This document shows, in pieces, positions 1-64,000 of a stretch of 64,000 bases of DNA. Positions within the stretch are counted from its first letter, which is position 1. Each line of letters starts with the position of its first letter. The position numbers were made by a program, and so were the translations under genes. The notes under the pieces were generated by a model. The model had not been told where the DNA came from, did not search any database, and worked only from the letters and a program-made list of their open reading frames with translations. Source of the stretch: Octopus sinensis (Eukaryota); the NCBI RefSeq assembly GCF_006345805.1, contig NC_042997.1:145080001-145144000 (forward strand), read 5' to 3'.

Positions 1-335
1 CAAATCTACCCTAAGGCTTATTTGTTAAGCCTAATATTTATTCTATAACCCTCTTTTTGCTGAACCGCTAGGTTATGGGGACGTAAGCACACCAACACCG
101 GTTGTCAAGTGTTGATAGGGAGGGACAAACAGAGACACTAACACACACACATTGATATATACATACATATACGACGAGCTTCTCTCTACCAAACCCACTC
201 AGCCAAATCATCTACCATATCCACTTACGAGGCTTTAGTCGGCCCATGGCTATAGTAGAAGACACTTGACCAAGATGCTGCACAGTGGGACTGAACCCGG
301 AACCATGTAGTTGGGAAACAAGCTTCTTACCACAC
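1..335 (-). mobile_element. SINE family A (tRNA-derived head, CORE-like segment, internal TA/TG tract), partial copy
   Basis: Reverse complement matches 62221-62620 (gtggtaagaagcttg...ggttccgggttcagtcccactg...ttgg[g/t]caagtgtcttctactatagcc). Confidence 0.85.
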
Positions 336-836
336 ATTTGTCAGCTGGAAGCCATCCTGAATTTTCACTAACCCTCAAGGTATATTACTGAGATATACTC
401 TTCAGCAATGATGATAAAGTATAATGGAGATAAATTGAATTGATTCTAGCAAAACATCTAAAGTAAAACAAGTATATTTCATTAGTTCTGACATTAATGA
501 CAAAATATGGAAATATTTATTATCAAGAATATCAGTTATTAAATGTTTCTGGAAATGCCGTAAGCAAAACTGCGCCAAATTATTTGTATTCTAGTGTTTA
601 GTGGAAACTCTAGAAGATAATGTACATACACTCATGTACTCTCTTACTTGTTTCCGTCATTGGACTGTGGCCATACTTGAGCACCACCTTATCGGGTTAG
701 CCGAATATATCAACCCTAGGGCTTAATTTAAGCCCTAGGGTTAATATGTATCCTGTCGATTACTCTGTCGTATCGATAATTTACGAGGATGTAAACAAAC
801 GGGAAGCGGTTTTCGTGTGGTTGTCAATCGGATAGA

Positions 837-875
<39 letters not shown>

Positions 876-912
876 TACACACATACATACATACATACAT
901 ACATACATACAT

Positions 913-978
<66 letters not shown>

Positions 979-989
979 CACACATATAT

Positions 990-1195
990 ATGTGACCGCG
1001 TGTGTACCGTTGGCGATTTTTTTTTCCTCCGTCTTCCCTTCTCTGGATCTTTCCTTTTCCTGTGTTTCTGACGAAACGTAAAACCCTCCTTCTTCCCTTC
1101 CTTCCTGAGCTTCCAATAATACTATATTTGTTCCACGTCCTCGCGTTGTTGTGTTTTCTCTTTGTGTTATCATGTTTGGATAAACTTTATATATA
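990..1195 (+). mobile_element. Short non-autonomous PLE-type element with a deleted hammerhead (homologous to 43646-43850)
   Basis: About 200 bp highly similar to the reverse complement of 43646-43850; flanked by TA/CA tracts; gtttCTGACGAaacgtaaaac at 1064-1084. Confidence 0.7.
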
Positions 1196-1207
1196 TAAAC
1201 TTATAAG

Positions 1208-1462
1208 CGCCGAGTGAATCAGTATTCTACAGCAAATAAAAGAATTCTCGAAAACCGCATGGTGTAAAGACAGCTTAGAAAATCAGACAAATACTCTTCA
1301 GAAAACGGGAAAAAGTAGCCAACAGAGAAACGAACCCTCTACCTCTGGGGCTACCTTTTTTCTGTCTTCTAAAGGGTATTAACCTGATTTCCTAAACCGT
1401 CTTCACAGCCATCCTGCTTTCAAGAACTTTATTTTCTGTAGAATACTGTCTCACTCGGTATT
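1208..1462. repeat. Old imperfect foldback (arms ~118 bp)
   Basis: ccgagtga..cagtattctacag..aaataaa near 1210 is complementary to tttatttt.ctgtagaatactg..tcactcgg near 1430-1459; pairing continues inward to aaaaagtagcc/ggctacctttt. Confidence 0.75.
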
Positions 1463-1474
1463 CTAATTCTTGTG

Positions 1475-1532
<58 letters not shown>

Positions 1533-1843
1533 GGTGTCTTCTTGCAGTTTCTGTCAATCAGATGCATTCAGGAAAACGTTGGCCTCGTGTTATAGTAGAG
1601 GACATTTGACCAGTTTGCTGCACGTTAGGATTGAACACGGACCAAGTGGTTACTAAGCGAAATTCTTAACCACATAGCCAAATCAATCCAAACGTGTATG
1701 TATGTATGTATGTATGTATGTATGCATGTATGCATATGTATATATATATATATATGTTTGTGATGTGTGTATATGTATATATATGTATGTATATATGTAT
1801 ATATATATTAATATATATATATATATATTATATATATATATAT

Positions 1844-1874
<31 letters not shown>

Positions 1875-2329
1875 ATAAACAAATGCCGTTAATTTAATGA
1901 AATTCGATTCAATCGATTATTACTCTCCTCTTCTTCTCGAACTATTTGCAATGTTTCTATATAAAATATCGATCTTTCCATATTGTCTATCGTTGTCATT
2001 TCGATTTTCATTTATCTTCCTGCCACTGTAATGATCGATTTAAATTTTGTTCAACAATATATTTACTTCTCTTCGATACAGATAAATTCACGATTAATCT
2101 ATCGTGATCCCCCACATTACGTGTATCCGTTGCATTTTCAAACATTTTATGCTCCTTTTTAAGATATTGATCGAGTTACCCAGCCCTCATCCACCCTTAA
2201 AATGAAAGCAAGCTAAAAAGATTCTCTGTTGTAGTCTCTGACTTAGGAAAGCTTGGAAAACAGTAAAACCGTTTCAATATATTGGATTCAATACTTGACT
2301 GGAATTTATGGTGTCTTTTTATCTTTATC

Positions 2330-2624
2330 TTGTATCTTTCACATGTTCTCGTCATTGGACTGCGGCCATGCTAGGGTATTGCCTTGAAGTTGTTTATTCA
2401 AAAGAATGTTTCTTTTTCTTTTTCAAGTCAGTTTAGTACTTAATCTGATTAGTCTCCTATTCCAAACTGGTAAGATACACAGACGCAAACAAGCCAACCC
2501 CGGTTGTCAAACAGTGGGGAAGGTTTGACAAATACAAATACTCTCTCACTCTCCCTGTATCACACACACACAAGCACAATAGAGGCTTCCACATTGTTCC
2601 CATCTACCAGATACTCCCACAAGG

Positions 2625-2673
<49 letters not shown>

Positions 2674-2945
2674 CATACATCCTTCCCCATATATATTTGT
2701 GTGTGAGTATGTATTTATGTATGTATGTATGTATGTATGTATGTATGTGTGTGTGTATGTTTGTATGTATGTATATGGCAGACTTCCACTTCCACACATT
2801 TTCCGTCTACCAAATCCATTCGCAAGCACTGATCAGCTCCATAAGCTATAGCAGAAAGCATTTGCCAAGGTGCCATGCATCGTAACTGATCCCGAAACAA
2901 CACGGTTTCATACGACCTACTTAACCACACAGACTGGCTTGTGCC
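2330..2945 (-). mobile_element. SINE family A, diverged
   Basis: Tail tcattggactgcggccatgct and head-side ccaaggtgccatgca...acttaaccacac in reverse orientation, internal microsatellites. Confidence 0.7.
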
Positions 2946-3134
2946 TATGATGAAAAATAAAAATCGCGACAGGATTTGAACTCAGAATTTAAAAGACTGA
3001 ACTAATTACTGCAGCGGAGTTTTCCCCATATTCTGACGTGTCTTCCAATTCACCACCATGGTCGCTTGATCTGCTTGATAGTGCTAGACATAGCAGCCAA
3101 ATTTTCTTCACATTTTCCCCTATCCCTCATTAAG

Positions 3135-3410
3135 TAAGTGCCTTGGTCATTAGCGCATCGAGTCCTCAGGTTCATATGTCGACCAACCGGTTTCCCAGTT
3201 TCTATAGTGACTAAGTTTTCGAGATCACAACATTCTCCTTGAACGGGACGTCAGTCCATCGCAGGGTTACCTCTTTGCTGCTGAGTGGACAAGAGTAACA
3301 TGAAATGAAGTGCCTTGTTCAAGAACACAACGAAGTGCTCAGCGCGGTAAACGAAACCACGATGTTACGGTCGCGAGGGCAAGACACTAACCACTAGACC
3401 ACACATCCTC
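3135..3410 (-). mobile_element. SINE family D (tRNA head + CORE-like segment + V-like tail), diverged
   Basis: gaacgggacgtcagtccatcgcagggttac...tgaaatgaagtgccttgttcaagaacacaacg matches 53206-53468. Confidence 0.75.
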
Positions 3411-3424
3411 ACACCCTATCCTTA

Positions 3425-3800
3425 TAATTTGCTTCCCAACTACATGGTTCCAAGTTCAATCCTATTGTGTGACACCTTGGGCAAGTGCCTTCTGCTATAG
3501 CTTCGAGCCGATCAAAGCCTTGTGAGTGGATTTGGTTGACGGAAACTGAAAGAAGCCCGTCGTAAGTGTGTATGTGTGCGCGCGCGAGTCTGTTTGTGTT
3601 TGTCCTCCACCACAGCTTGACAACCTGATATTGGTGTGTTTATGCCCCCGTAACTTAACGGTTCTACAAAAGAGACCGATAGAATAAGTGCCAAACTTTA
3701 AAAAATAGTTAAATACTGGGGTCGATTATTTCGACAAAAATTCTTCAAGGCGATGCTACAGCATGGCCGCAATCTAATGATTGAAGCAAGTAAGAGAATG
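3425..3800 (+). mobile_element. SINE family A, 5'-truncated
   Basis: Matches the family A body and tail (aggcgatgctacagcatggccgcaatctaatga..aagtaagag). Confidence 0.85.
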
Positions 3801-4282
3801 AGCCTATATAACCCTAAAGACACCAGATGATAACGGTTTTGATTGTGCCTTCATATAATCCTACACAAATTTTAATACATGGAATGGTCACGGATGGAAC
3901 TCTTTATTATATGATCCTATAATATTACATAGCCCTAAAAACGCGTGATAGTCACGGTTGGGACTGTTTTGATTATATGTTCGCTCGATCAGAGCCAAAC
4001 TCAGGCAAAACAAGAACAGCAACAGCAACAAAAAAATAATCATTAAAATCCATCCCTTTGAGAAGTTTCTAGAAAGTCTAAATTTATTTATTGCAGTAGG
4101 GGAAACACGAATGCTATTTCTATTCCTTTTATAATCTCTTAATATGTTTGCGAATCGATTCCCATTTGTTAAAATTAAACACGCATTGATAACTATGCGT
4201 TGCTGTTTCTTTGAACTGGTCTTGTTTACTTCTGTGAAGTACTTACACCATAGTTAATATTTCATTTCTATTATATATATGC

Positions 4283-4344
<62 letters not shown>

Positions 4345-4553
4345 CACACATACATGCATCCGTAAATATATAGAAACATACATACACATACATATATACA
4401 TACATATATATATATACATATATATTATATATATTATATATATATATATGACATTATATAGCATATAATGCACTTTCCAGAATCTAAGAGATAAAATTAT
4501 TTTTCAATACAATAGCAAAATCAACTTTTTTTGTCCTACTCGGATTATTATCA

Positions 4554-4627
<74 letters not shown>

Positions 4628-4770
4628 ATTATTATTTTTATTTTTATTATTATTATTATTATCATTTTCAAAAATCTTCGATTGGACTCTGTAAGTAAAT
4701 TGCTTTAAAAAAGTTTTAACCAAAGAGCCCCAAAACAATATCAATAATAATAATAATAATAATAATAATG

Positions 4771-4821
<51 letters not shown>

Positions 4822-5994
4822 TGCAGCTGTTCCCATGATGAGAGATTAGTTGTTAATTTTATATTAAAGATTTGAAAAATCACGAGAACTATCCAGTTAA
4901 ATCTAAAATGCTATTTTATTTTTATACGCTTTTAATGCATATATTGTTTTGTTTTGTTTTTCATGCTATTTCAAAACACTTTTCCCGTTTCCAACCACTT
5001 TAAACGATGTCGTTATTGTTTTGAGTTTTCCTGTTATTTTTCATGCTTTTCTTTTTCTTGATTATTTAGTTTTATTTCTTTGTTATTCTAACAATTTTTT
5101 TTTTTTTTCCTTTTACTTATTTGCTTTTACTTCATTGTTGCTCCTCACCTCCTTTTCCATTTTTGGTTTATTTTTTATATTTTTCATTTTTTATATCTAA
5201 TTTTATTTTCATTTTTTATATTTTTCATCTTTATATCCAATTTTATTTTATTTTTCGCTATTCGGAACACTCGATACGCTGATTCTTGAAAACTCAATTC
5301 ACGAAGGTGTTTACAATATTCTGCATGAAATAAATCTCTTGCAGACGGAACTGTTTCGTTCATGTGATGCCTCTAGTGCAATTGGCTTTTATATGTATTT
5401 TATTATATTCTACTTTATTTGACTTTTTTTTACTAGCGTAATAGCATTATTTAAAAAAAATGAAAAAAAAAATGTTTCAAACATCCCAAGAGCAAAATGT
5501 CAGCTACGGGGAAGACGGAACAGCGACCTGGTTTCGATTTTCAGTCAACACAATTTTACATTATTTACACTGGTAATAAATTTCGAAAGATATAGTCGTC
5601 TGTTCATAAATCATCTCCCGAATTACATATGTGGTATTGCTATCCAGGCTTAAAATAAATAAGGGAATAGATATATTTGATAAATAAATCTTAGCCCTGT
5701 AATATAATTCCAGTCACGTATGGGGTGTTTTACAGGAATATTGACTTGATTCCTGTACTTGACTGGTATTTAATTTTATCGACCCCAGAAGGATGAAAAC
5801 AAAGCCGACCTCGGAGGAAATTGAAGTCAGAATTTAAAGAGCTATGATTAAATATCACAGCCATTTTGTTTGGCGCGGTAACTATTCTCCAACATCCTGC
5901 AATAGGCAGACATAGTAGATAACTACTCTTTAATTTTCATATTGAAATCTTGGAACGATGACATAAACATTTCATTTTTTCTTTTTTTTCTTAT

Positions 5995-6355
5995 CGTTTA
6001 GTCTAGAGGCAGGGGATATGGCCCTTACTTTTTACATGGCCTCCGAGACTAATGAGAAGGCGTAGGGAAGATCCTCAAATTAAAAAGTTGGTTTGCACGG
6101 TTGGTATCAGAATGGAATCTACTAAAGGCACTCAGGGGCAAGCTGCAGGTGTTAAACCGCGTGACAGATTAAGTCAACTATCCATATAGGCCACGTTGTC
6201 ATTTGAAATGATAGACCTAAGGACGGTGACAAATACGTACGTTATCAGGAGCGATACTGTAGCGCTTCTCAAAGTGGACATTACCTCCTCTGAGGGGCGC
6301 TGGAAAAGTATATAAAGGTACTGAGAACAAGAGCTTTGTAGAGTGAGGTGGAGCA
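5995..6355 (-). mobile_element. Highly decayed RTE-type LINE RT fragment
   Basis: Minus-strand peptide 'VFVTVLRSIISND' resembles the F.YLGS.IS.D motif of RTE-clade RTs. Confidence 0.35.
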
Positions 6356-6444
6356 ATATAGTGATCTAAGTTACTAAAATATTTTCAATTTGTATTGTGT
6401 GAATTATCTGGTAATATTATGGGGTGACAACATAAAAAAAAGAC

Positions 6445-6590
6445 AGCGAGCTGGCAGAATCTTTAGCACGCTGGCCAAAGTGCTTTGCGATATTACCTTT
6501 TCTTTTTTTTAACTTAACGTTTTGAGTTCAAATTCCGCAGAGGTCGATTTTGCCCTTCATCCTATCTTGGCCAATAAAACAAGAACCATT
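6445..6590 (+). mobile_element. SINE family B, partial (another partial copy at 5745-5890, minus)
   Basis: gcgagctggcagaatc.ttagcacg...gagttcaaattccgc.gaggtcga.tttgcc.ttcatcct. Confidence 0.75.
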
Positions 6591-6699
6591 GTTAAAATAA
6601 TTGTTATATTGATGAAAAGACTAATGTGCGAATAGTTACTTCAATAGCAATTAGTTTTTTGCGTGGTGTATGTATGTATGTATGTATGTATGTATGTGT

Positions 6700-6747
<48 letters not shown>

Positions 6748-6943
6748 ATGAATTTGTGTTGTAAGATTCCTGATGTGAAACCGTGTGTTGAAACAGTTAT
6801 TGTTATATTTCAGGATAGTCATTTTCTTTGTTTTTTGCCAAATAAACTTCGAAGTCGCTGTCAACAACATTCTTGTATAAAAATAATAAATTTATATTCT
6901 TCAAAAGTATAGCGTAACCCATCAGATCGATGAATCAGATATA

Positions 6944-7421
6944 CAGTAAACTCCCTCTTATCCGGCATTCAGATAACCGGAACTCTCAAAGAACCGGCAC
7001 CTGCAAATATGTTTTGAAATGCATTATTAATTAGTGTCGAGAAAATTTGAGCTCATTTGTGTTAATTAAAAGAGAGTTTTTATACTTAAAATGGCTTGTT
7101 GCTTCTCAAATTACAGTATTATATTTAATTACGTTAACAGTTCCTGTACTTCATTTGGCCAATGAAACTTGTTCATTACTTCAATTATACTCTTATTTCT
7201 TCCTGTTTCACTCATTTCTAACATATTAAGAATATTAATGATAATATTGTCGTATATACAGGATTTTCAGGAGTTTTGTAAGACGCTAATATAAGTTATT
7301 ATTATATAATAAACGGTAGGGTAATATATTATTATATAAGTTATTAGATCGCCGAAAAAAATCGAGTTATCCGGCAACCTTCCGGTCCCCGTTGTACCGG
7401 ATAGGTGGAGTTAGTTTACTG
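6944..7421. mobile_element. pogo/Tigger-like (Tc1/mariner superfamily) MITE, 478 bp
   Basis: TA|CAGTAAACTCC..ttatccgg ... ccggatag.tggagttagTTTACTG|TA: TA target duplication, CAGT termini, subterminal (t)atccgg/aaccgg repeats. Confidence 0.8.
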
Positions 7422-7775
7422 TACTTTAATAGTTAACATTGCTGTTGTTTAGCACACAAATTCATGATCAGAGCCATTCCAGTTGGGACTATCTCGCCTA
7501 ATCATACAATAATTTATCGCACATTATATTACGCAATATATCGTTTCGTTATTTTGCTGATGTTTTTGGCCGGGGGATGAGTAGGAAAGACTTGACTAAT
7601 ATTTATAGCAAGTCAATCGACAATATAAAACTCTTTTATTGGTTCACGTTAATATAATGTCCAAATCACTACGTCACAATTACCTTTTCCTTTCAATTAG
7701 ATGATAGATTATACATACCTGTGCGTAACAGATGAGTGTGTGTATGTGTGTGTGTACGTATCTGAGTGAACATAT

Positions 7776-7868
<93 letters not shown>

Positions 7869-8069
7869 GTACATATACATGTGTGGGGGGGGGTGTATTC
7901 CAAGGATCTTTTTGGATGATAAATGATGAGGAATTAGCAACGTCCCGTCCTGTGTGTGAATTTTCTGTTTGTTACTCTGTTGCGTTACTGTTCAAATTTT
8001 GAAAATAGTTATTTAATGTAAAGCTACATACGCTTCTTAAGAGTAAAAATACCGATAGAATAGGTAGTC

Positions 8070-8447
8070 TTTTGTTTCAGTCATTTGACTGCGGCTATGC
8101 TAGAGCACCGTTAAGATGGGTTTTAGTCGAACAAATCGAACTCAGGAATTTTTTTAAGCCTAGGAGTATTTTTTAAGCCTAGTACGGTATCTTTTGCTGA
8201 ACCGTTAAATTACGGGGACGTAAACACACCAACAACGGTAATCAGGCAGTGATGGTAGGGGGAAATACAGACACAAAGACACACACACATAGATAGATAA
8301 ATATATATATATACGGCGTGTTTCTTTCAGTTTCCCTCTTCCAAATCCACTCACAAGTTTTTGGTGGGCCCGATGCTATAGTAGAATACACTTGCCCAAG
8401 GTGTCACGCAATGGGACTGAACCCACACACAGCCACTCCTACGCCTA
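8070..8447 (-). mobile_element. SINE family A with a deletion in the head
   Basis: tgtttcagtcatttgactgcggc... to acagccactcctacgccta. Confidence 0.85.
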
Positions 8448-8724
8448 TGAATAACATTCTGACGGACTGGCGTCCCGTCCGGCGGGAATCTCATGATCTC
8501 GGTTACTTATAACCCATGGAAACCGGCTAACCGGTCTTGTGAGTTCTAGGATTCGACACAGTATTTATGTTAAGCTCCAAATGAGCTTGGAATGAATCTG
8601 AGGAGTTTTAGTGATTCACCATTTCGTTAACGACCAGGCAAAAAACATATACAATTGATTAGAGATTGTGGCGGGTGCCAGTGACGAGAAGTGCTTGGAA
8701 TGAAGCTAAGGAATTTTAGTGACT

Positions 8725-9005
8725 GACCATCTCGTTATGTTGGTAGTCCATCGGTGTCCGATAACGACAAAGTCTTTGTTCTCTGCGAAGAGAGTGCATT
8801 GACTCTGTAGTCCAGAGCTGCAAACACATAAGCGCTCAAAGGTGTCACAACGATAGTCTGTCTGGTCTGATGTGGGGCTTTGCCTTGTGAAGTCTGTCTC
8901 TTGCAGCAGCGAGACGCTATCGAAGACAGTTGTTCGTAAGGTGAGAGACCTCCGCGCGAATTTGTCTGTGGCAGGGGCTTCTGTACATCTCAGCATCTCG
9001 AGAAC
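8725..9005 (-). mobile_element. Decayed RTE LINE 3' end
   Basis: 'EAPATDKFARRSLT' resembles W..LA.DR..WR; 'YRCDTFERLCVCSSGLQSQ' resembles the RTE C-terminal C..C.R.C.S..GL.SH knuckle; followed by an RTE-like tail (tcggacaccgatggactac). Confidence 0.6.
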
Positions 9006-9067
9006 GACCAGGCAAAAGACATATACAATTGATTGGAGAATGCGACGGGCACCGGTGACGAGAAGAG

Positions 9068-9249
9068 GGGGGTGGAGGAGGAGGAGGAGGAGAAGAAGAA
9101 GAAGAAGAAGAAGAAGAAAGAAGAAGAAGAACATGAACAAGAACAAGAACAAGAAGAAGAACAAGAACAAGAACAAGAACAAGAAGAACAAGAACAAGAA
9201 GAACAAGAAGAACAAGAACAAGAACAAGAACAAGAAGGAGGAGGTGGAG

Positions 9250-9281
<32 letters not shown>

Positions 9282-9335
9282 GAAGAAGAAGAAGAAGAAG
9301 AAGAAGAAGAAGAAGAAGAAGAAGAAGAAGAAGAC
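9068..9335. repeat. Purine-rich compound trinucleotide tract (GGA/AGA/ACA)
   Basis: Direct reading; explains the poly-R/K/E/Q ORFs. Confidence 0.95.
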
Positions 9336-9804
9336 AGTCATAATGATTTCGATGAACATTAAGATGTCTAATTTATTCATGCAATAAAAATAAGTCGGTC
9401 GCGACAGATCTATACAGTAACACAAGTATAGTTATGTGTCACAAACAACGGAATTCGAATGTTGAGCAATACAGCAATTCGACAATTCAATACATGACAA
9501 AACCAGCAGCAATTAAATAATGAAATGAGAAAATTATGTAAAGTCATACAAGTTCATCTTTGAAAAACATAGAAGACTTCTTAAGAATACAAGTTTTAAA
9601 TAGCGTCAAAGTTCACGAATTCACACAAAAGTCTGTGAAGAAATTACAGTAATAAACTATCTTTTAAACAATAATTTAACATGATTTTCGTCAGTGTGAA
9701 AGATCCTCTTATCACAATGTGTGTGTGTTCAGTGTGAACTTCTAACTATGTATGTGGAGGTACGTTCATTTCATTATGTGCATGTATTGGAAAACAAATC
9801 ATAA

Positions 9805-12345
9805 TGTGTGTGTGTGGTGATATCATGAATGCGTGTGGTGATATCATGAATGTGTGTGGGGTGATATCATAAATGTGTGTGGTGATATCATGAATGTGTG
9901 AGGAGTGATATAATGAATGCGTGGGTGGTGATATCATGAATGTATGTGTGGCGATATCATGAATGTGTGTGTGGTATTATCATGAATGTGTGTGTGTGTG
10001 TGGTGATATCATGAATGTGTGTGGTGATATCATGAATGCTGTGTGTGGTGATATCATGAATGTGTGAGGAGTGATATCATGAATGCGTGGGTGGCGATAT
10101 CATGAATGTATGTGTGGCGATATCATGAATGTGTGTGTGATGATATCATGAATGTGTGTGTGTGGTGATATCATGAATGTGTGAGGAGGGATATCATGAA
10201 TGCGTGGGTGGTGATATCATGAATGTATGTGTGGCGATATCATGAATGTTGTGTGGTGATATCATGAATGTTTGTGTGTGTGGTGATATCATTGTATGTG
10301 TGTGTGGTGATATCATGAATGTATGTGTGGTGATATCATGAATGCGTGTGTGGTGTGATATGAATGACTGTGGTGTTGATATCATGAATGTGTGTGTGGT
10401 GATATCATGAATGTATGTGTGGTGATATCATGAATGCGTGTGTGGTGATATCATGAATGTGTGGGTGGTGATATCATGAATGTGTGGTGGTGATATCATG
10501 AATGCGGGTTTGGATATGATATTTATGAATGTTGTGAAGTGATATCATGAATGTGTGGGGTGATATCATGAATGTGTATGTGTGGTGATATCCTGAATGC
10601 GTGTGTGGTGATATCATGAATGCGTGTGGTGATATCATGAATGTGTGTGTGGCGATATCAATGAATGTGTGTGTGGTATTATCATGAATGTGTGTGTGTG
10701 TGTGGTGATATCATGAATGTGTGTGGTGATATCATGAATGTATGTGTGGTGATATCATGAATGTGTGAGGAGTGATATCATGAATGCGTGGGTGGCGATA
10801 TCATGAATGTATGTGTGGCGATATCATGAATGTGTGTGTGATGATATCATGAATGTGTATGTGTGGTGATATCATGAATGTGTGAGGAGGGATATCATGA
10901 ATGCGTGGGTGGTGATATCATGAATGTATGTGTGGCGATATCATGAATGTGTGTGTGGTGATATCATGAATGTGTGTGTGTGGTGATATCATGAATGTGT
11001 GTGTGGTGATATCATGAATGTATGTGTGGTGATATCATGAATGCGTGTGTGGTGATATCATGAATGACTGTGTGGTGATATCATGAATGTGTGTGTGGTG
11101 ATATCATGAACGTATGTGTGGTGATATCATGAATGCGTGTGTGGTGATATCATGAATGTGTGGGTGGTGATATCATGAATGTGTGTGGTGATATCATGAA
11201 TGCGGGTTTGGTGATATTATGAATGTGTGTGAAGTGATATCATGAATGTGTGGGGTGATATCATGAATGTGTATGTGTGGTGATATCCTGAATGCGTGTG
11301 TGGTGATATCATGAATGCGTGTGGGTGATATCATGAATGTGTGTGTGTGGTGATATCATGAATGTGTGTGGTGATATCATGAATGTATGTGTGGTGATAT
11401 CATGAATGTGTGAGGAGTGATATCATGAATGCGTGGGTGGCGATATCATGAATGTATGTGTGGCGATATCATGAATGTGTGTGTGATGATATCATGAATG
11501 TGTGTGTGTGGTGATATCATGAATGTGTGAGGAGGGATATCATGAATGCGTGGGTGGTGATATCATGAATGTATGTGTGGCGATATCATGAATGTGTGTG
11601 TGGTGATATCATGAATGTGTGTGTGGTGATATCATGAATGTGTGTGTGGTGATATCATGAATGTATGTGTGGTGATATCATGAATGCGTGTGTGGTGATA
11701 TCATGAATGACTGTGTGGTGATATCATGAATGTGTGTGTGGTGATATCATGAATGTATGTGTGGTGATATCATGAATGCGTGTGTGGTGATATCATGAAT
11801 GTGTGGGTGGTGATATCATGAATGTGTGTGGTGATATCATGAATGCGGGTTTGGTGATATTATGAATGTGTGTGAAGTGATATCATGAATGTGTGGGGTG
11901 ATATCATGAATGTGTATGTGTGGTGATATCCTGAATGCGTGTGTGGTGATATCATGAATGCGTGTGGGTGATATCATGAATGTGTGTGTGTGGTGATATC
12001 ATGAATATGTGTGGTGATATCCTGAATGCGTGTCTGGTGATATTATGAATGTGTGTGAAGTGATATCATGAATGTGTATGTGTGGTGATATCCTGAATGC
12101 GTGTGTGGTGATATCATGAATGTGTGTATGGTGATATCAAGAGAGTGTGTGTGTGGTGATATCATGAATGTGTATGTGGGGAATCATGAATGCGTGTGTG
12201 GTGATATCATGAATGTGTGTGTGGTGATATGAATGTGTGTGGGGTGATATCATGAATGTGTGTGTGGTGATATCATGAATGTGTGTGTAGTGATATCATG
12301 AATGTGTGTGGAGTGATATCATGAATGTGTGTGTGGTGATATCAT
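9805..12345. repeat. Minisatellite, ~21-28 bp monomer gtgg-TGATATCATGAAT-g(tg)n, with a ~640-700 bp higher-order period
   Basis: About 100 copies of the constant core; the rare variant gcgggtttgg recurs at 10504, 11202 and 11845. Confidence 0.95.
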
Positions 12346-12380
12346 ACATACATACATACATACATGTGTGTGTGTGTGTG

Positions 12381-12624
12381 TGTAGATACTTTATCTGTGG
12401 GTTAACAAGGCTACCATCGGTTTCATACCAAGGGAAATTTTCTCAGTAATTTTCAAGCCTGCCACATGGAACACTGCTACTCGTCCCCAACTTGGATGGA
12501 ATTCTCATCCAAGATGGTGACCAGTACTAGTGTCCCATATATCAGACTTGATAAGAGGCGAGAAACTTTACCGTTGCACGAAACTAACGGTAGCCTTGTT
12601 AACCCACAAATAAAGAATATTTAC
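12381..12624. repeat. Foldback/MITE-like element with ~65-bp imperfect terminal inverted repeats
   Basis: ctttatctgtgggttaacaaggctacc versus ggtagccttgttaacccacaaataaag. Confidence 0.75.
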
Positions 12625-13249
12625 CCACCATGTCGGTGTTGAGCACTCATTCTCACTGTTCGATATTAGCATAAATATACATATGTGTGTGTGCATGCGT
12701 CTGCGTGTGTGTGTGCGCGTGTGTGTGCGTGTGTGTATGTGTGTATGTGTGACGTGCTCGTGCGTGTGCGTTTGTGTATATGTGTCTGTACATGTGTTTG
12801 TGTATGAATGAATGGATGGATGGATGGATATGACATTGTTGTATAGACCGTTCCTGGTTTTGGGTTGGTAAACTTAATTCATCCCCTGGTTTTTATCACC
12901 ACATTTGGCTCTTATGTGCCTCAACGGAATCCGTTACGATGCAAATATTTGAACCAAATCTCCAATCTAAGGAAAACTTCCTGTCCTTCCCACCAATGTC
13001 AGAGGCCTTGCAAGAGGTCAGCACAGCTGTCCTAGCTCCTCTAAGTCACATACAAATAAAAGGGCATGATATCACTCCAACTGGAAAATTAAGCTGGTTT
13101 GCGTGTTGATTATTTCGAGAAACCTATCTCTACTACTATAGCAGTGTAGTCTACCTACTGTTATGACATACGTTCCAGTCACAAAATCCAAATAGTTTAA
13201 GGGAAGTGGTGGCAATAAAATTTAGTAAATTAAGTCACCCTGGACATTT

Positions 13250-13497
13250 GAGTCTCGAGCCCTAACACTCACTGGACCAGTTACTCGGACTTCATGGTGT
13301 ATACTCAACCGAGATTACAGCACTTACCAGCAAGGGGACGCCAGTCCATCGTAGAGTTACCCATTTGTAACTGTGTGAACGGGATCATCGTGAAATGAAG
13401 TGTTTTGTTCGTAAACACGACGCACAGTCCAGGAATGGAAACCGCGATCTTGCAATCGTGAGTGCAAAACCCTAACCACTAGGCCGTGTGCGTTCAC
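13250..13497 (-). mobile_element. SINE family D, diverged
   Basis: gggacgccagtccatcg...tgaaatgaagtgttttg...aaccactaggcc. Confidence 0.7.
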
Positions 13498-13694
13498 AGA
13501 AGCAATTAGGAATTTTCAAACATTTTTCAGCGAAAAGTTTATGCCGATGGCGATGCTGTAACAGAAACAGCTGTAACACACGTAAACGGACATAACTACA
13601 CTCCTGGTCTACATCCTAGTTAGAAAACCCTATCAAGATAGACTTTGACTATTCACTCTTTCTTGATGGGCGGCATAGCTATTAGTTGTGAACT

Positions 13695-14075
13695 AGGAGG
13701 CGCAATGGCCCAGTGGTTAGGGCAGCGGACTCGCGGTCATAAGAGCGCGGTTTCGATTCCCAGACCGGGCGTTGAGTGTTTATTGAGCGAAAACACCTAA
13801 AGCTCCACGAGTCTCTGGCAGGGATGGTGGTGATCCCTGCTGTACTCTTTCACCACAACTTTCTCTCACTCTTACTTCCTGTTTCTCTTGTACCTGTATT
13901 TCAAAGGGCCGGCCTTGTCACTCTCTGTGTCACGCTGAATATCCCCGAGAACTACGTTAAGGGTACACGTGTCTGTGGAGTGCTCAGCCACTTACACGTT
14001 AATTTCATGAGCAGGCTGTTCCGTTGATTCGGATCAACCGGAACCCTCATCGTCGCAACCGACGGAGTGCTTCCC
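13695..14075 (+). mobile_element. SINE family C (tRNA head) with RTE-like tail, full length, 11-bp TSD
   Basis: A box tggcccagtggtta, B-box-like ggtttcgattccc; TSD agttgtgaact at 13684-13694 and 14076-14086; tail catcgtcgcaaccgacggagtgc. Confidence 0.9.
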
Positions 14076-15339
14076 AGTTGTGAACTGAATCGATTCAGTT
14101 ATATTAACGACGAAAGTGGATTTGTGACAACAGAAAATGGAACCTTGACCGAAGCTTTCTGTCTCCTGGAGTTTAATTCTTAGTTCGCAATATTCATAGA
14201 GAAAATAAATACAGCGCTACTTTCTGGTATCACTATAAGAACAGCAACTAAATCAATCCCATACATAACTGTTCGTGATTTTGTCCATCACAAGTGTGCG
14301 CATGTGTAAGTAATTTTCATTTCACTCTTTTCTTCGTTTCATTTTTTTTTTTACTTCCTTTAATGCCTTTCTTTCTTTCTTTCTTCCTCCCTTCTTTCCT
14401 TTATTTATTTTGATCTATTTGGATCCCAAAAAAACAGATTTCAGTATTTTGCTCTGAAGTAGCATAGCGCCATTAGTTAAATACGAACAGACGACACTCG
14501 AAAAACAAAACGAAAACAAAAGCAAAATGGTAAAACAGAAACATTATCAATTCGGTCTTTACAATTTCATTCTCAGACACAATGTATAAACCAGTCGAAT
14601 TGTTACGAGAGTCCTAGAGTAGAAGGTAAACACTCTGGGCAAACTGAAACCGAAAGTCGCTCTCGGATCTCGACATAAAAAAAAAGTGCTTGAACGTTAT
14701 AGTATTCTTTAATTGTCTCCCTTATCGAAAGCCGGTTTAGATTCTCAACTGAAGCGACCATCTTAATTCCTTTAAAAAGAAATAAAAAGACATGGATACC
14801 ACAGCATTATATAATTGTCTTCTCTTTTTGAAAAGTAGATTTTGATTCCCGGTTGAATCTGCCATCGTAATTCCTTTAAAAAGAAATAAAACGGCATGAC
14901 CATCACAACATCCTATCATTGTTTCCCTATTATATTCTTACGATTTCATACTGAAGTCAAAAGTCAATATTGAATTCTCAACCAACAAAAATGAGTGAGC
15001 AAATAAATAAGTACATAAATTTTTAAAAAATAAATGTCTTTGAAATAAATGAAAATGATTTGTCGAACCTACTTGGCAGGTTTGGTTTCTTTCGTTTTGG
15101 CACATTATTCTGCAGTAATTCAAAATTTCTGTGTTGCTGAATTAAAATCTATTATAGTATTTGAAAATTGATTTTTCTCTTTAGCTCGAAGCTATTACTA
15201 TTTTTACAACAAATCATACTGCCTTAGTTTAATCACATGCGTCTTTGTTTTAAACGGATTTGCACTGTTGTGCATTTTTGTTTTTTTCTAAAAAAGAAAA
15301 CTGTGCATCGTCGTCGTCATCATCATCATCAGCACTATC

Positions 15340-17760
15340 ATCATCATCATCGTTGTCGCCGTCGTCGTCGTCGTCATTATCATCACCACCACCAACAACA
15401 ACAACATCACTACCACCAACACCTACAAAACCACCATCACCATTATCATCATCATCATCATCGCCAACATCAATGTTATTATGACTAGGCGCAGGCATGG
15501 CTATGTGGTTAAGAAGCTAGCATTGCAACCGCGTGGTTTCGGGTTCAACCCCACTACGCGGCACCTTGTGCAAGTGTCTTCTACTACAGCCTCGGGTCGA
15601 CCAAATCCTTGTGAAAGAATTCGGTGAATGGAAACTGTGTGGAAGTCTGTCGTGTATACGTGTGTGCGTATATGTCTGTGTGTCTTTCTGTCTGCTTTTG
15701 TTCCACCACCACCACCACTTAACAAACGGTATTGGTTTGCTTGTGTCCCCATAACTTAAAAGTTTGGCAATAAAGACAGGTAAAATAAGCTTCGTTCGAC
15801 TAAAAGCCTTCAAGGCGATGCCCCAGCATGGTCGCAGTCCAATGACTGAACCAAGTAAAAGATAAAGTTTACCAGCACCAATAACTCCACCACCACTACC
15901 AACACCGACATAGGCCTTCAAATCAGAGGCGGGAGTGGGGTGGAAGCTGCCACATCCCAACTCACATTCAAACTCGATTGTGGGGAAAATTCGGGCAAAA
16001 GCAAGAAAATAAACAATCGTCGGACAGTGAAAAGAAAAACAAATGGAAAAAAAATTACAGATCAGCAATTACGGGAAATGAATTTAGACAACCAAAATCA
16101 TAAAAAAAAAAACAACCCATCTAAAATTTGTACCGATCATCATCATCATCATCGTCGCCGTCGTCGTCGTCGTCATTATCATCACCACCACCAACAACAA
16201 CAACATCACTACCACCAACACCTACAAAACCACCATCACCATTATCATCATCATCATCGCCAACATCAATGTTATTATGACTAGGCGCAGGCATGGCTAT
16301 GTGGTTAAGAAGCTAGCATTGCAACCGCGTGGTTTCGGGTTCAACCCCACTACGCGGCACCTTGTGCAAGTGTCTTCTACTACAGCCTCGGGTCGACCAA
16401 ATCCTTGTGAAAGAATTCGGTGAATGGAAACTGTGTGGAAGTCTGTCGTGTATACGTGTGTGCGTATATGTCTGTGTGTCTTTCTGTCTGCTTTTGTTCC
16501 ACCACCACCACCACTTAACAAACGGTATTGGTTTGCTTGTGTCCCCATAACTTAAAAGTTTGGCAATAAAGACAGGTAAAATAAGCTTCGTTCGACTAAA
16601 AGCCTTCAAGGCGATGCCCCAGCATGGTCGCAGTCCAATGACTGAACCAAGTAAAAGATAAAGTTTACCAGCACCAATAACTCCACCACCACTACCAACA
16701 CCGACATAGGCCTTCAAATCAGAGGCGGGAGTGGGGTGGAAGCTGCCACATCCCAACTCACATTCAAACTCGATTGTGGGGAAAATTCGGGCAAAAGCAA
16801 GAAAATAAACAATCGTCGGACAGTGAAAAGAAAAACAAATGGAAAAAAAATTACAGATCAGCAATTACGGGAAATGAATTTAGACAACCAAAATCATAAA
16901 AAAAAAAACAACCCATCTAAAATTTGTACCGATCATCATCATCATCATCGTCGCCGTCGTCGTCGTCGTCATTATCATCACCACCACCAACAACAACAAC
17001 ATCACTACCACCAACACCTACAAAACCACCATCACCATTATCATCATCATCATCGCCAACATCAATGTTATTATGACTAGGCGCAGGCATGGCTATGTGG
17101 TTAAGAAGCTAGCATTGCAACCGCGTGGTTTCGGGTTCAACCCCACTACGCGGCACCTTGTGCAAGTGTCTTCTACTACAGCCTCGGGTCGACCAAATCC
17201 TTGTGAAAGAATTCGGTGAATGGAAACTGTGTGGAAGTCTGTCGTGTATACGTGTGTGCGTATATGTCTGTGTCTTTCTGTCTGCTTTTGTTCCACCACC
17301 ACCACCACTTAACAAACGGTATTGGTTTGCTTGTGTCCCCATAACTTAAAAGTTTGGCAATAAAGACAGGTAAAATAAGCTTCGTTCGACTAAAAGCCTT
17401 CAAGGCGATGCCCCAGCATGGTCGCAGTCCAATGACTGAACCAAGTAAAAGATAAAGTTTACCAGCACCAATAACTCCACCACCACCACCACCTCTACCA
17501 CCACTACCAACACCGACATAGGCCTTCAAATCAGAGGCGGGAGTGGGGTGGAAGCTGCCACACCCCAACTCACATTCAAACTCGATTGTGGGGAAAATTC
17601 GGGCAAAAGCAAGAAAATAAACAATCGTCGGACAGTGAAAAGAAAAACAAATGGAAAAAAAATTACAGATCAGCAATTACGGGAAATGAATTTAGACAAC
17701 CAAAATCATAAAAAAAAACAACCCATCTAAAATTTGTACCGATCATCATTATCATCATCG
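15340..17760. repeat. Tandem triplication of a ~796-bp unit containing a family A SINE (15487, 16283, 17079)
   Basis: ORF track repeats at +796 (15501/16297/17093); copies 1 and 2 look identical, copy 3 has small indels and a SNP. Confidence 0.95.
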
Positions 17761-17769
17761 TCATTTCTA

Positions 17770-17965
17770 AGGCAGAATCGTTAGCAGGCCGAGCAAAATG
17801 CTTAGCTGTATTTCGTCTTTCTTTACGTGGTCGACTTGGCTTTTCATCCTTTCGGAGTCAATAAATTAAATGCCAGTGAAACACTGGGGTCGATGTAGTG
17901 CACTAGTCCCCTCCCCCCAAAGTTTCAGGCCTTGTGCCTTTAGTAGAAAGGACTATTACTATTAT
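17770..17965 (+). mobile_element. SINE family B
   Basis: ggcagaatcgttagc...ctttttcatcctttcggagtc...tagtagaaaggactattac. Confidence 0.8.
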
Positions 17966-17978
17966 TATTATTCAATAG

Positions 17979-18310
17979 TTTTAGAGACACGTTGTCATCT
18001 GCCGGTATTGATACACCAATTAGAAAGCATTTTTTTTCTTCATGATCTCTGACAACTATATCTGGTCTGTTGGCCTTAATTTCTCTATCTGTGTGTATCG
18101 ACATATCCCAGAGTATGGTTGCTTTCTCGTTTTCTGTGACCTTTTCTGGTGTGTGCCTATACCATCTTTTTTCTGTTGTTATTCCATAATGTTGGCATAG
18201 CTTCCAGTGTATGTAAGTTCCAACTCTGTCATGTCTGTGAATATATTCCTTCTTAGCCAGGACTAATAATTTATTATTATTATTATTATTATATTATTAT
18301 TATTATTATT

Positions 18311-18402
<92 letters not shown>

Positions 18403-19048
18403 CATTATTATTATTATTATTATTATTATTCATTAGTTTTATTTTTATAGTGTGCTTTCACTTCACTACCGAGCGCAGCTCTGTGTGCCTTGGGTATGTG
18501 CTGTGATTTGTTGTGATGCTCTGGTGGTTATTGTATGGAAAGTGTTCTGCGTAGGATGTGTGCAGTGCCTAGTAGTGCAATTTTCTGTATGTTATATGTG
18601 TTTGTAAGTCCTGGTGTTTTTGTTATGTATTTGTCTGAATATTTTTTTATCATGCCTAATGCACCTACTATGATAGGAATTGTTTCTGTTTTTAGATTCC
18701 ACATTCTGGTTACCTCTATTTCCAGGTCTTTGCATTTTGAAAGTTTCTCCATTTCTTTTAGAGACACGTTGTCATCTGCCGGTATTGATACATCAATTAG
18801 AAAGCATTTTTTTTTCATGATCTCTGACAACTATATCTGGTCTGTTGGCCTTAATTTCTCTATCTGTGTGTATCGGCATATCCCAGAGTATGGTTGCTTT
18901 CTCGTTTTCTGTGACCTTTTCTGATGTGTGCCTATACCATCTTTTTTCTGTTGTTATTCCATAATGTTGGCATAGCTTCCAGTATATGTAGGTTCCAACT
19001 CTGTCATATCTGTGAATATATTCCTTCTTAACCAGGACTAATAATTTA

Positions 19049-19131
<83 letters not shown>

Positions 19132-19176
19132 GTTGTTGTTGTTGTTATTATTATTATCATTATTATTATATTATTA

Positions 19177-19214
<38 letters not shown>

Positions 19215-19820
19215 TTAGTTTTATTTTATAGTGTGCTTTCACTTCACTACCGACGCAGCTCTGTGTGCCTTGGGTATGTGCTGTGATTTGTGTGATGCTC
19301 TGGTGGTTATTGTATGGAAAGTGTTCTGCGTAGGATGTGTGCAGTGCCTAGTAGTGCAATTTTCTGTATGTTATATGTGTTTGTAAGTCCTGGTGTTTTT
19401 GTTATGTATTTGTCTGAATATTTTTTTATCATGCCTAATGCACCTACTATGATAGGAATTGTTTCTGTTTTTAGATTCCACATTCTGGTTACCTCTATTT
19501 CCAGGTCTTTGCATTTTGAAAGTTTCTCCATTTCTTTTAGAGACACGTTTCATCTGCCGGTATTGATACATCAATTAGAAAGCATATTTTTTTTCATGAT
19601 CTCTGACAACTATATCTGGTCTGTTGGCCTTAATTTCTCTATCTGTGTGTATCGGCATATCCCAGAGTATGGTTGCTTTCTCGTTTTCTGTGACCTTTTC
19701 TGATGTGTGCCTATACCATCTTTTTTCTGTTGTTATTCCATAATGTTGGCATAGCTTCCAGTATATGTAGGTTCCAACTCTGTCATATCTGTGAATATAT
19801 TCCTTCTTAACCAGGACTAA
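17979..19820 (-). mobile_element. Three tandem 5'-truncated R4/Dong-like LINE 3' ends (RLE domain) in (TAA)n/(CAA)n: 17979-18266 partial, 18432-19040, 19212-19820
   Basis: Peptide 'RPDIVV...CFLIDVSIPADDNVSLKEMEKLSK.KDLEIEVTRMW.LKTETIPIIVGALG' is a PD-(D/E)xK restriction-like endonuclease; the 3' end runs into TAA repeats, the known Dong target. Confidence 0.9.
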
Positions 19821-19836
19821 TAATTTATTATTATTA

Positions 19837-19874
<38 letters not shown>

Positions 19875-19929
19875 GTTGTTGTTGTTGTTGTTGTTGTTGT
19901 TCTTGTTCTTGTTCTTGTTCTTGTTGTTG

Positions 19930-19984
<55 letters not shown>

Positions 19985-19998
19985 CAACATTATTAATA

Positions 19999-20640
19999 AG
20001 GCGGCAAGCTGGTAGAATCTTTAGAACGGCAGGCGAAATGCTTAGCGGTTTTTCGTCTGCCGTTACGTTCTTAGTTCAAATTCCGCCGAAGTCGAGTTTG
20101 CCTTTCATCCTTTCGGGGTCGATGAATTAAGTACCAGTTACGCACTGGGTCGATGTAATCGACTTAATCCGTTTGTCTGTCCTTGTTTGTCCTCTCTGTG
20201 TTTAGCCCCTTGTGGGTAGTAAAGAAATAGGTATTTCGTCTGTGCTACGTTCTGAGTTCAAATTCCGCCGAGGTCAACTTTGCCTTTCATCATTTCAGGG
20301 TCGATAAATTAAGTACCAGTGAAACACTGGGATCGATGTAATCAACTAGTCCCCTACCCCAAATTTCAGGCCTTGTGCCTATAGTAGAAAGGATTATTAT
20401 CAATATCAACATTATCATTATTAAGGCGGCAAGCTGGCAGAATTGTTAGCACGACGGGTAAACGCCTTGTGACATTCTGTCTGTCACCACATTCTGAGTT
20501 CTAATTCCGCCGAGGTTGACTTTAACTTTCGTCCTCTCGGAATCGATAAACTAAGTACCTATTGAGCACTGAATTCGATGTAACAGAGTTGCTTCTACCC
20601 CCGAATTTACTGGACTCGTGCCAAAATTTGAAACCATAAT
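19999..20640 (+). mobile_element. SINE family B cluster (internally duplicated copy 19999-20400, second copy 20424-20640)
   Basis: ggcggcaagctggcagaa..ttag; gagttcaaattccgccgaggtcgactttgcctttcatcctttcggggtcgataaattaagtaccag (Meta-domain-like from memory). Confidence 0.85.
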
Positions 20641-20890
20641 TAAATTTTTTTCTCCAAAGTATAAACCTAACATTCATATTTCTCCGAGTTATCTTCCTTG
20701 TTATACTCCAGTCGCATTTTCATTGATTACAGAAACCCCTATAGCATTCCTATCATTCTCTATTTAGTTTGTGATATAACAATGTTCGCACAACCTCTGG
20801 TGATGGGAAATTCAATACGACTCATTCTGAAAGTTAATTGATAATAGCCATCGAGCAGCGCTCTACGCTTTACTCCCTCTCTACTCTATC

Positions 20891-20944
<54 letters not shown>

Positions 20945-21004
20945 CTCTCTCTCTCTCTCTCTCCCTCTCCCTTAATTTATGTTCTGTTTTTGCCTTAAAG
21001 CAAA

Positions 21005-21192
21005 TACGACGTTGGAAGCCTAATTAATTGATGTATAAATCCCGAGATTGCGTCTCTGACAAACGTACAGTGTATTTAAAAAATCACAGAAATATATTGC
21101 TACTTATATATTTCTGTATCTTTTAACACTGTACGTCTATAAGAGATGGTACCTCCGGACATATACCGCAGTTAATTCGGCTTTCAACGTTG
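21005..21192. repeat. Imperfect ~190-bp hairpin/foldback
   Basis: acgtacagtg/cactgtacgt, acagaaatata/tatatttctgt and acgttggaagcc/ggctttcaacgt pair in register. Confidence 0.75.
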
Positions 21193-21375
21193 GATCTACC
21201 TTAGGTATGATAAGCAGAATGCTAATTTAAACTAGTACTGTTTCTGGCGCACATACAGACTTTTTTTCTGTTCTTATTGCATACTAGAATTCAAATTGTT
21301 TGTCTCTAATTTACATTATTTACATTTGACGGATATTTGTCCAAGTTCGATTCCAGGCAGTGACCTGAATAATAA

Positions 21376-21469
<94 letters not shown>

Positions 21470-21544
21470 TATATACATATATATATACATATATATATAT
21501 ATAATCATATATATATATACCATTATTATATAATATATATATAT

Positions 21545-22683
21545 TGTTACGAGGGGACCTCCGTCGAACGAAAGCTGTTACGGAATCCCTCACACAGGCC
21601 CATTCGATGAGCGAATGTTCGTCACGGAAACTCGGAGAGGAGACAGACAACAACAACTACAGCCGCCGCAAGAAGAAGACACAAAGTGGCAAGGCAATTG
21701 GCTTACATTTAACAACTAGTTTATGACAATCAATTGTTACAGCATCAATTACATTTCAGATACATTTAAAAGAGGACATGCAAGTAACAACTCAATACAT
21801 CATACAGGTATACCACAGATCAAAGCATTTAAACTGTCCGGTAATAACACCTCAAGTTCAATAACAACAGCATTTCAAGAGTACACGTCGAATTAAACAA
21901 CAAGTCAATACATCATACCATAGATCAAAGCATTTAAACTGTCCGGAGACAACAGTTCTATTTCAAAACACATTAAAGGCATATACAATGTTCGTAGACA
22001 AATAAGTTCACGTTACAAATCAATGTTCAATTAACAACAGTTCACATTGTTCATTAAATTCCTTTTTAACAACTCTGTACACAATGTCTTTACACATTTC
22101 AATACATCGCTCTTTTCACTGTCTCATTTCTTTTCAACAGTCTCTTTGCATCGATTCTTTTTCCTTCTTTTTCTTCACATATCAATACACAATTCACGTA
22201 CCTTACATTAGCCAACGCCTCATATTGTAGTTCCTCTCTATCAGCCGCCTATTCCCCTGTATATATCTCACTCTGTCCCAATACTCCAAACCGCCGACTG
22301 CTTGCCCTGAATTCCAAATACTGACCGCTAAATCCAACTTGCCAACCGCCTGCCCTGAACTCCAAATACCGACTGCCAAAACCTCTTGCTCTCTCACCAC
22401 CCCCAATCTCCCTTAGCACTGCTAATATTCTCTCTATCGCCGCTTGGCCCTATCTGCCTGTCTTCCTCTCTTAATCTACAGTCATCTATCATGACAGCTC
22501 CCAGATTCCGTACTCTGTCTTCCTCGGCCCTCACATGTCTCTCACTGTCTCTCACAAACCGAACTGCCTACTTAAGGGGGCAGCCCTCCCAATGAACCCT
22601 AATTCACCCGAAGGGGTCGGGGAGTTTCCAAACCAGCAAAGTAGGTCACAGCCAACTGTCCTTAGATTGAACCATTCATAGCA
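21545..22683. mobile_element. Probable solo LTR (~1.14 kb) inserted in (TA)n
   Basis: Termini TGTTACG...CATAGCA (TG...CA, imperfect inverted repeat), atat on both sides, non-coding, internal tandem duplications (21816/21920; ~36-bp units at 22280-22385). Confidence 0.6.
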
Positions 22684-22819
22684 ATATATATATATATATA
22701 ATTATTAGTATAAGGAACAGAGATAAAAATTTGCGTATTGAACTCATTTGCTTTTGTATTTCATGTTGTTTACTGTTGGTGACGTCCTGTGCCCATATAT
22801 GCATGTGCATATATGTGTG

Positions 22820-22889
<70 letters not shown>

Positions 22890-22945
22890 ATATTATTATT
22901 TGATTGAACGCCACGTATCCATTTCCAAGTAAGTTTATCTTTATA

Positions 22946-23009
<64 letters not shown>

Positions 23010-23018
23010 GAGAGTGAG

Positions 23019-23059
<41 letters not shown>

Positions 23060-23078
23060 TATAGATAGATAGATGCAT

Positions 23079-23172
<94 letters not shown>

Positions 23173-23214
23173 GAGCGTTAGTACGTATATGCATGTATAT
23201 ATGAACAACCATCT

Positions 23215-23660
23215 GTGTGTACGTATAGGCCGATTCTTAAAGGTCAGCTAAGAACAATTGCATGTGAAACCAACTATGAAGAACAAATCAACAGTACAAA
23301 GAAATCAAATGTCAATCCCTTTAAGATGGCAACCACTTTAACAGTAGCAGAATCACGATCCCATTACATCGACACATTCAAAGGAGTTTGCCGGCGGTCC
23401 TTCAGCAACAACACACCTTGATATAAACTCAGTGACTACTACTAAATTCAGAACACGACAAAGAGGATGCTTTTGAAACAGAGAATTCGAACTTATGGAG
23501 ACAATATTTAGATATCGCCTGAGGAAACACAACTAGACCTCATAATGCAAGGAAATGGTTCCCTATTCGAGTACTTGAACGCCTGGAGAAGTACCTTGCG
23601 TAGAAACAATTGTAGCGATTGAAAATAAATGTCTAACCGTACTGTTTCTTGTTGACTCCA
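23215..23660 (+). mobile_element. Decayed Penelope-like element 3' end: GIY-YIG endonuclease remnant, then hammerhead motif and AATAAA
   Basis: Frameshifted VY(V)G.....RQLRT..(C)E-like motif at ~23217-23270, then 'AE...H.ID.F'; HHR at 23580-23617. Confidence 0.5.
23580..23617 (+). ncRNA. Type-I hammerhead ribozyme motif, damaged (CUGGAGA; stem II shortened)
   Basis: cgc CTGGAGA a gtac cttgc gta GAAAC aatt GTA gcg: stem I cgc/gcg, palindromic CAATTG in stem III, GUA site. Confidence 0.65.
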
Positions 23661-24371
23661 ATTTTTTTCAATTATCTATTCGCACACGAGAGAAGCCTAA
23701 ACGCAAACTTGAGAATAAGTATAATACTATTACTGGATAGTACAGGGTGAAATCTGAAGGTGTATTCTACTACGTTTTTAACAGAATATACCATCACACA
23801 CACACACATAAAAACACGTACACGCGCATGATCACATACACAAACATACAAACACATGCAGACACGCATCATGTTTGGGTGTGTGTATGGATCTTTTCAG
23901 TTTGTGTCAGATTTTTTGATTATCTTTTTTAAATAAACAGTTAAAACTTCGTATACTGGTGTAATTTCTCACGCTGAACACGGTTTACTTTCAACATTTT
24001 TTACAAAATTACGTATATATATTCAGCCCCAGAACTTTCTCGTAAGGATCAGAATGATAGTGGGATAATGAAATATAAATGTGTGTGTTCGTATGTGTCT
24101 GTGTATGTGTGTGTTCTGTGCATGCCTGTGTGTGCGTCTGCATTTGCGTGTATATATATATATGTGTGTGTCTGTGCGCGCACGCGTTCGTCTGAGTATG
24201 CACATGAGTGTCTGCATATTTGTAACTTATGATGTGTAACCGTATGTGTTTGTGTGCTTGTGTATGTGATTATGCGCGTCTATGTGTTTTTATGTGTGTT
24301 TGTGTGGTGTATGTGAGTGTATGTGTATTTGTATGTGTCTGTGTGCGTTTGTGAATGTTTGGGTATGTGTA

Positions 24372-24823
24372 TGGGTCTCTTCAGTTTGGTTCACAGATTT
24401 TTTATTATTTTTTGTAACTAAACTGTTCGAAACTTCGTATACTGGTGTAATTTCTCACGCTGAACACGGTTTACTTTCAACATTTTTGACAAAATTTCGT
24501 ATTTTAAAATTTATTTCGTGTTAAAGTTGTCGTATTTGGGTAATTTTAACCAATTACCTGAAATGACCCAGAAGTTGTTGCTCTTCGATTACTATCGCAA
24601 ACAGCAGTACGTTTCTTCAGCTGAATACACATCACTGATTGGTTAAAATTATCCAAATACGACAACTTTAACACGAAATAACTTCTAAAATATGAAATGT
24701 TGCCAAAAAATATTGAAAGTAAACCGTGGTCAGCGTGAGAAATTACACCAGTATACGTAAGTTTCAAACTGTTTAGTTACAAAAAAGTAATTTTAAAATC
24801 TGTAAGCCAAAATGTGGAGATCC
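24372..24823. mobile_element. MITE with ~180-bp terminal inverted repeats and ~80-bp spacer (partial left arm also at 23889-24015)
   Basis: cgtatactggtgtaatttctcacgctga.cacggtttactttcaa mirrored by ttgaaagtaaaccgtg.tcagcgtgagaaattacaccagtatacg; termini gg(g/a)tct...agatcc. Confidence 0.85.
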
Positions 24824-25344
24824 GTGTGTATGCATATGTGTGGTGTTATGTGCGTGCGTGCATGCGTATCAGAGACTTCTGTATGTTTTGTGAGACGTGG
24901 ATTTAAAGCTGTAAACTTTATGACCAAGGCGTATACATAAACAATACGTATTTATAGAAGACCAGCAGTTAGCCACACATTCAACGCTTTCTACTCCAAG
25001 CAACTAGTGTTTTCCAAATGAAAAAAATAAAATGGTCAATACAGCTAAGCAATATTGCCGTCGCAGAGATGTCCGTCAGACTGCAATGAGATGGCAAAAA
25101 TGCAGTGAGGTTTCTTGTTTGACGCTCTAACAACTAAGCCAATGCACTATCAGCTCGAATAAATGAAGAATGAGCTTTGGAGGCATTGAAAGTGTCTGAG
25201 CGCAGATAAATATCGTAAGACGTTCCATTCCGCTAATATAAATGTATGTATGTATGTATGTATGTATGTATGTATGTATGTATGTATGTATGTATGTATG
25301 TATGTATGTATGTATGTATGTATGTGTTTCTATTATTATTATTA

Positions 25345-25395
<51 letters not shown>

Positions 25396-25950
25396 GAGTG
25401 AGAGAGCAGTTCATGCCATCAAAGTGACACTGGGGTAAAATATACGAAGCCCAATATACCCATCATGACTACCCGTCTGATGAGGGTACACCAGGCACAT
25501 GCATCACAACCATATGTGCGCGACATGGTGATCTCATATCAAGATAAACAGCACATGACCTTGCAGGCGAGGCCCAGTTAGAATTTTCTTCAGGTTGAGT
25601 AGCCCATCCCGCTCAAAAGGTCCCTGAATAAGGGTTGTTTAAGGATGTTGAAAGAACCACCCATGTTTCCAAAGTGAATTATTCCAACCCCAAAGAATCC
25701 CTCTCAACGCATGGCTATGATGCTCCCCACTACTTCTGCTCGTGATCAGAGATGCACATATCGTCAGCCACTAAGGGACATGCTCAACTGGTTAAGGTCA
25801 AACAACTGACAAGCAAATCTGTGGTATTGAGCAGAATATTTGCTGTAGCCCATCTTTTATACCAAGACAAAACAATGTACATGATAACACTTCCAATCAG
25901 TTAAGATCAGAAGCCATGAGAGCCACTGCCTGATACTGCATCAGGGCATT
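25396..25950. mobile_element. ~555-bp non-coding interspersed element embedded in (TAT)n
   Basis: Sharp boundaries inside a TAT tract, balanced composition, terminal hairpin tgcctgat-actgc-atcagggca. Confidence 0.6.
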
Positions 25951-25990
25951 TATTATTATTATTATTATTATCATTAATATTTTATTATTA

Positions 25991-26025
<35 letters not shown>

Positions 26026-26779
26026 TATTTATTATCATATTAATATTATTATTTTATTATTATTATATTATTATTATTATATTATTAGTATTATTATTAT
26101 TATTATTATTATTATATTATTATTATTATCATTATTAATATTATTATTATTATTATTATTATATTATTATTATTATTATTATATCATTATTATTATTATT
26201 ATCATTATTAATATTATTTTATTATTATATTATTATTATTATTTTATTATTATTATTATTATTATATTATTATTATCATTATAATATTATTATTATTATT
26301 ATTTTATTATATTATTATTATTATTATTATTAGTCGAGCGCAATTACCGTTGATATATATTTTTTGTTTTGTGTTAGTTGGATATGCATATGCTATACAT
26401 AAAAACACACGCACACACATACACGCGCGTGTATGTGTTTATGTAAGTATGTGTATGTGTATATGCATATACATACAAAAATATACATAGACATACATAT
26501 ATATGTGTGTGTGTATATATGTGTCCATATATATATATATATGCGTACGTGTATGCATATACACGCACGTATATATTCATATACATATACATCTAGTACA
26601 CATAGTATATGTATGTGTGTATGTGTACGTATGTATGTATGTATGTATCTATACACATACACACAAACACACACACTCACATACACACGCATAGAACTTA
26701 CGTATAACTTGGAGAGACTATGTTAATGATGATGAAATTTTGGCGTAAGCAAATGATAAGTATAGATTCTCTCTTTCAA

Positions 26780-27284
26780 CATAACATACTGAGATGGACA
26801 GGTTGTATAATTCGAAGGCGAAAAAATATTGGAGCAGGCCATCCACAAGCCGAAACGAGGAACCGATTGAGAAGGCCTTGTGTATAGTTATGGAAGACCG
26901 TCGTGAAACAATCCAGGAAAGTGGGAACAAGCACGAGATCAGTATGTTCCCTTTTAACGGAGCATTTGTGCTTGCAGAGAGTGTCGGCGAAAAATTAGAC
27001 AGGATACTTGAACGTACCCCCTAATCCAACTTTCCTAGTCAAGAACAACATACCGCTTGTTCGACAGACTCCCTACTCACCCAACTTGGGAGAGAAAATT
27101 TTGAGAAAAGTGACTGCAGAGCTCCATAGCTTTCTAGAGGTGTTACTATAAGGCAGAACCACTGGGAGAAGTATGTGAACTACCAAGGGGAATATTTTGA
27201 AAGGGATTAAATAAACTTTGTGAAATGTACAAAATTGTCTTTTTTATGCTCAGAGATCAAATTATTCTTTTAACACACCTCGTA
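26780..27284 (+). mobile_element. Internally deleted mariner remnant
   Basis: 'SRPSTSRNEEPIEK....MEDRR.TIQE' (GRP/HTH linker), C-terminal 'WEKYVNYQGEYFE', right end cacacctcgTA. Confidence 0.7.
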
Positions 27285-27559
27285 GATAACATTCATATGA
27301 AATTTGAAAAATAATTTTAAGCGTTAAGGCTTCATGGAGAAAATATATAGTCAATGAAACCATACATTGCGAGGGAAATCACATTAAATACACACGATTG
27401 AAACGAGTCGAAAGGAAAGGAAATCTATTTCTTATATTATCGATAATCCCTTGAAATATTCGATTTGTAAGCGAATTTGTTTTTCTAAGGTTGTTCTTGT
27501 TCGCCGTTCAAGGGGTGGCTCAGCCAAAGCAACTAATGATGAATCTTCGTCACCTGAGA

Positions 27560-28070
27560 GAAAATATGTCTATCAATCCATGCTCTTAAGTCAATGGCAG
27601 AAGCAACGGAGAAGGGTTCCAATTGGATCTGGTTCAGCAGGAATAGAAGTGAACCTCAAAAGGCGTAATTTAGCCCGCAGTCAGCAGGTGTTTTAGACTG
27701 AACTGGACACAACAACCAAGATACCTTGGATCTGGTACACTTTACATCATCCAGGAGGATTGCAATACAGACAGTAGCATAGAATGTATTTGCAAAGGGA
27801 TATACAGGAGTCATGACCTAGATGCGGCCCAGCATGCGTGCGTATCTGAGACCTCTATATGTCTGTGAGACATGGATCTGAAGCTGTAAACTTCATCACT
27901 AAGGTGCAAACATTCGGCGATATATATTTATATATTTATAAAAAAAACTCAGCAGTTACTCATACAATGCTTTCTGCTCCATGCCACCAATGTTTTCCAT
28001 AGAGAAAAACCCAACAGTCAATAGAACGATCAGTAGAACTACGCAGAGGTTTCCGTCAGACCGCAAACGT
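27560..28070 (+). mobile_element. Decayed RTE RT fragment; its 3' half has a diverged twin at 24865-25115
   Basis: 'LYVCETW....ITKVQTF' resembles LLYG.ETW; gtatctgagacctctatatgtctgtgagacatgga versus gtatcagagacttctgtatgttttgtgagacgtgga. Confidence 0.5.
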
Positions 28071-28328
28071 TTGCTTGATGGGAGCTTCTCTGATGAATAC
28101 CTGCTGTTCAACTCTCCCTAGAGTTTCATATTACCTGTCCTGTTATATTGATGGTCTTGAAGAGATACATTCCTTTCTGTACACAATACCAAAAAATCAT
28201 GGTTCTTGTATTGCATTTAATTGAGAATAACATTTATCTGATTAGTTGTGATTAAAGTAGCAGATCATTAGTCCGGGCTAAAAAGTCATCTTCACTTCGG
28301 AGCTCATTAACAAGCAATGGTCGGACTA

Positions 28329-30170
<1,842 letters not shown>

Positions 30171-31629
30171 GTATAAATGTGTATATATCATTGGCGTTGC
30201 TAGAAGGGCAGCGGACAAAGAAATGACCGCTGCTCTTGAGCACAGATTTATTTGTTTTAAAGTGGTGCCTTTTCAACGAGTTTTTCTTTAATTCTTTAGT
30301 TCACTTGTGTGATAGAAGTCGAATCTCATTATGTTATTTATTGCTTTTTTTATTGCGTGATCTTTGATGAACTTTCTGAACTCATTACTTTATTTGGCTA
30401 ACCTCATCAGTGCTTTGAACTGTCTGCTAAATCTCATGTGATGCGTTGGTAGTCATTGACATCCGGGGTACCTAAACAAACCGTGACGTCATAACCCCCT
30501 TCTGATTCTGGACGATCATCTTATGGAGTTTCATCTTTCTGATGTCACAAGCCACAACCCCAGTAATTGTAAGCTATGTACATCATAACACTCTTACTGA
30601 AACAGAAATTGATGAATATAGAATACAATTATGCATATGTAACGGTTCGTCTAGCAGAAAGAAAAAAAATTCGATTTTATTTTCTTGTATGTTTATCAAG
30701 TTGTTCGTTTTTCGCACTTTTTTGCGCTAGTTTATCCCATGTTTGTGAAAGGATGTCTGACATAAATGTCTAGATCACTGGCTAATCAGCAATTAGCAAT
30801 AATACAACTTCATGAGATTTCATTATCCTATATAAACCGCTCTTAAACTAATCCAATAAATAAGGATATTAGAAATAACTTTCTCAAGAGAAAAGGTCTG
30901 TTGCCAGGGCACATACTGTCGTTCTTGGCTACGAAAATGCATCCCTTAACTATTTTCTCGCTCTCTCTCTCTCTCTCTCTCTTCTCTCCCCCCCTCTCTC
31001 TCTCTCTCTCCTTCTCTTCCCTCCCTCTTTTTCTTTCATTCTCTCATTTTCTTTCACTCTCTCTTTCGCTCGTTTCAACTACACTCCAAGATAAACTTCA
31101 ACAGATTGTGCTTTCATGCAAGATTCTATAGAAATTCTGTATAAGTAATCGAAAGGTAAACAAGCAGTTCCTACATCGGTTAACTGAGAGATTGTTCAAA
31201 CAAAGAGTGAACGTTTACATTCCAGCATTAATGAACTTCGACATTCTACGTTTCGATAATAAAACAAACTTTCGCTGCTATTTTTTTGCATTCTCATCGT
31301 ATTTAAATATTTTCAGTTCTCTCCAAGGACTCTTCATATGTTCCTAACCTGTATAACAGTAATTTGACAGCTAGTACAAATGATTTTATTGCTTCAATAT
31401 GGAAGATATTTTCTTTTATTCAGAATTATTTTATCATGTTTTACACATACACCTTATATATATCTTCGTTCCTCTTACTTGTCAATATTAAATTATCGTT
31501 GCTGATAGAACTTCATTGTCCGGTTTAGTCTATTTTCTCGAAATCTCACAAATATAGACATGCATTACTTTATATATTTCTCTATATCTTCTTCACATAT
31601 TTATAGATGATTATATACAAATATGTATG

Positions 31630-32060
31630 CATGGCTCAGTGGTTAGAATGCCGGGCTCACAATTGAGATAATGAGTTCGATTCCCGGACCGGGTTGTGTG
31701 TTATGTTCTTGAGCAAGACACTTTATTTCACGTTGTTCCAGTTCACTCAGTTGTCGAAATGGGTTGCGACGAGTTCGATTCTCGGACCGGGCTGTGTGTT
31801 ATGTTTTTGAGCAAGACACTTTATTTTACGTTGCTCCAGTTCACTCAGCTGTAGAAATGAATTGCGACATCACTGGTGCCAAGCTGTATCGGTCTTTGCC
31901 TTTCCCTTGGATAAAATCGGTGGCGTGGAGAGGGGAAGCTGGTATGCACGGTAGACTACTGGTCTTCCATAGACAACCTTGCTCGGACTTGTTCCTCGGA
32001 GGGTAACTTTCTAGGTGCAGCCCCATGGTCATTCATGACCGATGGGATTCTTTACCCTTT
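31630..32060 (+). mobile_element. SINE family D head with a third tail type and ~97-bp head duplication
   Basis: tggctcagtggttag...gagttcgattcccggacc; the B-box/CORE segment occurs twice (31673, 31771); tail ggtcattcatgaccga shared with 51900-52230. Confidence 0.8.
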
Positions 32061-32739
32061 TTTATTATTTATCTATCTATCTATCTATCTATTTATCTAT
32101 ATTTCTTTCTTTCTTCTTTCATACAACTTAGATATAGAATTTGGTAACCTACTGATATCTACTCGACATTATAACTAATTAAATATTTCGCATACATTTG
32201 AGCAATTCATTTATTGTAATGGGAGCTTATTGTTAAACCAAGGATCATTGCTTCAAATGTAATTATTGTAGTATATTCTCATCACATGGTAATATTATCA
32301 TAGTTCCTTTATTTTTTATTTTTCCTGAGAAGAATCTAAATTAGAAAGAAGATGAAAAAAGTTGCAGATCGAAAAAAAAGAATCGTTAAAATGTCAAGTA
32401 TTGGAAGCCTGCTTTTCATTCAACAAGAGCACGGCGTCTGCTGTGCCAGAGATGGAACTCTCCGAAGACATTCTACTAACCTAAAGTCTATGAGATAGAC
32501 AGACCGTTACTGTTAAGGGTGGAACTCACGTTAGACTTACTAGACCTACTTTCAGCCTAGAAGCTGGTACCATCACCCTGCGTGCAGAGGATGCACGTAG
32601 TGGAAAGAGAGACCCCCAGAATAACGTGATCCCTTCAGTAGACTACTACCCAGGAGACGAATATGACAAAGTGAAACTTTGTGCGATTATTAACACGTAC
32701 ATGGAATATGCGGCAGGCTCATGCATGTTTTATGAAAAA

Positions 32740-33193
32740 CCGTAGTAACAGATCTCGCAATGTTTTTCTTGAGTCAGACCTTTATCAGCCGGGTCTTAAT
32801 TTTTTCAAGTTTTCCGAAAGACGAAGCTGGATGTCATTTCAAGTAACAATGGGTAAGCACTGGTCGATTCACTCATAAATGACAAATTCTATGCTTTGTT
32901 CTACATGTTGGGACAGGTATTTGTAGTGATCCAAAAACTTGTTACAAGACTTTTGCTTAAGGTACACAAAGTAGAAAATAACATGAAAAATCGATTAGTT
33001 AACTGGTTAAATGTAAATTAATTGACTATCAATAATAAAAGAGGTGAAATAGAACCAATGCGTGTGTTTATTATTGACCAAATGACCCCCCCCCCCAAGA
33101 TACAGTAAAATCTGTTTCAACACACAGGTTTAATTCAAGAATTTTGCAACCAAATACAAAAGCAAAATAGGAAAAATGTAAAGCTCGCAAAAT

Positions 33194-33226
<33 letters not shown>

Positions 33227-35200
33227 GCTGTTCAACGACGGAAATCTTTGAGCTGGCATTGCAAATGTGGAAAGAAAAAATAGAAGAAAGCAGAGTGATT
33301 CTAACCTGTATTAAGGATGTGGTTCTCTCTTTGAGAAAACAGAGATTGGCATTTCATGATCATCAAGAACAAAAGAGGGTAAACATTTTAGAGCCTATTA
33401 AAATGTTTGCTAAAAATGATATAATAACTAATGTGCAATAAAAACTTTAAGAAACAGTTGTCAGCATTTATTGTTTTCCAGGGCCTTATGAAACTGTCTT
33501 GAAAATGGTTTTGAGTTAAAATAGTGTATTTTTTGTAAAAGTGAAACTGTCTTATTTGGGAAATGAAATGCTTAAAGATATGCCATAATATACATCTGGA
33601 AGATCCTGAAAGGACTTGTCCCAAACTTTGACATCGACAGTTACACAAATACTAGAACTTGGTGCCACTGCATAGTGCCATGTACTCCAAATTTTCCATC
33701 AAGATGTAGGACAAGATACTGCAATAGCTCGGGCTTCAGAGGTCCACAGCTCTTCAATATCCTCCCGAAGGACCTGAGAGACCTGCATGGGGTGGATGTA
33801 GGTGTCTTCAAAATAAAGCTGGGCCTCTTCCTGTCAGGTGTCCCAGATGAACCAACTTCACGGCAGGAGGTGCTGATGAGGGCAGCTACATCAAACTCTC
33901 TCATGCACCAAATGTCAATTGCTAAAAAGCATTCGTGAAGTAAAATCATGTAGCAACACCAAACGGCGGTGCCCCAGCATGGCCACAGCTCGTGAGCTGA
34001 AACTAGATGAAATGAAAAATGAAGAGTGAATGTCTTCGTAGAATAAAAATATAATGAATCTTGTAGAGGAGAGTGATGGGTAGATACTATAAAGAATCAA
34101 TGTGTCAATTAAGGTGAGTAAAGCATGGACTTTTAACCTTCCAAGTGTAAAATTTTAATAGAAAAGAGTTTGGGTAATTAACAGCAAATATACGAGACGC
34201 GTTCACTGTTGTACAAACTTATGACCTTCTTCATAACATCTACTGTGTCTTTGTTATGTGTCATGCATTGCGCAAATGATATTTATTGAGGTGTATGAAA
34301 AGAATGGTCGAAAGAAATTGTCATTGCGAACTGACTCATTTTTCCAAGTCAAACTATTTCATGTGCAAATCATCGTTCTCGTATATTCCTAGAGGTATGA
34401 GATAGCAAACATAAAAGAACTAACAGTAAATTGATACTAGGAGTTATAGCGAACTGAAAGACTACTGTAATTATATATATGCAGAGCATTGGATTCAAAG
34501 TCCAATCTAAATTATAGGTGTTGGTATTGAAATTCATGAAAGTACGTTTGTCATACGTAACACAAGAACAGCGGGGATTATTTTATGAAGATACAGTGTG
34601 TCTTTGGAGTTAGTTCTCAAAGGTGTTTTCTGACTGTGGTAGACAACAAGAATAAGCGATTTCTTACGTCCATACAACGCCATTAATCAAATAAGTTCTC
34701 AGCCTTTGACGTTTAATGATTCACTGAATTCTATTAATCCAGTTTCGTATGCAGCTACAAATGATGATGAATCGTTGTAAAATTCTGCTAAAACAGGAAA
34801 TAAATAAGACATTGGTACTCATCGCACACAAGTAGATTCTTATTTAATCGACTTTATTTGGCGTTGTCTTTCCTAATGATGGATTTCAACTGTTATTTGA
34901 AGATATTGCATTTATTTATCGTTGATAATAAATAATAATGGAAATCGTTTTATCGGCGGAACTCGAAGTGGATAAAACTATATATGATAGCAGTAGAATA
35001 TTGGCTTTTTAAAAAAATCCTTGGATAGGAAAAAGGTTGATCACTGCCTATCTCTCGAAGTTTCCAAAACAAATGAGTTAAAAATTAAAAGATTATAATG
35101 TAAATAAATAATGATGGATTTGAACAATTATTGAAAATGGAATAAAGAAAAAAAACAAATGAAATGTTCACTTTACGCCCAGAAAATTGCTTTTACTTTT
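32740..35200 (+). pseudogene. Highly decayed hAT transposase (ZMYM1/DUF4371-like), interrupted by a LINE fragment
   Basis: In order: 'FPKD', 'W..HS....MLCSTCW' (TTF-type zinc finger-like), 'IKDVVLSLRKQRLAFHDHQE..NILEPIKMFAKND' (cf. L.RQGLAFRGH.E..NFLEL..LAK.D), 'YVSCIA', 'KYVCHT', 'LPISRSF'. Confidence 0.55.
33645..34020 (+). mobile_element. CR1/L2-type LINE 3' end
   Basis: 'NS..FRGPQLFNILPKDLR......VFKIKL..FLSGVPDEP......A.SNSL', then 3' UTR ggcggtgccccagcatggcc..ctgaaac and an A-rich tail. Confidence 0.8.
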
Positions 35201-35704
35201 TGACTTGCAAAACACAATATTCCTCAGAGTAATTACTTTCACTTTTATGAGGTCCTGGGGAAAACAGAAGCGACTAGATTTCAACTTTAAAAAATTAAAC
35301 CAAATACCAAATTGACAACAAAAAACGTATTAGTTCTATAGTTTATACGAGGAGTGCCCTTCACGTCGAAGTAATTTTGAAGTAAAATGGAAAATGTAAA
35401 GTAAATGATGAAGTGAAGTGTACTTAGTTTCTTTTCATAAACTTCTCTCGCGGATTCAACGCAAATTATAACAGAAGAAAAAAATAATAATAATTAGAAA
35501 TTACTAATTTTTCAGATAATTTACAAATTTAATAATTAGTAAAAATTCATTATTTTCAAATTATAAAGTCATTAGAATTTATGATTTAAGATTTCAATGT
35601 GTGAAACCTGTTTCCAAGCTGATCACATATGACGAAAATTTAATTTTTCGTTTCATCGTTTCAGTTTCACTTTTTGTGTTTTCATTTTTACCGATTTACA
35701 TCGT

Positions 35705-35960
35705 CACGGCAGGGATTGCCATGACTTTGGTCTGTCATGGTCCCTTGGGTTCATAAAGCTGGAGTTCAACCCGGTTTCCATGGTATATAAGCGATTGAGA
35801 TTACAGCACACACACCCCAATACGCACTTCTGAACGGGACACCGGTCAGTTGTACGGTTAACTTCCTTACTATTGCTGGAACTCATTTACTGCTGAATGG
35901 ATTGGAGCCACGTGAAATGAAGTGGTTTTCTCATAAACGCAACACACTGCGTTCCCCCGG
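35705..35960 (-). mobile_element. SINE family D, diverged
   Basis: gaacgggacaccggtc...cgtgaaatgaagtggttttctc. Confidence 0.6.
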
Positions 35961-36203
35961 CATCCTTGTTGCTTATTTTGATTTTAATCACCTTACTTTG
36001 AAACTGAGGCCTAAACTTAAGTACCATATTCATCTGAATCTAAATTTTTGTTGAACTCATCTACCATACCCAAAGTATATATATATTCGATTAGAGGTAA
36101 TGTTAACCTCATGAAGGGATAGTTTCATCCAAGGAAATATTGTTTCAATACCTAGTATATTAGAGAAATTAATCTCCTTAAAATAATAGGTATAAAAAAG
36201 CTT

Positions 36204-36456
36204 GGAGGCGCAATGGCCCAGTGGTTAGGGTAGCGGACTCGCGGTCGGAGGATCGCGGTTTCGATTCCCAGACCGGGCATTGTGTGTGTTTATCGAGCGA
36301 AAACACCTAAAGCTCCATGAGGCTCTCTCTTCCTGCTTCTTGAGTAACCCTGCGATGGACCGGCGTCCCGTCCAGCTGGGGTGGAGGGAACACATACACC
36401 ACAGAAACCGGGAAACCAGGGCCCATGAGCCTGGCTAGGCTTGAAAAGGGAGCATA
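36204..36456 (+). mobile_element. SINE family C head fused to the V-like tail of family D
   Basis: Head as at 13696; tail accctgcgatggaccggcgtcccgtccagctggg...gcccatgagcctggctaggctt matches 53206-53320. Confidence 0.85.
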
Positions 36457-36497
36457 AAGAATTTTTTTTTAAATATAAAAGTATATAGTTTATATTC

Positions 36498-37580
36498 ATA
36501 AAAGAAGAAAAAGAAAATGGAGATTGGGAAATTAATAATTGTTTATCATTAACAGCAAATTAATCATCATTAAACAGCTGTTTCAATTAATATTCAGTAA
36601 ATATTAAGTAAATATCAAATTTATATGACCTGAGCATAATATCTTCAAAGAGGAAAAAGATATACCCTTGAATGTTTTATGTGGTTATGGATTCGGTCCT
36701 ATAAATTTAATATTTACTTAATATTTAAGGGATGGTGATTAATTTGCAGTTAATAATATATAAACTTAGATAAACTTAGATATGTTTCGACCAGAGATTG
36801 ATCCAGGCCATGTCTAACTTAATAGCACCACCTGATAGGATTATTCGAATCCTGTTTAAGTCAAGTTTTGTTCAAGTAGTGAGTTCTTGTTGGGTGAGTG
36901 GTATCCAGTTTTGTTCAAGTAGTTGAGTTCTTGTTGGGTGAGTTGTATCCAATTATGTGGCTTATTATCTGGTATTCTTGAAGGAATCTATCCAGACTCT
37001 CTGTTTGAAGTTGATGGGATCCTTTTCCTCTTTGATCTCCCTCGGGACAATGTTAAATAGGGCAGGGCCTGTTGAGGAAAAGAAATTATGTTGCAGTGTA
37101 CATGTATGTTGTGATCTTGAATTTGGCAGGGGACGTATATATATAGGAGCACTCCGTCGGTTGCGACGATGAGGGTCCCAGCTGATACGGTCAACGGAAC
37201 AGCTTGCTCGTGATATTAACATGCAAGTGGCTGAGCACTCCACAGACACGTGTACCCTTAACGTAGTTCTCGAGGAGATTCAGCGTGACACACAGAATGT
37301 GACAAGGCTGGCCCTTTGAAATACAGGTACAAGAGAAACAGGGAAGAAAGAGCGAGAGAAGTTTGTGGTAAAAGAACAGCAGGTTCACCACCAACCCCTG
37401 CCGGAGCCTCGTGGAGCTTAGGTGTTTTCGCTCAATAAACACTCACAATGCCGGTCTGGGAATCGAAACCGCGATCCTCCGACCGCGAGTTCGCTGCCCT
37501 AACCACTGGGCCATTGCGCCTCCGCAGTTAATAATAAACAATTATTAACTTCCCAATCTGCATTTTCTTTTTCTTTTTAT
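36498..37580. mobile_element. AT-rich foldback element (~75-bp arms) hosting a SINE-LINE chimera
   Basis: 36498-36572 is the inverted complement of 36730-36758 plus 37537-37580. Confidence 0.7.
36759..37523 (-). mobile_element. Chimeric retrocopy: SINE C (37523-37147) fused to a CR1/L2-type LINE 3' end (37146-36759), 13-bp TSD
   Basis: TSD gcagttaataata at 36746-36758 and 37524-37536; LINE peptide 'NFFSSTGPALFNIVPREIK....INFKQ'; tail (tctaagttta)2. Confidence 0.8.
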
Positions 37581-37619
37581 ATATGTGTATGTGTGTGTGT
37601 GTGTACATATACATATGCA

Positions 37620-37825
37620 TTAATCCAGACACGATCTTTTTCTCACCGTCTTTTTCCCTTTCTCCATCTGTTTTCTCTCCTCATTCCTTTCTATAGAAGA
37701 GGGTGGGCTTGAAATATCAAAGACTTTTTCATTATTCCTGAACGTCGAATACACCTTGTTTGTTGTTCTCTCACCATCTCTGTCTTTTGTTGGAGTTTTT
37801 TCTGTACAATTTTTTTAACCACGTG
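37620..37825 (+). mobile_element. Short PLE-type element with a degenerate hammerhead at 37687-37722
   Basis: cttt CTATAGA a gag-ggtggg-ctt GAAA tatc aaag; layout like 990-1195 and 43646-43850. Confidence 0.45.
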
Positions 37826-37863
37826 TGTGTGTGTGTGGTGTGTGTGTGTGTGTGTGTGTGCGT

Positions 37864-37911
<48 letters not shown>

Positions 37912-38364
37912 TACACAGTTGAAAATCTTTCATTTAAAATCCCAGTATCCGAAAACCTAAAAGAATTCCGAAAGTTTTTTTTTCTTTTTAACGCCACAAA
38001 TGGAGAAATCCTTTAAGTGCTCGGAAGATTCCACCAAACACAGTTGTCGTGTGCCGTTATGATATGTGATATGTGGCCTCACCTACCCCGGCTGGGGCTT
38101 CACCAGCTTATGTGAGTTGGCTGCTTAGCAACAGCTTGTTGTCAGCGCTCGTCACAGTAACACTTTCAATCGCTACTCATTGTAATTGCCGCCTGCTTCG
38201 TATTCTTGTTGAAATTGTCGAAAAGATGATATCGAAGAAGTTTTTAACATCGATAATGTTTAGTCAATGCTCAATAGTGAAATACTTGAAATGATTTTGA
38301 ATCAAGGTGATCCTGGTGATAATTGTGACGATAGAGATGACACTGTGATTTCAGTAGAACATTA

Positions 38365-38675
38365 GCACTCCGTCGGTTACGACGACAGGGGCTCCAGCTG
38401 ATCTGATCAACGGAACAGCTTTTTCTTGAAATTAACATGCCTTCCACAGACATGCGTAACCTTAACGCAGCTCCCAGGGAGATTCAGTGTGATACAGAAT
38501 GTGTCAAGGCCGGCCTTTTGAATTACAGGTAGAACTCATTTTTGCTAGCTTGGTGAACTGGAAGAATGTGAAAGAAAATGCCTTGTTCAAGGATGCACCG
38601 TACCGCTTGGAATCGAACTCACGGCCTTAGGGTCGTAAGCAGAATACTCCCACAACTAAGCCACGCGCTTTCACG
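38365..38675 (-). mobile_element. SINE family D head with the RTE-like tail of family C
   Basis: Tail agcactccgtcggttacgacgac matches 37148; head actaagccacgcgc matches 53450. Confidence 0.75.
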
Positions 38676-38913
38676 CACGGTAGAAAAGATGTCCAAAGGT
38701 TATATGGCGAAAATATGTGCTGAACTTATTGAAATATTAAAGCAGCGGGAACTAATAACAGAAGAAACTTTGTCAGAATATAAAATCAATGGAGAGACCA
38801 CTACGACGAAAACTTTTGTTAATGAGGCAGACGACACTGCAATGATACTAGCGTTCTTGTTACGTTGCAAAATTAATGCTGACATTTTCTTTCATAACAT
38901 AAGTTTACTATTT

Positions 38914-39064
<151 letters not shown>

Positions 39065-39547
39065 TTTTGCACAGTAAACACAAAATGCTATTTTTACATG
39101 AGATCTCAATTTCACTTCCATGTAAACATGACTAGCATGATTACTGTGTACGTTACTTTAAAAATAAAATGCTGACATTTTTTTGAGTCTTCATTTCATT
39201 TACCTGTAATCATGTTCGATGCTTTGCTTTTTATACCTTACATAAAACTTAATATTTGCACAGTAAAAAATAAAATTGAAATAGTATACGTGTACTGTAA
39301 CCTTTTAATCAAAACATGACATCATGGGTGGCGACTGATATCTTACCTTCCTGGTGGTACTATGTATAAAGATTATTTAAAATTTACATTAACTATATTC
39401 AGGGTATATGTATAAGCTATAGTATGAAATATAAATGGATATTAAGTTTAGACATGGGCACCATACCGATCCGGAAAAAATTGAAATTCACCACACATTT
39501 GGTTCATGAAGTTCGGATGAGGATTTCACAACTGTGTGTGTGTGTGG

Positions 39548-39613
<66 letters not shown>

Positions 39614-39616
39614 CCC

Positions 39617-40151
39617 ACGCAGTTAGCTGAGTGGTAAGAAACTTGCTTCCCAACCACATGGTTCTGAGTTCAATCCCACTGCGTGACACCTTGGGCAGGT
39701 GTCTTCTATAACTTCGGGCCGAGCAAAATCTTGTGAATGGATTTTTAGTAGACGGAAACTGAACGAAGCTCATCGTATGTGTGTGTGTGTGTGTATACAT
39801 CTATGAGTGTGTGTCTTTGCGTCTGTGTTTGTCCCCTACTACCGTTTAACAAACGGTGTTGGTGTGTTTACGTACCGTAACTCAGTAGTTCGGCAAAGAA
39901 ACTGATAGAATAAGAACTAAAGTTTAAAAAATAAGTGCTGAGATTGATTTGTACGAACTAAAACCCTTCAAGACCGTATCCCAGCATGGCCGCAGTCAAA
40001 TGACTGAAACAAATAAGATTGCTTACCAACCACATGGTTCCGGGTTCAGTCCCACTGCGTGGCACCTTGGGCAAGTGTCTTCTACTATAGCCTCGGGCCG
40101 ACCAATGCCTTGTGAGTGGATTTGGTAGACGGAAACTGAAAGAAGCCTGTC

Positions 40152-40225
<74 letters not shown>

Positions 40226-40227
40226 TG

Positions 40228-40260
<33 letters not shown>

Positions 40261-40472
40261 TTTGTGTTTCTGTGTTTGTCCCCTTAGCATTGTTTGACAA
40301 CCGATGCTGGTGTGTTTACGTCCCCGTCACTTAGCGGTTCAGCAAAAGATGCCGATAGAATAAGTACTGGGCTTACAAAGAATAAGTCCCGGGGTCGATT
40401 TTCTCGACTAAAGGCGGTGCTCCAGCATGGCCGCAGTCAAATTACTGAAACAAGTAAAAGAGTAAAAGAAAG
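39617..40472 (+). mobile_element. Two head-to-tail family A SINEs (39617-40015, 40019-40472)
   Basis: Two bodies, each ending cagcatggccgcagtcaaa..actgaaacaa. Confidence 0.9.
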
Positions 40473-40487
40473 ATATATATATATATG

Positions 40488-41830
40488 TAATTTAGATTCA
40501 GATGAATATGGTACTTAAGTTGAGGCACCAGAATTTAGTATGGTATTATCCATACAATTTCAAAATAAGGTGATTAAAATCAAAATAAGCAACAAGGATA
40601 TCGAACTATAAGTAATATTTTTTATTTAAGAAATATTATTGTATTCTATATAACTATTGATTGTTAAATTTGAATTTATAATTTTTTTATTTGTTAATGA
40701 TAATTTAGATATATATACATTTATTTAATTATTATTAGTATATAATTATTATATCTAAACGTAAATTTTAAGATATTAGTTAGTCACTTTGCGATATAGA
40801 TCGTAAAAATGTTTTTAATAATAGTGATGTTAATAGTGATGATAATAGTAATAATAAGTATTTTATAAAGATAGGTTATACGTTTTTAATTTGAATTTTT
40901 CATTTCTTAAATTGTATTTCATAAATATTTTCTATAGATATCTATAATATTTATGTAATTAATAATGTACTAATTTATTTTTGGTTGTATGTTTATTCGG
41001 TTATTGATAGAAAAAATTTTAGATTTTTCATTACTATATTTGTTGATTATAATTTAGATACTTATTTTTATGTATTTATTATTTTATGATTATTATATGC
41101 GAACTAAAATTTAAAGATATTAATAGTGATTATTTTGTTAAATAATTTGGTAATTAGATATTGGAGGACAATTGAGTTAAAGATATTCGATAGTTTATTA
41201 TAATGTTTTTTTAAGCTAAATTATATCTTTACAGATAAATACATATTTCTATCTATTTACTCTTTTTTTTACCTTAATATTAAATATTTAACATGATAAA
41301 TATGTCGTAGGAAATAATCCTAATGTTTTAAGTTTCAAATTTAGTTAATGGAGTTTTTTCTATAAGAAAAATTATTATTTTAGTTATTCTTTAACTAAAT
41401 ATTGTTTAACACTATTTGCTTATTTATTTAACTATTATTATTAACCTGAAGATTGACTATAATTTTAAATTGAATTCATTTCAGTTAAATTTAAATTTAA
41501 TTGTAATTCGAATTTAATTGTAGCCATGAAACGTACTTAGTTTTTTTTTACTTATTATATATTGATTATTCATTTTTATCCTTTTTGAGATCTAGTTATG
41601 TTTTATAAAAATATTTATTATTTATTATTTATGTTTTGGTTTATGTCTATCACTGTTGCATAATAGTGGTTTTATCCCTAATTTATATCTTATGTATATT
41701 AATGTGTGTTATTATGTCAGGGTATATAATAAAAACAATTTTACATTAAGCTGAAGGATTACTCAATACGTTTGATAGAGTACAAATTATTGTTTTATTA
41801 ACAAGAATAATATTCTTGTTAAAGGATAAC
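40488..41830. mobile_element. Extremely AT-rich decayed element, probably Penelope-like
   Basis: 40488-40600 is homologous (inverted) to 35960-36045; minus-strand 'IYIAK*LT..LKFTFRYN' recalls YIG.T..FK.R; HHR-like motif at 41443-41542. Confidence 0.4.
41443..41542 (+). ncRNA. Degenerate type-I hammerhead motif with long stem II
   Basis: aac CTGAAGA t tgactataatt...aattgtagcca t GAAAC gtac TTA gtt. Confidence 0.5.
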
Positions 41831-41831
41831 A

Positions 41832-41959
41832 AGTGGCTGTGTGGTAAGTAGCTTGCTTACCGACCACATGGTTCCGGGTTCAGTGTCTTCTGCTATAGTC
41901 TCGGGCCAACCAAAACCTTGTGAGTGGATTTGGTAGACGGAAACTGAAAGAAACCCATC

Positions 41960-42023
<64 letters not shown>

Positions 42024-42322
42024 GTATATACGTATATATATTATATATATATACATATATATATATGTATGCATGTATGTATGTATGTATGCATGTATGT
42101 AATGTATGTATGTGTGTGTGTTTCTGTGTCAGTGTTTGTTCTAACCATCGCTTGACAACTGATGCTGGTGTGCTTACGTCCCCGTAACTTAGCGGTTCGA
42201 CAGAAAGGACCAATAGAATAAGTACTAGGCTTACAAAGAATAAGTCTTAAGGTCGATTTGGTCGACTAAAAGGCGGTGCTCCAGCATACCGCAGTCAAAT
42301 GACTGAAACAAATAAAAGAATA
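41832..42322 (+). mobile_element. SINE family A (small internal deletion)
   Basis: agtggctgtgtggtaagtagcttgcttac... to gactgaaacaaataaaag. Confidence 0.9.
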
Positions 42323-42784
42323 TATATATACAAACATAAGGAAAGCAGAAAATGGGAATTGATGAATAACAATTGATTTACATAAATCATCATTTATTAA
42401 TTAATTACAAAAAGACAAAATCTCAACTTGCAGCTGTTTCCTTTAGCGTGCTTCTCAGTTTTAACCACCACAATAATAATAAAAATAGTTATCATTGTAA
42501 GTAATTAGTTATACCAAATTGAATCACAGAACCTCTTCAGAGCGGAAAAGTAAATAAAATATAGGTAAAAAGAAAAAGAAGAAAAGGGGGAAAGTGAGAA
42601 TGGTGTTAAACAACCGTTGCTACAACCCACTGTGAAACATTCGACCGACTAGAATTTAGAAATCGAATAAAGGGTAGTTATAATATTTAGAGGTACATTC
42701 CTATATACGGGAGGAAGGCGTTGGTTAAATATATAATAGCTAAACGAGCAATTTGATTAAGTCAAAAAATGAGGACGAAATGTT

Positions 42785-43037
42785 TCCTTCTCGAGTCATG
42801 CCAGGCTCCTTAGGGACGGTTTCTCGGTTTCAGTGGTGTATAAATTCCCTATCTGGACGGGACGCCGATCCATCGCAGGGTTATTCATTTTTGCCAGCTG
42901 AGGGGACTGGAGCAACGTAAAATGAAGTGCTCTCAAGAATATGCTCAAGAACACAATACATCGCCCGGTCCAGGAATCGAAACCACAATCTTACGATCGT
43001 GAATCCAACACCTTAACCATTAAGCCACACGCTTCCT
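42785..43037 (-). mobile_element. SINE family D with V-like tail
   Basis: Matches 53206-53468. Confidence 0.8.
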
Positions 43038-43499
43038 CTTATATTTACATGATTTATGTATATTTATCTGATGTATCTTTAATATAACCTGTATAGTATA
43101 TTACTGTGTGTGGTTTTGTATGTGCATGAGTTTGTATGGTCTTTGATCTCTTTAGAGTCTTTGTATATATACTATAATTTCAGTTTTTTTCTTTTATATT
43201 TTATATAGTTATATTTATATTTTGTATATTCTTCATAGTTTTCATGTCCACTCACGCATTTATAGTTTTTTTCAAATCATATTTTCATATATTTCAATAT
43301 AATTTTAATATATCTTTTAATATTTTTTTATATATAATTTTTATTTATTTAATTCTTGATTTAATTTTTTTCTCTTTTTGTGTTTTATCATTTATTCACC
43401 CATCTTGGTGGGATCTTGCATTAGGTGCGTTTTGCTTTCATATCGCTTCACACCTGTCCTCTGTTTAAACGTAAACCTCTTCGTTCCATACTTCAATCA

Positions 43500-43543
43500 G
43501 CGCCTGGTGAACGTACTTATGTATGTGAAACTATAAGTAGCGC
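43500..43543 (+). ncRNA. Type-I hammerhead motif with one core substitution (CUGGUGA)
   Basis: gcgc CTGGTGA acgtac ttat gtatgt GAAAC tataa GTA gcgc: all three stems pair. Confidence 0.7.
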
Positions 43544-43563
43544 GTATAATGCATGTAGGATGA

Positions 43564-43645
<82 letters not shown>

Positions 43646-43648
<3 letters not shown>

Positions 43649-43850
43649 ATCCAAACATGAAAACACAAAGAGAAAACCCAACAACACGAGGACGTGGAAC
43701 AAGTATAGTATTATTGGACGCTCAGAAAAGAAGGAGGGTTTAACGTTCCGAGCGGAGCTCTTCGTCAGAAACATAGGAAAAGGAAAGATCCAAAGAAGGG
43801 AAGACGGGAGGAGGGGAAATCGCCAACGGTACACACGCGGTCACATTTTG
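43646..43850 (-). mobile_element. Short PLE-type element carrying a minimal hammerhead (43738-43772; GAAA changed to GGAA)
   Basis: Minus strand gttt CTGACGA a gagc tcc gctc GGAA c GTT aaac; abuts (TA)n; homologous to 990-1195. Confidence 0.75.
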
Positions 43851-44065
43851 AATGACCAGAAGGGAATGGGTGAAGAAAAAGTTCTTTCAAAGACAGGAGA
43901 GTGCAAGAGGAGGTATGTGTGTGTAAGTGTGGATATGTGCGTGCGCGCAGGTCTGCGTGTGCGTGTGTGTGTATGTGTGCAATGATAGCACGTGTGTGTG
44001 TGTGTGGTTGGGCTTAGTATTGTTTAAGGTCAAGGAAGAATGAAGTTGGAGTGGCTCATACATAT

Positions 44066-44365
44066 ATCACCGTGATCACCGTGACCGACCAGACTATCAA
44101 ATGTTGATACACATCGCTGGTCACATTGTTTTAGCCTTCAAATCATGCCACCCCGCTGGCTAAGCGAGCAGGCCAACAGAAGAAAGAGTGAGAGAAAGTT
44201 GTGGCGAAAGAGTACAGCAGGGATCACCACCACCCCCTGCCGGAGCTTCGTGGAGCTTTAGGTGTTTTCGCTCAATAAACACTCACAACGCCCGGTCTGG
44301 GAATCGAAACCGCGATCCTACGACCGCGAGTCCGCTGCCCTAACCATTGGGCCATTGCGCCTCCA
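44066..44365 (-). mobile_element. SINE family C head with another tail type
   Basis: Head as at 13696; tail ...ggtcggtcacggtgatcacggtgat; ctcata(c/t)at on both flanks. Confidence 0.85.
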
Positions 44366-44603
44366 CTCATATATATATATATATATATATGGTGAGGGAG
44401 AGAGGGATGAGTGAGTGGGTGGATAAATCTTGATTACTGTGAATCCGTGAAATTATATTGTACTTCGTCTGGACTCTCGGTTTTTCAATTAAATATCACG
44501 ACTCTCAGACTTCAGATTTCTTACTTTGAGTCGCTTCATCCTTTGAACGTGTCATCTCCGAAAATGTATGCGTGCATATATGTATGTATGTATGTATACA
44601 TGC

Positions 44604-44636
<33 letters not shown>

Positions 44637-45924
44637 TGTATGTATGTACGTACGTAAATGTTGTCTTTGCCGGCGGTGGATTATTATTCAGTTAGAATAA
44701 GCTACAAGTGGCGAAACTTGAAGTCACTGACAGCTTATAAATTGTGTGTGCGCATGCGCGTGTGTGTGTTTGTGTGTGTTTCAAATCACACTTAAAATGT
44801 TTTTCTTTACAAAGAATCCATTATCGGGCTCCATAAATATGAATTTACAAAGCGTTGTAATTATTATATAAACCGATAACAGACGATTCGGTGTAATGTC
44901 TATACCATGTATTGTTTGTATTCAATTTATCTATAAAATAATTGCATAAATACTTATATACACATGCAGACGCCGACATTTATTCACACACACACACACA
45001 TACACAGATACATACATACGTACATACATACATACATACATACATACATACATACATACATCATACATACATACATACATACATACATACATACATTCTT
45101 GCACACACACATATACATAGATACATACATACATTCTTGCATACATATACTATCATACATATTTGTATGTAGGTAGATATATATATATACGTAAATGTAT
45201 GTATATAAGTTTGTATGTATGTATGTATGTATGTATGTATGTATGTATGTATGTATGTATGTATGCATGCATGTATGTATGTATGTATACGTGTGTGCAT
45301 GCACATTTTCCTTTTCATCCTTTCTTCTTGGGTCTCTACCCTCCGTCCCCCCACCCCACTCACAACCTTCCCCCTCACTCTCTCTAATCCACCTCTTCCT
45401 CTCTTCCTCAACCCACACCTCATGCTCTCTAGTCCACCTCCTCCTCCTCCTCTCTACCTCTCTACTTCACCTCCTCTTCTCTAAACCACCTCCTACTCTC
45501 TCTACTCCTACTTTCTCTCTCTATTTTACCTCCTTCTCTCCTTATCCAGTCTCTTTTCCTTATCCAGGGTAAAAAAAAAAAGACCTATCGTCTGTTTTAT
45601 ACAGTAAACAAGAGCTATTTAGTAATAACATGTATTTCAACTCCATACTGTTTACCAATTTCCTTCGTCACAACATCACGATAACTAAAGCTATTCATTG
45701 AGGTTTTTTTCTCTACAGCTGTCATATTGTTTTATTTCTTTCATCGCAACGAATTCTCGTCAACACAGGCAAATACCACAACCGCCACGAACATACTACG
45801 CTACACCACACCATCTTTACCACCACCATCACCACCGTTACCATCATCACCACTACCACCACCATCAGTACCACCAGTAACTTCAAACATCTCTAAACAC
45901 CAATGTTACTACTACTACTACTAG

Positions 45925-45985
<61 letters not shown>

Positions 45986-46087
45986 ACTTCCACTACTACT
46001 ACTACTACTACTACTCTACTACTACTACTACTACTACTACTACTGCTACTACTGCTGCTGCTGCAGCTGTTGTTGTTGCTGCTGCTG

Positions 46088-46126
<39 letters not shown>

Positions 46127-46174
46127 ATAACCACTGCAAATCTATCAGAAAGTTTTATTGCAAACCTATACAAG

Positions 46175-46442
46175 CCGTAGCTGTGTGGTAAGAAGCTTGC
46201 TTCTCAAACACACGGATCAGGGTTCAGTCCCACTGAGTGGGACCTTGGGCAAATGTCTTCTACTCTAGCCTCAGGCCGTCCAAAGCCTTGTGACTGGATC
46301 TGGTAAACGGAAACTGAATGAAGCTTGTCGTATATATATATATAGGTGCAGGAGTGGGTATGTGGAAAGTAGCTTGCTTACCAGCTTCGTGGTTCCATGT
46401 TCAGCCTTGTGAGTGGATTTGGTTGGCGAAAACTGAAAGAAG
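46175..46442 (+). mobile_element. Two 5' halves of family A SINEs
   Basis: Heads at 46175 and 46345. Confidence 0.75.
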
Positions 46443-46972
46443 TATAAAACTAGCTTTGAAACATTGAATGGCTAACGGGCACCACCAGGATAGATTAGTA
46501 ATCAAAGGGGTCCATAGGTGGAAAATGGTTGAGAACCACTTCTCTAATAGTCATTAGACTTGCTAGGAATAACAGCTAGTCCTTCCTATAACCACACACG
46601 TTCCATCTTAGGAAGGAGTCTTAATGTTATCCAATAATACACCATTCCTGGCATCTTGGAATATACAAGCTATTTGATCTCAAGTTTAATCAATTAAAGC
46701 CTGTCACATGCATACACACATATCTATTGTTGACGTCATAACAATTTATTAACTACAAGAGAGCGTGAAATAATTCTTTTTAAGGAACGGTGTATCCTGA
46801 AGCGGATAAAACTATAAAAACAAAAACGTGTAGATATTGGGATAGAAAAATCAAAAGGCTGAATGTGAGACTCTAACCCACATCCCTTGTAAGTATGAGG
46901 CCGAAACAACGCTTCGAATTTCTCCAACTACTTTAGAATCTTTATCCTTACAAATGAGGATAAGAATTTATA

Positions 46973-48210
46973 ATGGGTTGGCAAGAAGGTAATTTCGTTT
47001 TCCGCAAATAGATTGAGTAACGATTTTTTTAATGACTTTTGTCAATGTTATAATTTCTTTTTTCCTTTTAGAATTTAAAAGTGATTACTTTTAGCTTACT
47101 TTAGAAGCAAATTGCGTGTAATTTTGCTTATAACTGTTAATTTAGTTTTACATGAAGTGCAAAATGAACATTTTCGCTATATTTTGCTTTATTTTATTTC
47201 CGTAAAGGTAAGAAAGCTGCTGAGGATCACAAAGAGATGTGTGAAGTTTATGGTGTTAATTGCCTAACAGAATACACAAGTCAGAAATGGTTTTTAAAAT
47301 TCCGTTCTGAAGATTTTTCACTCAAAGATGACCAACGTTCTGGGCGACCTACAGAAGTTGATGATGACCAATTAAAAACTATAATTGAATCTGATTGTCA
47401 TATAACTGTGTGAGAGATTGCGGTAGGTAAATGTATCACACACACAGCAATTGAAAATCATTTAACATGTCTTGGACTCGTTAAGAAGCACGATATTTGG
47501 GTTCCACATAAACTGAAAGCGATTCACTTAACACAATGAATCAGTATTTGAGATATGCATCTCAAACGCAATGAAATTGACCTTTTTTTAAACGAATCAT
47601 CACTGGTGATGAAAAATGGATTGTCTACAATAACATCAGTCGAAAACGATCATACTACAAGCGTAATGAACGAGCACAAACCACATCGAATGTTGAACTG
47701 CATCAAAAAAGGTCATACTATCAATTTGGTGGGATTACAAAAGTGTTGTGAATTTTGAGCTGCTTCCAAGGAACCAAACAATCAATTCAGATGTTTACTG
47801 TCAACAACTAATGAAACGGGAGGAAGCATTCAAGGAAAAACGGTCAAAATTAGCAAATCGTAAAGGAATTGTGCTCCACCATGACAACGCTTGACCACAC
47901 ACGCCTTTGGTAACTCGAGAAAATTTTATTGGAGCTTGGTTGGGAAGTGATGGCACATCCACTATATAGCCCTGACCGTGCCCATCAGATTACCATTTAC
48001 TCTTTTTGCTCTTTTACTTGTTTCAGTCATTTGACTGCGGCCATGCTAGAGCACCGCCTTTAATCGAGCAACTCGACCCCGGGACTTATTCTTTTGTAAG
48101 CCCAGTACTTATTCTATCGGTCTCTTTTGCCGAACCGCTAAGTAACGGGGACATAAACACACCAGCATTGGTTGTCAAGCAATGCTAGGGGAACAAACAC
48201 AGACACACAA

Positions 48211-48303
<93 letters not shown>

Positions 48304-48750
48304 TACGACGGGCTTCTTTCAGTTTCCGTCTACCAAATCCACTCACAAGGCTTTGGTCGGCCCGAGGCTATAGTAGAAGACACTTGCCCAAGGTGCCACG
48401 CAGTGGGACTGAACCCGGAACCATGTGGTTGGTAAACAAGCTACTTACCACACAGCCACTCCTGCGCCTATAGCCACTCCTGCGCCTATTTATTTCGAAG
48501 TTTGCAAAATTCTTTGAGTGGTAAAACTTTCAATAATGATGATGACCTGAAATCACACTTACTTCAGTCTTTGGCTAATAAGGACCTGAAGTTCTATGAG
48601 CGCAGCAGAATCATGAAGTTGCCAGAAAGATGGCTAAAGGTCATCGAACAAAATGGAAAATATATAATTGATTAAAGTTCATTCTTTGTACGAAGAAAAA
48701 CGACTTTTATTTCATACTGAAACACCGAAATTACTTTCTTGCCAACCCAG
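46973..48750 (+). mobile_element. Full-length decayed mariner (DD34D-type) transposon, ~1.29 kb excluding the SINE insert
   Basis: TA|atgggttggcaagaaggtaatttcg ... cgaaattactttcttgccaacccag|TA; motifs SGRP, WVPHKL, ITGDEKW, HDNA.PH, YSPD..PSDYHLF; frameshifts and stops present. Confidence 0.95.
48000..48487 (-). mobile_element. Young family A SINE inserted in the mariner DYHLF codons
   Basis: attta on both sides (47995-47999, 48488-48492); 18-bp duplication of its 5' end. Confidence 0.95.
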
Positions 48751-48879
48751 TAAACTTTCAAGAGAACGGGAATTAATTATTTTTTTGGAGCGATGAATCT
48801 CGAAATAAATAAAGCTATAAGAAATATATATTTATGTATACATATGTATTATGTGTGTATGTGTGTACGTATGCATATC

Positions 48880-51540
48880 ATTGTTCAGTTTATTTCAAGA
48901 TTTCTTGCCAATAAAGAGCCGGTTTCTAACCTAGATCCAAGGCTCCTTCATTGGAATTTCAACATCAACAGCAGGGTATTTTTGTTTGTATGTATGCATG
49001 TATGAATGTATGTATGTATGTATGTATGTATGTATGTATGTATGTATGTAGGTTTGTATGCATTCATGCATGTATGCACATGTGCAGACCTGCATGCTCC
49101 GCGTTATGTATTCTCATGCACACAGTTGCACACCCAGATATGGTCATACATATTTAAATGACAAACTTCCGGGAAGTTTTACAGACCAGTGATGGACAGG
49201 ATCTGCAGTCTTCGAACCAGTCTTCCCTCCTCTGATCTTGAGAAGCCCAATCTCTCAAGACTGCCATTCGAGTAGTGTGACATATATTCCAGAACCCCAA
49301 TAATTACAGGTATACACCTGAACATGTAATCTGGATGGAGCAACTGCAGATTTCTCAATTGTTCAGCGTATGTGTTCTCTTTTTCACTGATTTTCAGCTT
49401 TATGTTAACATCCGTTGGATAGCTAACTTCCAGAACTGTACACAGTTTCTCTTTTCTATCCCAAATCATTATATCAGGTCTACTGTGCTTACATTTTATT
49501 GAGGTCTTCACTAGGACATTCCACCAGTACTCCTTTTTATTATGAGTGGCTGTATCTTCTACGATACTGTTAGCTTTTATTTCTTTGTCCTCGGGGTTAT
49601 CTTTCCGACGGATTTCATTATATAGTGTCCTAGCTACAACATCATGTCTCATCGGTAGATAATACCGTGATGACACTTTCGGACAAGTATTTACTATGTG
49701 GATGACATCATTGGTGCCAAATCCACAAAGTCTGCATCGGTTGTTACATTTTAATGACCCTCCTGCATCTCCATCCCTTTTGTGCATCAAGCACCTGGCC
49801 GACATCTCCTGTTCCTGGATTGCAAACGCGCACCCCTCAAAGTGGGAGGTAGCAATCCGGCCATTGGTCCATGACAGACTGATCCGATGACCAATGTCAT
49901 CATCATCCCGGAGCTCTCTACCAACTCATCCATGCATAGCCCTCTGCTCACACGGACTCATTCCCTCATCTGACGACACGCCGCAGTAGAGTCGTGCGAC
50001 TTCCCTGGGCATGTATTATAGGTTATCAGATAAGGGATGCCGCTCAAAGAGCCGCCCTTATGATGTTATCAGTCTCATGTATGCAAACTTGGTTAAGAGA
50101 TGCACTTCGACAACCGGTGGTTAAAAGATGTTGCCGAAAGGATATGACACAATATTCAAAGACATTTTCGATCGATGTTAAGCCTCTGCCACCTTGTTTT
50201 CGTTTTAGGTAGAGGCGGTCTACGTCACTGTTTAAGTGGAAATTATATGAACTTGTTAGTATTTTTCGGGTTTTCAAATCAATGGCTCGGATCTCATTAA
50301 ACATCCAGTCAAGCAGCCCAAATGTTGGCATGAGTACTAGCTCTACAAACACTTTGTGGGCCACTACTTTCTTGAATGCAAAGAGTCCCGAGGCCCAAAT
50401 TTTCCTTACTCGGCTGCAATACTCCTTAGTGATACGTATTTTGCCACAGGTGCTACCGCAACATATATCCACATATGTCCCCGCCTGAGAACAATCAGTC
50501 TGCAAGCGAGTGTCCTCTCCGCGCTGTCTCCAGACATCACCTCCATCTCCTTCTCTACTTTCCCTTGGTGGGACATATAGTTATTTGCTTGTTTGCACGA
50601 AATAAGCATCATTACATGACTGATGGTCCTCCGTAACCAAGTTATCTTTTTCTCTGTCTTCAAAACTCCTGACGGTACCTTCTTTGTTGCTTCGGTTTTG
50701 TTTACCTTTTGAATGTCACTTATGAATTTATTTGTAGCAGCCAGAGCACACAAGCAGGCGTCAATCCGCAAGAATGTGGGCCCATCTCACAGCCGCAAAT
50801 ACTCATCACTAATCTCGCCAACAGCCTTCAATATTGCACCCGGTGATCTTCCATTTACCTTGGGAGAGAATACTCTCTGAAGAGAGTGCTTCAAAGCCAA
50901 AGCCACTTCTTCTCGGAAAATTTCAGCAAGGGCACACCCCTAACGGTATATAATCCTGACCACTACTACTACTACTACAATAATCGTTTCGGTTGCGCCT
51001 GCTGTTTACCACAGTCGCAGCAGGGGAACAATAGTCAGTTACCTGAGCCAGTAATGTAGTCTGGCTGGCAGGCACTATGGAATCTGTTGGAATGTCGCCA
51101 CTCATACCACTCACGCTTTCGCCCTTGTCTATAGAGCTGAGAAGAAAGTCAATCCTTGACCCTCCAACAAAGTTACATTTACTAACCCTCTTCGACATGT
51201 TTCACAAACATCGCCCACCGGCACAGCTTCTTCGCAGCAAAATGATTCAACTCCGGATACAGATCGTCCCAATATGACCTCAATTGATTCATATAGCCAA
51301 CATAAAGGTTTTCTTTCGCTTTTCTGAAGCGGTTAAATAGATCAGCATTCAATTCATAACTCCAGTAGAAATAAGTTTTGTAATTACAGTTTCTTCTATA
51401 ACTACAGCAAGAAAGAATTTGTTTACCTGTTGAGCTGTTGTTTTCGCTCTCTTTTTCGGTTGCTTTGTTGTTGATGTGTCCAGCCATGTTGTTTGTAGAA
51501 ACTCTCTGCATGCTAAATTCAAGTTTCAGTCGAAAACCAA
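48880..51540 (-). mobile_element. Internally deleted R4/Dong-like LINE (N-terminal domain, RT thumb, CCHC, RLE, 3' UTR)
   Basis: 'YWS.ELN.DL.......GYMNQL..YWD..YP'; 'IDLKTRKILT...FHLNSDVDRLYLKRKQGGRGL'; 'CRLC.....VIHIVNTC'; 'RHDVVA'; 'RPDI.IWD..EKE..Y..L'; RT core absent near 50480-50520. Confidence 0.85.
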
Positions 51541-51899
51541 TACGATCGTGAATAAAAGGTTCCCTCAGTTAATTCATCTGAAGATTAACGAGTTATTTAA
51601 CAAGGCTACTTGTTGTGGCTTCAAAGTTGGAGATAGTATTCATCGTATTTTCGATAAATAGTCTCCCACGCTAAATATGTAACTTGTCGCTTCGACGTAT
51701 GTACTTATGTATGCAGGAAGGGTATCGAACCGTAGAATCTATACCAAGATGGATATATGTGTGTGTATGTGTCTATGTGTCTGTGTGTGCGTGTGTGTGT
51801 GTGTGTGTATTATTTGTATTATTATTTAATTGATCGTCATGCATCCATTCCCAAGTTTATGTATGTGTATGTGTGTGCGCGCGTGCGTGTGTGTGTAAA

Positions 51900-52230
51900 G
51901 ACCCCTTCGGTCATGAATGACCATTGGATTGCATCTAGAAAGTTCCCCTCTGTGGTACAAGTCCAGGCAAGTGTGTGTTTGGAAGACCAGCTGTCGTCCA
52001 CGCATTCCAGCCTCCTGTCTCCATGCCTCAGATGTTGTGCAGTGGAAAGGCAAAGGCTGATACAGCTTGGCACCTGTGACGTCGCAACTTATTTCTACAG
52101 CTGAGTGAACTGGAGCAACATGAAATAAAGTGTCTTGCTCAAGAACACAATATACGGCCCGGTCCAGAGATTGAATTCACTATCTCATCATTGTGAGCCC
52201 GACGTTCTAATCACTGAGCCATACGCCTTC
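51900..52230 (-). mobile_element. SINE family D with the third tail type
   Basis: Reverse complement of the 31630-32060 pattern. Confidence 0.8.
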
Positions 52231-52257
52231 ACATACACGCACATACACACACATACA

Positions 52258-52291
<34 letters not shown>

Positions 52292-52654
52292 CAAATATAT
52301 ATTTGTGTGTATGTGTGTGTGCGTGCGACTACGAGTATGAGTGCTCGCGTGCATGCGTATGTGTGTGTGTGCGTGTGTACATGTATATGCGCGCGTGTGC
52401 GCGTGTATGCGTACTTGCATGTATACGACGAATTTCCATACAGTTTCTGTCTATGAAATCCACTCACAAAACATTTTGTCTGATGTTCTGACTCAGATTT
52501 CCTTGTGAAGATTCTCCGAAACCTTTGTGATCAATAAACGGTCGCTAGGGAATAATATTGGTCAATAAGATGACTTTATGACAAATGCATCTTTCAATTA
52601 TTTCTGTTTAATTCTCTATTTGTCGAGCAATCTGTATATCTTACTCAACGTGGA

Positions 52655-52836
52655 TATGACGACGACGGCGGCGGCGGTGGCGGTGGCGGTGGTGGTGGCG
52701 ATGAGGTGGTGGTGGTGGTGGCTGCGGTGGCGGCGGCGGCGATGGTGGTGGTGGTGGCGGCGGAGGCGGCGGAGGCGGCGGAGGCGGCGGAGGCGGTGGC
52801 GGTGGCGGTGGCGGTGGTGGTGGTGGTGGTGGTGAT
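52655..52836. repeat. GC-rich (GGC/GGT)n tract
   Basis: Direct reading. Confidence 0.95.
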
Positions 52837-53205
52837 GAAAGCCACTATACTGCAGTATAGTTATCTGGTATAGAAGTACAGAAGCGTCAGTAGTAGGCGA
52901 GGAATATCCAGCAGTGGCGGTGGAATTGCTAGATCACGTGATTTCTGCATACTTGCGTGTCATCGGCAGCAAGTATCCTCTACCCTCACATGCTTAGACA
53001 AATCCCCCTACCCACTGATGTATAAGAAAAAAAACTGATCTTACCTTCATTGATTTCGCAAATATCTGACAGGCTGGGTAAAACGCACAACATATTCTGT
53101 AAAGTAGAAAAAAACCTGGCTTGTATAAGCTGTACGGAGAGTTAAGGAAAACAAAATGACTCATTAATAATAAATTGTTCAGAAATTTGCCTAACAAGGG
53201 ATTTT

Positions 53206-53468
53206 AAAAACATAAATAAATGCGCCCTTTTAAAGCCTAGCCAGGCTCATGGGCCCGGTTTCTCGGTTTCCATGGTGTATGTGTTCCCCAGCTGGACGGG
53301 ACGCCAGTCCATGGCAGCGTTACTCATATTCGCCAGCTGAGTGGACTGGAGCAACGTGAAATGAAGTGTTTTGCTCAAGAACACAACGCGTCGCACGGTC
53401 CAGGAGTCGAAACCACAATCTTACAATCATAATGCTGACACCCTAACCACTAAGCCACGTGCCTCCAC
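53206..53468 (-). mobile_element. SINE family D, full length with V-like tail
   Basis: Minus head gtggaggcacgtggcttagtggttagg...ggtttcgactcc; imperfect TSD aacaa(g/a)ggattt. Confidence 0.9.
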
Positions 53469-53809
53469 AACAAAGGATTTAGTTAATACAAAATTTCTTA
53501 AACTTTTTCTATGACGTTTGATGAATTTCTGCATTGTCAGAGATTTATTTAATCTCGTTTGAAAATTAACTTTATGAAAGACAAAGGGAATGAAAAGCAT
53601 TAACAAAATATATTAGCAGCACGCTAACAAAACTAATGATTAAAAAAACCATCACATTGACTCGGGTCAAATGTCTTGACTTACAACAGAAATGTCACCG
53701 AGTTCTTTCAGAGATAGTGTCAAATAGTTATGTGGTTTGGCGGGTATACTCTTAGAGTAGCGAAATTTATGCACACACCCCCTTTCAATGTGTATGTATA
53801 TGTGTATGT

Positions 53810-53859
<50 letters not shown>

Positions 53860-53862
53860 TAT

Positions 53863-53914
<52 letters not shown>

Positions 53915-54008
53915 AGAAAGATTAAACTATATACATCCCTGCATGCATACATACATACATACATACACACATACACGCATGCATACATACATAAATACAT
54001 ACATACAT

Positions 54009-54040
<32 letters not shown>

Positions 54041-54329
54041 TCACGGCAAACCGAATAGAATACACTGCAAGACAATAATATCAGGCTACAGAATCATGCA
54101 GTTATACACTACTAAACTACAATAATCTACTAAACTACTAAACTACATTACCATACCACTCTAAACTACATGCAATTTTATACCACTCGATCAGACATCA
54201 TCATACCACACGCCCTGTCTTTCTCATCACACCACACTCCCAGACAACACTCTCAAATTGCACAGACGACACTATTAGCCTAAACTGCCGTACTGTACTC
54301 GTTTATATTATCAAATATGTTACGGCAAT

Positions 54330-56210
54330 TGATTGGCAGAATCGTTTGAGCATCGAACAAAATGAATGCCGTCTGGTATTTCTTCCAGTTCTTTGCATTT
54401 TGAGTTCAAATCTTACGGAGATTAACTTTACCTTTTATCCTTTCGGGAACGACAGAATAAATGGTACCTCAGCATGACTGCAGACTAATGACTGAAACAA
54501 GTTAAAGAATAACAGAATCAAATACTGGAATTGATGGTATTGGCTTGTCCCACCCGTAAGAACTGCTAATCGTGTCCCTAAGTTAACCCGTAATACCGGT
54601 TTACCGGTAGATGGCATATTTTTCTCTATACCGTAGCACCGCTATACTGGGAGAGTGCATCAGGAAGCCAGGTGTATGATCAAATAAGGTTCAGGAGATC
54701 AGGGCTCAAAGGGTTAATAAGCATTATTAACAGTGCTGAATGTGGTGAATCGGCAGAATTGATACCGCACCGAACAAAAAACTTAACGGTATTTCTTCCG
54801 TCTTCACGTTCCGAGTTCAAATTCCGCCGAGGTCGACTTTGCCTTTCATCCTTTCGGGGTCGATTAAATAAGTACCAGTTACGCACTGGGTTCGATATAA
54901 TCGACTTAATCCGTTTGTCTGTCCCCTCTGTTTAGCCCCTTGTGGGTAGTAAAGAAATGGGTATTTCTTCCGTCTTCACTTTATTTAACGTTGCTCCAGT
55001 TCATTCAGCTGTAGAAATAATGTTGTGTTGTGAAAGGCGGGGAGCTGGCAGAAACGTTAGCACGCCGGGCGAAATGCTTAGCGGTTTTACGTTCTGAGTT
55101 CAAATTCTGCCGAGGTCGATTTCGCCTTTCACCTTTCGGAGTCGATAAAATGAGTACCAGTTGAGTACTGGGATAAATTTAATCAACTTAATCCCTTCCC
55201 TGAAATTGTTGGCCTTATACCAAGATTTGAAATCATTAACAATGGTGACGGTGGCAGGCTGGCAGATTCATTAGCACACCGAACAAAATGATTAACGGCA
55301 TTTCTTCAAGCTTCATATTCTGAGTCCGAATTCCGCCAAGATTCACTTTGCTTTTTTCCTTCGGAGTCGATAAAATAATTATCAGTTGAGCACTTACCCT
55401 CTTCCCTCAAAATTTCAGGCCTTGCATCCATTTTAGAAAGAATAATTAATGGTGGTAGGAGGTCGGCAGAATCATTAAAACGTCAGAAAAAAAATGATTT
55501 GTAGTATTTTTTCTGACATTTTAAGCCGCAGGAGTAGCTCTGTGGTAAGAAGCTTGCTTACCAACCACATGCTTCTGAGTTCAGTCCCACCGCGTGGCAC
55601 CTTGGCCAAGTGTCTTCTACTATAGCCTTGGGCCGACCAAAGCCTCGTGAGTGGATTTGATAGACTGAAAATGAAAGAAGCCCGTCGTATATATGTATAT
55701 GTATATATAGGTGTGTGTGTTTGTCCCCCCCCACCACCACCACCATCACTTGACAACCGATATTGGTGTGTTTACGCCTCCGTAACTTAGCGGTTCGGCA
55801 AAAGAGACCGATGGAATAAGTACTAGGCTTACAAAGAATAAGACTTGGGGTCGATTTTTTCGACTAAACGCGGTGCTCCAGCATGGCCGCTGTCAAATGA
55901 CTGAAACAAGTAAAAGAATACACGTTCTGAGTTCAAATCTCATCAAGATCCATGTTTTCTTTTCATCTTTTTCTGGTTCGAAAAAATAAAATACCCATCA
56001 AGTTTTGGACCCATGGTATCGACTAACATCGCCCTAACTATCAAATTTGCTGCTCTTGTTCTTAACTTACGAATAATATTCCTTTCTACTATACGCACAA
56101 GACCTGAAATTTGGCGGGAGGAAGCTAAACGAATACATCGACCCCAGTGTTTAACTGGTACTTATTTCATCAATTCCGAAAGGATGAAAAGCAAAGTCAA
56201 CCTCAGCGGT
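54330..56210. mobile_element. Dense cluster of family B SINEs with a nested family A SINE (55525-55920)
   Basis: Family B heads at ~54335, 54750, 55036, 55255 and 55460; the last resumes at 55921; minus-strand copy at 56075-56210. Confidence 0.85.
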
Positions 56211-56308
56211 CTCAACCACTATGCTATATGCCCGTGGGTATATTGCGTAGTGGTTAAGAGCGCGGGCTACTAACCCCAAGATTCCGAGTTCAATTCCAGG
56301 CAGTGACA

Positions 56309-56342
<34 letters not shown>

Positions 56343-56572
56343 CAACAACAACAACAACAAACAATAATAATAATAATAATCATAATAATAATAACATCGA
56401 AAAAATACCTTAGGAATGAGAACCCAGTTTCGAAATTTCCCCCAACACACCTGATGAAGGCTGGAGGGTATATCAGCCGAAACGTTGTGTTAACAACAAA
56501 CAAGATGAGGACAAATATCCGTCAAATGTAAATAATGTAAATAATGTACATAATTCCTCATCTCTTAAATAG
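56210..56572 (+). mobile_element. tRNA-like-head element containing a hammerhead ribozyme
   Basis: Head gggtatattgcgtagtggttaagagcgcgggctactaaccccaagattccgagttcaattcc (A/B boxes, anticodon-like arm ggg-ctactaa-ccc), (AAT)n linker, HHR, tail (gtaaataat)n; inverted head fragment at 56210-56233. Confidence 0.75.
56447..56490 (+). ncRNA. Minimal type-I hammerhead ribozyme, intact core
   Basis: acac CTGATGA a ggctg gagggtatat cagcc GAAAC GTT gtgt; loopless self-complementary AACGTT stem III. Confidence 0.85.
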
Positions 56573-56610
56573 AACTGAAAAAAGGTTTCGTTACACACGT
56601 TAAAATACGG

Positions 56611-56666
<56 letters not shown>

Positions 56667-57447
56667 TGAGTGGGTGGGAGAGAGAGAGGGAGAGGAGAGA
56701 GAAGGTTTGTGTTTGTATTGGTTTGTTTACGTCCTTGTGACTTAGCGGTTCGGAAAAAGTTAACCAATAGAATAAGAACATGACCGACAAGTAAAAGAAA
56801 AACAGAAAAGGAAACATAATTACTGGTGATGATTTGTTCAATTAAAGTCCTTTATGGCGGTGCCCCAGCTCGGCCACAGCCCAAAATAGATAAATTAAAA
56901 ATAGTTTTTTAAAAATGAGCAAAAGAAGTAAAAAAAAAAGAGAATTGTCACAGGAATTGCTTCCTTTAGAAGCTAATATCCTTCGTGGACAACGTTCACC
57001 AACATGCATACAAGTAATACGGCATTACTTTGTGAATATGCATGTGTTTATTTATTGCCCTTCGTCCTCCTCCACCTCTAATAATTGACGTCACAGAATT
57101 CGTGCGATTCTCTAGAATGACAGAACGAACGTTTACTGTTGTTGGTGGCGAGGTGGAATGGGAAATGCAGAGATAATCGCCTACGTTTAATACTGAAATG
57201 ATGAACATTCAAATGACAGACATATGGAAAGTCTGTCATTTCAATGGATTTTAACCAAACGCATACATACATTCATACATGTATGTGTATGTATATATAT
57301 CTATATCTATACCTATCTATCTATCTATATAATAATAAAGGGTAAAATTAATTAATAATTAATTAATTTATAATTTATAATTAATAATCTTACCAAGTAG
57401 TTCGGTATGTTAAAAGAACCATTATCGGTAAACTTATACAAAAATTA

Positions 57448-57684
57448 TTATAATTATAAACATAATTATAATTAGGGCTTAGCAAAATTGCTTCATCACA
57501 TACCGAAATTTAGAAATAGCAGTTAAATACTATTCTACTACCATACGATATCTCCCAGTTGAGAGTATTGCTGTCTGGAGATATCTTATGGTAGTAGAAT
57601 AGTATTTAACTGCTATTTCTAAATTTCGGTATGTGATGAAGCAATTTTGCTAAGCCCTAATTATAATTATGTTTATAATTATAA
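57448..57684. repeat. Near-perfect palindrome, 108-bp arms, 21-nt spacer, one mismatch
   Basis: 57448-57555 is the reverse complement of 57577-57684 except cata(c/a)gata. Confidence 0.95.
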
Positions 57685-57701
57685 GAATAGATAGATAGAT
57701 A

Positions 57702-57750
<49 letters not shown>

Positions 57751-57791
57751 GCTATCTATCTATCTATATATAATATAATATATATCTATAT

Positions 57792-57850
<59 letters not shown>

Positions 57851-57976
57851 AGTTATAAGAGAGTTTAACGATAAGTGGCTAACTCTGGTGCTAGAAATAG
57901 CTCCTTATTCTGGTATAGCCACCGAAGATATGGCAAATGAAAGATGGAAGATGGAATATACGAGAATTTATTATTA

Positions 57977-58082
57977 ATCACGACAATTGTTTCGACGCAT
58001 CTACCATCGATTCCCCTTGGGTGGGACATTCAACAACTGGTTCAGGAGCATCCGTTGGTGCAGATGTATTTCGTCAGGTGAT
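57977..58082 (-). ncRNA. Type-I hammerhead ribozyme with long stem II, core intact
   Basis: Minus: atcac CTGACGA aatacatctgc...gtagatgcgtc GAAAC aatt GTC gtgat; GUC site, palindromic CAATTG; mismatches at the base of stem II. Confidence 0.8.
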
Positions 58083-58250
58083 AAATAAATACAACTCGTT
58101 AAAATGACTGTCCTGCAATGTAATCTTCCGTTTTGTAGAGAGAAAAGCAGCCAGACGGAGGAAATACCGTCATTTATATAAAAGATCAAAAATAAAATCA
58201 AAGATGGCAAAAAGAGAAACGAACACGCAATCCAGCGAGAAAAGTATTAA

Positions 58251-58313
<63 letters not shown>

Positions 58314-58526
58314 AAGAAAGACAGAGAGAGACAGACAGACAGATATACGTGAGTATGTGTATGAGCGTGTATGCATACATATATGTATTCACACCCACGC
58401 ACACCCACACATATTTAATATACACAACTTACAAAAGCTACAAAGTTTCGAGCTTCAAGATACATCGAATTGGCAGATTTTTTCTAACATGCAATGTATC
58501 TCTAAGCAGTCTTTTAGGCTCAGTTC

Positions 58527-58568
<42 letters not shown>

Positions 58569-58739
58569 GTGTGTGTGTGCGTGTGTGTGCGTGTGTGTGT
58601 GCGTGTGTGTGGTGTGTGTGTGTGTGTGTTGTGTGTGCTTGTGTGTGTGTGTGTGTGCGTGCGTGTGCGTGCGTATGCGTGCGTGTGTGCGTGATCTGTG
58701 ACGATTCACATGTCACCGTCCAACTTCCTTTTCCGCCTC

Positions 58740-58773
<34 letters not shown>

Positions 58774-58786
58774 TGTGTGTGCGTGC

Positions 58787-58858
<72 letters not shown>

Positions 58859-59424
58859 TCAGTGACGATTCACATGTCACCGTCCATCTTCCTTTTCCGC
58901 CTGATCGTCGACTCGTTCAGTCACGCATCTTTTGTCTCCTTTTTTACATTCAACACAGTTTTTTTGTTTTGTTTTGTTTTGTTTTGCTTTGTTTTTCACC
59001 GTTCGTTTATTTTCACTTTTCATCCAATCCTTCCATCTATCCACTTTCTAGTCCTTTAGGAAAATTTCCATTGCGTTATTATACATTTTTCTTGTTTCAA
59101 ACTGCAAGGCCTTTATTTTCTTTGTATAGAGTGTATTTACTTTGTTTACGTATTCACATTTATGTATCGCAATTGTTTTGTCACCAAAATTAACAATATT
59201 ATCATTGAAGGCGTGAAGTTGCAATGATTATTTTTTGGACGATGACTGACGAGGAAAGAGCACATCCATTTCTTGCTTTCGTTCCTTTGTCGAGCTTCTG
59301 CTTAATTGTTGAAACTTACATACATACATACATACATACATAATACATACATACATACATACATACATACAAACATCATGTATATATATATATTAATATA
59401 TATATATATAATATTGATATATAG

Positions 59425-59515
<91 letters not shown>

Positions 59516-59713
59516 TATATATATTATATATATATATCTTTATAAACAAAGTTAAATGCGATACAATAAAATTAATATAATCGCCGGTGTACCAGTACAC
59601 GCCATATATTATTCATATATAAATTACATTCAAGGCGAAGTGTGCACTAGATACACAAAAGCGGAATAAATTTAGTGAGATGAAAATTTAAAACTTTTAA
59701 CAAACTTAGCTTT

Positions 59714-59784
59714 TCTTATACTGCAGTTTCGCCAAATCAGTAAAAAAATAATATTTATTTACTCAGGCTGGCTCTTCAGTAAGA
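59714..59784 (-). ncRNA. Type-I hammerhead ribozyme, fully canonical
   Basis: Minus: tctta CTGAAGA gcca...agtaaa..tttact..tggc GAAAC tgca GTA taaga; 5-bp stem I, G10.1-C11.1 pair, palindromic CTGCAG. Confidence 0.9.
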
Positions 59785-59861
59785 TTCCTGTTAATTATGG
59801 GAAGACCCCATATCAATAGACCCATATTATATATATATATAATATATATATCTTATATATA

Positions 59862-59895
<34 letters not shown>

Positions 59896-60455
59896 TATCA
59901 TACATATATATATATATATATTATATATATATATATATATTATATATATATATATATAATATATATATGTATGTATATATTATATATATATATATAATAT
60001 GGTCCGTGCAACATCGATATTCTTCCCTATGTCTGTGAAATAATTGTATCTCTGCCGTGAGGCTTCATTTCCCCCACGCGCCGGCTTAATTATTCAATTC
60101 GTCCCCAGTGGAAAGACACCTGTTGTTATGTCCTGTTATTATTTTTATCGTATTTATATTGTATTTATATTTGTGTAACATTGTCTGTTTTTCCGTCCTT
60201 GTTTTTGTATACATTCGATGCTTTCTTCCAAGGAATCTAATGCTCTTAGCTTAGTTTTTCCTTGGGGTTGGCCAGATTAGAGCAATCTCAAGATTAATCA
60301 GCCGAAATTGCGATGATGATCTGGTTCTTGACTGAGGATAGAAAGCTTCGAATGACCCGTCCTTGTTTATTTTTGTATCGTCTATCTGGATGTTTTGTTG
60401 TCCCTTTTTGTATCACCTAGTTGTCCGGATGTTTTGCGTTCTTGTCCAATTTTGC

Positions 60456-60515
<60 letters not shown>

Positions 60516-61289
60516 GCGTTTACTTGTTTCAGGCATTGGGCTGTAGCCATAGTAGGGCACTGCCTTAAAAGGTAGAGTCGAATTAACTGCGTATATCATA
60601 CATACACACACACCTACATATGAATTATATACATACGTACATAATTATGTGTTATATTGTATTTGAATATAAATATACATATACGCACGTACATGCATGC
60701 AAAAATGTGTGCGCGTATGTGTATGTTCACATAAATACAAACACGCACACGTAAATACAAACTACGCACGCGCGTCTTTGTTGAGCAAAAGAGAAGTTGA
60801 CTAATTGTTTAAAGTAAATGTTTTCAGATCATATTTTCACGTCCCCTGAGGCTGATGACGATTCAGACACATCAACATGAATACGTAACAAGATAACATG
60901 TAGTCAACACTAAATGACAGCTTGAATAATTGTAGAGGATTTCTATTATTGTTGACGTTGTCGTTGTCGTCAGCATTATTGTTTTATGCTTTTCGTTACG
61001 TGATTTGTGCATTTTAGATCTGAATTAATTACAGACCAAAGATAGATTGTTTTTGTTGTTGTACATGCTATTCTTCTTCTTCTTTTTCTTCTTCTTCTTT
61101 TTCTTCTTCTTTTTCTTCTTCTTCTTCTTCTTCTTCTTCTTCTTCTTCTTCTTCTTCTTCTTGATGGTTATTGTTTCTAACAATTGAAGAAACTGCGTAG
61201 ATGTGTCTTTGTCAGTTTGTTGTTGTTTAGCCTCAGGAAAATTCTGTCGGAGTCCTGTTAGGTTTTAAATGATAGCAGTTTCTTCGTGT

Positions 61290-61620
61290 CCAAAGGTTAT
61301 GAGGTAGGGCGGCGTGCCCTCAAGCGTCTATGTCAACTACTCCTTGATGCTACAGTGCTTTCCTTCCTGCTTGCGTTTAATAATGTTAAAGTGAGAGTCA
61401 GTTCGCGCTATCCGAACCCCTTCTTTAAGACCTGGCTCAGCGGGCTGAGATATCTGCAATGACCAGCAAGATGTAGGTTTTATATTGGGGTGGCCTTTTC
61501 CTAGGTGAACTGCTTTGCAGAGTCAGACAGCTCCACCTGCCCCAGAGTTGCCGCTAGGGAGTCAAAGGTGGCACCGAACCAAGTTAAGCAAACTGGGACT
61601 TCTCTCCTTAGTTTGCTGTC
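61290..61620 (-). mobile_element. Possible 5' region of an RTE-type LINE
   Basis: Minus gggcaggtggagctgtctg...agcagttcacctaggaaaagg resembles, from memory, a motif in RTE 5' UTRs. Confidence 0.35.
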
Positions 61621-62220
61621 AGTGTTGATTTATTTAGTCCAGTGGTTCTTAGCAATAAGACCTTTGGGGGCCCATACAAGAATTTGTTGTTAAACTACAT
61701 GAGCAATAAATTGGTTATAATTCTGCAACACAAAATATTTTAAAGATTTTTTATACAGTTCCTAACAATATTTAATTATAAACAACGTTTAATTTTATGA
61801 AAGCGGCGAGCTGACAGAATCGTTACCACAGTGGGAAAATGCTTAGCGACATTTCGTCTGTCTTTGTGTTCTGAGTTCAAATTCCACTAAGGTTGACTTT
61901 GCCGTTCACCCTTTCGCAGTCGACAAAACAAGGACCAGTTGAGTACTGGGGTCAATGTAATCGACTTTGCCCACTTCCCCAAAATTGCTGGTCTCACCGA
62001 AAAGTGCTAAAATTTGAAACCGATATTTAATTAATATGAGTTTTTGAAACATTGAATGGCTATGAGATGGTCCAGCTGAGGAATCAATGCAGCCTGTAGG
62101 TTTTCAATAGGAACAATACAAGTTAGCTACGCACATTACCAAATTATTCACAAAACTACTCATTCCATAAATACCAATATCATAGGTAAAAAAAATTACA
62201 TGTATACCAAATATACCAGA

Positions 62221-62620
62221 TAGGCGCAGGAGTGGTTATGTGGTAAGTAGCTTGCTAACCAACCACATGGTTCCGGGTTCAGTCCCACTGCGTGGCATCT
62301 TGGACAAGTGTCTTCTGCTATAGCCCCGAGCCGACCAATGCTTTGTGAGTGGATTTGGTAGACGGAAACTGAAAGAAGCCTGTCGTATATATGTATATAT
62401 ATATAAGTGTGTGTGTCTGTGTTTGTCCCCCTAGCATTGCTTGACAACCGATGCTGGTGTGTTTACGTCCCCGTTCCTTAGCGGTTCGGCAAAAGAGACC
62501 GATAAAATAAGTACTGGGCTTACAAAGAATAAGTCCCGGGGTCGATTTGCTCGACTAAAGCCGGTGCTCCAGCATGGCCACAGTCAAATGACTGAAACAA
62601 GTAAAAGAGTAAAAGAGAGA
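62221..62620 (+). mobile_element. SINE family A, full length
   Basis: aggcgcaggagtggttatgtggtaag...gactgaaacaagtaaaagagtaaaagag. Confidence 0.95.
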
Positions 62621-62789
62621 GAGAGAGATACCAATAATTTCATATACATTCATCGCATATATATCAATATCAATGGGTAAAACATGGCTGAGAAATGCTG
62701 GCCTAGCCTTTTCGTTTCCTAAAGGCACTCATAAGGCAGTGAAGGTTAGGTAAAACCATTTATTGCAGAAAGTGATATTACCGGACTTA

Positions 62790-63006
62790 TATCCTTTTCT
62801 ACTCTAGGCACAAGTCCCGAAATTTTGGGGGAGGAGGCCAGTCAATTGGATCGACTCCAGTATGCAACTAGTATTTAATTTATCGACCCCGAAAGGATAA
62901 AAGGCAAAGTCGACCATGACGGAATTTGAACTCAGAACGTAAAGACAGACGAAATACCGTTAAGCATTTTGCCTGGCGTGCTAACGTTTCTGCCAGCACG
63001 CCGCCT
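62790..63006 (-). mobile_element. SINE family B (another copy at 61803-62020, plus)
   Basis: tatcgaccccgaaagg..aaggcaaagtcgacc...tctgccagc.cgccgcc. Confidence 0.85.
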
Positions 63007-63224
63007 TATTACGGAATCAAATATTCTTTTCTATTCTAGGCACATTCTCGCCGCCTTAACATTACCGCATTTATACGGACAAAGAAATAACAGGTTTGTA
63101 ATGGCTGCATGTTGAAGGATGAATGTAGGACAGAACACTATGTGATATACTCTTTCACTTCAGTTAATCCTAAAGCTTGATACAACCTCACTAAAGTACA
63201 TTGGGTGTATCCTTTATCCCATAT

Positions 63225-64000
63225 CTTTTACTTGTTTCAGTCATCGGCCTGCGGCCATGCTGATGCACCACTTTGGAGGGATTAGTTGAACAAATCCATT
63301 CCATAACTTGTTTCCTTTCTTTCTTATTCTATCGAACTCTTTTGTCGAACTGATATGTCTCAGAGACGTAAACAAACCAACACTGGTTGTCAAGCGGTAG
63401 AAGGCACAAACGAAAGACATAAACGCACGCGCGGGCGCACATCCACACACACGCACACACAGATATATATATGATGTGTTCCCACACAGCTTCCTTCTAG
63501 GAGATTCACTTACAAGACATGAGTCGGCCACGAGGCCACAGTAGAAGACACTTCCCCAAGTTGACGCCCAGTGGGACTGAACCTGAAACCTTGTGGTTGC
63601 AAAGTGAGTTCCTTAACCACACATCCATGAGTCCCTCATTTAATCTATTTAAAGTCGTCTGTTTTATTTTTCTATTATTTATTTACTCTTTACTCTTTAC
63701 TCTTTTACTTGTTTCAGTCATTTGACTGCGGCCATGCTGGAGCACCGCCTTTAGTCTAGCAAATCGACCTCGGGACTTATTCTTTGTAAGCCCAGTACTT
63801 ATTCTATCGGTCTCTTTTTTGCCGAACCGCTAAGTGACGGGGACGTAAACACACCAGCATCGGTTGTCAAGCAATGCTAGGGGGACAAACACAGTAGACA
63901 CACAAACACACACATACATATACATATGTATATATACATATATACGACAGGCTTCTTTCAGTTTCCGTCTACCAAATCCACTCACAAGGCATTGGTCGGT
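63225..64000 (-). mobile_element. Two family A SINEs (63225-63625 diverged; 63685-64000 young, cut by the window end)
   Basis: Family A tail and body in reverse orientation. Confidence 0.9.

What the first reader, a model, noticed from the sequence alone, without database searches (positions are those of the whole stretch)
56210..56572. SINE-like tRNA head coupled to an intact minimal hammerhead
Seen: A box, B box and anticodon-like arm, then (AAT)n, then acac-CUGAUGA-a-ggcug/cagcc-GAAAC-GUU-gugu and a short repeated tail. An inverted copy of the first ~24 nt precedes the head and forms a hairpin. Established: the tRNA-like Pol III promoter plus HHR layout is that of Schistosoma SM-alpha repeats; inverted 5' segments typify PLE insertions. 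Inference: a Pol III-transcribed SINE mobilised by a PLE rather than by a LINE.
Basis: partly seen in the sequence, partly recalled or inferred. Interest (0 to 1): 0.8.

Follow-up and report, generated by a model that had tools for sequence, protein, structure and literature searches.

The report
Penelope retroelement with built-in tRNA promoter
This SINE-like repeat is the end piece of a Penelope-type jumping gene that carries a tRNA-derived promoter motif and a hammerhead motif, and the whole coding element lacks the T-runs that stop RNA polymerase III, so it likely is, unusually, a protein-coding retrotransposon transcribed by the tRNA-making polymerase, with thousands of short SINE-like offspring.

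Summary
In detail: A/B boxes, (AAT)n, a minimal type I hammerhead and an inverted 5' arm are all present. The unit is not a free-standing SINE. It is the pseudo-LTR (pLTR) of a Poseidon-type Penelope-like element (PLE; about 800 codons, RT plus GIY-YIG). The head follows the ORF end in 26 of 30 ORF copies, and the hammerhead precedes the ORF start in 15 of 30. Insertions show PLE marks: two 3' ends about 35 nt apart, one on each arm in 33 of 40 inverted pairs.

New relative to the papers I read: the pLTR carries a tRNA-like head, and 5' ends pile up at its first base (exact 20-mer hits 4,938 in the head against 843 and 903 upstream). The 2.7-kb sense strand has no TTTT (codon shuffle P about 0.03; 11 other PLE ORFs here have 3-13). 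One distant PLE has a similar head and few TTTT.

Pol III transcription and cleavage are inferred, not shown. RNA-seq from a related species was uninformative, and palindrome self-priming could also explain the pile-up. New variant of a known kind; interest 0.6.

The parts
56206..56238 (-). Short inverted (fold-back) copy of the family head, family positions about -5 to +28 relative to the tRNA-like first base
   Evidence: 88% identity over 33 nt to the reverse complement of the family head; hairpin z = -3.07
56229..56240 (.). Palindromic hinge (family TGCCC-AC-GGGCA, positions -7 to +5) where the inverted and forward arms overlap
   Evidence: Sequence; many family 5' ends and inversion joints fall here
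56236..56310 (+). tRNA-like head; in longer copies it begins about 35 nt after the PLE stop codon
   Evidence: Aligns end to end with this genome's tRNAs, best local scores Arg(TCT), Cys, Ala, parent unresolved; follows the ORF end in 26 of 30 copies
56243..56253 (+). A box (second base G>T in this copy)
56287..56297 (+). B box
   Evidence: matches the B boxes of this genome's tRNAs
56311..56394 (+). (AAT/AAC)n microsatellite, length variable among copies
56416..56418 (+). ATG that opens the PLE reading frame when the unit sits as a 5' pLTR (this copy has an extra C downstream)
   Evidence: Open frames of 391 and 256 codons in L235 and L233 contain this Met and run through the hammerhead into the ORF; L229's 401-codon frame does too
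56447..56490 (+). Minimal type I hammerhead; predicted cut after 56486; self-complementary AACGUU in place of stem III
   Evidence: matches the min-HHR described in PMC4209133
56491..56544 (+). ORF N-terminal coding stretch, ending at 3' end site A
   Evidence: 88 of 168 mapped 3' ends fall at +41 to +70 from the cut
56545..56577 (+). Optional PLE tail of about 35 nt, ending at 3' end site B
   Evidence: 76 of 168 mapped 3' ends fall at +85 to +104; runs straight into the ORF in long copies

Best explanation
[quoted passage not shown] Steps: (1) shown, the unit flanks an 800-codon RT-EN frame on both sides. (2) Inferred, Pol III starts about 7 nt before the tRNA-like first base, in 5' pLTRs, 3' pLTRs and solo copies alike. 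(3) Inferred from the lack of TTTT, it can read through the whole ORF. (4) Inferred by analogy to anole Poseidon, the protein nicks both target strands and primes at two internal sites 35 nt apart, downstream of the hammerhead. (5) Inferred, cDNA that reaches the RNA 5' end folds back on the palindrome, giving inverted arms such as the 33-nt one here. (6) Shown, head-start copies outnumber ORF-bearing copies about six to one; because the promoter motif is internal, they could propagate like a SINE. The hammerhead probably cuts only as a dimer or with protein help and does not set the insertion ends. This copy is a probably dead 5'-bounded copy.
For: Identity as pLTR: head follows the ORF end in 26 of 30; hammerhead directly before the ORF start in 15 of 30, full head in 5. 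Column majority of 26 natural pieces gives an unbroken 800-codon frame. 225 homologues at E<=1e-20; groups with Poseidon-type proteins away from Neptune-like ones in a quick tree. The frame through the hammerhead is shared with P0004 (TPDDG..PKRCV) and reported for anole Poseidon. PLE mechanism: 3' ends bimodal; 33 of 40 inverted pairs have one A and one B end (P=2e-6 on the 38 A/B pairs). Defined 5' start: exact 20-mers give 903 (ORF), 843 (UTR), 4,938 (head, 60 nt further). 18 of 30 head-anchored and 16 of 35 hammerhead-anchored head-bearing copies end between -22 and +9. Pol III signature: 0 TTTT in 2,698 nt; codon shuffle expects 2.7 (P=0.034), base shuffle 4.3 (P=0.016), control-PLE rate about 5-6 (P=0.002-0.005). 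18 of 26 single pieces have none. 11 Neptune-like ORFs in this genome have 3-13. Of 33 related PLE segments only L308 has A/B boxes before its hammerhead, and only L308 is T4-depleted at P<0.05. No TATA before the hammerhead here, against 5 of 10 in headless relatives.
Against: No transcript evidence. In three RNA-seq runs of a related species (about 6% of each read) reads lay equally in both directions, no start or end pile-up was listed, and ORF depth was about 3-23 against up to about 3,800 on the pLTR; this fits passenger copies in host RNAs. Palindromes at pLTR 5' ends and at inversion joints are known in rotifer PLEs and read there as self-priming, so the pile-up needs no promoter. The codon-controlled P is only 0.03, and GGGG is also absent (1.0 expected). 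L308 is one case: Rfam does not call its head a tRNA, it has a TATA-like motif at -47, and two TTTT near its ORF start (whole-frame P=0.18). Four headless segments also have no TTTT, with 0.2-2.0 expected. The head scores below tRNA cut-offs (best 22 bits against 29; ARAGORN 0 of 31 at default). A Pol III RNA is uncapped, and how it would be translated is unexplained. The copies examined are 4.7-8.5% from the majority, so the family may be extinct.
Confidence: 0.6

Rival explanations
1. An ordinary Poseidon PLE transcribed by Pol II or by read-through. The head is a passenger: a small tRNA-(AAT)n SINE that landed in an ancestral pLTR. 5' ends pile up because RT stalls or self-primes at the palindrome and tRNA fold, and the lack of TTTT is chance in an A-rich strand.
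For: Palindromic pLTR 5' ends and self-priming are described (PMC3846280). Drosophila Penelope has an internal promoter likened to those of LINEs. Many 5' ends here are inversion joints at the palindrome. Truncation is frequent everywhere in the unit (35 of 70 end before the head). P for T4 is modest.
Against: Several copies start at -7 to +6 with no inverted arm (for example L142, L145, L141, L124, L048, L186, L160, L173). The boundary sits where a Pol III start would be, about 14 nt before the A box (recalled rule). T4 loss covers 2.4 kb of ORF and recurs in the one other element with a head. No TATA.
Confidence: 0.3
2. One reading: an independent SM-alpha-like SINE, built from a tRNA head and a hammerhead, mobilised in trans by a separate PLE.
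For: Short copies far outnumber ORF copies; the layout resembles schistosome SINE-like elements (review passage).
Against: The identical unit, head included, is contiguous with the ORF on both sides, and its 3' half encodes the ORF N-terminus. I saw no headless version of the parent as a family: 3 of 30 ORF-end copies skip the head, each at a different joint.
Confidence: 0.05
3. A non-LTR retrozyme: hammerhead cleavage of tandem units makes circular RNAs that are reverse transcribed.
For: Type I hammerhead; retrozymes are proposed PLE derivatives.
Against: No copy end maps to the cut site (3' ends start at +41). Among the first 100 listed hammerhead places only one same-strand pair lay within 1 kb, and it is a local duplication that includes flank. 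No read pile-up at the cut.
Confidence: 0.05

Closest known systems
Penelope/Poseidon-clade PLEs, e.g. anole Poseidon PAc (Frangieh et al. [quoted passage not shown]
   Same: Single RT plus C-terminal GIY-YIG ORF; pLTR with a minimal hammerhead overlapping the ORF start; two 3' ends that define a 30-40 nt tail; partial tandems and inverted 5'-truncated arms.
   Different: The pLTR holds a tRNA-like A/B-box head and an (AAT)n tract, with no TATA before the hammerhead; 5' ends pile up about 190 nt upstream of the hammerhead, at the head; the whole sense strand lacks TTTT.
Schistosoma SM-alpha / Sj-alpha SINE-like elements (seen only through review passages in PMC6765202 and PMC8490949; the 1998 paper was not held)
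   Same: Pol III-type promoter followed by a type I hammerhead.
   Different: SM-alpha is non-coding and often tandem, and is released by its ribozyme. Here the unit is part of an autonomous coding element, copies are dispersed, and ends are not at the cut site.
tRNA-derived SINEs (SINE2) paired with LINEs
   Same: tRNA-like head with internal promoter motifs, 3' part shared with the autonomous partner, very many short copies starting at the head.
   Different: The head is inside the partner itself; the partner is a PLE; no simple-repeat 3' tail; PLE-type ends and inversions.
Helenus, Ajax and Cassandra (small-RNA-derived sequence in LTRs; PMC10886601, abstract listing and reference passages only)
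   Same: A tRNA- or 5S-like sequence placed in the terminal repeat of a retroelement.
   Different: Those are non-autonomous LTR elements; this is a coding PLE.
Animal non-LTR retrozymes (bioRxiv 10.64898/2026.07.22.740005; PMC7761336)
   Same: Short hammerhead-bearing units related to PLE pLTRs.
   Different: No tandem arrays seen here; the word tRNA does not occur in that preprint's main text.

Membership tests
EN+ Penelope-like element, Penelope/Poseidon type | One ORF with PLE-type RT and C-terminal GIY-YIG | tested here: met
   800-codon frame; homologues carry PF00078 and related Pfam marks; tree (quick method). Pfam scan of three natural fragments gave no significant domain hit; homologue P0004 hit RVT_1.
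EN+ Penelope-like element, Penelope/Poseidon type | pLTR repeated at both ends by partial tandem | tested here: met
EN+ Penelope-like element, Penelope/Poseidon type | Minimal type I hammerhead in the pLTR | tested here: met
   (motif and covariation; cleavage not tested)
EN+ Penelope-like element, Penelope/Poseidon type | Optional 30-40 nt tail on one arm; inverted 5'-truncated copies | tested here: met
   33 of 40 inverted pairs are A+B
EN+ Penelope-like element, Penelope/Poseidon type | Target site duplication of about 8-13 nt | tested here: inconclusive
   8-13 nt in 13 of 40 pairs, 6-7 nt in 8, none in 19; none convincing at the window copy
tRNA-derived SINE | tRNA-derived head with A and B boxes at the 5' end | tested here: met
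   below Rfam and ARAGORN thresholds; parent tRNA unresolved
tRNA-derived SINE | Separate non-autonomous element whose head is absent from the autonomous partner | tested here: not met
   Head is part of the PLE in 26 of 30 ORF-end copies
tRNA-derived SINE | Transcribed by Pol III | not testable with these tools
   Only indirect signs; RNA-seq uninformative
SM-alpha-like element / non-LTR retrozyme | Tandem arrays of hammerhead-bearing units | tested here: not met
   One close same-strand pair among 100 listed places, a flank-inclusive duplication
SM-alpha-like element / non-LTR retrozyme | Unit ends set by ribozyme cleavage; circular RNA | tested here: not met
   None of 168 3' ends at the cut; circular RNA itself not testable
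Active hammerhead ribozyme | Self-cleavage as monomer or dimer | not testable with these tools
   The minimum-energy fold is not the ribozyme fold for monomer or dimer; min-HHRs are reported inactive as monomers

The most novel reading that the evidence does not exclude
An autonomous, protein-coding retrotransposon transcribed end to end by RNA polymerase III from a tRNA-derived promoter captured in its pseudo-LTR, with the coding strand purged of Pol III terminators. The same promoter turns every solo pLTR into a built-in SINE, and the arrangement arose at least twice among Poseidon-type elements (this family and L308).
Probability: 0.4. Interest if true: 0.82.

Novelty: new variant of a known kind. 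Interest (0 to 1): 0.6.

Why it matters
Coding retrotransposons are thought to use Pol II promoters or, for R2, a Pol I co-transcript. A coding element on Pol III would be a third route and would raise the question of how an uncapped RNA with a hammerhead inside its reading frame is translated. It would also show a direct path for SINE birth, with promoter capture inside the autonomous element rather than fusion of a tRNA to a LINE tail. It offers a testable origin for SM-alpha-like promoter-plus-hammerhead repeats. The signature (A/B boxes before the hammerhead plus a TTTT-free ORF) can be screened across all PLE libraries at once. Practically, annotation tools are likely to count these thousands of copies as SINEs.

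Tried and rejected
Rfam and ARAGORN at default thresholds recognise neither head nor hammerhead. A GIY-YIG Pfam search of the genome returned Neptune-like families; none of the 30 loci matched this unit, so they were used only as controls. The parent tRNA could not be named: the 46 tRNA loci sampled gave Arg, Cys, Ala, Thr, Lys, Phe and one Ser call only. No RNA holder was listed by the run search. RNA-seq lay gave no start or end pile-up and no strand bias. Contigs of four runs under four organism labels cover both ORF and pLTR, and single contigs bridge head and ORF in three of them; depths there cannot rank parts. Two scans of viral contigs found nothing. No second Poseidon-type family appeared in this genome: all 30 loci fetched from a search with a distant homologue were this family. 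Low Phe content (2.4%) was rejected as evidence, since 22 of 126 homologues are as low. The binomial test on 5' ends assumes uniform truncation and is not relied on. No TSD was found at the window copy. DNA of the closest protein relatives (P0001, P0003-P0006) was not obtained, which leaves the best comparative test open. Repbase and Dfam could not be searched, so the family may already have a consensus there. No supplements were read.

Full report
Observation. The inverted arm is about 33 nt and the unit ends at 56577. Alone these motifs are weak. The family makes them real. The genome (G000, 2.72 Gb; an AT- and microsatellite-rich animal genome whose repeats recall an octopus, recalled and not tested) has 1,551 exact matches to the 34-nt hammerhead core and 4,938 to a 20-mer in the head, with zero for the reversed controls. 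With copies about 6% from the majority, the true numbers are probably in the tens of thousands (inference).

What it is. Reading copies picked only by the hammerhead showed PLE endonuclease coding sequence directly upstream of the head in some. Of 30 loci found with that ORF end, 26 continue into the head and 29 into head or body. Of 30 loci found with the ORF start, 15 have the hammerhead directly upstream, 5 of them with the full head; several others have only the tail, and some rows are duplicates of one locus. The column majority of 26 natural pieces gives an unbroken 800-codon frame with RT and C-terminal GIY-YIG motifs. It has 225 homologues at E<=1e-20 and groups with Poseidon-type proteins, far from the Neptune-like families of the same genome (quick tree, careful search unfinished). 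The frame opens at an ATG about 34 nt before the hammerhead core and runs through it. Homologue P0004 (47% identical over 350 aa) has the same hammerhead-encoded N-terminus. Anole Poseidon also has its ORF start in the hammerhead (PMC11167929, parts 1-2 of 4 read). The unit is therefore the element's pseudo-LTR.

Insertion marks. Of 168 mapped 3' ends, 88 lie at +41 to +70 and 76 at +85 to +104 from the predicted cut; none is at the cut. In 40 head-to-head pairs, 33 have one end of each kind, 5 have two short ends and 2 are other (P=2e-6 on 38; three loci contribute ambiguous pairs). Duplications of 8-13 nt flank 13 of the 40, 6-7 nt flank 8, and none was found for 19. This matches the tail and inverted-copy pattern described for PLEs (10.1101/2021.04.23.441226, passages; PMC3846280, passages) and the two RT start sites shown in vitro for anole Poseidon.

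The hammerhead. It fits the min-HHR of PMC4209133 (parts 1-2 of 4): short stem I, long stem II with an unpaired base, palindrome in place of stem III. Across this copy and 10 related PLE hammerheads the core is invariant and 8 of 9 stem pairs change on both sides. In 106 family copies not selected on the motif, 51 keep all core letters, and the only shared core variant is N7. Activity is untested; such motifs are reported inactive as monomers, and the anole one needed protein.

The unusual part, 5' ends. Exact 20-mer counts are flat in the ORF end and UTR (903; 843) and jump to 4,938 sixty bases further on, inside the head. In 30 head-anchored copies, 7 run into the ORF or UTR, 18 end at -22 to +8 relative to the tRNA-like first base, and 5 at +13 to +21 (two pairs of rows are redundant). 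In 70 hammerhead-anchored copies, 17 end in the body, 18 in the AAT tract, 14 at +51 to +11, 16 at +9 to -17, and 5 go further. So 16 of the 21 copies that reach +9 stop within the next 26 nt. Ends at -12 to -22 are mostly inverted arms overlapping the palindrome at -7 to +5. Three of the five full heads in front of an ORF also begin here. The window copy is of this class, with a short fold-back arm.

The unusual part, terminators. If the head is a Pol III promoter, the transcribed strand should avoid TTTT; I tested this as a prediction. The 2,698-nt majority has none, against 30 A-runs and 8 C-runs; G-runs are also absent (1.0 expected). Codon shuffling expects 2.7 T-runs (P=0.034) and base shuffling 4.3 (P=0.016). 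Scaled to 18 related PLE segments of similar T content (43 observed, 35 expected) P is 0.002-0.005. The 26 single pieces hold 10 runs in all, and 18 have none. Eleven Neptune-like ORFs of at least 400 codons (of 20 loci fetched; several are copies of one family) have 3-13. Weak terminators of the T3VT2 type are also absent (2.3 expected).

Comparison with relatives. Scans of metagenome and genome-bin contigs gave 43 related PLE loci; I dropped 10 near-duplicates and scored 33. Only L308, a complete pLTR-ORF-pLTR element 40% identical to P0003 and not sister to this family, has A/B-like boxes followed by AAT repeats before its hammerhead. It is also the only segment with significant T4 depletion (0 in 1,734 nt, P=0.023). 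Against this: its whole frame has two TTTT near the start (P=0.18), it has a TATA-like motif at -47, Rfam does not see a tRNA there, four headless segments also have no TTTT at low expectation, and many loci do not include their pLTR. Five of 10 headless pLTRs have a TATA box 35-42 nt before the hammerhead, and 9 of 10 have TTTT within 200 nt; the window copy has no TATA there.

RNA. No indexed holder was on record as RNA. Three raw RNA-seq runs of a related species label, about 6% read, gave equal depth in both directions, up to about 3,800 on the pLTR and about 3-23 on the ORF start, and no start or end pile-up. This fits passenger copies in host transcripts and says nothing for or against Pol III. 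Copies found with a distant homologue are 4.7-8.5% from the majority (27 loci), so the family may be extinct.

Mechanism and rivals. Most likely (0.6), the captured head is the element's promoter: Pol III transcripts begin just before it, the PLE protein primes at the two internal sites, and cDNA reaching the RNA end folds back on the palindrome. Identity as a PLE pLTR is about 0.95; end-to-end Pol III transcription of the coding element is about 0.4. The main rival (0.3) is a normal PLE with a passenger tRNA fragment and palindrome-driven stops, for which rotifer PLEs give precedent. An independent SINE (0.05) and a retrozyme (0.05) are contradicted by contiguity with the ORF and by the ends.

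Literature. Nine searches turned up no report of a tRNA-derived head in a PLE pLTR or of a Pol III-transcribed coding PLE. The library lacks most subscription papers, and Repbase and Dfam could not be searched. Further passages read: PMC6765202, PMC2377424, PMC7761336, PMC8490949, PMC13282606, PMC10886601, PMC6685494 (which mentions short non-autonomous Penelope elements), PMC5753468, and bioRxiv 10.64898/2026.07.22.740005 (part 1 of 5 and passages). Ferbeyre 1998 was not held. No supplements were read. Pol III promoter and terminator rules are recalled knowledge.

Verdict. A real feature and a member of the Poseidon-type PLEs, as a new variant: a pLTR with a tRNA-like head, SINE-like short copies and a terminator-free coding strand. 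Interest 0.6; 0.82 if Pol III transcription of the whole element is shown.

Noticed in passing
L308:1510-1770 and 4300-4564: A complete pLTR-ORF-pLTR Poseidon-type PLE in a metagenome contig with its own A/B-box-like head, AAT repeats and hammerhead; TTTT only at two sites near the ORF start, one inside a perfect hairpin just after the hammerhead.
   Followed up: partly
window 21309-21380: A second, tiny insertion of the same family: an inverted 3' piece joined to the B-box end of the head and a few AAT units.
   Followed up: partly
window 56423-56440: A second B-box-like motif lies between the AAT tract and the hammerhead (family GGTTCGAAAT), possibly the remnant of another tRNA-like segment.
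   Followed up: no
window 56229-56240 (family -7 to +5): The hinge palindrome can form a 4-bp stem with a CACG loop, a tetraloop type recalled as extra stable in RNA.
   Followed up: no
window 38560-38680, minus strand: A different tRNA-headed SINE-like repeat with a similar B box but another body.
   Followed up: partly
window 15300-17700: A roughly 800-bp unit repeated three times with near-identical sequence (identical 183-codon stop-to-stop frames at 15517 and 16313).
   Followed up: no
window 9807-12345: Satellite of 23-bp units, about 110 copies.
   Followed up: no
window 49179-50580, minus strand: Broken LINE-like reverse transcriptase and restriction-like endonuclease frames.
   Followed up: no
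L241-L250, L256 (G000): Neptune-like PLE families with intact frames of 760-880 codons in many near-identical copies, probably young.
   Followed up: partly
L344-L379: Dozens of eukaryotic PLE loci sit in prokaryotic genome bins, which points to host contamination of those bins.
   Followed up: no

Follow-up and report, generated by a model that had tools for sequence, protein, structure and literature searches.

A hammerhead motif between (TA)n tracts of the Octopus sinensis genome probably belongs to a truncated copy of a non-LTR retrozyme family copied from circles by a Penelope-type enzyme

The 64,000-nucleotide stretch of Octopus sinensis DNA analyzed here (contig NC_042997.1, positions 145,080,001 to 145,144,000; hereafter the window) carries on its minus strand, between two (TA)n tracts, a type I hammerhead ribozyme motif that probably belongs to a truncated copy of a non-LTR retrozyme family, inserted in TA repeats and copied from circles by a Penelope-type enzyme. 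The window locus is an ordinary truncated copy and the family is the more informative object: its hundreds of young insertions yield a mapped priming site together with the target and the distribution of lengths, and point to a candidate helper whose frames are open; circle-templated insertion is therefore directly testable. The features of the locus are collected in Table 1.

Table 1. Features of the hammerhead locus (positions are those of the window)
Feature	Positions	Strand	Description
Type I hammerhead ribozyme motif	59714..59784	-	sequence match to core and stems; covariation
Stem I, 5' strand	59780..59784	-	TCTTA; 5 bp with TAAGA
Core CUGANGA box	59773..59779	-	CTGAAGA here; relatives have A, T or C at N7
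Long stem II, 42 nt	59731..59772	-	GCCAG/TTGGC, internal loop, AU-rich distal hairpin AGTAAA/TTTACT
GAAA box, 1-bp stem III and GUA triplet	59719..59730	-	palindromic UGCA loop
GAAA	59730-59727	-	within the segment of the preceding row
Palindrome CTGCAG	59726-59721	-	stem III as one C-G pair with palindromic tetraloop
Stem I, 3' strand	59714..59718	-	TAAGA; pairs with TCTTA
5'-truncated solo copy of the 404-bp unit (probable retrozyme)	59544..59825	-	unit positions 124-404; 0.70 unit; 282 bp; 31% GC
Fixed family 3' end	59544..59550	-	TTTGTTT; 174 nt past the cut; putative reverse-transcription start
(TA)n microsatellite, element's 3' side	59320..59543	.	array 59320-59537; putative insertion target
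(TA)n microsatellite, element's 5' side	59826..60000	.	array 59824-60000

The motif has the parts of a type I hammerhead: the CUGANGA and GAAA boxes, an NUH triplet, and three stems with stem I open. A preliminary description of this DNA had recognized the hammerhead and its cut site, and we located everything it listed (the conserved core, a 5-bp stem I, a stem II closed by G-C and extended by agtaaa/tttact, the GUA triplet and the CTGCAG palindrome); covariation across subfamilies, described below, backs the fold. Cleavage is predicted on the minus strand between 59719 and 59718, that is, after position 230 of the family's repeat unit. A strict hammerhead descriptor has a single match in the window, at 59784-59714, and none in 200 order-2 Markov resamples of the window. 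An Rfam scan of the hammerhead gave no match at the gathering score or at E<=10; a stem II of 42 nt is possibly too long for the models.

The same preliminary description took positions 59535-59825 for a unique island, a view refuted by hundreds of copies genome-wide; its first nine bases (59535-59543) are flank. A search with this 291-bp island returned 1099 candidates in the 2.72-Gb genome, and the 40 that were scored comprise the window and 39 others at 93-97% identity. A 24-base core has 295 exact matches genome-wide (reversed control, 0), and a looser core pattern finds 464 related cores (control, 0). The repeat unit is 404 bp long with 34% GC and is non-coding, with at most 85 aa between stops; inspection by eye shows neither an LTR nor a primer-binding site or polypurine tract in it. 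Units form head-to-tail arrays in (TA)n of up to 8.8 (about 9) units, with a hammerhead in each, and the copies sit on many contigs with differing flanks. Diverged subfamilies (L204-L223, 70-88% identity) retain the 3' end region and the TA target; one of them has GUC in place of GUA, and L213 ends in (AC)n. Separately, a GUU cleavage triplet occurs in L109 and L028, and both L109 units carry GUU together with a second private change. With head-to-tail repeats within about 150-450 bp, GC below 50% and Penelope-like elements present in the genome, the family has the sequence characteristics of retrozymes, and on these grounds we consider it very probably a non-LTR retrozyme.

The window copy is 96% identical to its nearest relatives (L002/L005), from which it differs by about 1.5% substitutions and several indels of 1-2 nt; two private 1-nt deletions in its stem II are possibly assembly errors. 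Neither the rest of the 64-kb window nor 100 kb of its flanks hold a second unit; arrays elsewhere carry up to nine hammerheads, and some of their units are substitution-free. With 0.70 unit and a single hammerhead, the window copy lies outside the active-locus criterion of Li et al. (bioRxiv 10.64898/2026.07.22.740005), for which 23 of the 88 family elements sampled have sufficient length, and also below their 80%-length criterion. Having one hammerhead, no partner and no full unit, it is, judged from its sequence, most likely an inert product and probably a dead end. Because of the 1-bp stem III and the lack of a partner hammerhead nearby, it is a poor candidate for activity, predicted to cut poorly and to release no unit circle.

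The locus had nevertheless been put forward as the best candidate for present-day activity, cutting a host intron. Genome-wide, the first claim found no support for this solo copy with a weak stem III and two private stem II deletions, and neither did the second: Pfam searches of 150 of the 157 window frames (>=62 aa) and 122 of the 184 flank frames, from which short exons would escape, detected no host gene or exon and matched only mariner and reverse transcriptase remnants. That the locus holds a one-of-a-kind ribozyme, active today and cutting a host transcript of the minus strand, is accordingly highly improbable. Its core nucleotides are intact at the low divergence given above, and two RNAs, each with a minimal hammerhead, can dimerize and cut in trans; but the unit is one of hundreds, solo and truncated, no host exon lies in the scanned frames, and its 1-bp stem III resembles that of HHR_Amex1 of axolotl, a slow ribozyme as a monomer (6% cut in an hour; PMC7229834, in the part cited).

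Whether the fold is maintained was judged from 18 hand-picked copies: the window, three close copies and 14 of 20 diverged loci (L207, L210, L211, L212, L216 and L219 were omitted, L207 and L219 having a stem I mismatch). The hammerhead structure pairs in 89.9% of cells, against 32-46% for slid controls, a control that ignores relatedness. Two-sided, compensatory changes occur at 5 of 21 stem pairs, including C-G/U-A and U-A/A-U swaps in stem II and an A-U/G-C swap at the core-proximal pair of stem I in four copies; the proximal pairs of stem II are preserved in 18/18, and stem III is invariant and therefore gives no covariation signal. In these hammerheads A, T and C all occur at N7, and either A or C occupies the cleavage position; the hammerhead core leaves both positions free. 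Together, the compensatory changes and the free N7 point to selection on the hammerhead fold. The internal loop of stem II is retained, and in distal stem I two of four pairs fail in 12-13 of the 18 copies; a longer distal stem I was considered for the window's subfamily and proved weak, with poor pairing in the aligned copies. No loop 1-loop 2 contacts of the kind reported for HHR_Amex1 were identified in the family hammerhead. That the motif arose by chance or by misassembly has a negligible probability: the DNA is AT-rich and repeat-rich, Rfam is blank and a 101-nt fold at the locus is ordinary (z -0.96), but against this stand the empty resampled windows, the conserved core and compensatory stems of diverged subfamilies, and copies scattered over contigs with different flanks.

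The energetics bear on how such a hammerhead could act. Stem III is computed at +2.9 kcal/mol as a hairpin versus -11.1 kcal/mol as a duplex of two palindromes, and the window hammerhead is therefore predicted to be likely dimer-dependent; a 1-bp stem III with a palindromic loop is described as a dimer-dependent layout in the cited parts of PMC4209133 and PMC7229834. In nearest-neighbor folding the hammerhead fold lies 6-8 kcal/mol above the free minimum in the window copy and in a young unit alike, and its thermodynamic probability (about 1e-6) does not separate the two; in RNAalifold the core CUG pairs with the CAG of the palindrome rather than forming the hammerhead stems. The more stable alternative fold named in the preliminary description as contrary evidence thus exists as a computed minimum, in energy models that omit the core contacts, and the family hammerhead may take an inactive fold.

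The anatomy of the insertions was read from two samples: 40 element clusters at 38 hammerhead-picked loci (drawn from among the first 100 core matches, out of 295), and 88 exact 3' ends on contigs C1-C7, out of 181 genome-wide. The 3' end is fixed: 34 of the 40 clusters end at unit position 404 and 37 at 399-404, the exceptions being L048 (which ends at 343) and two arms of L058/L180. A downstream TA run exceeds the 0.75 threshold in 35/40, with three more at 0.70-0.74. In the 3'-end sample the 5' ends are variable, element lengths range from 25 to 3566 bp (38/88 longer than one unit), and a TA run adjoins the 5' junction in 64 elements; no target-site duplication is readable within TA. Each insertion's terminus alternates between unit letters and target letters. 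In the subfamily with an internal ACGTAT junction (n=43, a hand count of 78 rows) 18 termini read ACGTAT, 17 ATAT and eight ACA/ATG; in ACATAT subfamilies (n=88) eight read ACATAT and 80 ATATAT, in a search pattern that allowed these two only. This mixing of unit and target letters is as expected if the target anneals at a site internal to the template.

What the template was can be narrowed by the behavior at the cut. None of the 49 elements that reach the first cut site stop there, and over all rounds 2 of 122 arrivals do (L135, L109), against 1.2 expected (P=0.36); in the absence of a pile-up, the template was therefore not a cut linear monomer. Among units that cross the cut, the indel rate at the cut-site junction is 0.0039, compared with 0.0060 per base overall, which argues against sloppy end-to-end jumps. 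Arrays are also internally uniform: in 26 arrays, substitution is 0.5% within and 3.2% between arrays, 27 diagnostic columns give 683 fixed and six mixed array-by-column cells, and array-private alleles are present in 2/2, 3/3 and 4/4 units of their arrays. We think it fairly likely that the family is copied by a circle-templated route, although local homogenization could have produced the uniformity instead. Contigs from three of four runs guessed to be RNA bridge unit end to unit start (404-434 nt); tandem DNA yields an identical loop, and these contigs are therefore uninformative on expression or circles.

An unlikely alternative dispenses with circles: the template would be a linear, uncut read-through transcript of an array with an (AU)n tail, as in SINEs, and the hammerhead a slow or vestigial passenger. 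Uncut multimers would likewise leave copies that share one 3' end, are truncated at the 5' side and run past the cut, and by computation another fold is more stable than the hammerhead. The linear template does not, however, readily account for new variants being fixed across the units of an array rather than confined to one unit, an inherited tail poorly explains arrays with ACG junctions that end in either ACG or AT, and the compensatory changes and free N7 speak for a fold under selection.

One chimeric insertion bears on the same question in favor of linear copying. Locus L180 (4265-5945; G000:C3, about 162.24 Mb) holds a 1.68-kb palindromic insertion flanked by TA tracts, each arm of which consists of unit positions ~96-239, four stretches matching contig C4 in order (L234, L251, L235, L252; each with genomic AG before and GT after it), and the 144-nt 3' end of another repeat. 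The retrozyme portion stops at a GT roughly 8 nt beyond the cut site, with the hammerhead uncut; the terminal piece carries the hammerhead of a second repeat; and the left arm has an extra tail like that described for Penelope insertions in the cited part of PMC8557442. The joined sequence was considered as a degenerate GIY-YIG domain, which is ruled out by its mapping to four exons on C4, and the 135 kb upstream of these exons contain no retrozyme donor. The arrangement suggests, from its sequence, a retrocopy of spliced host RNA joined to the retrozyme via splicing or a template switch; as a single case, it could also be an assembly palindrome. An uncut hammerhead joined to spliced exons implies that uncut linear RNA may be copied too. 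The second repeat is itself young (L188-L203), has a short-stem-II hammerhead with a CAATTG palindrome and occurs mainly as inverted pairs of short 3' ends within TA tracts.

The preferred, circle-copied reading of the family calls for a helper, and the genome contains a candidate. A search for GIY-YIG frames gave at least 149 matches among 150 scored, from 5029 candidates, and these include near-identical 781-aa open frames with reverse transcriptase and GIY-YIG domains (RVT_1 slightly below its cut-off), whose CX4CX2C linker fits the Neptune/Nematis motif as cited from PMC8557442. The young Neptune-type Penelope-like family (L169-L175, L178, L183) has a ~1-kb 3' UTR ending in (AT)n, and in all seven copies compared with L169 the UTR stops at one point in (AT)n. 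Three UTRs scanned contain no canonical hammerhead, and the UTRs examined share no detectable sequence with the 404-bp unit. An exact-match look-up of four Penelope-like proteins in a protein collection returned nothing, and the 64-kb window has no Penelope protein match. None of the 88 upstream flanks has a Penelope frame abutting the element's 5' end; matches within 1200 nt occur in four flanks, three antisense and one about 800 nt away that shares no sequence. Given no shared sequence and no abutting frame, we propose the helper link from the common target and the manner of insertion. Inverted 5' copies, which the cited part of PMC8557442 treats as a hallmark of Penelope elements, are found in L180, L215 and L220; the 88 sampled elements show none within 250 nt upstream.

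It is very unlikely that the unit is instead the terminal repeat (pseudo-LTR) of an autonomous Penelope-like element whose truncated insertions are the copies described here. Xenopus retrozymes resemble Penelope terminal repeats (bioRxiv 10.64898/2026.07.22.740005, as cited in part), and both the TA target and the inverted 5' copies are in keeping with the biology of Penelope elements (PMC8557442, likewise). These likenesses are countered by the 88 elements without an abutting frame, by the fact that the upstream neighbor of one unit is the next unit, in phase, and by the Penelope side of the comparison: in 45 loci (the GIY-YIG loci and extensions, plus L180) the unit occurs only as separate copies, in L180 and L183.

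We therefore propose the following model for the retrozyme family. Arrays of at least two units would be transcribed; adjacent hammerheads, paired at the CUGCAG palindrome, would cleave after unit position 230; and a host ligase would close a 404-nt circle. A Penelope-like endonuclease would nick (TA)n, the target 3' end would anneal to ACAUAU at unit positions 1-6, and reverse transcriptase would run around the template and stop at random, leaving anything from 25 bp to about nine units; the window copy would be a case in which reverse transcription stopped after 282 nt. The full version of this account, in which the family records Neptune-type target-primed rolling-circle reverse transcription at ACAUAU for up to nine rounds, with the host RNA of L180 taken up by the same machinery, has in our judgment slightly better than even chances.

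Other features of the window and other hammerhead repeats were noted in passing. The window contains mariner transposase remnants (HTH_48, Transposase_1) at 47168-47891 on the plus strand, a 23-bp minisatellite of about 110 copies at 9807-12345, and local tandem duplications of ~800 bp, three copies each, at about 15300-17700 and at 18270-20000, the latter with retroelement-like coding remnants. At 56447-56491, plus strand, lies a minimal hammerhead-like motif of the Penelope terminal-repeat type (4-bp stem I, CTGATGA, 6-bp stem II, GAAACGTT). Further hammerhead families (L142, L171, L172, L174) have a long AT-rich stem II and a 6-nt palindromic stem III, with CTCGAG, CAATTG, CATGTG and CATATG among their palindromes.

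In open literature titles and the beginnings of abstracts, no hammerhead, retrozyme or ribozyme family is described from octopus or any cephalopod, and open literature listings hold no description of an insertion signature like this one; the family may already stand in the supplement of PMC7229834, in other supplements, in closed papers or in repeat libraries, since supplements and closed papers lie outside that scope. The comparisons that follow refer to the parts of the papers cited. With metazoan non-LTR retrozymes (PMC7229834; bioRxiv 10.64898/2026.07.22.740005) the family shares non-coding, low-GC, head-to-tail units with one type I hammerhead each, dispersed monomers together with multimers, and Penelope-like elements in the same genome; its 404-bp unit compares with 350-390 bp in mussel (PMC7229834). 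Its hammerhead resembles HHR_Amex1 of axolotl and newt in the 1-bp helix III, the palindromic tetraloop and the predicted need for a dimer, whereas HHR_Amex1 has conserved loop 1-loop 2 contacts (PMC7229834) and, in the window's subfamily, distal stem I pairs poorly. Among predicted Xenopus dimers, cleavage was seen in 1/9 (Li et al., bioRxiv 10.64898/2026.07.22.740005). Fixed 3' ends, 5' truncation, tandem and inverted copies and microsatellite targets are shared with the Penelope-like Neptune and Nematis elements (PMC4209133, PMC8557442), and a short stem I, long stem II and palindromic stem III with Penelope terminal-repeat hammerheads (PMC4209133); unlike Penelope elements, the family has no protein, and whole units repeat rather than forming a partial tandem around an ORF. 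From metazoan retrozymes it differs in its 42-nt stem II with an internal loop (a 4-bp helix II there) and in a circular unit that is predicted from sequence to be ordinarily stable (z -1.0, with 12 of 60 shuffles equally stable) rather than 'highly self-paired' (PMC7229834). Retrozyme circles have been proposed to be 'properly primed' and copied as multimers, with no priming site or helper named in the cited parts of PMC7229834 and PMC7761336 and, in the latter, no motif that indicates a helper, and Li, Clavereau and Pollet (bioRxiv 10.64898/2026.07.22.740005) concede that evidence on the life cycle is limited. The strict (TA)n targeting and the 3' end fixed 174 nt past the cut set the octopus family apart from the metazoan retrozymes of these accounts, and the proposed model, if true, would supply the priming and integration step that is still hypothetical in the retrozyme papers.
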